Shown one piece after another: positions 1-64,000 of a stretch of 64,000 bases of DNA. The notes below the pieces were generated by a model that was not told the origin of the DNA, ran no database searches, and was given only the letters and a program-made list of their open reading frames with translations. The position numbers and the translations under genes were made by a program. The stretch is from Dimorphilus gyrociliatus (Eukaryota; Animalia; Annelida). The stretch covers positions 1 through 64,000 of the forward strand of contig CAJFCJ010000020.1 in assembly GCA_904063045.1 (NCBI GenBank). Direction: 5' to 3'. Every line of letters begins with the position of its first letter. The stretch's first letter is position 1.

Positions 1-1290
1 CAGCAGACTACTAAAAGTTTGTAAATGGTAGAGAGGAGGGCAATAGGCTACAGTTGGCCGGCAGCGAAGGGTCGAGATCCTTTTTGGGGATCATTATAGT
101 GCGAGACCGCTTCAGACAGGAGGGAATCTGTCCATGTCGCCAGAACAACCTATAGAAAGCCTGAGGGTTAAGCCTTTCGGATCGAATTTCTTAAGATCCT
201 TGTAGGTGATGCCGTCAAGACCGGGAGCAGAGTTGTTGGTTCGCTTAAGCTGGCCGACAATCTCAGCGCGGGATGGGGGACGGAGCAAGGGGTGGTTAGG
301 GTCGGTCAATTCTATGCGTCGATGGCCTGCTTTCGAAGTTAAAGGTATCGGGGGTGAGAGCAGGGGGGATTTCATTGGCGAGTTGAACGTCTTCTGGGTC
401 AGGCGGTGGGGCCGCGCCGGAAGAAACTCCCTGTCGGGAGACCACTGATATGAAGGAGGAGGAGGGGCGACCGATTCAATAAAGAAAGAGGTCATATCTT
501 CAATGGAAGCGGAACACTTGGTCTCCTCAGGGTTAGCGATACGGCGGAAAGTGCTAGCCGGATTACGCTTGTAGGCCCTTTGGATATTAGTAGCCGCTTG
601 CCATTGATTGTTAGCCGCATTCGGAGGGGGGCGAGCAAAGTTCCTATTCGCGACTCTACCGCCAGCACTCTCATGCACCCTGGACTGGCGTTGGAAATGG
701 CGAGAACCCAGGCGTCGAAAACTTCTTCCACGCGGGACCATTCGGACTGACTTCCAATAATCTTGGGGGCAAACTCAGTTAGGATAGCGGCAGCGAAACC
801 CGAAAGTTGCTCCTCGCGTTCCCGTTCAAGCTGTTGATGGGACACGTGCGCAGGAGGAGGGGACGGGGGGTCGGGGAGGAGACTGTTATTATTATTATCA
901 TTAGTAACCTCGTGGTCACGGGACACCGACCGATCCAACCGCGGAGGGGGAGACCAATCTCGAGCGGGAGAGCGGGGACAAGAAAGCGGGGGGGAGAAGA
1001 GGAAGAAGGGACGAGAGAACTGGGGATAATGTCAGCGTCCTCGTCGTAGGAACCATCCCTCTCCGTATCGCACGAAGGCGGCGGGGGGAATCGGGGACCA
1101 CCAGGGGCGCCACCGGTGACGAGTCGATACCGGGGGCAAGGGTAGGCCTAGGTGGGGAGGGATTAGAGGCGACGCGTTCTTCACGGATAAGTTGACTTAG
1201 GCTTGTGGAAGAAGGGCGCGGGGGAGGCGGGGGAGACATCACGGAGGCAGGACCAGCGGCCGAGTCCGGAGAGCTCAACCCCTTATTAAC

Positions 1291-1353
1291 TTTAGGCGGG
1301 GAAATCTGACCTTTAGGCGGGGAAATCCGCTCTTTAGGAGGGGAAATCCGAGC
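1291..1353 (-). repeat. 21-bp tandem repeat x3 inside the retroelement ORF (RISPPKE/RISPPKG/QISPPKV)
   Basis: tttaggcggggaaatc(t/c)g.. units start at 1291, 1312 and 1333. Confidence 0.9.
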
Positions 1354-2884
1354 TTGGGCAGAGGGTTCGGACCTGTAGTTGGGGGGAACGAACTGTCTTG
1401 GTCGGAGCACCGACTTTAGGAGGAGGTTTCCCAGCCTCCGTCGGTCGTGCAAGGGTGGCCCTAGAAGAGGAGGAAGAAACAACCGAACCCGAATCTGGGA
1501 TCGCACTGGCCGGGGGTATTTTTGGGACGAGTGCTGAGGAGGAGATAACCTTACGGGGACGGGGTTTCCTGATCTTACTATTATTTTTGTTTTTAGAAGG
1601 CGACGGCGGCAGAGTGGCGAGCGGCAAGAGAGCCTTTGCGGAAGGAAGAGCCGGGGGGGGAGATTTGACCACTTTCGCAAACGAGCCATTCGGCAGAGCG
1701 GGAAGAGTGGGAATGGTGGCGGGGGAAGGCCCAACAGAGATGCGTTGGACAATGGGCTGGGAAGGGGGGGACTGGGATGCAGCGGCAGGAGAGTCCGAGT
1801 CATCTAAATAGATGGACGAGGGATGACCCCCATGATCGCGGTTGAAATGTCTCTTCACAATCCCCAGTGAACGGAAGAAATGGCGACAGCCCCGACACAT
1901 AAAGGTCACTTGCTTAGCGTGGACGGAGCGGATGTGGGCTGAAATCCTGTTGGTAGTGCCGGAAAAGTTGTTGCAAACAGGGCACATTCTATCCAGAAGA
2001 GGATAGGTTAACGGGATGTCGGTAGGGAGAAGGGGAACGGTAGGAGGAGACGCGGCGGAGACATTAGCTCCGGAAATGCACACGCAGGGCGACACCTTGC
2101 AAGGACATTGCGCGGACACAGAAGCAACGACCGGCGGAGGCCTAGGCGCGTTGGGAGGAATTGTCACACGGTCTGAGTCAGCCGCTGCCTGATTAGGACA
2201 GGGGGCCGGCGCAGGCCTACTCGTGGGAGAAAGATTCTTCTCACAGACAGGGGCAGCGGAGGGATTAGCGGTTGGCTGAGGCCTATCTGTGGGAGCGTTA
2301 ACCGGAGTACCGGCCACGCTAACCGAAGTCCCACAGGATGATTTTGAATTATCAACAGGTACAATGGCGGACGAGGGAGGAACAGCGGCGACAACAGCAG
2401 AGGCACCACCAACCGAACGACGCCGTTCGGAGTTGTAAAAAGTTTGCGTAGCAACCCTTATGGGGGCTATTGCGGGTGCAGGAGAAGAAGCAGCCTTCTT
2501 CTTCTTGGCCGCGAGGGAACGAGTATAGATAGGGGAACGGTCAGGTACAGGGACAGCAACAGTAACAACAGATGGGGCGGGACGGGACTTGGACGGGGGA
2601 CGAGAAGGAGGGACAGACACAGAAACATGACCGCCAGGAACAGCCGTACTCACCCTCGACGAAACCGGATCAGCAGTAGCAGAAGAGGAAGAGAGGACGG
2701 CAGAGGGGGCACCCAGAACCGAAGAGGAAGAAGATGCAGCCGTAGTAGCAGTGGTAGTAGTAGTAGAGGTAGTAGAGGTAGAAGAGGGGGAGGGAGAACC
2801 GGTAATGACCTTATCAGGTCGCGAGACAGGTGTAGAGGTGACGGGAACGGAGATGGGAGAGTTAGAGAGGTTATCCGAAACAGG

Positions 2885-2905
2885 CACACACACACACACA
2901 CACAC
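2885..2905. repeat. (CA)n microsatellite at a frameshift point of the retroelement ORF
   Basis: Run cacacacacacacacacacac; the reading frame switches here (CRSCVCVCVCACFG versus DPVCVCVCVPVSDNL). Confidence 0.85.
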
Positions 2906-3435
2906 AGGATCGGCAGGAGGAATAACAAAGTACGAGGAGGGAAGGAACGTCGGGCCGCGGAAGGCAGAGAAGACGTTCTTGAGAGGCCAGCCGCACATCA
3001 GCCGCACATAACATATTCGCCATGTAGCCAGCATCCTCATCCTCCGCAGCGCCCTCTGCCAGACCGGAATCCAGGCCGTTGTCTTCAGCGGGGACGCTAG
3101 CTAAAGAGCCCGCGTCCTGCTTTGCCGCGTCTTCCTTCTCACCATCACGCCGAACAGGAGACTTGTCCATGAGCTCGGATAAAGTGGAGCCGTCGTTACT
3201 TTGTACAGCCCACCCATCGTCATCTGCGTCGTTGGTGGCATCGTTCCCCGAGCCGTTGGTCTCCTCTGTGCCGGACTACCTCCCGGTGGGGGTTATCCGA
3301 TGGCACTCCGGATGTCGGACCGCTCCCATTGGAGCTATCCAGCGACACCCTCTCTGCTACAGCAACCGGAACTCCTGGTAGCCCTGAAAAGCGCTGTTCT
3401 GCTGATGTATCTGCCCTACTTTGGGACGTTAGCGG

Positions 3436-3970
3436 ATTTAGAACCTTTTTGTAGTAATATCTTATTTTCATAAACGCACGGAGCGGTTTTCGCCTCACAT
3501 TGATTTAGAATTTTTGTGAAATATTTTTTCATTGCTAATTCAAAAATGTTAGAACGACTAGATTATTGAGAATAGGTCACTAACTGCTTTGTTTTTAAAA
3601 TTTGGTAGCACTTTGAAGTTTCCTTTTACAAACGGTAGACGGCGTCTTTTGCAAATTCAGTAATTTGTAGATGGCGTATGATGGCATTTTTAACGGATGC
3701 TTATGTCTGTAGATGGCGTATCTTTCCAATTTATCAGTCGTTATTTATCTGGTAGATGGCGTCATTATTCCTTTTTCTCGTGTACTAATATTATCTTTAA
3801 ATTTAGTGAAATAGGAAAGAAGTGATACTTATACTTTTTGAAATTTACAGTTTAATCTTCAAAAATTTTTAACTGTATCAAGATTATCATTCGGTTTTTT
3901 TTCTAAAGTTTCATTTAAGTGGTTTTTTTATTTTGAATTCTGTTATTTTGTAATTAATCTTTATAAAATT
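3436..3970. repeat. Copy 1 of the U2 snRNA upstream flank (direct repeat of 7923-8530)
   Basis: 3436-3765 aligns closely with 7923-8252 (atttagaacctttttgtagtaatatcttattttcataaacgca... tagatggcgtca). Weaker similarity continues to about 3970/8530 (atcaagat.atc.ttcg, gtaattaatctttataa). Confidence 0.9.
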
Positions 3971-5274
3971 CGATTTAGACAGTTTGACTTTAAAGAATTA
4001 CAGTATATAGATACCAGATAGACCGAATTATCCGACTCATCAAATAAAAGTTTTGTTTGTACTCCAGTCTTTTCTAGGGGTTACAAGGGCGATACAAATT
4101 TCGGCGATACATTTATATCTACTGGAAGTGAGGCAGGGATCACTCCGGTAAAAATAGTGCGCCAAGTAGTCAAAAGTGCACCAGTTTTAATAGTTTGAAA
4201 TATAATTATATTTACGAAGAATGAAAGGAAATTTAAGGGGTTGTCCTGTATTACGAACAAATCGAAATTAAAGCAGACACTACAACACTTTGACCTTTGA
4301 CAACGTGGAGGTCAAAGAAACTTTTTTAGTTCATTACCACTAAGATTCCAAAAAAAGAATTCGGAAATGTGAGCGATATTAGGGAGTTTATTGCCGGAAG
4401 TGTGAGAGTATTAGAAAATGGCATAATGGTCATTCCGTACAGCCAGAGTATATTTTGCAGTGTATGAGCAATGAAGGTAATAGAGGGGTTATGATCTAGT
4501 AGTGACTGAATAATAACGCCTAGAATACGGCTAATAGTGTGAAAAGAATTGACGAGGGAAAAAAGTGAATGGCTGACAATACACGTAACATATGAAGATA
4601 CTGTTGATAGTTCTTGCTATAGCTAGGCCAATCGCGTTATGACTGAAATGAAGTTGTTGGGGTTGGTGAGAACAGAAATAGATGTTTGTGTTCTGATAAT
4701 GGAGGTAATCTTGCGATATATTACGTAAATTTTTCGTATTTTGCACATCTCTGTTTATAAGTAGATTTGTATGTGCGACAAGTGTCTTGAATTTGTGCCA
4801 AGCGGTACATTGTCGGGTAGAAATAGTGTTGTATTGCTGAACATTCGTGCTAAGGCGTTTCCTCTTAGATAGTGAAGAAGCAGGTAATGAAAATTCAAAT
4901 GTAGACTAGGTCTAAGAAACTCTCTTTTCTTTCCGTATCATTATTTGCATTGTAGAATTTGCAATTTTCTGCTTCATAGACGACAGACATTTGTAAAATC
5001 TTCAATGTTGGTTTTCAACAAGGGTGTGATTATTACGGTCCTGATTTTCAGTTTGATAAACTTTTACTTTTTATTTATTTATATTTCTATCTTTTGATCA
5101 TATGCAGTACACTGATTTTCGGATGTATCTTTCTAAACCAAACTGCAAGAAAGAAATTGGAGAAACCAAAGATCTCAACGAAAGAAGTTAGGGAACAAAC
5201 AAGTGACATGTCCAGTAGAACAGTTAAAAACAAAAACGAATCGGAGGCTTAAGAAATGATGGACGATGTACTTA

Positions 5275-7200
5275 AAGATAACGGCGGGAAAACTGCGCTA
5301 ACAGTGGATATTGAAGAAACTGACCCGTGAACGATGGAAAATTAGCGTGTGAAACTCAATAAACAGAAATTTTGGAAGAATTGTTATAAAGTCAATTGAT
5401 TTCTTAATCAGGAGATAAGGTAAAACATCAGTCCTTGTAGTCTCCCTTAAACATCTGATGTAGTCTGAACAAAATCTCGAATTTCAGGAAAATCAACAAC
5501 ACCTCAATCTACCGCTATTACCACTATGGAGATTGCAAAGCAATTACGACTTAAAACTGGCGGCTAACAACAGTTTTAAAGACATTAAATTAATGGCTAA
5601 GCTATCTTCTATATGTTTGGAACCGATAGTGAAAAGAGGAAAGAGTGAGCGTTGAAGGGAAGTGTTCTACGAAATTGCGGTAAAAAGAACACGTGTAAGA
5701 TTAACATCGACTGGCCATGGCGCAATACATTATATGCATACGAGAGTGACTATAACATTCGACTCATTAATTGGAAGGCTCATAATGTACTCGTGCCAAT
5801 AGGAGCATTATCTTAAATCTTACACGTGTAGATTAACATCGACTAGCCATGGCGCAATACATAATACAGACGAGAGTTGCCGTAACATTCGACTGATGAA
5901 TAGGAGGCGTATAATATATCCGAGCCTGAAAGAAGACTTTTTCCTGAACGCGATATTAGGATTGAGCAATCTTCATTTTAAGTGTGAAGGAGCTTCTTGT
6001 TCGCAATGTAAGTGTTGAATACCAATGCGTTGTTTGTCGTTAGTACTTTTAAAAAAAGACATTTTGGAAATATCATAAAAGCGCAACACATATATCCTGT
6101 GAAGCCTTTAAAATAGAGGAATGTGAAAAGGTTGTTTATTTTAATTGATTATGGCCTACTTCATAATAACGGCGCGAAAAAAGCGCCAACGGCGGGTTAA
6201 TGAAGGCAATAGGCCATTAGGAGCAAGGAACCAGTCAACGGTGGAATAGTAACGCGCGAATCCGAAGAAAAAGAACTTTTGGTAGAATTGTAAAGGACGT
6301 ATTCATTAATCAGGAGATAAGGTAATAATATCAGTTATTTCACCGTCACCTAATAATCCGATGTGGTCCAAACAGAATGACGAATTTCAGCAACATCAAT
6401 CAAACGTTAAACTACCCCTATTATCGCTTTTAGGAATGCAAAGTAATTACGAGTTAGAAGAGACAGACAATAATAGTTCGTACAGACATTTGATTAATGG
6501 TTAAGCCATCATGTATATGTTTGGAACCTTGATTGAAAAGAGGAAAGAATGAGCGTCGAAGGGAATTGTTCTACCAAATTTGCAGATGAAAGAATGTGCG
6601 GAAGATGAGCATGGATTGACTAAAGCGCAGAACATTATATGCAGACGAGAGCGACCATAACATTCCACTCATCAGTAAGGAGGCTCAGAAATGCACTCGT
6701 TCCTCGAGGAAGAGTGTTGTATAGTGCATTTTAGGAGGATAGAGCAATGATCACCCGAACTATGAAGAGGCTTCTTATTGTTAATGTGAGTGTTAAATAC
6801 CAATGCGTTGTTTCCCGCTAATAATTTGATAAAAAGGGTAAATTCAAAAACTATAGACGCGCAAGAGATATGTCCAATGGAACCGTTAACAACGCGAATG
6901 TGAAAGGGTATGTGGATTTCGAAATAATACATAGCGAGCGTGTATAGAAACCTTCAAAACGCCGCCGCCGTTGCTTGGTTGTTATGTAGTACCAAGTGAA
7001 ACCAGGAGAAATCCTGTGAAAGCTTATTGATCTTTGACCGCAGAAAAATACCGAGAACCAATCGCGTAAGATAGTTCTAATCTACCACTATGTCCACTGG
7101 AGGCATCGCCAACACAACTACGATTTAGAAGTAGAGGACAAGACCATCTACGACGTAGATGACAACCAAAATTTCATGATGAGGGAGTTCAGGATTGGCA
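5275..7200 (+). pseudogene. Decayed, tandemly triplicated coding-like unit (about 0.8-0.9 kb); weak resemblance to Ulp1/SENP (C48) peptidase domains
   Basis: Shared blocks: ttaatcaggagataaggtaa (5404, 6307), tatatgtttggaacc..gaaaagaggaaaga.tgagcgt.gaaggga (5610-5660, 6514-6563), gtgtt.aataccaatgcgttgttt (6012, 6790), and a partial third copy at about 7075-7140. Differences favour third codon positions of a plus-strand frame (LP.L...QSNY(D/E)L). Many stops and frameshifts. Confidence 0.45.
5689..5950 (+). repeat. 133-bp internal tandem duplication within the first decayed unit
   Basis: acacgtgta(a)gattaacatcgact.gccatggcgcaatacat... at 5689 and 5822. Confidence 0.85.
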
Positions 7201-7662
7201 TGTGTGAGTGTTAACTTGATTGGAAGCGTCTAATAATAGTTGTAATGCTTTTTCCAGTTAGATGTCTGGAGATTGGGCAGTGAATAGTAAATCACCGACG
7301 TGTACTTCTGCCACTTTTTCTCCACATGCCACACGTCCACCAGATAATTATACAAATAATAAATTATTTTTCCGCCGTCCACACTTGGCCTTCCAGAGTT
7401 TCAAGCGCTGAAGAAACGTTGATTTATAATTCTTGTTATGAAGAAAGAAAGCAATTGTGGTTTGATTCTTCTGCAATATGATAATGCCGACGTAGAAGCT
7501 TTTTTCATACTACCCGGTAGCGTGGACCATTTCTGGAACATAAATAAAAATAAATTGTATAAATGTACTGAAAATCCCACTTAACCTCAAAAGGACAAGA
7601 GGTTCTTTTCCCTTATATGTGCTATTGTTTTAGAGTAGAAATTTTCTTCCGTAGAAGAAAAT

Positions 7663-7848
7663 GGGCCAAACTTGGAGGTACTGCTATACCAAGTCAACCC
7701 GTGAGAAAACTTAAGCAAGCTTAATGCTTTCTCTGAAGACAAAAATACTGTTAACCATATTAGATAACACAGTGTGTTATCAGTTAGCGGTTAAACTAAC
7801 TAGAACAGATACTACACTTTGATCTTAGCCAAAAGGCCGAGAAGCGAT
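7663..7848 (-). ncRNA. U2: U2 spliceosomal snRNA, full length
   Basis: Minus strand reads ATCGCTTCTCGGCCTTTTGGCTAAGATCAAAGTGTAGTATCTGTTCT (canonical U2 5' end with branch-site pairing GTAGTA). Then stem IIa GTTAG/CTAAC, stem IIb GATAACAC/GTGTTATC, Sm site ATTTTTG, stem III GAGAAAGC..GTTTTCTC and stem IV ending GGTATAGCAGTACCTCCAAGTTTGGCCCA. Confidence 0.97.
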
Positions 7849-7922
7849 AACATCCATCGTTTCATCAGTTTTTTTATGCGTTTCGAGCCTATTTCCGTTA
7901 CTTTTTGTCCCTGCGATTCGAA

Positions 7923-8530
7923 ATTTAGAACCTTTTTGTAGTAATATCTTATTTTCATAAACGCATGGAGCGGTTTCCACTTCATATTGATTAAGAATTC
8001 TTGTGAAATATTTTTTCAATGCTAATTCAAAAATATTAGAGCGACTAGATTATTGAGAATAGGTTATTAACGGCTTTTTTTTTTTAATTTGGTAGCACTT
8101 TGAAGTTTTCTTTTACAAACGGTAGACGGCGTTTTTTGCAAATTCAGCAATTTGTAGATGGCGTATGATGGCATTTTTAACGGATGCTTATGTCTGTAGA
8201 TGGCGTATCTTTCCAATTTATCAGTCGTTTTATATTTGATAGATGGCGTCATATATATAGCGAGCGTTAATTGTCGATTATCATATTTTTAGTTTAAAAA
8301 GAATATTCCTTTAATGGCCTTTCTGTGTTCTTTAATTTTTTGTCGTCGAGTTTTAACATTTTGTTTTCATTGGAGGAAATAGAACAGATGTTGTTGACCC
8401 TCTTCATTGTATAATGTTAACGTTTAATTTTCTGTTTTAAATTTATCAAGATCATCGTTCGATTTATTTTATAAAGTCCCAGTCTTTTTAATGTTTTAAT
8501 TCTCTTATTTAGTAATTAATCTTTATAAGA
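7923..8530 (-). promoter_or_regulatory. U2 upstream regulatory flank (from -75) with four TAGAYGGCGT motifs
   Basis: Lies directly upstream of U2. Motifs at 8122, 8154, 8196 and 8240 are kept in the second copy at 3635, 3667, 3709 and 3752. Confidence 0.65.
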
Positions 8531-9539
8531 TTTGAGGGTGTATTTTTTTATTAGGTTTGTTACAAAGTACTTTCGTCCTTTCTTAGTATTATTAGTGGTG
8601 TTATTAAAGCTACTTCCTTAACGGATGTTTTTCACTCGTCATAAAATGAATGTGCAATAAAATTGATAGTTCTTTGACTAGTTTCAGTCTTTGATTGTAA
8701 ATTGAAAGTTTATTAGTCTTTGTAACTTTTTGCCTCTTTAATTTTGCCTTTTGTTTAAGTATATATTACTATATGATAGTATGTAATAATCAGTAATACG
8801 AATTGTAACGTCGCAAATTTTGGTATTGTTTGCCAGTTGCTGTTTCATTTTAGATCTTACGGAAGCTTTCGCTGCGCCATCTTTTGCGAAAAATAGGCAA
8901 GGGCCTTCTGGTACGTATAATAAAAGGTTTGTTGTTAAAAAAGACCTGAAAAGAAAATCTCCTGGATCTAGTTAATTGCTTTTAGATTAATCAAAACATA
9001 TTTTTACGACCTGATTGCTTTTAACTTGCCTACAAATTATATTTACTTGAACATGATTTGTAATCTTGATCTTTTCATACATGAAATCGTTTTGAAGTGG
9101 TCTTTTTCATGATGGAAATTTTTGTGAAAAAGGTAGTTGTTTTCATAACTGAATGTTTTTCGAGATTACACTTTAAAAGTAGCGTTATATAGTAAGAGGA
9201 AAAGAAACATAATGACAAAGATTGGCTTGGTGAAGTGTTATAAATCGAAATTTGATACAAACTTTCTATAGAAATGGTGTTTGTTTAAAAAAATACAAAC
9301 TAATAATAAACGGAATAAAGGAAGAACACAGAGCCGGAGAGTATACAAAATCGGAAAATATTGTATGCGTTGATCGTTTTGTGTAACTGTCGGCATGCTT
9401 TGATGTAAAGGTGCATTGCACCGGCTTTCTTTATTGCACATTTCGTTTGTTTTGTGTTTTAATTTAATGGTACGGCGCCAATGCGCAATTGAACGTTTGT
9501 ACTATACTGATCGCGTGCGCGTCTAGATCTTTGTCTATG

Positions 9540-9850
9540 AATTGATCAAAGGTCTAATTGACTCGTCTCCAACGTCGTACCGACCGTATAAGTTTCTTTT
9601 AAGTTCATTTTTAATTGTTTTATTAATGAATACGATCCGTTATACGGCTAAATTATCTGCTACCGTCATCTTTAGGTTTTAATTAAGAACCGTGAGGTGT
9701 AATCCGATTTTTAGCTTTTCGAGTGTCTCTTAAAAAGCTGTTCGTGAGCTATCACTCACGAATCGTTCAACGAACGCGTGTCTTTTGAAGTGGAACGGAA
9801 AGGCGTCATAAAGAGCGTCGCGTGGGAAGACGGGTACCGTTCAAAGGCGG
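9540..9850 (+). promoter_or_regulatory. Candidate Brachyury upstream enhancer with TCF/LEF and Su(H)/CSL-type sites
   Basis: ATCAAAG 9545-9551, CGTGGGAA 9821-9828, TTCAAAG 9840-9846, 0.5-0.8 kb upstream of the ATG. Motif matches only. Confidence 0.35.
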
Positions 9851-10329
9851 GAGTAGTGACAAAACGAAACGGCTCAAAGGATTCGAGGCAAAGCCCCGTT
9901 CTACTGCACTATCAACAATCCGCGGCTCGCCCTGCGTAAACAATTGAGTCAATGCCTGAATATTACAGCGAATAAAAGGAGCCGGCACGTATTTAGCATA
10001 ATCTTGCGCACCTGCGTTAGCGCCTCTTCATTATCACTAGGTATCGGCTTTATGTCTTTCTACGGATCAACCCCGCGTCACTAGGACACCCATCGGCTAT
10101 CGAACAAACAACAAGTAAAACAGGCCACCCGTAAAATTTAAGCTCCGCCCACTCCTCTTCTGTTAGCAAATAACCTCTCAGAAAATTGTCGGATCGCTTT
10201 CTTATTGGACATTCGAACAAGCTGTTCGCTGATAGCGTCACTCTCACAGCGCAAAAGTGTCAATAAGGTTGAGATCGATAGTGAGTGTTACAGGACAGTG
10301 TTAGTTGGCTGACAAACTTTGACGAGAGT

Positions 10330-13300
10330 ATGCCAGAGATGAAGCCCAATAAAGGAGAACTCGAACACTTGTTAAAATCCGTTGATCAAGATGTTGCCTC
10401 AACAAGGCATAAGGCCGATCCTTCTGAGTCAAGCGTCCGTATTACTCTCGAAGATTTCGAACTTTGGAGTAAATTCAAGGAGCTGACAAATGAGATGATA
10501 GTCACAAAAAGTGGACGGTATGTTCAATCATTTCTAATTTTATTATACAACTTACGAGTTTATATATTTCATTAGAATGTATATATAAATGTTTTTGCAC
10601 CGGTTTGTGTTAATAGTTAATCCAATCCCTTGGCGAATTATATTTAATTCTTGCTAATTTTCTCCTACGTAATCCTTTTTTTGTCCCTTACCGCAATTCA
10701 CACCGAACGTGTGTATGAAACTTTTACGAACGTGTGCCTTTGTGAGAAACTTATCAAAGTAAAAAAAATAATACAAACGATATCAGCACTGTTCAATCGA
10801 GTGACTATAAAGAGAGCTTATCAGCGTTTACGTGTCAATGCGTGGTTTGAATCCATTCGGCCGTAAGATAATTCTTTACACTCGTCTTTGTAATTCAATT
10901 CAACTTGCCCTCCCACACTTGAAACTTCCCCCATTTTTTAAGGTTTCGCGTAAACAAGAGTGTTTTTCGAGAAGGGTGGTCGGCGAAAGACAGGAATGAC
11001 GCCACTTTCCCTCATGTAATTGAAATTTTAGGAACCCCGATCGTGGGACTTGGACCCTTTTTCTGAGAAAGGCAATAGGAATAAGCCGTTCCCTTAAGCC
11101 CCTTCCCAAAAAACGACAATGAAGTAGACGAGAATATTAACTACGTATTCGTGACGTCGGCCAAAGACGTCGGATTCTGCTGTTTGATGTGACCCGTTTA
11201 TTGTTGCAGGGGCAATAGGCCTATATTTAGCGCTTTCTCATGGGAACTTTGCAACAAAATTAGTACGTTTATTATTTTCATAACAGAATCGGAAAAAACC
11301 TTACTATTAGTATTATAGGTTAAAACTTTTCACAAATGATTGACAGACAGAGACTTACCTATACGGTTCTATTGAGCTGCCGTTGATCTGTCCGCCTTAT
11401 TTTGGCTCACGTTTCTCTCAAGGGCCGGTTCTTTTCTCGGGTGCGTCTATCGTCCATTTCCCCTTTAGCCCTCTTGAACGCGCAACAGAAGAAAAAAGAA
11501 AATTGTTTGACGTTTATTACTTATAGAAATAGTGGATTTTTTTCCTTTTTAGAGAAAGACAGTTTGCGGTCATATCAGTGTTTGAGTGATTGTGTCCAAT
11601 TTTTGATTGGAGAAATGCAACTAGACGAAGTAGGTAGAGAGGAGAAAAGAAAATAGCCTTCGATCTTTGTGTATATTTGAATTAACGCGGCGTAAAGAAC
11701 GCGAACGCCTCGCCGACCTTTATGAACATTAAACGCTATTGTATTCGAAAGAAGTCTAGATATGTGCTGGTATCATATTGATTCTACGCTTCGCTATTGT
11801 AGACTCAAACGTGCTTTTTCGTAATTGGCTACAAAGGTGTTTGCATGCCCGAAAAAACGCCGATCACCTGCAATCGTGTACTGTTTGCTTAAAGAGAGCA
11901 AATTATGCGCCAATTATCGGTGTTGATCACAGAGGCTAGACAATACTGTGGATAGATCGAGTGAAGTAGGTACTTAACAGTCCTTAGACGATCAATTATT
12001 ACGTTCTTCTTTGATAACGTCCTGTAGCAGTGTAATATTTATATCTAATTGCTATATTATGTCGTACAAGTTGAAAATGTATGGTTTCTTTATCCACTTC
12101 AATTTACCTTTTTGATATGGAGACACGCGTAGGTGCTTCTGAATTGTCAGAGCAGCTATACAAAGAGTATACACCGTTCTGGCCTATATCAAAATACACA
12201 ACACTCCGGTTAAAATTCCATTATATACGTATTATACATAAATATACGAAAAGTCATTCAATAACTTTCGGTTTCGGTCCTTCAAAAGAAATTCAATTAT
12301 GCGTGAATAAATATACGGTGAACGTATATATATGCAGGGAAGCCGAATTATAAATAAAAAATAATTTAAATAGATTTTTTTAGATTCTTCGCGCCTATAT
12401 AGGGCTGTGCGGTAGGTAAACTTAGGTCTCGAATTCCCTTCTGGGCTTTGATAACATTCGCCAATCTCTAGTTAAAGAAACATTAAATCCTTCACAATAT
12501 CGTTTGACCCTGATCATTTTATCTATCCCACCTTATTGCTTTCTCATCCCAATTACATATCTATTAAAAAATTTTATAGTTTGATTTTATTCCATTTTCT
12601 TTCTAGACGAATGTTTCCCGTACTTAAAGTGAATATCAGTGGACTCGATGCAAACGCCATGTACACACTGCAGTTGGACTTTGCTCCAGTTGATTCTCAT
12701 AGATGGAAATATGTGAACGGAGATTGGGTTCCTGGTGGTAAAGCAGAGCCAGTTGCACCAGGAGCAATCTACACTCACCCAGATTCCCCTAATTTTGGAG
12801 CTCACTGGATGAAGGATTCTATAAATTTCTCAAAAGTTAAACTTACCAACAAGATGCATGGCAATGGGCAAGTAAGTGACCCATTTCTTTTAACCAATAG
12901 GCAACAGTCTACCCAGCCCCGAACGTTGATTGGCTAATAGATTAGTGACGTCCACGATGACGTAAAACACATAGGCCGGTGACGTAACTTTATGTCGGTT
13001 GTATATGCCCAACGGTACCTTTACAACGAACGGCTACTTTTGCCGGCCGACTTTGATGTTGAACAATAAGGAAATTTTGGCGAGCAATCGCTGTTTTATT
13101 TCTTCTTGTGCGGCTTGGCTTTTTACCCTCGTATAAAAATCTTTTTCTCCTTTTCCATTAGATAATGCTCAACTCCTTGCACAAGTATCAACCCCGAATA
13201 CACATAGTGAAAGTTGGAAATCGGGAAAACAAGCGAATACTTTGTACGAAGTCGTTTGAAGAAACGCAATTTATAGCTGTAACAGCTTATCAGAACGAAG

Positions 13301-14451
13301 AGGTTAGTTGTAAAAATAAATTACTTTAAAAGATGAGTTTACGAACTACTTCAAGTGCTACTCGACGCATCATATAAACGTAGTAGGAAAAGGAAAAGGC
13401 TATTCATTTCTCACCAAAGTTACATAATGAAAGTAATCTAAAAACGTGCAGTGTACAAAAGGGACTAGGCATTCGGCGGCATTCTACAGAAGCTCGCCCC
13501 TCAGAACTTGTGCATACATCGCCTTTTTCATTTTTCTTTAATTGTTTACAAAATATTTTGCCGCTTAACAGAAGCGATGAGCTCGCTAGGAATTTTTAAC
13601 AGCTTCTCGGCATTTATTTAACCGATTTTATATGACGCAACACTTAATTAAACCCATTTTACAGAATTCGTTTTAAGCTTATTCATTTTAATCCCTAACG
13701 TTCCTTAAACCTATTTCATACAGATAACCGCTTTGAAAATTAAGTACAATCCGTTTGCCAAAGCTTTTCAAGATTCGAAAGATCGACCAGATCAGAGGGA
13801 TATATCTCAATTAGACGATGTGTCCGACGAACAGAAGCGTTTCGCATCTTCGTGTAAGTATTGTTACAAAATTTCTTCATTTTGTAAATAAAGGTCGTAT
13901 TAAATTACAAGAAATCTAATTAACGGGTGCTAGACGTCGCAAGATGCCACGAGAATGGCACTATTCACGTAAAAACCCCGATCTACAACGCTGTACAAAC
14001 AAGCCCCTCATTCGCAACTACCCGATACATTTCTTTGTTTTTATTTATGGCCCTTCGGACGCTGGTCAAACGACTGTCTACATAAAACTATATACCTATA
14101 ATAATTATATATAGGCGTTTTATAGAAACACTCGAACGCCACATGCGTTCATACAGCGATCTGGCACGTTACCGATAACGAACCATTTCAAATCGTTGCT
14201 TATCGCCGAACACGTGCGTACCAACTGCAAATTTCATAGTCGCTAAACGAACTTAAATCAAAAGTTATATAGTCTGACGTCACTGAAAACTTATCTTAAA
14301 TCATTGGCAAAGATATATAGTTATAAAGTTATATTTATATATAAATATACTATATATATATACAGTGTCTAGTGTACGTTTATAGTTTATAACTTATATT
14401 TTTGTAAGATTATTTAGATACTCTTCGCTCACACCTAAACATCCTCAATAA

Positions 14452-14496
<45 letters not shown>

Positions 14497-15330
14497 CATA
14501 TAATATATTATATATATATATAATATTATGTTTTAAGCCTATATCATGCAACCGTAATAATGTTTGACCGATTTTGAATAGATTAAGTTTACACAGAAAA
14601 CATTGCTTTCCCTCAACTGTGTATGAAGTACAGAATATACTGTATAAGTTTTTCATTTCCAGATTCGTCACCTGCTTGGTTCTATCAAGCCCCGTCTCTC
14701 ACGCAACTGCAGTCTCCTCTAGGTATACCCGGAGCTTGTGACCGACTTCCAGCTTTTCGGAGTAGATATTCACCCTATTCGATACCAACGCCGTCGCGAC
14801 CCGGCACGCACCGTAAGTCACTCAAAATGCGGATCCGACTATAAAATTGTAGGCCTACCGGTAATAAAGTTGTGTGTGGTCTGTCTTTGATGTGTATTCC
14901 TAACAACTTTATTGCAAAAGCGCCCCTTTTGCCGGTATGCCACTTTCAATTATATGCGATCAATTTTCTCCACCCCCTTACAGCTTATTCACACGATGCG
15001 GGATTATTTGCAAACTGTACCAGTGATAGTTGGCAAACAGGCATGCTTTCGCCGTCGACAACAACTAATCAATATTCGAATTTATGGAATATAGCAGCGG
15101 CTGCAACTCCTACTCAACCTTGCGGACCATCTTATTTGACCCGGACACCAACTGGTACATATTTAACTACTGACAATTCCAACGAAAACGTTCCAACAAC
15201 GACCACTTCTTCACCAACCCACTACGAAGTTCATGCTACAGCTAATTCACAGGTAGACGCGTTAGACGCGTTGGCCTCGTTTGCCGGAAGTAAACCAGCC
15301 TGGAGTCCGCTTACACCTCCCCCTGTATAA
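10330..15330 (+). CDS. Bra: Brachyury (T-box transcription factor), 406 aa, 6 exons: 10330-10517, 12607-12871, 13162-13302, 13724-13853, 14663-14812, 14984-15330
   Basis: T-domain [19 protein letters not shown]|[14 protein letters not shown]...[11 protein letters not shown]...[16 protein letters not shown]...[11 protein letters not shown]|[15 protein letters not shown]; RSRYSPY motif; C-terminal WSPLTPP typical of Brachyury. All introns GT-AG, phases consistent (1221 nt). Confidence 0.97.
14325..14525. repeat. (TA)n microsatellite-rich tract in Brachyury intron 4
   Basis: Long tatata runs at 14325-14365 and 14455-14525. Confidence 0.9.
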
Positions 15331-17437
15331 AGACAAGAGCGTATACATATATAAAAGATATATAATATCTATATATAAATATAAATATATATTTATATAT
15401 ATATATTTATATATTATTTGTACAGTTTTGAATATATATTCTACGTAGACGGATGTTTTTTTCTAAAATAAATCCCTATGAGCTATAGATATATTGACGA
15501 TTGCACCTGGTATATAAGGTGGCCTGTTTCTCATTACTCCGAACTATTCTAATCCGGAATTAATGTTTATTCAAGCCGTATACAAAAAACCGAGCCTGTA
15601 TCGAGATCGTCATGCACGCTTCGTCACTCGAATATTTAGTTAAGGCGAACGCTAAATTATATGTTGACCCGCGTCCGAGCGTGCTTCGATTTAAAGGCGT
15701 CGGCGAACGGAAGCGGTAACTTCAAAAGGCGGTTTTCTTTTATCTTCGTGGCCTATGCTCCTTTCGTCGTCTGCCCGAGTCAATTGCAGTTACCTTGTCT
15801 TACGCCATTTTTTCGTCATTTTGTTGCATTTACACCCTGTTCAACATTTGTAAATTGCAACTATTTCGACAATGTTACGCTTCTAATTTACGTTACAATT
15901 CACTTTTGAATATTTAATTTAAATTGAGGTGCTTTTTAACCAATACGGTCTTTCAACGAAGGTGTGTGAACATCCCGCTATAATTCCCTTTTATCGGATG
16001 CGCTTAAGTAATTCTTTTCCCAACAAAAAGTAATGAATATAAATTTACTTAGCCCAAATAACTTTCCTACATTCGATTTATTACCCAGGTTTAAACAAAA
16101 GAACACTTTCTCTTTCAAAAATATAAATGCCGTGGAATGCTAACATTATTCCTATATATGGAACCGTTTAGACTATACATAGTTGTAAAACTCTTTCGAA
16201 TGGATCAGAAGAAGGATCCGTCTTTTCTTTATGCGTATTTTCTCTGTTTTCAAGTTTCAGCTTTCAGTAAATTTAGTTTATACTATAAGCTTCTGTAAAC
16301 CTAATAAATCTATTATTTCGGAGGCCGAGTTTCGACTTTATAAGCATAACTTTTTGCATATATTACACTAATCCTTCTTTGGAAGTCGGTCTGCTGGAAA
16401 AAGAGGGTCGAAATTGCTTTTTATTTATTCATTTATTTTTATAAAGTTCGCAATAAATAGGCCTAGTTTTTTATTTTAAACATAGAATCAAAACTAGATC
16501 GTAACCTTTATATTCGAATGTCTGTAGGTTTTGTCAAAGCTATCTTTATATAACTTTATTCGATTGATATGCAGAAAGTAAATTGTCTATAGGAATAGAG
16601 ATGAAACCTATAGTTAGTTGAAGAGTGATGGTGGGTGAGAGATATATGAATATATACAGTATAGTAGTTAGCTATTTGATTAATTGTAATAATTACATAA
16701 TAGAAAATAAGTAATTTAGTTAATTAATAAAGAAGCCTAAGAATTAATTATAAAATAATAACATAAATCAATAAATTAAGTAGAAAGGAAAATTATATGA
16801 ATCATTAAAATGTACAATTAAATTTAAAAATACCGCTTCAAAAAAGAAAAAAACTATTATTGACATAAGTTAAAAAGGAAATAAGACCACGTAGACACAG
16901 ACACTTAAAATATTCTACCAATCACGTTATATATACCCTATTCAATATACATTTTCCTCATCTTTCTACCTATTTGTCTTTACAAAGATTCGCGAAAAAA
17001 AAAAACATTTTTCAATGTAATATGACTCAAAGTTTGAGTTAAAGCGTTTCTAAGGATTACAATAAAAGTATAATATCCTAGACCTAATTTATTTTTCTCT
17101 CTCTCTCTCACTCGCGGTTCTTGAAGGAGCGGTAGGATATTTTTCTTTTATCACGGAAGTTGAGATTAATGGAGAACGGAAATTCGTCAGAGAAATTTAT
17201 CAACAATGTTACATCTGTGTTTTATGGTGTCGTTTTTTACCCAAATAAGAACAAAAAGATACTATTTGAAAGAAAGATTTATTAGAATTTTAAAAATTGA
17301 TGATAATGTGGGAAAAATTCCTTCTTAAGATAATAAAACTAGTTCGAAGGTCGAATCATGATTAATTCATGAGAAAAAGGAACTGACTTAATTCTTTCGT
17401 TTACCTTACTCAATTTCTTAAGGCTTTTTTTTTCTTA

Positions 17438-17481
17438 AGCGCCACCTGATTCTTTATCCTAACAATTTGCGCCATCTAGCG
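17438..17481 (-). promoter_or_regulatory. Pair of CTCF-like motifs in the same orientation
   Basis: Minus strand TCAGGTGGCGCT (17438-17449) and CGCTAGATGGCGC (17469-17481) match the CTCF core CCASYAGRKGGCRS. Motif match only. Confidence 0.45.
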
Positions 17482-20400
17482 AATTTTTGTAAACAATGTG
17501 TACTTTTTTCTTCTTTTTTTTGTCTTTTTTTCAGTCTCCGTCTGAACTTGTTTATTTAATTAACAAAATAAATTTTTTTTACGATAAGAAGTAAATAAAA
17601 ACTTTATTACTTTTACTTTTTTTTGTTGGGAAAATGTCAATTTGTTTCATCATCATTCCTGGAATAATTTTAATTTTGATGTAAAAGTCTCCTTTTAAAA
17701 ATGTTGACATTTTCGCGAAAGTATTTACTTATCTATTCCACTTTGTCCAATTCAAGTTCTCCAAAGGGCAGAGTTTTCTATGGAATGTTAAAAATTTACT
17801 ATTTTCAATTCAAAAGTAAATATTTCTTTTTTCTATTCCAGCGTTCTCCGCTTTCTTCTTCTTCGTCTCCTTCTTCACGTAACTCTTTGAATATTCATTA
17901 AACATAATTTTTTTTTGTTCTCTTTTTATTTAGTTGCAATGTTCTATTAGACTTTTTTATTTGTCATTTAAGATAAAATATTTCCCTTTTAATACTCTTT
18001 TTATTTAAGAAGAGGGAGAATAAAATCTTTTATTAACCTTTTGAATATTTATGAATGTATATCAAATACAAGATAGATGGCAGCACTTGAAAATAAAAAA
18101 AGCAACATTATTCTAATTTATTCATTTGTATTGATGAAAATATCACATTAAGTTAGGTTTATTAAGGATTTCCTTTGTATGAAAAGTCTTTTTCTTGTTA
18201 TTCTGATTATTTTTTGACAACATGATCATATAAAACACGGGTCGAATAACAATAAATATCACAAAAGAAATGTCAAAGGTCAGGGCAAATACAAATATAA
18301 AGATATAAGTTTTTTTTTACAGATATTGTAAACAAATCCATTATACAGAGAAAATTAGACAGTTGATCTTGTTAAGGAAAATATATAGAGTTGATTTAGT
18401 TAAGGTTCTTAAACATAGTGTATAGAGTTTCATTACCCCGACTGCCTCCTCTCCACACCCTCACACATATAACATATATAAACGGCACTTCTTCACTATA
18501 TATGATTTAAAAAAGAAGAATAAATGTTTAAATTGTTTTATTATCGATTAATTTTCAACGCAATTGATTTCACCAAAGCAATTCAAAAAGATTATCATTG
18601 ACTATTAGAGTATTTTTATCATCAAATACTTCTGACATACTTGCAAGATTGTATTGCCATCTAGTGTACAGTAGTAATAGTAAGTTTATCCTTAAAAATG
18701 ACACCACGTTGATATCTTAAATAAACAGTTTAGGATCAAACGTAAACTTTAACACGTATATATAAAAAAACTGAAAATTGAAAGATAGAAAAATTTGAAT
18801 CATTATATTATATGACAACAGCCTAGCAGCAAATTTTGAGAAGATTGCTTTGATGATGGTAAAAAATTTTTGTCCAAGAAAGACCAAGAGTATTGAAAAG
18901 TAAATACCTTGTGTCGGCGGTACCCGCATGGTATTTAGGTAATAAGAATACTTGTACAGATAATGTATATTTATTATCTTTATCTCTTATCTTTTCTACT
19001 GTGTGTTCATCGGGGGGAAGTTGTTTCATTTTTAGAGAACAAATATATCTTTTGGTCTTTATCAAAACGTAACATCCTGTAAAGGTTCAAAGGAGCTCAG
19101 TTTACAGATAGCTTACAAAAATGAATATTGTCGCTACGTCCTTATTTGCACGTAGTCGTTGATGGGTAATAATGCGAATAACATAAGAGATACTTAAATT
19201 ATGAGTTAGTGGACATTATCTTATACAGTATCGACAACTTTGGCGTTGATGATTCACTCTTTTCCATTAAAATCAATGTGTTTCTTAGAAATTGTTGATA
19301 AAGAAGAGTACAATAACAGCTAGTGCATATAATATCCAAAGTGACTTTCGAACAATACGAATGGCAAGGATCAAGAATATTTTTGACACAATGAAAAACT
19401 TTCTTCATTAGTAAATTAAGTTTTCAATAAGAAGAGAATAAAGAAAGAAAGAGAAGAAAGGTTGAATTTTGTCCTCCACAAATTATTAAAGGTATAAATT
19501 AACTGGAAAAAGAGATATGAGTTATGCGTAGCCAGCACAATTGAAAATGGAATGTTTTAATGATTCTATACGTTATTGATATATTATTTTTATAAAGTAT
19601 ACTAGTATTTAGCGCTGAATTGTTAATAAACATATCATTTCTAAGAATATAGGTTGGTTTGCGACCTAGATTTAATATTTAATATATTTAATATACAAAG
19701 GTAACGAAAAGAAAAATATCAGTATAAGACGTCAAATTTCGAAGTATAGTAGAAACTAGGGATTTTATATGTTCGTCTTAATCAAAAATACATTTCCGCA
19801 TATCAAAAATAATAAGAATATTAGGACTATGCAGCTACATCAATTATTCGCAGGTAAACGTTATGTGTTTGCAGGGAAATTTTTCAATGTTTATGATTAA
19901 TAGATATACCTGGTGATATTTTCAAGTCCTTTTAAGATTGATAGAATCAGACACTGTAAAGATTTTTTTGTGAAATTTACTATTTATATTTATCTTCTTA
20001 GCCTATCGTATTGTTATGTAAATCTTGTTTGTTATCTATAAAAGGGGAGATCAATGAAATTATTCATTAAATAAAAGTTGTTTTTTCGCTATTTACCTTT
20101 AGAAATAGGTAATTCAAAAAATTCAATAAAAGAGAATATAGATTTCTAAATAATAAACTCTAAAAAGAAAATTGTTGTCGACTTAATTAATTTTCAATTT
20201 CTTCTCATAATTTTCATATTCTATACCTGAATTTCTGTTTTTTCCCTTCTTTCCCTATAACAATTTATCAATATTTGAATTTCTGTTTGGTCAAAACCTA
20301 ATTATATAAATCGATTGAGCATTTATTGCCTAATTAAATATAAAGAGCGTTAAAAACGACTAAATAAATATTCTTGTATTTCATTCTCTTAGATTGCAAT

Positions 20401-20612
20401 TATTTTATAATTTACTGTAGCCAAATTATTGTTATTGTTATCGATTCAAATGGTAGCTAGGAGCGTTTTTCTCCCGTCTTCATTTTATAGAATGAAAACT
20501 CTTATGCTATATCTTAAACGTTTAGTTAGCTAAATTCTTGTTGAATCCTTCAAATTATCCATCTCTTTCTGCAATCTTCACCAATATAAATTTAATTACA
20601 GTTTAAGATTAA

Positions 20613-23600
20613 TTAGCACTTATCTTCATTATCTGTATATCTTTTTCTTAGTGTATAAACTTTGTTAATTACCTGAAAAATTAACGTAATTAAAATAAGG
20701 CGATCCGTCTTAATCCATTTTACCTTTAGAAAGAAAAACTCTATAAATTCAATTATAGTAACCACTGAAGCTCCAAGTAAAAGACCCATAAATCCTCCAA
20801 TCTCTGAGATAAATGCCAAAAATTCAAACTTTTTCATTTGAGTAATTTTCTCATAACTCATTTCTTTATAAAAAATTTCAACTTTGACAAAGTTTCGCCT
20901 GTTAAATGAATAATTTAGTTATGTAAGAATAAGAATAAAATGAAGAAGAAGATGAGAAAATCCTTTAATACTAACAAAAAGAAATCTTCGTCAATATAAG
21001 TATTTTTCTCAAAGATTCTCAATTCTTTTTGAACATTAAAAAATATTGCTAATATCTGTGAAACTTGCTCCTTAAACTGAAAAGTTTTATTAAAAAGAAA
21101 GATTTCCATTGAGATGGTTAAATTTGTAAAACAATTGGCCATAATCATAAATGTATAATTATTGTCAATGCATAATTCAAAATAAGTTACGAACGGCTCG
21201 TCGGTTTTATTAAAAAACTTGAAAAATTGTAAATTATCAGGCAAAGGTTCAAAAAATTTATTCCATTCGCCAAGAATATTTTTCCCGAAAAAATTTGATA
21301 TATCGTGAAAGTAGCCTGTCGTTTCTATTCGAAAATTGTCAAGTAGTCCAAGGAAATTTCTCATTTCGTATAATTTGTCAAGGATATCGTCATTATTTAA
21401 AATGTCTATTATCTCTTTCTTAGTAGCCGATTCGCGTATATTTGTCTTTTTTATGAAATTACTAAATTTCGTATGGAAATGTCTTAATATCTTTAGATTA
21501 AATATCGTATTTTTCCAAAAGAAATCGTAAATTTCAAGTTTTTTTCCATAGTCGTAAACATATTCACGAACTGTAGGTAAACGTTCAAGGAATAGTATAG
21601 TATCGTTTTCTTCTTTCTTGTTTATTAGACAATACGTTTGAAAATCTTCTTCGAACTGCAACGAATTTATTACTTCAATAGTGGTTGTCATAACGTATAC
21701 GCCTTCAATAGCCATTGCCTTAGTAGTATTTGACTGAAGCCAGGAGATAATGTCATTTACTTGTCCCAGATGATACTCTAATATAGTTAGTCTCTTCATG
21801 CATTTTGTGATAATCTTTTCGCTATACGATCTATTTGGGAAATGTGTCATAATCACTTCTCTGAAGGTTGAATAAATATTTTGAATAAAGTTTAGAAAAT
21901 TCGAAATAAGACTGTTCCGATTAGACCATGAAGAGATTATGTCTTCTAGTCGTTCATGTAAGGTATCTATATCGAAATTGGTACAATTTAATATGTCTGT
22001 TATAGTGGTAAGATTCTGCTTCCAACACGTATTCAACCAGTAAATTGTAAGGGTCGACTGAGAAAATACGTATTGACCTCCAAAATTAGACAATTCAGAA
22101 AAGTAACTTGAAAAGTTATTTTGCATTAAACGAATTGATTCATTTTTATGAACTTTACTAAGCATTTCCGCATCTTTTGAGAGATTATTAAGATCATTTC
22201 TTATTGCTTCCATAATTTCTTCAAAGAAAGGAATAGAATCGTTGGAGCTGTTCGATGATTTAGTTAATAAGCTTAAAAAATTGGTAATTTCAATCATAAA
22301 ACTATCAAATGATGATAGGAAGGGGATAAAGTTTTTTAGATTGCGATTTCTCTTTGACTCTTCCAGTACCTCTGTGTATTCTAGAGATTTTTGAACGCTT
22401 TCTTTTAAATTTTCTAATAAAGATTCGTTTTGAAAGAGATCTTTTTCGACACTTATCTTTGATATCGCTGACGAAGAGATTGACGGTTGGTAGGAAACTT
22501 GAAAGCATGGCATGTGACAGTCACAATTAATCTTTTTGTACTTTAATTTATTAAGTTCGTTCTCAAAGCAGAGAAACTCTTCTCCCAGAGAACAGCTATT
22601 CACCATTTTTATGAATTCCCACATATAATAGAGATAAAGAGGTCTGCATTGACATTTTTTAACGACTATTTGAATTCTACAAAAATCAACACATTCAGCG
22701 TGAGATTTAAAATGCGAATTCTCACAATAACCGTAAGGCGGGCTTAAACTATGAATCTCTGTTCTCTTTACGCTGATAATTGTATGCATTCCGGTCGAAA
22801 CAACAAAACCCAGATCGGAAACTAGAGGTTTATCGTGATCATCGTGGAGCAGTATTTTCAGTCCGGCGCCGTTATCAGGACCGGGCATGTGTTCATACTG
22901 TTCAATATTCAACAGGAGGGATAGTGCGTTGGCCCTCCCCCATTCAGTTACTATTATAGACTTGTTCGTGTTAAAAGATTGACAGATACCGTAATCTGTA
23001 TAAACTGGGTGGAAATTCTGGAGACAGTTTGCACCAGCCCATGAGCAACGATAAATAAAATCATCTCCGTGATGAATAGCTTCGGTTTGTACGTTGAAAG
23101 CGTCAACAGAAGTATAATTCTGTGAAATTATCTTTAAAATTTCTGTTTTATTATGTAAATCCGAATCGTAAAGAATATTGAAGAAATTGAAAAATCCTAA
23201 ATCTGCAATTTTAGTTAACCTGAAAATGTTTGTAAACGCATTATTCTTCATTCATTAAAATCCCAAAAGGCCACAAAAAAATCATTAAGAAATGTTTACC
23301 GAAATTTATTCTGATTGCAGATTGTAACTGTTGGAAATTTTAGTTTATCCGTATAAATAACCTCAACATTCACTGATGCTTCTTTCTTGTTATAATCTAT
23401 ACTCCTTGATATAACTTGAAAGATGAAAAGTCCCGAAATGCTTAGCACAATTAAAATCCAAAATATACGTCTAACAATTGAATGATTTCTTTTAAAAATG
23501 TTATTTATTCCATGGAAAGTAGTTTCTTGGGTAAATTCAGTCCACGTTATTATTTTAGGTTGCGGAGAAGATGAATCAGGAATTGTATCTACATTGATAT

Positions 23601-23613
23601 TTGTCATTTTCAA
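20613..23613 (-). CDS. DEG/ENaC (ASIC-like) channel paralog 4, 930 aa; exons 23300-23613, 20976-23219, 20724-20898, 20613-20672; about 495-aa segment at the knuckle position
   Basis: ETTFHG pre-TM1 motif, TM1, FPTVTICNQN, CSWAG..C, GLKILLH, Cys-rich thumb, TM2 SEIGGFMGLLLGASVVTIIE. GT-AG introns, phases consistent (2793 nt). Confidence 0.93.
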
Positions 23614-23853
23614 ATTGAAAATGAGAGATATTGTTCAAAAATATCTGATTATCATCGATACCAAAATAATTCAAAAAAGGCTTTTATTTAATGAAACAAT
23701 AAGAAATTGTTTTTTATATAGTTTTTTTTTCATTATAATTGAAAGAAAATCGATAAACTGGTAAATATAAAGCTTAATAAGTAACGCAATAAACAGAAAC
23801 AATTAGAATAACTATGATTGAATAAGTATTTATACAAAAATATTCTATTTAGA

Positions 23854-26783
23854 TTATGCGCTAGGATTTCGTTTATCTTCTTTATTGAACGATTTTCTAA
23901 TGATCTATTTTAAAAATAAAACAGCAAAGGAAGATGTAATTTGTTTGAATTTGACTTTTATGTTTAACTTACAATTGTTATAAAGAATTCAATAAATTCA
24001 ATTAAAGTTACTACAGATCCTCCAAGTAGCATTCCCATAAGACCTCCGATCTCTGATAGAAAAGAGAGATATTCGAACGTTTTAATCTGTATAATCTTTT
24101 GATAGGATAATTCTTGATAGAATATATCAACTTTAGCAAAGTTACGCCTATTTTTAAAATGAAAAATAATTAAATTAGTAGAGAGGGAAGGTATTTAAAT
24201 AACTTACAAAAAGAAATCGTCGTCAACAATCAACACCTTTTCAAAAGATTTCAATTCACTATTAACATCTAAAAATGTAGATATAGACGGTGATATTTTC
24301 TCTTTTAGTAATAACGTAATATTAGTTGCCTTAATATTAATGATTATTGACCAACGTAGGAAACAAGCTCCATATTGAAGTGATGTGAGATTACTGCTTG
24401 AACAACTAGTTAAATCAGTTTCAATTTGTTGTCCATAGACTTTGAAAAATTTTAATAGTTGCATTGAAGACGGTAAAGGTTGAAAAAACTTATTCCATTT
24501 TGATTTGTAGTTTGAATTGTAAGTATCATATATTTCAAAAGCTATATCTTGAAATTCTCGAAGTAAATTATCAATAAAAGTTAATGTATTACGTAATTCG
24601 TAGATTTTACTAAAAATTCTATCCTTATTAAGTATATCTATTAAATCTTTTTTCTTAGGTTGTTCAGTTAAAGTAGTACGTTCCATAAATTTCTTTAGAC
24701 TCTCGTGGAATAATATCAACTTGTCTACATCTTCAAATATTATCTTTAAAGATTTATTATATGATGCAACTTTATGAAGGTATTTATTGAGCTTATCGTA
24801 GATAGTATAAAGATTTTTCCTATTATCAATCTCGATGTCTAAATGACAATATTCATTTTTCAAATAATTAACCTCTAAGGTATTTAACTTTTCAAAAAAG
24901 TAGATAAAATAAACGGCTCCTTTTGAACGATCATCAATTGAATTGGCTTCATGAAGTAAGTTCAAAGTTTTCTTAAAATCTTCGTATAAATCGTTAATTT
25001 CTTTTAAATCCTTTTGACATTTTTTAATAATATTTTCAAGTATTTCGTCATTAAATTCCTTGGTGGCAAATTTTTGTATTGTCTTAGGATAATCCCTATA
25101 AGATATACTTAACATGTTCAATTCTTGAATGATTTCATCTTTACTTTTATATACTTCAGTTAAATTGATTAGGAAAGCGTCCAATAGAGTTACATTATCC
25201 ATATTTATGCAATCTAGTATTAGATTAGTATTGTTAGGTGTTTTTTCGAGGCAGGGAAGTAGATTTTTTATATTATTTACTATAGTTTGATTCAGAATAA
25301 GAAAACTTATGTAAAAAGCTGGTACTTTATAAATTTTCGACATAAAGTCTTTATATAATACAGAATTTTTAACTTTTATTAGTAATTCCAAGTTTTTGAC
25401 AATGAGAGTAATATCATTCCTTATCGATTGTTCAAAATCGTTGAATATGTTTGAATTCTTTGAGCTATTAAGAAACTCGCTTAATTCGCTAAATCCGGAT
25501 AAAAAGTTTTGAAATTTTCTTAAAAAAGGGGTAAAAATTTTGTCATTTCTTCTCCTTCTCGTATCGTCTAAGAATTCAGCGTATTCTAAAGTTGTACTCA
25601 AATTTTCTTCCAGATTCTTCCTTAGAGATTCGTTATGTAAAAAACCGTGCCCAGCGCTAAATCTTGATATTGAAGAAGACGATAAGGATGGTTCATAGAC
25701 AATTGAGAAACAGGGAGAAAAACATTTGCAATTAATTGCTTTTAAACTAAAATTTTTCATCTCTCGTTCAATGCAATCGAATTCTTGCCAAAATGAACAA
25801 TTTTGAGAAATATTCGAGTATCTTACACCGTTCATTTCGGCAAGAAAAGGAGTACATTGGCATTTCCGAAAAACCATTTGCATTCGACACGAATCAATGC
25901 ATTCTAAATGAGATTTAAAACGAGAACTTTGACAGTTTCCATGAGGAGGATTTAATTGATGAAATTCCGTTTTCTTAATACTTACAAGCGTATTCATTCC
26001 CGGGGCTACTAAGAAACCTAAATCAGATACAAGGGATTTAAAATGGTTATTATGGAGCAAAATTTTAAATCCAGGGTTGTTGTGATATCCAAAGACATGT
26101 TCGTAATGTTCTACATTAAGCCAGAGGGATAGTGCAGTCGCCCTTCCAGATTCTGTTACTTTGAAAGATTTATTATGTATTGTATAACAGACGCCGTAGT
26201 CAGTTATTGTTGTGGAAAATTGCTGAGTGCAGTCTATTTCACCCAGCCAACAACTATGTACAAAATCTTTGGCTTGATGAATCGCTCTATATTTTAATTT
26301 TTGAACATCCAAAGATGAATAATTTGCTGCTAAATTTTTTAAATATTTCGTCTTATTTTGCAGTTCAGTATTATAAAGCGTTTGAAAAAATGTGTAATAA
26401 CCAAATTCAGCGATTTTCGATAACCTTTAAGCAAAAACAACAAGTAACATGATATCTGCTTAGAACATTAAATAAACAAACCGAAATCTATTCTGGTTAC
26501 AGATTGTTACTGTAGGAAATTCCAGTTCATCTGCGTATATTACTTCGACATTAACGGCTGCTTCCTTTTTTCTAAAGTGGATACGTCTTAACGTAACTTG
26601 AAGAATAAAAAGTGTGAGTGCACAAAGTACAATCAAAATCCAAAAGATTTGCCTTGAATACGAAATATTCGTTTCAAAGATATTCTTTATTCCGTGAAAA
26701 GTTGTTCTATGAGTGAATTTTTCCCACTTTTTCTTAATTGATGACGTTTTCTTCAACGGGAAATTATTAATTTTATCATTCAT
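23854..26783 (-). CDS. DEG/ENaC channel paralog 3, 914 aa; exons 26482-26783, 24208-26424, 23973-24147, 23854-23904; about 486-aa knuckle segment; GGS filter
   Basis: RTTFHG, FPTVTICNQNRFR, CWLGEIDC, thumb cysteines, TM2 SEIGGLMGMLLGGSVVTLIE. Phases consistent (2745 nt). Confidence 0.93.
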
Positions 26784-28310
26784 ATTAAAGATTTTGAAGA
26801 GGTATTACTATATCATTTTCCTCTCACCCAAGCTATTTTTATAATAGTTGAAACATTCTATGGTGAATATTTTAATCAATAGAAACTTTTTTCATTATTG
26901 TATTCAATAAATTTGAATATATATACAGTATATATAAATTTATATATATATATATATACAGTATAAAGAGAATATATTAGTCACTGTAATCAATAACGTG
27001 GTATGTTTTTTTAACTATTAAAATCTATTGTAATTGAACAATTAACAATGAAAAAGAAGTTATTTTTATGATTATTTATTAAGATAAGTATTAGTTGAAC
27101 AAAGGCAAAGTGTTCAAAATAATTTGAATATTAATTTTTATTAATGAAAACCTTTACAATATACAATTGCAAAATGTTTTGATTAACAAAAGTGAGTGAA
27201 CTTGTTTTTGGTCTGAAATATTAATTCTATCAAATATTATTCATTCAAGCATTTTCGAAAGAAATGTAACTGAAATAAATGTGAGTTATTGTTGGTATGA
27301 TGTAAAAGTAATTTTTTTAAAGTTTATCCATTCTTAATTGTTATTTATTACAACTCTTTTGATGTACAGAATAGAGACGTTTTATGCATTCTTTATCTAT
27401 GACCCTAAAGTTATAAGACAATAGACTGTAAGTCCAATCGGCAAAACTTTATTATTATTTATTATTAAATACTGCACTTTACTACACAATACGAAATATG
27501 TAAATTAATTCAGCACCTTAAGGAGCAGCTATGAATTGTTTATGTTTGAATTATTGAAATGAAAGTGATAAATATCAATGCTTTATTATACATGAGTTAA
27601 TATTGTATACAGTATGTATTAAATGCAGAAATTTATTTGATATCTTAACAGTTTATTGCCATGATTGAATAGCTTTCCTATAAGATAAACATAACAATTA
27701 AAATGTCTCATTTTATTAGGGTTTCTTATGGATTTAGACACAAATTTCTCATGAAAAAATAAACTAGTATAATTGCTATACTCTATTGAATATATCATCA
27801 GTGAGTGTTCCCGTCGTAATGATTTTTAATTATTTAAATACGTATATTAACGATTTGTAGTGTTTTTCGTTGGCTTTTTATATCATTATATTAAAATTCC
27901 TCGGCAAAACTCTTTGTTTTGTTAACCGCTTCATTAAGTAATTCCATTATTAAAACATGAAAAAGTAAAGAGAGAAAGAGTGAGAGAGAATGACCGCTTA
28001 GGAAAAAGAAAAAGATTTAAAATATTAAAGTATTAGTTTTTGTGTTTGTTTGATACTATTTCCATGAAATAGTTAAATAAAATATTCTTGCTAACAAGAC
28101 TATAGATGTAACGTACATTAATAACTATAAAAATAGACTCCAGGTTATTCAGTATATTTTAAAAAGAAATAATGAGGATAACTTCATATGGTATTTCTTC
28201 AAAAACTGTTGTGTATAACAATGTTTATTAGTACAATTTCGAATGATAACTATCAGTGAAGCTGCGAATGATATAGATTCCTTCAAAGGCTTATACCTGT
28301 TCCATTTTTT

Positions 28311-31288
28311 TCAAGCATTCACACGATTCATATTGGAGAAAGAGTTAAATATCTACAAACAAATGTAAAATTATTATACAGAAGAATAGTTGATACTTTA
28401 ACACGTACTCTTAAAGCAAAATACTCTAAAAATTCGACAAGAGTTATAACCGACGCTCCGAGCAACAATCCCATAAAGCCACCAATTTCCGAGATAAAAG
28501 ATAAAAATTCAAACTTTTTGTGTTGAGTTATTCTCTGAAAGGCCATTTCTTTATAAAAGATATCAACTTGTAAAAAGTTCCTTCTGTTCAATAATGATGA
28601 TGAAATCTTGTCTTCGAAAAAACTCGTATATACTTACAAAAAGAAGTCTTCATCAACGTTTGATATCTTTTCAAATGATATCAATTGTTCTTCAACTTTA
28701 TAAAATTTAGAATTTATGCCACTTATCTTACCTTTTAAGGATATTGTCACATTTATAACAAGATCATTTAAAAGGCTCCCAATTTCATTGAAACATAATG
28801 ATAATTGTCTTAGTGTCAAAATCGAATCAGCATTACATTTAAGGGTTTTAAAATGAGAATTTTTAAAGAAAAGTATAAACTTGTAAAATTTCATATTAAC
28901 TGGTAGAGGCTCTACAAAGTTCTTCCATGATGGAGAAACTAAAACTTTAAATTGGGACAAAATATCAATAAAAAAATTTTTAAATTCAGTTTGGTAATCT
29001 TGAATAAGATTCAAAGTGTTTTTCACAGAGTTTATTTTATCTGGTATCTCCTCATTAATCATAATTGAACTAAGTTCTTTCTTTGTAATAGGTTCACTTA
29101 TTCGTCGTTTTAATAGAAAGGCTTTCATTTTTAAATTGAATTTCTTTATTTGTGATAAACTTTTCAGTATGCTACTCCAAGAATTCTTGTAAATTTGTAC
29201 CCTTCTCTTAAAGACATTTATGCGATTATATATTGAATGTATAGACTTTAAATAGTTTTCTAGATGATTTTTTGAAATGTAAAGTAAATTTAATAGGCAT
29301 TTGTCGTACAAGCCGACAGTTTTCAGTGTTTTCTTTACTTTTCTTACAAAAGATATGAAGCCCAATATTCCTTTGATATGAGTATCAGTCGTTTCATTAG
29401 ACTTTAACAAATTCAATGAACTTTCTAATATGTTGGAATAATGCAATAATCCATTTAGTTCAGTCCAGCATCCTCCCAGATATGATTTTAAAATATCTTG
29501 ATTAAAAGAGTCATCAAACATCATCGACAGTGAATCGTTGTAGGAGGAAATCTTATCTACTAATAGATAGGATGTTTGTAATATATTGTCTCTCCTTCCG
29601 TAAGTATATTTAACACCATATCTCAAGGAGAAAAGCAGCTGCTTCTTACTTAACTTCATACAGCTTAAAATATCCTCAGTAGCATTATAGGGTTCGTACA
29701 TGCAGCTACCTAAAATGGATGATATACTTTTATGGTATATTTTGATAAAGAATTGATTCTCAATGTAGACTACTTCCTTAAGTATTTTAGAAAAATTTGA
29801 CTGTAGATAATTAAACTCTTGAGATAGAAAAGCTCTAAAGAAAATTTCAGTTTGAATTTCTACATGCGTTAGGTCATGTTCGAATGTTTCAACATATTGC
29901 GTAAAGATTGCATCTGCCGAAGTAGAATTTTCTCTTTCGAAAAGATATATTAATGTTTCGAAATTGTAAAGAAACGTTGCAAATTCATCTAAAAATGGAT
30001 TAAAATATTGAATATTTTTCTCTCTTCTTGTTTCGTCTAACGTTTCTGCATTTTCAAGAGCTGTTCTCAATTCTTCGCCAATTGTTTCCCTTATTTTCTG
30101 ATGATTTAACAGTATTCTATGAGCGCTGAACTTGGACATTTTTGAGGAGGATAAGGATGGTTCGTAGGTGACTTGGAAACACGGTACGAAACAATCACAT
30201 TTTAGCTCCTTATAAGTCAATCTCATAATTTCGTCTTCGAAACAAAGAAAATGTTTACCAAATGAACAAGTTGATAGATTCGTTATAAATTCAGTATTTT
30301 GTGTACTGTATTTATGGTAAATAGCCATGGAAGATAAGCAATTGCATTTCTTCGTAGCGGCAACAACTTTACAATAGTCTACGCATTCCGCGTGAGAAGT
30401 GTATGTGGAATCTGTACAATGACCGTATGGAGAGCTTAAACTAAAAGACTCTTTTCTTTTTACACTCATCATTGTATACATTCCAGGTGCCAGGGCATAC
30501 CCTAAATCGGAAACAAGAGGTTTAGCATGATTATTGTGTAGATATATTTTCACTCCTGCTTCGTTATCAAGTCCAGGTATATATTCGTATTCTTCAATAT
30601 TCAAGATTAGGGATAAGGCATTCGCTCTTCCTGAATTTTTAATTGTAATGGATCTATTATTGAATGTGTAGCATATTCCTAAATCCGTTTTTGATTTAAA
30701 GAAGTCATTGAAGCAATCCTTTCCAGCCCATTTACAGGAATAAATAAGATTCCTTTGGTCGTGTCCTGCTCTATAATTGAGGAACCTCAATTCATGGAAT
30801 GATAGATTTCTTGTTAAATGTTCCATTATTTCGGTATTGTTTCGTTCAACAGAATCGTAGAAGTTTTTAATGAAAGAAAATAAACCAAGTTTAGCTATTT
30901 GCGTTAATCTGCGCAAAATATGATAATTTAAATATTAATTTATATTAGAAGAATATGCAACACACCTAAATCTATTCTGATTACAAATTGTCACCGATGG
31001 AAACTCCATTTGTTCTGAATGTAAGATTTCAAAATTTATTGATGATTCTTTACGACTGAAGGCAATTCCTCTAACGATAACTTGAAAGAAGAACAATCCA
31101 CATACAGTTAGAATCATTAGCGTCCAAAAGAGTCTTCTCTTGAGTGAATATTTTGATTGAAAAATGTTTTTTATTCCATGAAAAGTTGTGTCATTGGTGA
31201 ATTCTGACCATGGCTTGTTATTTATCCCTTGATGACCTATTTTTGAAGATACCAAATTTGCGTTGCTACTGGACTTTTTGTCAAACAT
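28311..31288 (-). CDS. DEG/ENaC channel paralog 2, 936 aa; exons 30966-31288, 28638-30908, 28409-28583, 28311-28352; about 499-aa knuckle segment
   Basis: DTTFHG, FPSVTICNQNRFR, CKWAGKDC, GVKIYLH, TM2 SEIGGFMGLLLGASVITLVE. Phases consistent (2811 nt). Confidence 0.93.
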
Positions 31289-32189
31289 ACCTAGAGAGTT
31301 AAACTAGCAGCAAAGCCTACACCGTAGAATGACAATAATATTTCTATATCTTAAAATATGCATTTGGAAGTTTTGGTTCATGGATTCTACAAATTCTGCC
31401 CTTTGTATATTTCACAGTTAACAGCAACTTTAAAGTTTTTGCTATAAGCTGCTAATAACAATCTGTGTATTTACAATAAATAATAAGTCTATCTCTCTCC
31501 GTATAGGTCTCATTCTCTGACATCTTCTTCACAGTAGAGTAACTAACGCCATCTATCGGGAAATGAAATAGAATTCTGTTGTAGAAAGAAAACTTTTAAA
31601 AGTCATAGTCAAGGTTATTATAAAAGAGAAAAAGGACAATAAATGTAATATGATCCAGATGAAGAGAAAACTAAAAATTGGACAATTCAGTAAGAAAACA
31701 GTGAAAGAATACTTTTTTTTATCTATTTTCTCCACGGAAAATATCTTAAATAATTCGAAATCCAATTTAATAATAGTTAATAATATTTAAATGATTTCTT
31801 AGGGTTATTCATAGCTTTTATAAAGTTTTATTAGTAATAAAAGCTTTCTTAAGAATGGTGATAATTAATTTTTATCTAATCTTGTTCTAGTTTATAGTAA
31901 TTTCGATTGTCAATTCATTCTCATTAGGGATAGAAGAGAGCTATTGATGATGAATAACTAAATTGCTTATGGCGTACTATTTTGAAAGGAGTGTTTTATT
32001 AAGGTGACGTTTTGTTAGTCTTGTTCATTTGTTTACTTTTTTTGTTATATGCATTTTATGTCGCATCCTGTTTTAGTTGAGTCAGCCATGTATAAATGTT
32101 TTAATGCTCTCTCTTTATGTTCATTTTTGAAGTAGATTCTTTACAATTTTCTAAATACAGTAATAAAAGTTCTGATAAATCTTTAAACT

Positions 32190-32720
32190 AACTATACTCA
32201 CAGACTTAAAAACTGCACTTTAACCGTAAAGTTCGCTTTAAATTCTATGATTCAATACTTTTTACATCAATCAAAGTATGCATTCCAGATGCAATAGCAA
32301 GACCTGAATCCAACATTAAACGTCTTGTGTAATCATTGTATAAAAACATCTTGACTCCAGCATCATTATCAGGACCAGGCATGTACGTATATTATTACAG
32401 ATTTAAAACCAAGCATAAAACGTTATTCATATCCATTCCTCATTGTTACTCAACAATATCATATTGTCATTAAGAATATGGTTGACTGTCCTGAAGTTAA
32501 ATTCTTTGTCTTAGCTTGTACAATTAAAGAACAATAGCGAAATTTCTTCATAAAATGTAATGAATCGAATATTCCCAGTATAATATACGTTGTTTATACA
32601 TTCTACAATCCATACTAACTGTTTAATGTTTTGTTTACCAGCGCAAAAGTAAGAACACCCTCAAGCTTCATTTGTATAGAATTACAATATCGCCGTGATT
32701 CTAAAGGAAAACAACGGAAG
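32190..32720 (-). pseudogene. Pseudogenised DEG/ENaC fragment, closest to paralog 1
   Basis: Minus strand gives LCLVLNL**YTYMPGPDNDAGVKMFLYNDYTRRLMLDSGLAIASGMHTLIDVKSIES*, versus paralog 1 LSIVLNIEQYEYMNGPDNDAGVKIFLHNDYTRPLMTDLGFAVASGTHTLVGVRRIESY. In-frame stops, no downstream exons found. Boundaries approximate. Confidence 0.85.
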
Positions 32721-34995
32721 TAAACTTTACTACTTTAGGGAATCAATCGTATTTATTTACGGTAATTTCTTTTAATTTGTTAATATCTTCGAGACATTCG
32801 GTCGTTCTTACTTAGTGTTTCTACATAATTTATCAACAAAAACTTTCTTACTGTCCTTTAAAATGATCTACTTCCGGTGCATTTGAACTGTCTTATTAAT
32901 AAGGAATAAGATTTTATCGATTCACTTATTTTACACATAGAAAAGACGAATAGAAAAAGTAAACTTTAAATTGTTTTAGTTACATATTTCTGTTACTAGA
33001 AAATAAAAATTGTTATGCCGACAGCGACGTCTACTTTCTTCCCAGCTAGTTAGTCACTTTATTGTTACTTAAAAAAATAAATTTAAAGTAGACGTCACTC
33101 TATTTCTTTTTTCTTTATAGGTTAAAGCTTTTTAGCCAAAATGGAAAGTTGATTAAATGCAATCTTCCAGTAGACAGCCTTAAAGTTACTATCTAGCTTT
33201 CAGAATGCCAAAATAGTGTTGCAGGCCTAGCAGAGAGGAATGCCTGTATAAATATACCCCCATGATCGGAATAAATAGTACATTGTGCATTTCTTCAGCT
33301 TTTGCATATGTAATACAAGTACAGTATATTTAAGGTATTAAATGCATGTAGAAGTAATTCAAAAATTAATTTACCCTAATTTCTACCTCTTTCCCCCTTT
33401 AAAGAGTTTTATTAATTACCTTCATTGAGTGATAATCCCATAATTCTCTTTTTTCACATCAACCGGTATTTTGTATTCCCGTCATAGCTTTCTGAGTCAT
33501 CACGAACTTTTATTTATTTCTTATAATTTGTAATAGTAATATTGAATTATTGAATAATCAAACGTTTTAAAAATTACATAATTAATGTTATAAACGCTGC
33601 ATATAGAACAGACTTGCTAGTTTCCTTTTTGCTTTTATTTGATTATCATATAAATTTATTTCTTCTCTTCAATTGAAGATTTTTTATTTTCCGCTTTTAA
33701 TGAAATTCGTTAATTAATTTATTTAAGGAGAAAACTTGAACAGCCATTTTAAACAGAGAGCTATCCAAGTAAACATGTTTACAAAAATATTCTAAATATA
33801 GAACTCTTTTACTTGAAATATTTACACGTAATATATATTTTATATAAATGTTAGCTATAAATTAAGGCATCATTTAGAGATAACCTAAAATACAACGTTG
33901 TTATAAATTGATTAATTGTTTTTAAAACATGTTTTGCTATCAATCTATCATCTTTCAAGTAAGCACTAGATTAGTTAGTGAAAATTGACTGTGATTTCAT
34001 TAATCAAGTGTGTATTCAATAGATTCTAAATTTGATACAATTATAACAAAATATATAGATTTATACAAAAAAGTATAAGGTTAACATATAATAGAGTTTT
34101 GTGAGCAACAAAATTAGAAGATAACACTTCAAATACTAAAACTAAAGAATAGACTTTACATAATCTGTTTACTTGTCTTTGTTTTACCTTAAACAATGAC
34201 AAATACTTTATAGCTTTTAAAATACAAATATTATTATATTAGTATATTTAACTGCTTTCATACCATATATAAAGGTGTTTTATTCTTTAAAATTAGTTAA
34301 ACTTTTTAGACTTGCCACAGAGTTTGATCCTTCGCTATGAAACAACTTCATTATTGCCTATAGGTGAGAGAAAATTAACATTAGAAGTATACAGATATAA
34401 TGTATATAGTATATGTAGCTATTGTCTGTTTCACGAGAGAGTGTTTCGTAAAAGAGACATCTTATAAAGGGTCTTTTTTATTGGATTGACTAATTCACAT
34501 CGGATCATCTAATAAGAAATATTCTCTAGGACACATTGATTTATATGAACTGCTTTTGTTGGAAATCTAATCCATAACTGTTGAGAATATAAATAATATT
34601 CTCTTGTTTTTTAGCATTTCCTTGCAAACCACACATGTTGAATAAATAAAGATGGAGCTATTTAATTTCTTACACTACTCGAAAACGCCAAAATTTTCGT
34701 GCAGCTTGAACGTGATAACCACAACTAAAAACGGTTTAAATGCTGACTATTATGGACGGCATATTTTAAAGAAAAACTATTTCATCTGAAACATCTAATT
34801 TCACCTGATAAATAATTAATCGTTTCTGAATGAAGATAAGAGCATATCGGTTATTGCTAATTTTCAAAAAGAGTACTCATAAATTGTCCTTTCCTATAAA
34901 GTAGTTTTCTATGAAATGATATGAAAAACAGTCAATCCTGTAAATCCCTTACTATTTTTCAAGATGGTCCAGACGTATGTTTAAGTATTACTAAC

Positions 34996-37900
34996 CCTAA
35001 CAACAAAGTATTCAAGCAATTCTATAATAGTAAGGACTGAAGCTCCTAGCAACAAGCCCATAAATCCACCAATTTCAGAAATTAAAGATAGGAATTCGAA
35101 TTTTTCCAGTTGTTGAATCTTTTGATAACTTAGTTCTTTATAATAGATGTCGACTTTAGCAAAATTTCGGCTGTTTTAAAGAATAATAATAATTATTTAT
35201 TAAATGGAAGACTGACTTTTTTAAATGAGAATGTTCAAAACTTACAAAAAGAAATCTCCATCAACTTTCAATAATTTTCTGTAAGCATAAATTTCATCTT
35301 TTAAATTTTCTGCACTTTTATCCATATTATAGCCATATTTTGAAACTTCACGAAGGGCATTTTGCCATTCTTTCTGATATATAGTTGAAATAACATCAAC
35401 GCACCCTTCGTAATTGTTTAAAGTCCATGTTATATTGATACAATTCAATTTATTCAATTTATCATTCTCATATTGAAGAGTATAGTTTGGAAATAATAAG
35501 GATAGAGGAGACGTTTTATTACCTTCGCGATTCACGATAGGAAAAGGCCAAGTTACTAACTCGTTAAGTTTACGTTCAATATGTCTTAGAGATGAAACTG
35601 TTGTTTTAAAAGAGGCTTCAAAGTTCGTTGATAAAGTTGATACATATTGGTCAGCTAAGGCAATTTCATTCAAATCTCTATCCATTGTTGTTGATGATAG
35701 TTTCTCATATATCGATTCTTTAGTTAAATTGGCAGAATAATTATCTAATTTCAAATATTCCGTCATCATCGTATTCAATTCATTTATTCTCTCAACTTTT
35801 TTTTTCGTATTATTGATATATTTTTCAACCTCGCGATTATAAACTTTATATTCTCCATATGCTTTCTCAAAACCAATTATCATACCTTTCATGCCAAGCT
35901 TTTCCTCCCAAAAGTCATCATCGGCGAAGAAAAAGCATAAATCCTCCAAAGGTTCTACAAACTGGGGTATTTTTTTCAGACCTTCATACAAGTTTACTAC
36001 TTCTTCTTTTTTCTGTGCCAAACTGACGTTTGCCCCAAGAACACTTATTGAGCTGGCTACTTTATTCCTTACAACTGTAATACGATTTAAAACTGGTAGA
36101 CATTTCTTATTAATGCCTCTCATCGAATCATCCGTTAAATTTTTGCCAAATATCTTCATAATCTCTTCTTTAAAAGGAACTTCAATATCCAATATTCCAC
36201 TAAGAGATTTTAGAAAATCGTCGCCTATGAATAAATCCCAATATTTCTTTCGAGGAGAACCCGGACCTTGTGGGCCTTTTGGTCCTAATTTATTAAAATT
36301 ACTTTTAATATCATCGCAGTTCCACAAAGCGTTCGAATTGTTTCCATTCCTAATAAAACATGTTTCAATATCTTTTAGAGCTTGCAGACTTTTGTCATCT
36401 TTAGATACATAAAAGACATCAGGGATATTCTTTTCTAAATCTTTTTCAACTGGCTCAAGATCGTCTTCGAGGCTACTCATTTTGTTTGTAGAGGAGAAGC
36501 GGTAGGCTTTTTGAATATTCATCATCGTTATACTTAAATCTTCTTTAACTATTTCCCATAACTCCATCATATTTGGAATAACGGCCGCTTTATAATTACT
36601 AGTGTCAGTTAATAAAGTATTAAGCGTGTCTATAGCTGCTAAAAATTGATCTGTTGCAGTTGAAAATGAACTCATAAACAAACGATTATTTGCTCTTTTT
36701 TCCTCTACAAATATTTCTCCCGTTTCTAATGCTTCCTTTAAAGACTTTTTAAGTTTCTGCAAAGTGTCCGTATCGCCAAGAGTAACTTTATCAGCACTTA
36801 GCTGGGAAATCTTTGAATAAGAGAGAGAAGGCTCATAAACAATTTGGGCACAAGGGACCAGACAAGAGCACAGATTCTTATTCTTTTTCACTTTTGCCAA
36901 TTCTCTTGTCACACATATTAAATTTTCTTTTATTTTACAAATTCCTGTGGTATTGCTTACAGTTAAAATTGACGAAGCCTCATAGGGTATACACTTACAC
37001 CTTTCACTTACAACTCTCATTCTACAATGATCAACACATTCTGCATGAGATTTGAAATTAGAATGTATACAATTTCCGTAAGGTGCGTCTAAACTGTAAG
37101 ATTCAATTCTTCTTACACCCACGAGAGTATGGGTACCAGATGCTACAGCAAAACCCAAATCCGTCATTAGAGGTCTGGTGTAATCATTGTGTAAAAAGAT
37201 TTTTACTCCAGCATCATTATCCGGACCATTCATATACTCGTATTGTTCAATATTTAAAACTATCGACAGAGCATTAGCCGTTCCTGATTCGCTTACTGTT
37301 AGTAGCTCACTCTGATTTTTGGACCTTATAGAATTAAAGGTATAACAAATTCCATATTCAGTTATAGTTTCGATAATTTGGTCGCTAGTACAATTTCGCC
37401 CGGCCCATTCACATGAATAAATCAGATCAGATTTTTGATGGCCAGCTGTTTTAAAAATTGTTTTGGTATCAATGGAGAATCCTCTCGGAATCATTAACGA
37501 CGATTTCTTGCGATTTTGCAAAGTATAAAAATTTTGTATAAATTTATAGAGGCCCATATGTGAAGTTTTTGTTATCCTGAAGGTAAAAAAATGAGAAAAT
37601 TAATAAGTTAATTATTACTAATGTTCAATCGCGTAAATTGCTCTAAGTATTTTTTTTTCTATACGGTTTTTTGTTTATTCTCAACATCCCTTCATACATT
37701 ATTAACGAGATAATAAAGAATGCTTTTTTCTATGCCGACTAAGTACATATTTATCCGTAAGGGTCGGCATTTTTTTTTTGAATATGTAATAGTATGTAAT
37801 ATTACAAAACAGTCATAAAAAGTTATAGACCCTTTTTGAAAGAAAATCTACTTTTAATGATCTTAGTTAAAAGGTAATAATTAGTGATTATAGAATAATG

Positions 37901-38277
37901 AAATTTCTATGGAAAATAAGGCAAATGGATAATAAAATGTAAAAGAACAACGGAAGCTATACATACTTGAATTTGTTTTGGTTACATACTGTAACAGTTG
38001 GATAGTTGAGTTTCCCTGCATAGATAACTTCAACATCGACGGTTGTTTCTTTCGCATTGAAATCAATTGATCTGCTTATGACTTGATACAGAAAGAAAGC
38101 CAAAGCCGTTAGAACGAAACATGCCCAAATTATGCGTCGAATTATTGAATGATCTCTATCGAATATATTACTGACGCCGTGAAAAGTTGTAGAATCCATA
38201 TATTCCCTCCAAGTTTTACCTCTAATTATTCTGGGGGTTGGCCAAGCATGAGAAGGTTTCACTTTTGTCGTAATCAT
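34996..38277 (-). CDS. DEG/ENaC channel paralog 1, at least 939 aa; exons 37967-38277, 35246-37576, 34996-35170, last small exon unresolved; about 520-aa knuckle segment
   Basis: STTFHG, YPTVTVCNQNKFK, CEWAGRNC, GVKIFLH, TM2 SEIGGFMGLLLGASVLTIIE. Same intron positions as the other three paralogs (third exon 175 nt in all four). Confidence 0.92.
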
Positions 38278-39503
38278 ATTTCCTTTCTTTTCGATAAATT
38301 AAGAACTAAAAGAGAAGAAAGTTAGGAGAGAGTTAAGTTTATCAGGATGAACGGCTACACAATAAATGCATTAGTTTCTGTAAATATTACAGGGTTTATA
38401 ATGCTTCTTTTTCATTAATTATGTACACAGGCGAGCGTGTGTTTTGAAAAAGACTGCAAAAAAAAAAAAAGAAAAGCAATTTATTTCATAAATGTTTTAT
38501 TACAAAATTACTGTAGATTATAGAATGATAGCGATAAAATTGTTTGTTGCCTAATCGTGACACAGCAACATAAATATGATCTAAACAACGTCATTAAATG
38601 TATATATAGTAGTTTTTTTTATTTCCTTATAATTTGTAATATATTGCCTTATAATTTCATAATTAAGTCAGCGTTCTATTTGTCAATCTCGCTATAACTT
38701 TTATGATTTTCTTTATACATGGACAGAGAAAGGGGAATGGGATATGCACTACAGATGGCGTTGTATGAGCATTTTTTTTATACTTTAGAAGATGAAAATA
38801 GGGGAGGAGAAAGGGGCGGAGAGGGCGTGGAGGGTAAGAGCAACTTTTTCTTATATGCTCTAAGAGAAAATCTGAAAAACTCTCAAATTTCATACAGTAA
38901 CATTAACCTTAAAGAATTTAGGAAGAAAAAGGAAGAAATAGAAAAAAGAGAAAGTTATTATATTGCTGATAATTCAATTATTCTCTATAATTTTCCTTAG
39001 CTGTAAAAGATTGTATAAGGTTGCAAAAAGCCTCCAGCTGCCATGTATTGAATATTAAATATAATAATTCCATTTCTAGGTCAAACTTTGTTTTTTCCTA
39101 TTTTGCTTTCTCCCGAGTGCAATAGAGTGTAACGGTTGATGTAAATATTATAGAAAAACTATTTGTATAAGAGTTTTTCTATGTTTATGGAGGAGATTTA
39201 AACGGTAAAAAATTGAATTTTTCCCTCAAAAAGTTTCGTTTTGTTGGTAGGAGAAATAATATCTTTGAAGTGCCAAATTTCTTCTATGTTATTATTCTTT
39301 CTTTTATTCAACTGTATCAATGATGTATGTGCTAGTTGGCAATTAACTGACTTGCATAATTTAGCGGTAAGGTATACTGGTAAATTAACGAAGTGGAAGG
39401 AATGTATCAGGTGGAAAGATGAAATATGAAAGAATTTCTATAAAAGCAATATATTATATATCACCTTGTAAAAATGTGAATAAATTTAATAACACGGTTG
39501 AAT

Positions 39504-39857
39504 ACAGATGGCAGTATCAGGTTTTCATGGGAACATACTTTGACCTTTGAAAAACGAGAGTTTTCGACATATAAGGTCTATTAGCTTTAAAATTTGCCAT
39601 GGAAAATTTTCTTTTCACGTGACCAGGTGGCTTGCGGTTTTCATGTTTTTGATATCAAAGACATACGCTTCATGATGCAGTTGTTCCGCATGAAATTCTA
39701 CGGGGCAAATGATCCGTAAGGCATTAATATAGTAAATTCGCAAAGATTTGATAAATTATTGCTGTACCAGTAATAGCAGAAAGTAAATGTAATTAGGCTA
39801 AAAGCTTTGAAAGATTGGTCGGCATAGTGCACGGAAATTCTTTGAAAGATGGCGCTA
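39504..39857 (+). promoter_or_regulatory. Three CTCF/YY1-like motifs in the same orientation between the ENaC array and Islet-a
   Basis: ACAGATGGCAGTA 39504, ACCAGGTGGCT 39622, AAGATGGCGCTA 39846. Motif matches only. Confidence 0.4.
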
Positions 39858-40144
39858 GACGCTTTCGAATCGGATTATTCAACCAAACTTTCTCCTCTTA
39901 GAATCCCAGACAGTTTATTGCGTGTTATTTTTATTCAACTTCAAAGTTAACAAAACAATTACGTCCCTTTTAGGCAGGTAAATTAAGGCAATAAGCCTGA
40001 GTCGGTCGTTTGCTAATGTACACACAATCGACTGACTTCGTCAAAGAAAAAAAAGATTCTCGGTCGAATAACCTTCGATTTTTTCCTTTTTTCCAAAATA
40101 TTTTCTATGCTTTGCTTTCCTTTCTCTGGGGTTTTTTTTTGAAT

Positions 40145-40192
40145 ACATATATATATATATATTTATATATATATATATATATACAGATATAT
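40145..40192. repeat. (TA)n microsatellite
   Basis: Interrupted tata run. Confidence 0.9.
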
Positions 40193-40403
40193 ACAGTTTG
40201 ATATAATAAAAAAAAAGAAAACACAAAATACTAATGGAAAAAAACGATGAGTAAATAAATTAGTATACGTAGACACCTAGATAAAAACATCAGAAATATA
40301 AAAGGCGGTGCCAAAGGGAGCTGTCAATCTAAAATTTCTTTAGCGAATAAGCGCCATGCAAGCGAACGTTTCGTACGCAGCCGAAACTTTGCGGCGGTCA
40401 AAT

Positions 40404-43330
40404 ATGGCGCCGACGAGCGACGGTCCGGATCTGAGCGGGACGTCAGGTAAGTTATCGTAATAAAATTAAGAAAGGGGAGGGAGAGAAATTAGATGTAGGC
40501 GTCGAAATGTTAAGGCAAGCGTCCTCTTACATTCTATAGGCTTTTCGAGTGGTGTACGCTTCGTTGCGAGCCGAGCACTCGTAAGTGTTGTATGCAAAAT
40601 GAATGTTGTGCGTGCAAAGTGCATGAAATTCGAACGTACTTTCATTTCAATAGCTAACCTCTTAAAAACGTTCGATATAATTTTCATGTTGCTATATTAC
40701 ATATCGCCCAGCAACGCTTTCACCATTTCTATCTGCATATTTTCATCATTTTTTATAATCAATAATGCCATCTAGCTACCTTCTTTTGTTCTTTTTGTTC
40801 TAGTCATTATGTATTTCAAAGTGCCTAGTTATACTTTCGTATTTATTATATATTTGAATATTAGTAAACACCTTAGGCCTAATTAACTGTATAACTACTG
40901 TATTGAATTAAATCATCCTAAACTATTTAGCCTAAGTAGGCGTTAAACGGTTCGTCGTTTGAAACGCATTTATAAGTCATTTGCATATATTGTATTGTAC
41001 AAATAAGGGGCATGTGCATATGCGTAAATATTGAATGGCGTGTAAATAGAGGAAATTTGTGTTAGATGTAAATGTTTGATGGGCTTCGGACGCAATATGC
41101 ATTATTTTTCAACCGTTTTCTATTGCTATATATAATATGTAAGCCTATACAAATATAAATGTGTTTCGTTGTTATAAAAAAGGAATATAACTGCGTGTCT
41201 GGCGCCGTTCTGTAACAAAAGACGTAATATATGTTATGGAAAGGAATATATTGGCAACAGAGTGAGAGGCGAATTGATATGCATTGTTTGTTGCAGTTGT
41301 TTATCCTGCATTCGTTAACGAGCTGTTGTTTTCTTATCTACATCCCTAATTTCCGCTTCATCATTATTCATTCAGTCATTATTTCTTTGAATCAATTTGA
41401 TATATTCGTTTTTTTTCCTATCGTGTTTATTCGTTCCTGATTTTTTCGTCCGCTACTTTTTCTTCTTCTCTCTCTCTATCTTTTAGTTTCTTGTCGGTAG
41501 CTGATCAACGTATACTTGCCAACCTACTCTCGCGTAGGTTAACTATTTTGTTAGGGGCATTCGTAAGTAGGTGTTATATTTATCTGTGCACTGAAATATC
41601 AAACGTCAATACAGCAATGAATTGTTCGATTTGCACGGGATGCGGAAACCGTATCAAGGAGCAATACTTACTAAGAGTCCACCCAAATATGGTATGGCAT
41701 GTCACCTGTCTTAAGTGCCAAGAATGTGGAGAAAGTTTGGACGAAGATTGTACTTGTTTTGTAAGGGACGGTAAACCTTTCTGTAAGGAAGATTATGCCC
41801 GACTTTACGGAACCAAGTGCTCCAAGTGTGGAATTTTGGCCCGAAGGACCGACTTGGTCATGCGAATCAAATCTAACGTTTATCATACAGACTGCTTCCG
41901 TTGCGCAGTTTGTGACAGAACACTCGTCGCTGGCGACGAATATATTATCAAAAATGTAGAAGAAGGTCCGTTGTGTAAGGCTCACTACCAATCCAGTACG
42001 AATAATGTTGCAGGTGAGTTTGCACATCTGTCGATTCGATTCGACGTTACTTTTTACAAGGTTTTGCGTTTAGCGAGTAAATTGGTTTTTTTTTTGTTAA
42101 AAATTGGGGTTGAACGGAAGGAGGGTAACAAGGGTAATAAGTCAAAGAAGGGTTGAGAGGGGGGAGGAGAAACAGGAGGACGGGAATGGGGAAAAAATAA
42201 ATGGGACGGTTCAGTCGGCTTTTTTCCTCTAAACCAAGGGAGGACGGTAAAACGTCAAACAGAGGCGGCTGCTAGATCTCTGCGGGCGCCATTAGTGGCA
42301 TAATGCCTTAGTGCGACAGTGGGCCCCCCTAAAAAATAACGCCCCCCGCTGACGAATGTTGCCTGCCGCAGGTGGCCAGAATAAGGAGAAGAGGGATCAC
42401 AAGACCACTCGAATTCGCACCGTACTTACAGAAAAACAACTTCATACATTACGCGCCTGCTATGCGGCAAATCCCCGTCCGGATGCGCTAATGAAAGAGC
42501 AGATGGTCGAGATGACTGGACTCGCTCCTAAGGTCATACGCGTCTGGTTTCAAAATAAACGCTGTAAAGACAAGAAGAGAAATATATTGTTAAAGCAGAT
42601 GCACGATAACGAAATGGATGGTGACGGCCGACACGGCAAAATTGTAAGTTAATTCAATAAACTGATATACTTAGACAGAAATCAAAAATAATTAATAACA
42701 AGAGTTAAGATAAGAAAAGAAACGTTTTACAGTATACATATTGAAGTCGACAAAGTGTAAAAAATGTCTAAATGCTCTTAAGCAGCCCATGGGAATCCCA
42801 ATGACGGCGTCGAGTCCGGTGATGCACGAGACAACAGCCAATGCTCAAACAATTCAAAGTCTCTCGCAAATATCCTCATGGAGGGCCTTAAACGACTTTG
42901 CTGCCGAGGAAAATATATTCCATCAACTGGTAAGCTATAAATAAACTTATAATGCATGCGGATCGTGAATATGAAGCGACTAAACGATTATTAGGAAATC
43001 TACTATATGGTATAATGGATACCAGTTCGTGAGAGCATTGCAGCGTTGCAGATCCGGCGTATCATTTACGCAATGTCGCGCAATTCTAAACATTATACAC
43101 ACGTAAACTATATGACGGGCGTGGGAAACTGACTATCACTTTGCACATGCTTTAAAGCGGGGAGGGGGGCCCCGTTGTTTGTCTATGTATATAATATATA
43201 TGGAATATATAAACGTTGTTTGTTTATACAGACGAACACGTTCGATTCGACGGACGACTTATCACCGTCTTCCTCAGAACTTATCGATTCAGAATCCGAT
43301 GCTTCATCAGCCGTAGGCGTTCATCTATGA
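40404..43330 (+). CDS. Isl: Islet-class LIM homeobox, divergent paralog (Islet-a), 319 aa; exons 40404-40446, 41615-42013, 42372-42643, 42783-42929, 43232-43330
   Basis: Two LIM domains in one exon; homeodomain [59 protein letters not shown]; degenerate LIM-binding region [19 protein letters not shown]. Phases consistent (960 nt). TATAAAAG at 40297. Confidence 0.93.
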
Positions 43331-45723
43331 AATCGCCCAAGAAGAATGTGGGAAAGACGAGAGACGAAGAATGAGTAGGAGGAGGAGAAGTGGGAGAAAG
43401 ATGACGAGGGAGCTCTTTCGTGCAATATGGCGTCACTTTTCGATCGTTTTATTTCACTGCTGGGCGACAACTTTCATCAGACGTCATCGGAAAAGACTAC
43501 CATTTCCTTTTCAATGCCCAAGCGATAAACGTTTTTGAACAATAGCTGAACGAGTACATTTAATTATCTTAATGTTCGGTTGATGTTGTTTAATTATTGG
43601 CTGTTACATAATAATATTTACAACGAGAAGAAGGATGACAATTGTATGCTTGATTTATTTACTTATTTATCGCGACCGGATCTCGCGTCAAGAACGCCAA
43701 AAGCCCTCCTACTCTTGCCCCCTCCTCTTTCTTAATTATATGGTAGGAGGCTGAAGATAATAATACACCACTGCCACGCGTCTACGCTAGAGAATTCGAC
43801 AAAAAGCGTTAAGCCCCTTTTAGTTCTAATTTCATCAGAGCAGCTACCAAAATCCAATAATTTTCAACGAAATACTTCCAGCTTATTTTCTCTTTTTCTC
43901 ACTTTCATGTATTGTATATAGTACATATATCTTTGATATATCTCTATGCGTATTCATATGAACAAATTACAGAAATTTTTTCTACATATACTCTGGCTAT
44001 CACTTTCGTTCTCGCCCTTTAGCCCAACACTCCTCTAACCGCTCTTTATCCTTATCGCGGGTTAAGTTTACTTCTCTTCGATCTTTTCGCCTCAATATAT
44101 TCATACTTCATTGAAATTCAACTTAGGTAAATAGTTTTTTTAAAAAAAAAGGCCTAACATTTTATAGTTAAATACTCGAGCCAATATTTGTATAGACTTT
44201 ACTGCTTGTACAACTGTTTATGAACGTGCTATACGGGAGCATCAAAATAAGCTTCATTCACTAGTTGGGTAAATAAACGCGTACGTGTAAATGCATATAA
44301 TGAAAAAAAATAACTCATCCTAGAAATGAATATATGAAGCGAGGGGAAAGAAGAAAAGAAAAAAGAGATGGAGAGGGATTGAGAAAAAAAAGAGTGAGAG
44401 AGTTAATAAAAAAGGAACTCGCTGTCTTTATTTTTCCATTTATCGTTATTACTTTTTTCTATTGGTATAATTATTTATATTCAGATTATGATGTTTTAAT
44501 AATATTAATAGTAAAGAAAAGTAGTAAAAGTTGTACTCGAATATAATAAGACATAATTTTTTTAACCAACAAAGACTCCCTTGATTATGAAAAAAACATA
44601 AGTTTTTTCTGTTATTATTTATAAGAAAAGTAGCATAAAAAACAAAAAAGAATCGATAAATGGAATATTACTTTATCTTTCGTGTTATATTCAGAAGCGG
44701 AATAACAGACGGCGTTGACGTTCGACTGTATGACATTTTCAAGACTACTGACGAGATAGCAGAAACTTATCAATGTGCATTTAGACGTCATTACGAATGC
44801 GTCCGTTCGCCTTCATACATCATTTAGGTAAAGTCTGCGCGTCCGGTTTTCGTCTTCTTGTATATATCTCTATGTACATATTGTATATAGTTGTATATAA
44901 TACCCGTGCACATGTATATACAATTTAGAAGGTTTATGCTTGGTATACAGTACACCCGCCCCCCTGCAGGTTGTCGAATTGCGTAATAAGGCCGGCGCTA
45001 AATCTGATAGATTAAACAATTCACTTGCTCCTTCCCCACTACACACGAAGATTTTCTCGATTCACACAACCGGACTTGCTCAATCTATTTCTTTCTTTTC
45101 TTTTCTTTTTTTAAGCCATAATACACCCTGTTTCGGCAGCCGGTCTGGTTCACTTGTTTAAAAGCGCCGCAAGCCATTACAACAGATGTAGCCTTAAGAG
45201 AGATGATCAGAGATATAAAAGTGCAGGCGATGGATCAGAGAGATTACAGATGCAGATAAAAGTGAGGCAAGGCGAAGGCGGGCAAGGCAAGGCAGATAGA
45301 TGCATTAGCGCCTACGCCAAACTAGGTCAATCAACTAAGACGGTGCAGGTGGCTGCATATATACAACTAGACTATAAAGCGCCCGCCGTTTGTAACTTGC
45401 ATCGGGCTACCACGCCCACTGACAGTGGACGCCAGCAGTGAGAGACGTCACTTTCAAGTGAAATGCGGCGTCTGTTGCTTTGTCATCTGCCACGCGACCT
45501 AATTAACGCCGCCAATCAATACTTGCTGCCCCGCAGGCGGCATCTTTTGAAGCTGTCTTCGACAAACGTGCACGCGCACATACAAACACGCTCGTCCCGA
45601 CTGCAATACCCAGATCCCATCTTCTATCTCGTCTCATTCTCCAAGATCAATAGTATTCAATCTCTGACTGAAATGACGACGATCCTTTTCTTATTTCTTT
45701 TTCTTTCCGTCTTGCCAGGCGCG

Positions 45724-47126
45724 ATGTCGGGTCGAGATAAAATTCTAAACACTGGCGCCAGGCCCCTGTATTACGTGAGTAGCTCAGGTGTGCCTCTATG
45801 CATACACGTTTGCCGTCCAGTGACATTCACTTTCCCCGTTAGCATCTAAAAAAAAAGCTAGTCTATACACCCTTGCCCCCCTTCTTTTCTCTCTCTCTCC
45901 CCCTCTCTCTCTCTCTCTCTATCTCTATCGGCACCTTCACGTACGGCGGCAGCCTAGGTGGCGCTAGTACTCAAGCCAAAGCGCCAGCGACGATAGGTTG
46001 CCTTAGGCCCCGCCTACTCTATACCGCGCAACGTATTTGTAACCGGATTGCAGTAGGGTGGATTCAAACTGCACATGCGAACGACGACAACAACGATGAC
46101 GACACCACCGTGCGTCGGATGTGGATGTGCTATAACAGATCAGTACATTCTCAGGGTCGATCCGGATTTGGAATGGCATGCATCTTGTTTGAAATGTGCC
46201 GATTGTGGACAAATGTTGGACGAGAATTGCACGTGTTTTGTGCGAGACGGAAAGACGTACTGCAAATCGGATTACACTAGGTAGGCGATTAATTTATTAG
46301 TAGGAGTCCATTCTAAAGGACTTGCTTGGCGCGGGCTGTGAATAAAATTGAATAGGCTCCCCCCAATCCTATATAATAAACAGAGTCAATCATATCAAAT
46401 AAAAAGGGTGACGCTTCGCGAATTTTACTGCTGAATGCAGGCTGATTGATTCGAACAATACTAGAATTGCTCAACCTTCATGTATATTTTAAGGGGCCTA
46501 AGTGCTGTCAACACGAGCCCATTAATTCATTACTGGTATAAAGTCACATATTGCATACCTGTATACTTTAGTTCAAAATTAAATGATGAAAATGGAAAAA
46601 TGAAACCGAGAGGCGGATCGAAACTCTTTTGATCTACTGCAATATTAAAATCGCGTTCGTTCAAAGTGTTTGCTCAGCGACGCGCTTCGTCGGTATAGAA
46701 CAACGAGTGACGACCTCGACGCCTTGTTTTATTCATACACCTAATACAAACGAAAAATTCTTTTTTTCTCTCTCTTTTTTCGCTTCCCTTCACAGAGTTA
46801 TGCTGTATAGATATTGTAATAATATATTTACGATCGACCGTTGGGACGTTGTTACATAAAACGCAAACATCGGCATGAGTTGAGACGCGAGCGGCATCGC
46901 GTTATTAGCGCGTAATTTAAATGGCTTTATTACATAATAATTTGGAGTTGTGTCGGCCCGCTGAGCTATCGACTAGCTACAGTATATAATGCGGGTGAAT
47001 ATAGCAGAAGAATGAAGCTTTTGACAGTGTAAACAGCACTACTATATATATATACAAGTACAGACGCAGGCCGATTTATTTTTTGCAGGCGCACACTGCA
47101 TATATATATATATATATATTTATCAA

Positions 47127-47157
<31 letters not shown>

Positions 47158-47626
47158 ATATAATATATAGATGTATGTACACGCTAATGTAATGGATTTT
47201 ATGTAACTGCTATGTTAATAGAGTATATACAGATTATTCTCTGACTTTATATTCAAATCTGAAAGCTAGCGAGATTATAGTATATTTTAAAATATCATAT
47301 CAGGGATGAGTCTTGAACAGTAAACTATGTAGAATATACACAATGTTCTTTATATTTGATATACGGAGTATACAGTATACAATATACCATAAACCATACA
47401 TAGTATACAAAATGCCATATACTATACACAATTTATATACTATATATTCTTTACTATGCTACTTACGCATAACGTTTATCATAAATATTCATAGATAATG
47501 AATGCTGATATTCATAAAGATATACATCTATCTTTATTGGTGTAAAAAGTGCATACATGCGTGTCTATCTATGCATACATGTGTACATGCGCTTGCGTGA
47601 GAATACACATACACCATAACAATCTT

Positions 47627-47671
<45 letters not shown>

Positions 47672-50600
47672 GCAATAAAACGGGAACATTCTACATATTC
47701 ATTAACATAGTTTATATAAGCATATGTATATACAACTATTTAACCTGACTATATTTATAATATAGAATGCATACAGTGAAAAGAATGTCTGCACATTCGT
47801 CCAGAGTTAAACAAGCATAAGATTACGGCCCGATAAACGGCAGATAAACAAACATATTAGGCTCTGAGAAAAGAAGACAAAAGCCGGCCGCTTGGGCAAA
47901 CAAATTTAGCGGCATCGTCATAAAAAAAGGAACTTTTATTCAATTGCGGTCTGTCGTAAAAATCGTATAAAAATTTTTGTGAAAATAGCATATAAAGAGA
48001 TAGATAAGGTAAATTTGGCGCCGTACCGGCTCCTTGTTTAAATAGACGAAAAATGAAAGACCAACCTTGATGCTAAAGAGATTTTACTGACGTAACTCGA
48101 ACGTTTATCGAGTGGACGAAGCGTTTACACATACGGCCCATGTAGGAAAGTTGAACGCAGATGGTAAAGTGCGCTACGCGACCCTTGACCCATTCTACGC
48201 ACTATGTACGAAATCGGCGGCGTTTTGCGGTAGCCGGGTGTTACGCTCTATTTAACCGTCACAGGCTATTCGGGGCTCGATGCGCTAAATGTGCGATCTC
48301 GTTCAGCAAGAGCGACTTGGTAATGCGAGCAAGAGAATGCATTTATCATCTCGATTGTTTTCGATGTATGGCATGCAGTCGACAATTGGTTCCGGGTGAC
48401 GAATTTGCTCTCCGCGATGATGGTCTCTACTGCAAAGCCGATTTTGAAGTGGTCGAAAGAGGAAACAACAATAATGATAGTGAAATAGTTATGGACAATG
48501 TCGACGAACAAGATGTTGACAGCGACAACTCGTCATCTACTGCCGTCGGCCAAAATTCTACGTCAAATAATTCGACCATCTCTTCCGCCAGATCCGGTAA
48601 GTCTTTTCTTCCTTCCTTATCTTCTCCCCTTCCGCGCCCTCCCTTTTTTCGCTTCCGACGGCGTGCAATGCACGCATGCATGCGCATGTTGTATATATTT
48701 GTTGAGTATAGCCTCTGGCTGCGCAGAACGAGCATCGAATTACAGGCAGTGCTTTCTTTCTATTCCTGAATTAGGCACAAGAAATGAGAGAGGTTCGAGG
48801 AAGTCAGACCATAAAACTACTAGGGTAAGGACAGTGCTAAATGAAAAACAACTGCATACTCTAAGGACCTGCTACGCGGCGAATCCTCGTCCGGACGCCC
48901 TTATGAAGGAGCAATTGGTGGAAATGACCGGCTTATCGCCCCGGGTCATCCGGGTGTGGTTTCAGAACAAACGCTGCAAGGATAAGAAGAAGAGTATACT
49001 TATGAAGCAGATGCACGAACAACAGCAGAAACAGGTAAGGTGGGCGAAAGAGCCAATGGGAATATGATGATCAAAGAAAAAGATAGCTTAAAAGAGTTTG
49101 AAATAAGATAGAAAAACCGCAAACGAGGAAGATAGTACCATTTAACTACGTTTAACTGTAAATAGGAGAACAGTGTATTGTACTTAAAAAAGAAGAGAAG
49201 AGAAATCTGTGCTGAAACGTCAGTTAATCGATGATATAGTGAGCGAGTCGAGAGTGACGAGCATCGATTGAGCGGTCGACGCGGCTCTTGAATAGCTGAC
49301 ATGCACAGAGAGAAACGAACGAGTAGAACCGAAGCGACGGCACCTGCACGCCACCCACAGTTTACTCAAGCGCTCATCAAACATTCACGTCAAACATGCT
49401 CCTTCCGTATATACGCGGTCGGAGACCGAAAATTTATATAAATACGTACATAAGCTTATACACATCATATACAGCATTCAGTTGATATTCATTGATGTAT
49501 GGTATGCTTACATATCATAAAACATGATATTTAATATATTATTCTCTTTTGGTTGCATATATTCACATGTTACTATACGGATTTGTATGAGTATATATAT
49601 GGTAAATATCTATACTTGTGCACTCCTGAGTAGCTGTACAGAATATTAGATATAAAAGTCTACTTTGAATTGGGAACTCTTAAAGGACATTGTGGCCACG
49701 CTTTATTAGACTCATGTATATATAGATATTTTTATACTCCCCGTTTCGAAAGCGTGCAGACCGCGACTTAATGCACCGACTGTTATGCGTCTCCCTAGGG
49801 CGTCCTTTCAAGCGCCGTGTCTGTTCGGCGTGTGTGGTGCGAAAAAAGCGATTAGAGAAAGTCCTAACGAGAATATAAGACCAAAAAGAAAACAAAACTA
49901 GAAACTCCTAATAAAAACAAAGCAAAATATATCAATAGAGAAAATTATAGTTTTATGGTATTATTTTTATAATCACAATCGTTTGATTGTACATAGTGGG
50001 ACTGAAAAACGAAAAAGAATACGTAGAGCGACAAATAGATATCAGTAAATATCCCCGCGTCCAAATTGCCAAATAATCATATGATGTGTTGACAATTCTT
50101 TGTGCTGTCGCAAACAAACTGTCAAGCGAATGTTGACAGAGCAACCCGAAAGCTGTTCGTGCATTCGAGTACTATTCACTCCCTTTTACGTCACTGCAGG
50201 GTGTACCTATGGTAGCGTCTAGTCCCGTACGGCACGACAGTGTCGCCGCGCCAATTGAAGTTTATCAACAACCGGCTCCTTGGAAAACTCTTTCCGATTT
50301 CGCCTCTCATTCCTCCGACATTGATGGGAACGCTCCTTTTCAACAATTGGTAAGCACTCTTTTTTTTTTACTTTTTTCCCCTTTTTCAATTCTTTTTAGC
50401 TTAGGCCAATTTCATTCAGAATTCTCCCCCCGTCCTTTCCTTTATTCTGTCTTTCTTTATGCTTTCACAGTCTTTCTTTTACTAACTCTAGCTCTAGAAT
50501 TAACGGTTCGAATAGCCGTAAATGCGCGCGGCGCCGACATCAAAGCCATACCGGGCATTATGGCGCATTATCCAACTACAACAACAATTAGTAGCCTTTG

Positions 50601-50744
50601 TAGACGGAGGATAATCTCGTCTTCTCTTTTTCTACGCAGATGACGACATTCGATGACGGTACAGTGAATTCTTGCCATCCGCCTTCTCACCTATACGGTC
50701 CAGTCGACGCTGTCGTCGATCAGGAAGGAGACTTATCTCACTGA
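45724..50744 (+). CDS. Isl: Islet-class LIM homeobox, conservative paralog (Islet-b), about 373 aa; exons 45724-45774 (less certain), 46057-46280, 48265-48596, 48775-49034, 50200-50349, 50640-50744
   Basis: LIM1 [32 protein letters not shown]2 LFGARCAKC...LYCKAD; canonical Islet homeodomain [59 protein letters not shown]; LIM-binding region [24 protein letters not shown]. Phases consistent (1122 nt). Confidence 0.95.
45885..45928. repeat. (CT)n microsatellite in Islet-b intron 1
   Basis: ctctctct runs. Confidence 0.85.
47040..47670. repeat. (TA)n microsatellites in the 2-kb Islet-b intron
   Basis: Runs at 47095-47170 and 47629-47668. Confidence 0.9.
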
Positions 50745-53700
50745 AAGGAATTCGATGTACATATATGCTACGTGTTTGGATGATGTTATACCTGTACAAA
50801 AAGAAGCAACTCAATTTTAGAAGAAAAATTTAAGATCAGAAAGAAAAAGTGACAAATTTTATGAAATTTCATAACGAAACAATTACATAATTATTCGAAA
50901 TTCAGTAAGCTGTACTACCGTATGTATTTGTGTCTGTCTATACAGAGTATATTTATATATAGGCTATATCCATATACATAAATCTGGTCGTTTTGCCGCG
51001 TCTATATTATAAGCTCATGCTTTTAAAAAATATGCGAGAGACATTCTACGGCAGCTCAGTAACCTAGACAACGGATTATCAGAGGCGGCTCGAACACTTA
51101 AAAGCCTCCCTTCCCTTCAAACTTCTTTCTTTCGCCCCCCTGTCTTTCATAAAATAACCACTCCCTATATACCTTCCTCTTTTTTTTTGACTTAGGCCTA
51201 AGCTCACGTCCGTCGATCTGATTACTTCCCTTTTGTTCACCGCATGCAGCCGGCCAGACGCCAAACGACTTTACTATCTAAGTGCATCAACGTAAAGAAG
51301 TAGTAAAGGACGGTGGCCGATGGCATAGCCCGTCTTCGGCAGGCAGGCGGTGACATAATGACAAGACCATGCATCAACAAGCATGTTAAGATGTTTGCTC
51401 AGCGAGCCAGTAAGGTGCCACCGGTGCTATACGTTTGTTGACAGACGGGCTTACGCTTACCGAAAGCGAACTGCCTCTCTACTAAAAGCTCTTTAGTAAA
51501 TGCCGCAAAATTACTCGTTAAATCTGCGAGTAAACGGGGCGTATAAGGGGCATATTGTGTCCGGGGCATTGTGCTGAGGCGAAAGTGTGGGTGGGCCAAG
51601 TAGAAAAAATGGAAGAGGGGGACCAAAGCTGGCGGATTGAATGTCAGTATCAGAAATGTCGATAGGCGTCCCCTTAACGTTCTCCGCTTTCCCTCTCATT
51701 CTTTGCCCGTTTTTTACTTTCAATCTATCTCCATGTCGGGTTTTTTCTTTTTCAGATGAGCACGTTCTATAATGTTTGTCCGCCGCTACTCTCCGCACGC
51801 GTGTTAATGTACAAAGGCGGCGGCCAACAGGTAGCATTGCCTTCGTTAGTTGAATGTCTCGGAATTGTCTCTTTTTTCAACTCGAATCTTTTCTTCCGCT
51901 CACGATTATACTGACTCCCTCCTGATAAACGTAAAGACCCCTTTTATAATTCGATCACTGCCCGAGCGCTGTCTTTTCTAGGACGTCACGATCCGACTAT
52001 TACGTAAAAACGTCGTTGGATTGCGCGCTGACGCCTTCTCGCATTTCGTCCGAAAAGGTGCGAACGAACATCGTCTCAATGGAAATCATACTCGCCTCGG
52101 ACGACCGTATACAGACAAAGAGACGCGGGCAATTGAGTTAGCGTCTCCGCCATTTCCATATGAAAACCGCTTCATGGATCAGTCGCCTGCTAAATATTGA
52201 ATTAGCGGCGTTGCGTGTTGTTTTGAGGGGTGCTGCGCGGGTGCAGGTGCGAGCTTATCGATTGGTCACGGTCAAAATCTGCAATATATTACAGTAAATA
52301 TGCAAGGGAGCGTGGTGGCCGGTTTTTTTTCTCTGCTTCTCTTTTTTGATGCGATACGCTTCGTCGCACGAAACGACGGACTCTGCATGCAGCAGCACAC
52401 ACGCACACCATCTGCAGCACTGCATCAATCAGCTCGCATTTTCGCGGTAGGACGCTGATGACGTCTAATCTCCGATGACCATATCCAAATGCGTGCGGCA
52501 TATTACACCTGCGTCAAAAAAAAGAAGGGCAAACGCAAAGCGTTAAAGATGTACAAACCGGCATCTGTCAGCCACAAAAGTTGCCCATGTAAAATTCATG
52601 GAACGAACGACCGTTACGTTTAGCTTGTGCATTTAAAGGCTACATAGGAAAATTTTTCAGACGAGAGGAGGGGAGGAATGGGTGTGGAAATTGGACGAGA
52701 GGGTAATAAAAGTGTGCAATTTTCTCTTTTTTTCTTTTTCTGCGCAAATGCTCACCCGGATCACGTTTCGCTTCTCTTCTAATTAAGGACAATGACGGCC
52801 CCGCGAGTTTCGCCCACAGGACTTATGTTAGCGTATTTATGATATGGAGAGGGTTATATTGAGGAATTAAGAAGCGGTAGGGGTTGACGATGGAAGAAAA
52901 GGGAGAAATTTTCGGAGGGGCGTCACTCCCCCAGGAGGGGGATTGGAACGCGCGTCTATACTCGGCACGCATCCACTTGAAAGAGCATGAAATGCGGCTT
53001 ACGTAAAGGCAGCGTGACGTCAGTAGCCGTAGACAAAGAAGCGACGCCCGGTAACGCCCAGGAAGTGGATGATGGCGCGAGGTCGGAACGAGCACCCTAC
53101 AATCATACTATATCGCGAGGCGTCTAGCAAACTGCCGAAACAGAACGCTTTTGCAGTAACCCCAGTATCGCGACAGCGCTCGGCGCTAATGGACCGACTT
53201 CCGGCACCGACATACATCAACGAACGAGCACGTATAGTTTTCGATTCACCGCAAAAGCGTCTATATCGACGAAAGCATGCAGGTCGGCGACAACGTAATT
53301 ACGTGCAAACATTTACATAGATCGGTCGAGACGTGCGACAAACGCGCGTCATGCATGATTGGTCACGGAGCGCTTTAATGCACCTTCCATTTGGCCGATT
53401 GCTAAAGCAACACGCTATTTGTCGATGAAAAACTCGCTACATGCTTTCTCCATTAGTACTTCTACACCACCAGGTGACGCCTATGACGCCTCATCTCCTC
53501 CCTTTGCTGATCTCGCTATGTCTCTTTCGTCTTCCTCTATATACAGTGTTTGCATACTAATCTAATATAGACGTACAAACGCGACGGCATCGACTGACCG
53601 CTGAGCTGTTTGAAACGGAGATGCGTTGATTAAATTGCTACACTATAAATCCAGTGGCCCCGCAACGTCATCAGCAAATTGCTGCTAGGGCAAGTCTACA

Positions 53701-54529
53701 ACACCCCTAAGGCCGACGTGATGGAGAAGGAAGTGGCGACGACTGCCAGATTGCATGATTGCGCCACATTGTACGGACGCCTGTCACCAATCATTCTCAA
53801 TCACGTCTACCCCCTGAAGAGAGCGTTCGGCGAGTCGCTACCTGAAAGCGTCGCCGTTACGTTGGCGAGTAATTTCATTCGGCGTCGACGTCTAATCAGA
53901 TATTGGTCAGTGATGCATCGTGGGTGGGCGTGTCCCCTCTGAATGGTTGAGTAGTTGAAGCTAAGTTTCCAACGTTCCTAAGGCCCTTCTTTTCATTTGA
54001 AAAAAGCTTCTCTCAGGTCCTTCCCAGTACAAACTTTGACGCTTCCCCTGCGGCGAAAAACACGTACGCGTGCACGTCAGAGTGTGGGCGTCTAGAAGGG
54101 CAGGAAGGGCGTCACGTGTACGATTGTATGGGCCAACAATATATGCACGTGTAGCATGCAATGACTCACACTACGCAGATAGGAGCACGCAATAATTCTC
54201 AAATATCTATATTTCATACCTAACTATTTTTAGACAAACTGTGTTTTGCTGACACCCAGTAAGCGTCCCTAACCCAAAAAACGTCAGTAATATATTGGTG
54301 AATCAAATTGGTGAACGCTGTCACAATCGTTTACTGCTTTTACGTACAACTGCATTATGCCATAACACGGCAAGGCATCAGCTAAAGTAAACTCACTTTA
54401 TAGCCGACCGAGCTCATCGGCCCGTCCGCTTTATCGGCGTTCGCATCACGTTCTATTCTCTGCAAACACGCTAATGCATTATATAACGCTTACGTGTCCA
54501 GTACATTGTAGAGATTTCGGATTGGATTT

Positions 54530-54800
54530 TTCCTCTCTCTCTCTTTCTCTGTTTCTCTCTCTATCTCTCTTTGGACCGGCCCATTCTTTACTTAACAGCT
54601 AATGTTGCTCTCTCTCTCTCTCTCTCCTTCTGTCATTCTTCGATTCCTTCTCTATTTTCCTTTTTTCTTCTTTACTCTATCTTTACCTTTTCTCTTCCAT
54701 TTGCAATATCTTTTTACCCCTCATAAATATCTTTTCCTTTATATTTTTATAAAACATCATACTCTCTCTCTCTCCATACAATTTATTCTCTTTCTCTTTA
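54530..54800. repeat. (CT)n / polypyrimidine low-complexity tract
   Basis: ctctct runs and C/T-rich sequence. Confidence 0.85.
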
Positions 54801-56713
54801 CATTCTACTTATTTTATCGGGTTTTTTAATGTACAGTTCGTATACATTGAGTCGATCAATCTCAACGTCTATTCGTCCGTAATTAATCACGCGTACCTGT
54901 CCGGAACGTGGACCGTTGTTTTCTTTAACGCTTTTCGTCTTTTCATTCGTCGCACCCGTTTTCGATTTTCGATCGGCCCGATTGTTTGCTGAAAATTGAT
55001 TTGTACAAAGTGGCTGGAAAGTCACAAGCAAAAAAGAGTGGAGAAAGAATATACGAGTAAGAAAATAATCTGAATAATCTACGTTTTTTATTTAATTAAA
55101 TAAATTTGACGTTATGGTGTGTTTTTCTGCTTTCTTCTCACAAAAATGTTCTGCTAAAGAGATTGTGGGAAAAACGAGTAAAGAGATAAACCATTAGATG
55201 TCGCTTTCATTATCTTATCGTCCATTTAATCGTTTCTGCGGAGGCAGCAGCCGCCTCCAGCAGCCTCACGCCTCCCCATATAATTCGAGCAGCTTGAATT
55301 CTTTCATCACAGCTTTGTCGGCAACCGACTTTCGTTCTTACATTCGCAAATCAGCTAATTGAACTGCCGGACGCAGCCTTTAATTCCTGTCGAGCCTCTG
55401 GCTTTGCCTGTTTGTTTTTCGCGCCCGTCTCCCTTTCGTCTTTATTAACTCCGCTAGACGGCGTAATTATAAGATTATCCCGGGCGTATTAACGAATTGG
55501 AAGAAACTAATTGAATACATACAATATATGTATACAATGTACATAGAATAAAGTCGCGAATGGAAAACAGACGCGGCGGCATAAAAGGCAACGAGGTTAA
55601 ATGGCAGCGCTTAGGCTATGAACGAGGACAATTAAACTGTCAAATTAAATTCTTTACTTACACAGTAATGGCCCGTCGCAAAGAAGTCGCCCATCGGACC
55701 TAGAGAAACACATTCGATACCATACATTCCCTTTCCGTTTTCAAAACTGTCTCGCACGCATTCAATGAAGCTTGCACGCAGGTCAAAACCCTGTTACGCA
55801 ACTTAAACCAGATGGAATGTAGTACATTGTCGTCTCCAGTACTTTCGTTCAATCACTGAAGCGAATAGGAATAATATGACTGCAGGGGTTTTAAAATAAT
55901 TACCGTTCGAGTGTATATACGGCTTTCAGAAGAAAAAAACTTAACAAATTGCATTATTCGGTCGCCGCTTGTTTTATTAAGAACGGCAGATGCTGTAATT
56001 GAATGAACGGGGATTTTTAGCGTGTCAAATGTGAAACAACGTATGCGAAATGTAATAAAAAGGTTAATGCTTTGCGTCTATGCTCTTACTTGCCGTATTA
56101 AAGCGTCGAGAGGGGAGTGACACGGGAATACATTTCTCTGCTTCCTCCTTCACCCAACAAATATTTGCGATAGATGGAGCCACGTGTGGGAAAGAAGGAT
56201 TTGCATAATAAGTAGTTTGTTTAATGACATCGTATCTTATACGTATTTTCCTGTCTTCCTGGATACAAAAACAATCGGAAAATGGAGTAAAACTATCTAA
56301 CAGATACAATTATGCCCAACAGGGGTCGCAATCTTCAATAGAGTATGTCAACTTCATCAAGATAATTAACTTTCATTCTAAATATAGGTATACCTTGATC
56401 GCTATACACTCGTTTCATTTTTTTAAGAGCGTTTTTGTTTTCGATGGCGAGCGTTTCAGGGGGCGTTTCTGATTGTCATTGAAAGCCCTCAGGCGTTAGT
56501 TTTTTCAGTTAGCAAACAATAAAAACTATTTAACTCTTTTAAAGATAAAGAAAACAATCATTAAGCAATAAACCTTGATGAATTCAGACACTTATATAGT
56601 ACTCAATAACAGCTGTTAGTCTCTTAAACACCCATTCAGGCGTTTTGTTTGCAAATTTCACTTTTTTAGACGCCCGATGGACGTCATAAAATTAACAGTT
56701 TTATTTAAAATTT

Positions 56714-58200
56714 ATGTTACGTTTGATCTCGATATCATTTTATATTCTGTTGAATAGCATTTGTATTACCCGTACATGACCGTCAATTGCTTAAATCGCC
56801 GATTACAAACCGTTCTGATGCTCCACAAGGAGATGAGCGACTACCAGGCGTTGGATTTATCAAGAAATAAAGTAGGATTTATTGTCCCTAACGAATTTGG
56901 AAATGCCAACGTAAAGACTATGAACGTGAGTGCAAATCCTCTTATAACCATTTCTCTGAGGGCGTTTAATGGTGATCTCTGAGCGTCATAGAAGAATGCT
57001 TACAACCCGTAATATATGCTCCGTTGAGCCCCTACTCTTCTCCATTCGGCCGTGGTAAACTGGCATAAAAGAAATAATGAAGTTTTAATATAATAGAGAA
57101 TCGATTATTTAAGGATGCTATCCAAGTGTTTAAAATTGATTGACGCCCTCCCAAAACGATGACATGACGTTGAGTCGATATACTACTGAGATAATTTTTC
57201 ATCGGTTTTACTTTCCATTAGCATTTGGTTACTCAAATATAAAACTTAATTGATTTTTCCTTATATACAACTTGTCGATTTTTTTTTATATCAATAAATA
57301 ATGCCTAAAGCTGTTTACTTCGATTCAAGCTTGTTGATTTTATCAAGCTCTCTTATAATACTCAAGATTAGCTGAATTCATCCTCATCGAAATTGTCCTC
57401 CACTCGCTAAAGGATTTAAATAATCCATATTACAAATATATACATCGTCTTTAATTAAAACCGATACCAGGTATTGTTAGTGAGTCTTTCTTATTCAATA
57501 AATTCAATTTCAAAAGATTAAAGGATAGATGATAGATTTATTAACAATGCAAATCATTCGGTCATTCTGCTCTCTTCTAAATCAGTTTTGCACTCTGAAC
57601 TTTTGTCTTAAATAATCAGAAAAAAAAAATTTGCTGGGATAATAAATAAGACGTGATAGGTCGGCTGACCCGGAACAAATGCGGATTGTTGTCAATTGAA
57701 CGCTTTATAAAGATTGATCCTTGAAGATAATCCGCTAGTTTGTAATTGTTCGTTGTTGTGCGTAAAGAGATTAACTCCTATAAATAGAATTCAGCTTTAA
57801 ACTTTACTATTTTACAGCACTTGTACCTTCGTATCAGAAAGACTTCCTCATGGATCATTTAACTCTAAAATGGTACTCGAATGAGGAAGGAAGCTGAAAG
57901 GTCTTAGGGAGATGTGAAAAGAAAAAGCACAGTTAAATTGTACAGATGCTGTCAATAAGTTCCATTAGCCTTCTGTCTCCTGGGAATATGGCAAACTGAA
58001 ATAAAATCGTTCTCTGCTTTTTCATGTTTTCTGCTATTTGTACACGTGTTTTCACGACAGTTATATGCCGTTGGGAGAAGGAAGATCACACCTCTGTTTT
58101 CTACAATACACAGCCGAAAGTGCATTGGTTATGTAACGGGTATAGAGAAAAGAAAACACGTTTAAGTTTACAAACGTCTAAAAATAGTCAATATTGAAAT
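56714..58200 (+). pseudogene. Decayed leucine-rich-repeat transmembrane protein gene (signal peptide, LRRNT, LRRs, LRRCT, TM)
   Basis: MLRLISISFYILLNSIC (56714) is out of frame with TVNCLNRRLQTV..ALDLSRNKVGFIVPNEF..KTMNVSANPLITISLRAFNG (56761-56982). LILEDNPLVCNCSLL (57714) matches the LRRCT start; hydrophobic IVLCFFMFSAICTRVFTTVIC near 58005-58070. Many stops in between. Confidence 0.65.
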
Positions 58201-58399
58201 ACAGGTATTTCATTTGTAATTTAATCTCTTTTGAAGGTTTTTTTTAATAATACTACTGTTTTTTTAAACGAAATTTTTGGTAAATAGATGAGAAATGAAT
58301 TTTGATATATTCAAAAATGATATATATTTCTATCTATCTATCATTCATTCGCTTGTTTTCGAAATGCTAAGAGTATTAAATATTTAATTTCTCAGATAG

Positions 58400-58446
58400 T
58401 CGCTAGATGTCAGTATCTTGCTAACAAATCCGCTTCCATCTAGCGG
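58400..58446. promoter_or_regulatory. Inverted pair of CTCF-like motifs
   Basis: TCGCTAGATGTCAGTA (plus, 58400) and CCGCTAGATGGAA (minus, 58434-58446). Motif matches only. Confidence 0.4.
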
Positions 58447-59435
58447 TTATGAAATCAGGTATGATAAAGAAAGAACAGAAGGATTATTTAATGCTATTAC
58501 TCTATTTTTTTTTATCAACAAAGATTAGAAGTCTTGTATTCTCTTTAATATATAATTCCAAAAATCTGTATATGTCGATATATTGATATGGTATTAAGGT
58601 CAGCGGTTATACAAAAGAGAATGCAAGCTAAGTCATGTTTATAACAATTTGGAACACAACGAAAAGATCAAAAAGAAAGAGAAAAAGTATTAAATGTGAT
58701 AAGGCTAGACAAAATAAAGGCTTGAAAGAAAAATTAGGACTCATAAAACGCGGGGAAGATCTTAAAGATCCATTTTCGAAAAAGATATATATCAGAGATT
58801 TTTTTTTTCTCTTCTAAAATATTAGCTGCTTTGAACGCGAAAAAATATAATAAGAATGCTGTATAGAGTATAGAGTTTAGGTAAAAGTCTCTCCCTAGGA
58901 AGATGGAAATTAAGCTACTTATTGTAGAAATATTCCCAATCTAAAAATATCTGAGGAAATCTTCATCTAGTTATAATGTAAGGTAAAGGATACAACATGT
59001 GAGATTTTTTGAAATTAGATATAACAAATCTATTTTGACTTGAAAGTGAATGAAGATTTTTTTAGCAAATTACATATTTTTCAATCATTTTAATTTTAAA
59101 CTGTACTAAAAACATTTTAATTTGTAATACTAGTCTTATATTTCATTTAAATAACTTTATTTAAATAGTTAGCTCATTTCTGTTGATCGGTATAGAAACT
59201 AATACAATGCAAAAACACAAATAATATGTTGAAGTTGTCATTACATAAACAAGATTACTATTAAAATAATGTTAATCTAAGAGTGGAGAGAATGGAGAGT
59301 CGAGAACATTAGAAGCATTTAAAGATGTAAGTGTCAATTGCTCCTAAGTATATTACTCTCTCAAATTTTTACTTATATATTTAAAGTCTCGTGTCTTGCA
59401 TAATGTCGTGTAATTAAAAACTTCACACTATTAAA

Positions 59436-60875
59436 TTATATGGAATATCGTCTATTGTTAATATAATTAGCGAAAAATGTATGTCTTGGACCTTCTAATG
59501 TTAATGTATTTATGCCAGGCGTGGATTGTAACAACAAGTTGCCTTGAAAATCCATTGGAAACTCAGTGAGAGAAGTTTGCTTAAGAGGAACGTCTGTTTC
59601 TTCAAGAAAATACTCCTTGCTTATGTGTCTTCTACACATGGAAAGCTCCCTTAAAACACATTTTTCGTTTTTCCTTCGTAGTTTCAAATTTCTCAACATA
59701 AAATCATTCATTAGGGTTTTGCTTGTTGTGTCTTTCATATCAGAATTATTGCGTCTGCCTAAGACGAAAGATTGAACGAAAGAAAGCATCCCCTTTAGAG
59801 TTGTATGATGAGAATAGTAAATCAATGGATTTATAACCATTGATGTCTTGGCAATAAAACCGCCTAACGTGGATAATGTAGGCGTAATATACTTATACTT
59901 TGAAAGAATAGTGCAGATAGCCACAAAAGAATATGGCATCCAAGTGATTATGAAAGTTACAATAATAATAAAAGTGGTCTTTGTTATTCTTAGTTCAATT
60001 CTTTTGCGTCGATTGTTTTTATGAAATCTGTACATTTTCGAGGAGGATCTTTCATGTATACAAACCTTTAATGAGATTCTCACATATGCAAAAGCTATTG
60101 TGGCTACTGGCAAGACAAATCCTAGGATTATCATTAGTCCAATTATTAACTTATTAGGAAAACTGAAGTTAAAGAAATCCAAACCACAAGAAGTACCATA
60201 GCCCTCGAGAACATAACCCTTTGTTAAAAGTGGTATAGTGGACCACACTATGGAATAAATCCAACAACCTCCTAAAGATAGAAGTGCTGATCGAGTAGTA
60301 ATAGTAGAATCGGCAAATGAGGAAGTTATAACATGATGACGTTCAATAGCAATAATCGTTAGAATTGCAATGGCAGAAAAGCCCGACAAAGCTCCAGTGA
60401 AACCATAAATCAGACAACCTGGTAATTAGTTTTGGTCAGCCCACCTGTGTAACTTTAGAAAAACAATATTATTGGTAATTACAGACCTGAAATACCAAAT
60501 TTCCAACATCCTTGGAAGCTACTAAGGGTGAAAAGAATCCCGCCAGGAAACGCCATTAAAAGATTGCTAACACATAAGCTGAAGTAGAAATAAGTTGTTT
60601 TTCTTTTACGCTCTTTATCTCTATTGAGTAAATAATTGAAGAAACTTGAAAACATATTAAATTATTTCATAAAAGTTTCCTAAATGTTTGATTCTTTTTA
60701 CTTACCGAATTATACTGAATATAATACTTCCATTTATCAATATTCCTATAAGCATAATAAATAACATTAAAATGCCGAATGAAGCATGTTGGTAAGGTGT
60801 TGGGGGATTAAATTTTAGCCAAAAATTGTTAATATTCATATTTCCACATAGAGTCCAGTTTCCAAGCTCAACCAT
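59436..60875 (-). CDS. Opsin, divergent rhabdomeric (r-opsin)-like, 428 aa; exons 60706-60875, 60487-60620, 59436-60418
   Basis: Seven hydrophobic segments; GCLIYGFTG (Cys110, Tyr113), IAIERH, YVLEGYGTSCGLDF (Glu181, Cys187), KVCIHE..ELRITK, TWMPYS, FIAKTSMVINPLIY (retinal-binding Lys296). Phases consistent (1287 nt). Confidence 0.92.
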
Positions 60876-62629
60876 TTTTTAATAGTCCGAGTGTCTGATA
60901 AAACATTCATAGGTGGCAGTCTGCTCAATGATTGGTGAACACGAGGACTATTCCTTTAAAAAGCATGATACAAATTCTGAAATTACGTTGAAATATACGT
61001 TTTGTTCTTTGTAATAGAAAGTCTCTCTTACTATTGTATTGAGGTAATATATTGATATGAAATCCTTGATGGGATATAAGGAATATTTCACTAAATTCTA
61101 TGAAATCAGGTAAACCTACATATTAGAAAACAAGCATATCAAACTTTTGTATAAAAGGATTGATTTTCAGGAAGTTGATAAAAATGAAACAGAATATATG
61201 CAAGTATTTACCTTAATCCACTACAAAACAGTTGATAAGCGTCTAAGTACAAACAAGATAAAGAGATGAGCTTTCGTCAGACCCATTGCAAAGCCACAAT
61301 CTACAACTGGAAATGAAAAGGAAACTTTGAAGCAGTATACACTATTAAATATTTAAGTTGTATTTAATTTTGTGGTAGTTATCTTATAAACGCAATATCA
61401 CGCAAGAACTATTAAGTTGCATTCTAAAGATTCTAATTATTATCCCTAAATTTATTAAGTCTAATCTTTATTCAATTTGATATAAATATACTAAGGAATT
61501 ATTACTTTCTTTATTTAAACTATAACATTACTAAGGATATTCTCTATTCCTTTTTTAATGATAGTTGTTATAAATCACTCGTTTTTTTAACTAATTTTGA
61601 TATATTATGCAATAATATTAGTTTATTTTTCTTACCTCTGTCTTAATTGGAAATACATTAAATTCCAGCATCTGACAGTGTTGCTCTTTTGATACCAACT
61701 CTTTCTGTCCAAAAAGTGAATTATTAATTATTAGTAAATTACTCGAAACTTCAGTCTATACTCTTCTACTTTCTTGGGGAATGTGGCTCCATCTACCTCA
61801 CAAACTCCGAATATACTAAGAACAAAGAGAGTCATTTAGTGCTAGTTGAAACGCTGAAAAGTATGTAGAGTTAATGCAAATCTGAAATAATGTTGCTCTT
61901 TAATAATAAATTAATGATTCATGTAAAGTTTCTATCATTAATCGAAAATATAAAATGAAGTAAATTTTTCTTTTTACACCTAATAGGACTTATTCAAAGA
62001 GAAGATTTAGACTTCTAAGAATGAATAAATTCCTAGAATTATAATTGTTAGATTTTAAAATAATGGCTATCTATTAATTCATATAATTTTTTATCATAAT
62101 ACTATCTTGAATCATTATATCAAATCTAATTTAAGAAATCTTGATATGGTTCGTAGGAGGCAAATGTGTTTTATGGAAAATTTTATAAAAGTAATTTTGC
62201 ATTTGCATCTTCTCTTCAATATATTTAACTAAAAGGGAAAGAGCAGAACAGTCTAAAAAGGGAAGAAATTCAAGTATTTCAACTTTTCTTCCGGCTAACA
62301 GAAGTTATCTATTTTCTTGTTTACAACTCATGAAAATAGTCTGTAAACTAGTCTTTCTGATTAAGTTTCTTGTCTGATATAAAAAAAAGCAAGTGCTGCT
62401 ACACCTAACTGATAAGTAAAAAAATTAGCCTGTTTGAAAAAGAAATTCTGAAAAAGAGAGTTTATTATTGATGATAATGGCATTTTTCATAAAAAAAAGA
62501 AAAAAGACAAATTTCAAGCACTAAATACTTCTCTTCAAGCACAAAGGCGAACTAAATCGCAAATTATGGAACAAAAACAAGTGTACCATTTTTTGAGAAT
62601 GATTACTGTACATATATTTAGGCGTATAT

Positions 62630-62672
62630 TATATATATTTTGTATATATATATATGTATATATATATATACA
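62630..62672. repeat. (TA)n microsatellite
   Basis: tatata run in the 3' flank of the last gene. Confidence 0.9.
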
Positions 62673-62761
62673 TACTTTTAATATAATAACTATATTTTTG
62701 TAGATATAAACAATTGTATAACGTACTGTAGAAATAGAATACATTAAAAAAAGATTACAAA

Positions 62762-64000
62762 TCATTTTTTCTGTAATTTTGCAGACAAGAGTTGTTGATT
62801 AACGACAGCTAGTAATAAATCAACGATACATTGGTATGACGTTTGAGGAAGGTGGTAATTCTTTCCTAGAGCTTGTTCTAAAGTTAGTTTGTAAGGTTGC
62901 ATTTTTTGATGCCAACTTTTGGACGGATCGTCCTCTGTAATCTTCATAAGTGTGTCTCTCGTTGACCATAGCGTATTTAATACGGAAGAGACTGGCATAG
63001 TTGTGACATCCTGAACATCATTGTCTGTGTGCTGTCGTTGATTTAACGAAGTCACCAAACCAGGCACTTGCGGGGCACAAGCCACATTCCAAACTTGAAT
63101 TCCAGATGCGACTGCTTCTTCAAATGTAGAAAACCCTCCCAATTCTGGAGTGTATGAGAGTCTTTTCTTAAATAACTCGCATTCCGCGTGATTTGAACAC
63201 ATAACCAGGTCGATCTTTTCAAATACATCTAACATTGAGTTGGGTATTAATCGACGAAACTTTTCCAAGGTTACAACACAAACAGGCCTGAGTGATTCAT
63301 CCACATTTTCGAGTTCTTCCTCCGTATAATTCAAATAATACCTATGACGGTGTCTTTTCAACCAAATGTCCATTTGGCCCGCAACAGGTGTATTTGGAGA
63401 AAGAGCTTGAAAAAGAATTTCACTGGATTGTGGAATTTGTTCAGTTGCATCTTTAATTAATTTTGCATTTCCATTTAATGCTTGCTCTAGCATCGCAGCT
63501 CCAATAGACTTTGGCTGTGAGGTTGTCAAATTAACGGGCTCATCTTGTTCTTCTAGAGGTAAAGACGCTAAATTATCATGTGGAATATTCGTTTTCAAAA
63601 GAGGCGATAGTTCTTTGCCATTTAATTTGTCACCTTCGGTGTAGCTATGTCTCTTTAAGGAGTTCCTTGGAGGTGAAGAAATTGGAAAACTATTACGTCG
63701 ACTAGATGTTTCCTCTCCATTTGTCAGAAGATGGCGTTGCTTTAATGAATTTTTTAAAGCTGTTTTAATTTGAGAATGTTCAATGCCTTTAGTCGAATTA
63801 GTAGAATTTGTAACACCAGCATTAGTATTTAAGTTATTATTATTACTATTATTGTTGTTATTATTAGCATTTTCATTGTTCAAGTCCATCTGCACTTTAA
63901 CAATATTGTGCATACGATATTTGCCGGAATATTCTTTCCATAACCGTCCTGCTTCTGCTTTCACTTCACAAAAAGAATGAAAGCCTCCAGCTGTGGGCGG
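62762..64000 (-). CDS. Unidentified protein, 3' exon (at least 412 aa, open to the right edge); poly-Asn and Ser-rich linker followed by a globular-looking C-terminal domain
   Basis: The 400-aa ORF stays open through 64000 (PPTAGGFHSFCEVKAEAGRLW...). Mixed composition C-terminal half (GQMDIWLKRHRHRYYL...IDLVMCSNH..CELFKKRLSY..GGFSTFEEAV). Family not recognised. Confidence 0.8.
   Translation of the reverse strand, partial: PPTAGGFHSFCEVKAEAGRLWKEYSGKYRMHNIVKVQMDLNNENANNNNNNSNNNNLNTNAGVTNSTNSTKGIEHSQIKTALKNSLKQRHLLTNGEETSSRRNSFPISSPPRNSLKRHSYTEGDKLNGKELSPLLKTNIPHDNLASLPLEEQDEPVNLTTSQPKSIGAAMLEQALNGNAKLIKDATEQIPQSSEILFQALSPNTPVAGQMDIWLKRHRHRYYLNYTEEELENVDESLRPVCVVTLEKFRRLIPNSMLDVFEKIDLVMCSNHAECELFKKRLSYTPELGGFSTFEEAVASGIQVWNVACAPQVPGLVTSLNQRQHTDNDVQDVTTMPVSSVLNTLWSTRDTLMKITEDDPSKSWHQKMQPYKLTLEQALGKNYHLPQTSYQCIVDLLLAVVNQQLLSAKLQKK

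What the first reader, a model, noticed from the sequence alone, without database searches (positions are those of the whole stretch)
20613..38277. DEG/ENaC channels with a giant (486-520 aa) extracellular domain replacing the knuckle
Seen: in all four paralogs the segment between the beta10 motif (PS(L/I)SxSx(I/M)S) and beta11 (RNFxxVxI(F/Y)Y) is 495, 486, 499 and 520 aa, with the reading frame intact and encoded within one exon. Known: in ASIC1/ENaC this segment is the short two-helix knuckle (about 20-30 aa), at the top of the trimer near the three-fold axis. The rest of the channel (HG motif, TM1, palm, thumb cysteines, TM2 filter) is normal, so subunits are 914-940 aa rather than about 500-650. 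The insert is Leu/Ile/Lys/Glu-rich with amphipathic periodicity and many N-x-S/T sequons, and I do not recognise it as any known domain. Inference: a trimeric helical stalk or crown projecting from the channel, which could bind ligands (peptides, chemical cues), tether the channel to matrix for mechanosensing, or control subunit assembly. This is the best candidate for an undescribed system here.
Basis: partly seen in the sequence, partly recalled or inferred. Interest (0 to 1): 0.88.

Follow-up and report, generated by a model that had tools for sequence, protein, structure and literature searches.

The report
DEG/ENaC channels with giant helical knuckle
Four neighbouring sodium-channel genes of the tiny annelid Dimorphilus gyrociliatus carry a roughly 500-residue all-helical extracellular domain where related channels have a 20-residue "knuckle"; the same oversized knuckle marks a whole, uncharacterised clade of annelid and mollusc channels.

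Summary
The window is Dimorphilus gyrociliatus DNA. It holds four tandem minus-strand DEG/ENaC genes of 914-943 aa with GT-AG introns of 51-390 nt. In each gene, 495, 486, 499 and 520 residues lie between the beta10 and beta11 motifs, all inside one exon. Vertebrate ASICs have 19 residues there.

The insert is coding. It stays open for about 500 codons in 28% GC DNA. Against orthologues in a second species, pN is about 0.40 and pS 0.70-0.78. Six cysteines are conserved. It has no membrane-spanning segment.

AlphaFold2 predicts an all-helical fold (pLDDT 72-76) that reads as stacked four-helix bundles. Pfam and the PDB give no match.

It is not peculiar to this genome. Inserts of 475-545 aa at the same site occur in at least four more Dimorphilus paralogues. 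They also occur in Capitella, Owenia, a chiton and an unidentified eukaryote. A structural match suggests one in an oyster. A tree built from the core alone puts all of these in one clade (97/96), sister to the ASICs sampled.

I found no description of it in the searchable literature. The scan noted the same thing before: s1-083626 on this stretch and s1-081367 on another piece of the genome.

Verdict: a real, new variant of a known channel family.

The parts
20613..23607 (-). Gene g1, DEG/ENaC subunit, 928 aa. Exons 23607-23300, 23219-20976, 20898-20724, 20672-20613.
   Evidence: GT-AG model with one clean stop. Pfam ASC E 2.6e-39. Two hydrophobic segments only. In the public annotation it appears only as part of the chimeric model DgyrCDS12265.
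20978..22459 (-). g1 knuckle insert, 494 in-frame residues within exon 2 (495 between the motifs).
   Evidence: AF2 gives an all-helical model, pLDDT 71.5, pTM 0.57. Six Cys and 15 sequons.
23854..26783 (-). Gene g2, DEG/ENaC subunit, 914 aa. Exons 26783-26482, 26424-24208, 24147-23973, 23904-23854. TM2 filter reads GGS instead of GAS.
24210..25664 (-). g2 knuckle insert, 485 in-frame residues (486 between the motifs).
28311..31288 (-). Gene g3, DEG/ENaC subunit, 936 aa. Exons 31288-30966, 30908-28638, 28583-28409, 28352-28311. The public model DgyrCDS12266 (573 aa) is a truncated version of it.
28640..30133 (-). g3 knuckle insert, 498 in-frame residues (499 between the motifs). The public model removes an in-frame 918-nt piece, about 28728-29645.
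   Evidence: The donor GT of that annotated intron is absent in the orthologue of species X, where the stretch stays coding.
34894..38277 (-). Gene g4, DEG/ENaC subunit, 943 aa. Exons 38277-37967, 37576-35246, 35170-34996. The last short exon (34908-34894) is uncertain. Equals public DgyrCDS12268 except for the last few residues.
   Evidence: phmmer to ASIC1 E 2.4e-42.
35248..36804 (-). g4 knuckle insert, 519 in-frame residues (520 between the motifs).
   Evidence: AF2 with 22 sequences gives pLDDT 75.7 and pTM 0.63, all-helical. Foldseek against AFDB finds the insert regions of oyster and Capitella relatives.
32248..32391 (-). Relic of a fifth copy: 48 codons of the palm and beta-ball region, 71% identical to g4, with no other exons nearby.
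   Evidence: tblastn of the four models against the window. ORF listed.

Best explanation
The stretch holds four intact, tandemly duplicated genes for DEG/ENaC channel subunits. They belong to a clade found in annelids and molluscs. In this clade the short two-helix knuckle between palm strands beta10 and beta11 has been expanded into an autonomous extracellular domain of about 500 residues. The domain is all-helical and carries N-glycosylation sequons. In the dinophilid copies it also carries six conserved cysteines, probably three disulfides (pairing inferred from spacing only, not from coordinates). It is translated as part of the subunit, which is shown indirectly. It evolves three to four times faster than the core but is under purifying selection. 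The models fit two stacked four-helix bundles, with the first and last long helices lying in the same membrane-proximal bundle; I read this from fold alignments, as no coordinates were available. That arrangement would bring both ends back to beta10 and beta11. Inferred mechanism, not shown: three such towers rise from the top of the trimer. They hang on the two palm strands that run down to the beta11-beta12 gating linker and TM2, so they could act as a lever or antenna. An external partner (matrix, glycan-binding protein or soluble ligand) or force would then be coupled to gating.
For: Gene structure and insert length. Position in the knuckle. Intact channel hallmarks. Coding constraint against species X orthologues: insert pN 0.40-0.43 against pS 0.70-0.78, and dN 0.57 against 0.13 in the core for g4; five invariant cysteines and one nearly invariant across 13 dinophilid inserts. 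Fold: searches give all-helix models, pLDDT 72-76, with pLDDT above 90 on the first long helices, a central helix pair and the last helix. In one search a 199-residue four-helix bundle aligns to model range 36-490 (Z 12.8, 197 residues), and other four-helix bundles align to about 100-285. Clade-wide occurrence: one search finds long relatives. One search measures inserts of 475-545 aa in Capitella, Owenia, Liolophura and an ENA eukaryote, against 19-28 aa in ASICs and other short relatives. One search puts all long proteins in one clade (97/96) on a tree built without the insert. (hhalign) gives 80% probability, E 1.4e-5, over the first ~120 columns. (Foldseek) hits the insert of Capitella R7VA86 at 426-967, plus R7T5W4 and oyster K1PHY3, at probability 0.99-1.00. 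In the ENA eukaryote the insert, beta11-12 and TM2 lie in one uninterrupted ORF. Weak evidence of transcription: run X1 holds 78% of the sampled words of g3 exon 2. That is more than the 59% possible if the annotated 918-nt piece were absent. X1 is not among the holders of the neighbouring intergenic DNA, which a DNA run holds fully. Link between knuckle and force sensing in a relative: PMC6955349 reports that N-glycans in the palm and knuckle of alpha-ENaC mediate shear-force activation through the extracellular matrix (abstract seen).
Against: The kind of run X1 is only guessed. Two public gene models remove parts of the insert, and DgyrCDS14975 has only 177 aa there. Only monomer models of the isolated insert were made and no coordinates could be inspected. 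So the bundle topology comes from fold alignments at Z values within helical-bundle noise, and the trimer geometry is unknown. Outside the dinophilids the cysteines are not conserved, and profile similarity covers only the first quarter of the insert. The lever or tether role is pure inference. The outgroup sampling of the tree is thin: no BASIC, HyNaC or FaNaC sequences were available.
Confidence: 0.6

Rival explanations
1. The insert is a passive structural add-on with no role in gating. It would be a trimer-assembly, folding, trafficking or shielding domain, a crown that stabilises or selects subunit combinations among the many paralogues.
For: There are many paralogues per genome: at least eight long ones in Dimorphilus. 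Insert sequences diverge fast and differ between paralogues, at 13-29% identity, as expected if they set assembly specificity. In ENaC the knuckle contacts the neighbouring subunit's finger (established structural knowledge, not tested here).
Against: Monomer models fold on themselves with fair pTM, so no inter-subunit packing is required. Nothing here tests assembly. About 500 residues kept since at least the annelid-mollusc ancestor is a large cost for assembly alone.
Confidence: 0.22
2. Much of the insert is an in-frame retained intron (exitron) that is normally spliced out, so the mature channels have a much shorter knuckle.
For: DgyrCDS12266 removes an in-frame 918-nt piece of the g3 insert, bounded by GTAAGA and AG. 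DgyrCDS12265 skips two blocks of the g1 insert. DgyrCDS14975 has only 177 aa at this site.
Against: Those models are poor. 12265 fuses TM2 of g2 to the mid-ectodomain of g1, and 12266 starts inside TM1. The g1 and g2 inserts contain no GTAAG, GTGAG or GTATG donor at all, and the g3 donor GT is absent in the orthologue. The skipped pieces are open, have pN well below pS, and hold the conserved cysteines. Real introns here are 51-87 nt, with one of 390 nt. Other public models keep the insert: 12268, 14629, 14464, 14813, plus the Capitella, Owenia and chiton RefSeq models. Run X1 holds more of exon 2 than would be possible without that piece.
Confidence: 0.07
3. The insert is the binding site for a specific soluble ligand, such as a neuropeptide, chemical cue or metal. 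These would then be ligand-gated channels of a new pharmacological class rather than tethered or mechanical ones.
For: Relatives in the same superfamily are peptide-gated: FaNaC, WaNaC and HyNaC (PMC9234716, PMC11474038). The weak fold matches include long helical sensor bundles of bacterial chemoreceptors, such as the McpZ ligand-sensing domain and MCPs. Fast evolution fits changing ligands.
Against: Known peptide sites in FaNaC and HyNaC lie in the finger, thumb and palm, not the knuckle (titles and abstracts seen). The chemoreceptor matches have TM 0.11-0.26 and are within noise. No pocket could be inspected.
Confidence: 0.1

Closest known systems
ASIC and BASIC (ASIC5) channels, the ASIC-side branch of the DEG/ENaC superfamily
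   Same: These are the best sequence matches among solved structures: ASIC1 E 2.4e-42, ASIC2 7e-42, ASIC5 2.6e-41. FaNaC scores 1e-26 and ENaC gamma 3e-23. They share the HG motif, two TM segments, the thumb cysteines and the GAS filter. The long-insert clade is sister to the sampled ASIC-plus-coral group (82/62).
   Different: The knuckle is 486-520 aa instead of 19. The proteins fall outside the ASIC clade in my tree. In the alignment, the positions I take from memory to be ASIC1a His73 and Lys211 (numbering not verified with a tool) do not carry His or Lys, so proton gating of the ASIC1a type is not predicted.
ENaC knuckle and palm N-glycans as matrix tethers for shear-force activation (PMC6955349, PMC7958617)
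   Same: The same structural element, the knuckle, is proposed as the attachment point between channel and extracellular matrix. The inserts here carry 6-15 sequons each.
   Different: In ENaC the knuckle is short and the tether is a glycan. Here a whole protein domain of about 500 residues sits at that site. No mechanical data exist for these channels.
Lineage-specific extracellular additions in other DEG/ENaCs, such as the extra extracellular regulatory and neurotoxin-like regions of C. elegans degenerins like MEC-4 and the enlarged finger of FaNaC (named from general knowledge, not tested here)
   Same: There is precedent for this superfamily tolerating extra extracellular modules that tune gating.
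   Different: Those additions lie in the finger and post-TM1 regions and are much smaller. None is a 500-residue helical domain in the knuckle.
Long extracellular helical bundles of prominin, TTYH (tweety) and bacterial chemoreceptor sensor domains
   Same: All are all-helical, elongated antiparallel bundles on the outer face of a membrane protein. They recur among the weak fold matches.
   Different: TM scores are 0.10-0.26 and Z is 9.8-10.1, inside the noise the tool reports for helical bundles. There is no sequence similarity. I take this as resemblance of architecture only.

Membership tests
DEG/ENaC superfamily (Pfam PF00858, ASC) | Significant match to the ASC profile | tested here: met
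   E 1e-33 to 1e-42, 117-147 bits against a cutoff of 23.6, for all four exon-2 translations.
DEG/ENaC superfamily (Pfam PF00858, ASC) | Two transmembrane segments flanking one large ectodomain, with an HG motif before TM1 | tested here: met
   Hydropathy finds only TM1 (about 43-70) and TM2 (about 875-935) in each model. FHG is present in all four.
DEG/ENaC superfamily (Pfam PF00858, ASC) | G/S-x-S selectivity filter in TM2 and conserved ectodomain cysteines | tested here: met
   GAS in g1, g3 and g4; GGS in g2. Thirteen invariant core cysteines across 12 family members.
DEG/ENaC superfamily (Pfam PF00858, ASC) | Trimeric, amiloride-sensitive cation channel activity | not testable with these tools
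   Needs expression and electrophysiology.
ASIC proper (proton-gated clade) | Falls inside the ASIC clade in a phylogeny | tested here: not met
   On the core-only tree the long-insert proteins form their own clade (97/96), sister to vertebrate ASIC1/4 plus a coral sequence (82/62). Outgroup sampling was thin.
ASIC proper (proton-gated clade) | Proton-sensing residues of ASIC1a (His73 in the wrist, Lys211 in the palm) | tested here: not met
   In the phmmer alignment of g4 to human ASIC1, the aligned positions do not carry His or Lys. Residue numbering is from the literature and I did not verify it with a tool.
Canonical knuckle (two short helices, alpha6-alpha7) | About 20-30 residues between beta10 and beta11 | tested here: not met
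   486-520 aa here, against 19-28 aa in ASIC1, ASIC4, the coral sequence and other short relatives.
Long-knuckle DEG/ENaC clade (defined here) | Insert of 475-545 aa at the beta10/beta11 site, with one origin on a tree built without the insert | tested here: met
   22 of 22 long proteins fall in one clade (97/96). The tree needs two changes of state, the second being the 177-aa gene model DgyrCDS14975.
Long-knuckle DEG/ENaC clade (defined here) | Inserts homologous across phyla | tested here: inconclusive
   hhalign of dinophilid against other inserts gives 80% probability, E 1.4e-5, over the first ~120 columns only. Foldseek hits the insert regions of Capitella and oyster proteins at probability 0.99-1.00 but TM only 0.31-0.33. 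The same site, length and helical nature add support.
Prominin / TTYH / chemoreceptor-type helical ectodomains | Significant fold or sequence match | tested here: not met
   Foldseek E>=5.9e-3 with TM<=0.13 for prominin. VIA Z 9.8-9.9 for TTYH and 10.1 for McpZ, under the tool's stated helical noise level of about 13. No Pfam hit.

The most novel reading that the evidence does not exclude
The 500-residue helical knuckle tower is a new kind of extracellular gating module. It would define a DEG/ENaC clade dating to at least the annelid-mollusc ancestor, in which opening is driven through beta10/beta11 by a partner bound at the top of the channel. That partner could be a built-in matrix tether (a self-contained mechanosensor) or a receptor site for an unknown ligand class.
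Probability: 0.35. Interest if true: 0.85.

Novelty: new variant of a known kind. Interest (0 to 1): 0.7.

Why it matters
DEG/ENaC channels are gated by protons, peptides, bile acids, proteases and force. How extracellular tethers couple force to the pore is a long-standing open question. This clade has roughly doubled its ectodomain by building a folded domain exactly on the knuckle, which sits on the two palm strands that lead to the gating linker. The element has been kept in annelids and molluscs and multiplied to at least eight copies in one of the smallest annelid genomes known. That offers a natural experiment: swapping or deleting the insert should show whether the top of the trimer can drive gating. 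It also corrects the public annotation, where two of the four genes in this window are mis-modelled. And it flags an uncharacterised channel clade in animals where ASICs were reported missing (molluscs; PMC9949801, seen).

Tried and rejected
The later run query used 27000-28100, and my local BLAST database had them replaced by N.

2. The word-indexed protein search with the g1 insert alone returned nothing. Its 8000 candidates were evidently swamped by low-complexity words, because the exhaustive profile search and the family-profile search did find relatives.

3. The exhaustive profile search with four inserts found only dinophilid proteins plus two spurious bacterial repeat proteins, a CHAT/TPR protein and an unnamed repeat protein. 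It did not reach Capitella or the molluscs.

4. The ESM Atlas searches by shape and by features gave only noise.

5. Literature. Searches on DEG/ENaC plus knuckle, insertion, annelid or mollusc, and on the accessions of the relatives and runs, found no description of such an insert. The Dimorphilus genome paper only calls its ENaC repertoire canonical.

6. dN/dS as a ratio was usable for g4 only, at about 0.29 in the insert. dS is saturated for g1 and g3, so I report pN against pS instead.

7. Rejected ideas. A nested or transposon ORF: no Pfam hit, in frame, conserved across phyla. A fusion of two genes: both flanks of the insert are in the same exon. TM segments inside the insert: none.
Full report
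WHAT IS THERE

The region is AT-rich, 27-33% GC. It holds four long minus-strand ORFs of 702-778 aa. Each matches Pfam ASC (PF00858) at E 1e-33 to 1e-42, but only up to profile position about 391 of 455.

Short ORFs upstream and downstream of each long ORF supply the rest of the channel: the N-terminus, HG motif, TM1 and beta1 on one side, and beta11, beta12 and TM2 on the other. Reading the junctions gives clean GT-AG introns. The assembled models are 928, 914, 936 and 943 aa, each with a single terminal stop. Introns are 51-87 nt, except intron 1 of g4 at 390 nt.

The number of residues between the beta10 motif and the beta11 motif is 495, 486, 499 and 520.

WHOSE GENOME

A protein search returned Dimorphilus gyrociliatus entries. 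DgyrCDS12268 is identical to my g4 model except for the last residues. DgyrCDS12266 is a truncated version of g3. DgyrCDS12265 is a chimera of g2 residues 1-898 and three blocks of g1. So the window is from this miniature annelid, and two of its four genes are mis-modelled in the public annotation.

POSITION OF THE INSERT

phmmer against PDB chains aligns g4 25-365 to human ASIC1 29-395, and g4 877-936 to ASIC1 407-466. About 511 residues therefore replace 11 residues in the middle of the knuckle. The start of the insert aligns with the start of helix alpha6, and the D-x-D-F-F just before beta11 aligns with the end of alpha7.

In a joint alignment, ASIC1, ASIC4, a coral relative and other short relatives have 19-28 residues at this site.

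The core is otherwise ordinary:
- FHG motif, and GAS in TM2. The exception is g2, which has GGS.
- Thirteen invariant ectodomain cysteines.
- Only two hydrophobic segments, and none in the insert.

IS THE INSERT CODING AND KEPT?

The four inserts are only 20-29% identical to each other, yet all are open, and each has six cysteines at aligned positions.

Logan contigs from another species (runs SRR23372228 and SRR23372229; species not identified) carry the orthologous tandem array with the same exon plan, four genes on L001 and two on L003. Ortholog pairs, as percent identity in core / insert:
- g1 and X_762: 66 / 38
- g3 and X_745: 62 / 33
- g4 and X_755: 80 / 42

Synonymous sites are saturated (pS 0.70-0.80). 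In the insert pN is only 0.40-0.43. For g4, dN is 0.57 in the insert against 0.13 in the core, which gives dN/dS of about 0.29 and 0.07. So the insert is constrained, but three to four times less than the core.

Across 13 dinophilid inserts, five cysteines are invariant and a sixth nearly so. Sequons are modestly enriched, 101 observed against 71 expected, with two conserved positions.

ARE TRANSCRIPTS SPLICED WITHIN THE INSERT?

I worked beside those places from then on.

The indirect evidence is as follows.
- The 918-nt in-frame intron annotated in g3 is bounded by GTAAGA and AG. Its donor GT is absent in the orthologue, where the stretch remains coding.
- The g1 and g2 inserts contain no strong donor at all.
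- The models that skip insert pieces are otherwise defective.
- Other public models keep the insert.
- A 2017 run (X1, kind guessed) holds 78% of the sampled words of g3 exon 2. That exceeds the 59% possible without the 918-nt piece. X1 is not listed as a holder of the neighbouring intergenic DNA, which a DNA run holds fully. This suggests X1 is transcript-derived.

I put the exitron reading at about 7%.

FOLD

AF2 on the g1 insert with 4 sequences gave pLDDT 71.5 and pTM 0.57. AF2 on the g4 insert with 22 sequences gave pLDDT 75.7 and pTM 0.63. Both models are entirely helical, with helices up to 50-60 residues. Confidence above 90 falls on the first long helices, a central helix pair and the last helix.

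Fold searches found no real match:
- Foldseek against the PDB: nothing at E<0.001.
- Pfam: nothing in 22 inserts.
- VIA-align: only generic four-helix bundles, with Z at or below 12.8, inside the tool's stated noise for helical proteins.

The VIA alignments are still informative about architecture. One long four-helix bundle aligns across model range 36-490, so it includes both the first and the last long helix. Other four-helix bundles align to about 100-285. I read this as a proximal long bundle that returns the chain to beta11, plus a distal bundle. I could not inspect coordinates, so this is inference. Prominin, TTYH and chemoreceptor sensor bundles recur among the weak matches, but at noise level.

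NOT A DIMORPHILUS ODDITY

A profile of the family found long relatives:
- Four more long Dimorphilus paralogues (DgyrCDS14629, 14545, 14464, 14813), plus DgyrCDS14975 with a short insert.
- Two Capitella proteins, 1050 and 931 aa.
- Two Owenia proteins, 999 and 1009 aa.
- A chiton RefSeq protein named 'acid-sensing ion channel 4-B-like', 943 aa.
- Three proteins of 879-885 aa from an unidentified eukaryote in an ENA assembly.

All have 475-545 residues between beta10 and beta11. The exception is DgyrCDS14975 with 177, a gene model I could not check. In the ENA organism the stretch from beta1 through the insert to TM2 and the C-terminus is one uninterrupted ORF.

A maximum-likelihood tree built from the core with the insert removed puts all 22 long proteins, plus DgyrCDS14975, in one clade (97/96). 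This clade is sister to vertebrate ASIC1/4 plus a coral sequence (82/62). It has two subclades, each containing a Capitella protein, and the chiton falls in one of them. The insertion therefore predates the annelid-mollusc split, within the limits of my thin outgroup sampling.

Homology of the inserts across phyla is supported in three ways:
- hhalign gives 80% probability, E 1.4e-5, but only over the first ~120 columns.
- Foldseek, queried with the g4 insert model, returns at probability 0.99-1.00 the insert region of Capitella R7VA86 (426-967, the same span I had delimited as 424-968), a second Capitella protein, and oyster K1PHY3 'Amiloride-sensitive cation channel 4-B' (134-601). TM is only about 0.3.
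- The site, the length and the helical nature are the same.

The dinophilid cysteines are not conserved outside that group.

HOW IT MAY WORK (INFERENCE)

The insert hangs on beta10 and beta11. These are the long palm strands that run from the top of the ectodomain to the beta11-beta12 linker and on into TM2, whose rearrangement accompanies gating and desensitisation in ASICs (established structural knowledge, not tested here). A rigid helical tower anchored by its first and last helices to these strands is well placed to transmit movement to the gate. The movement could come from pull through a matrix partner, or from ligand-induced rearrangement.

In ENaC, N-glycans on the knuckle and palm are reported to be the matrix tethers for shear activation (PMC6955349, PMC7958617; abstracts). 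That makes a glycosylated knuckle tower a plausible built-in tether.

Alternatives I cannot exclude are a passive assembly or specificity crown for choosing partners among the many paralogues, and a binding site for a soluble ligand. Proton gating of the ASIC1a type is not predicted, because the aligned positions of His73 and Lys211 are not conserved (numbering from the literature).

NOVELTY

The sequences exist in public databases under generic names. I found no paper that mentions an enlarged knuckle or these accessions. The Dimorphilus genome paper describes the ENaC repertoire as canonical. A survey of spiralian ASICs describes ectodomains of about 300 residues.

I class this as a new variant of a known kind. 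The channel family is known, but the domain and the clade it defines appear undescribed.

The scan had already flagged the same feature. Note s1-083626 covers this stretch. Note s1-081367 reports a knuckle insert of about 400 aa on another piece of this genome, which agrees with the extra paralogues I found.

Noticed in passing
window 7656-7848 (-): A complete U2 spliceosomal RNA gene (Rfam RF00004, 159 bits). The first 4 kb are much more GC-rich (49-56%) than the rest of the window.
   Followed up: partly
window 32248-32391 (-): A 48-codon relic of a fifth DEG/ENaC copy, 71% identical to g4, lying between g4 and g3. No other exons of it were detectable.
   Followed up: yes
window 23973-24147 (-), exon 3 of g2: g2 has GGS instead of the usual GAS at the TM2 selectivity filter, and a Leu-Met variation just before it. 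Ion selectivity may differ from its three neighbours.
   Followed up: no
window 20613-31288 (-): Public gene models are wrong here. DgyrCDS12265 (1359 aa) fuses g2 residues 1-898 to three blocks of g1. DgyrCDS12266 (573 aa) starts inside TM1 of g3 and removes 306 codons of its insert.
   Followed up: yes
window about 36220-36290 (-), g4 insert loop (insert residues about 164-191): A short collagen-like Gly-Pro-x run sits in the lowest-confidence loop of the g4 insert. It is longer in the species X orthologue (P0007). Capitella has an R-K-K-R furin-like site in its own extra loop (P0023). Either could be a processing or flexible linker site.
   Followed up: no
window 37577-37966 (-): Intron 1 of g4 is 390 nt, while all the other introns of the four genes are 51-87 nt.
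   Followed up: no
L001 9523-12018: In species X one paralogue (P0008, 831 aa) reads straight from the N-terminus and TM1 into exon 2, so it has lost intron 1.
   Followed up: partly
No letters of them were sent to any search tool afterwards. They lie in the g2-g3 intergenic spacer and are not part of the finding.
   Followed up: no
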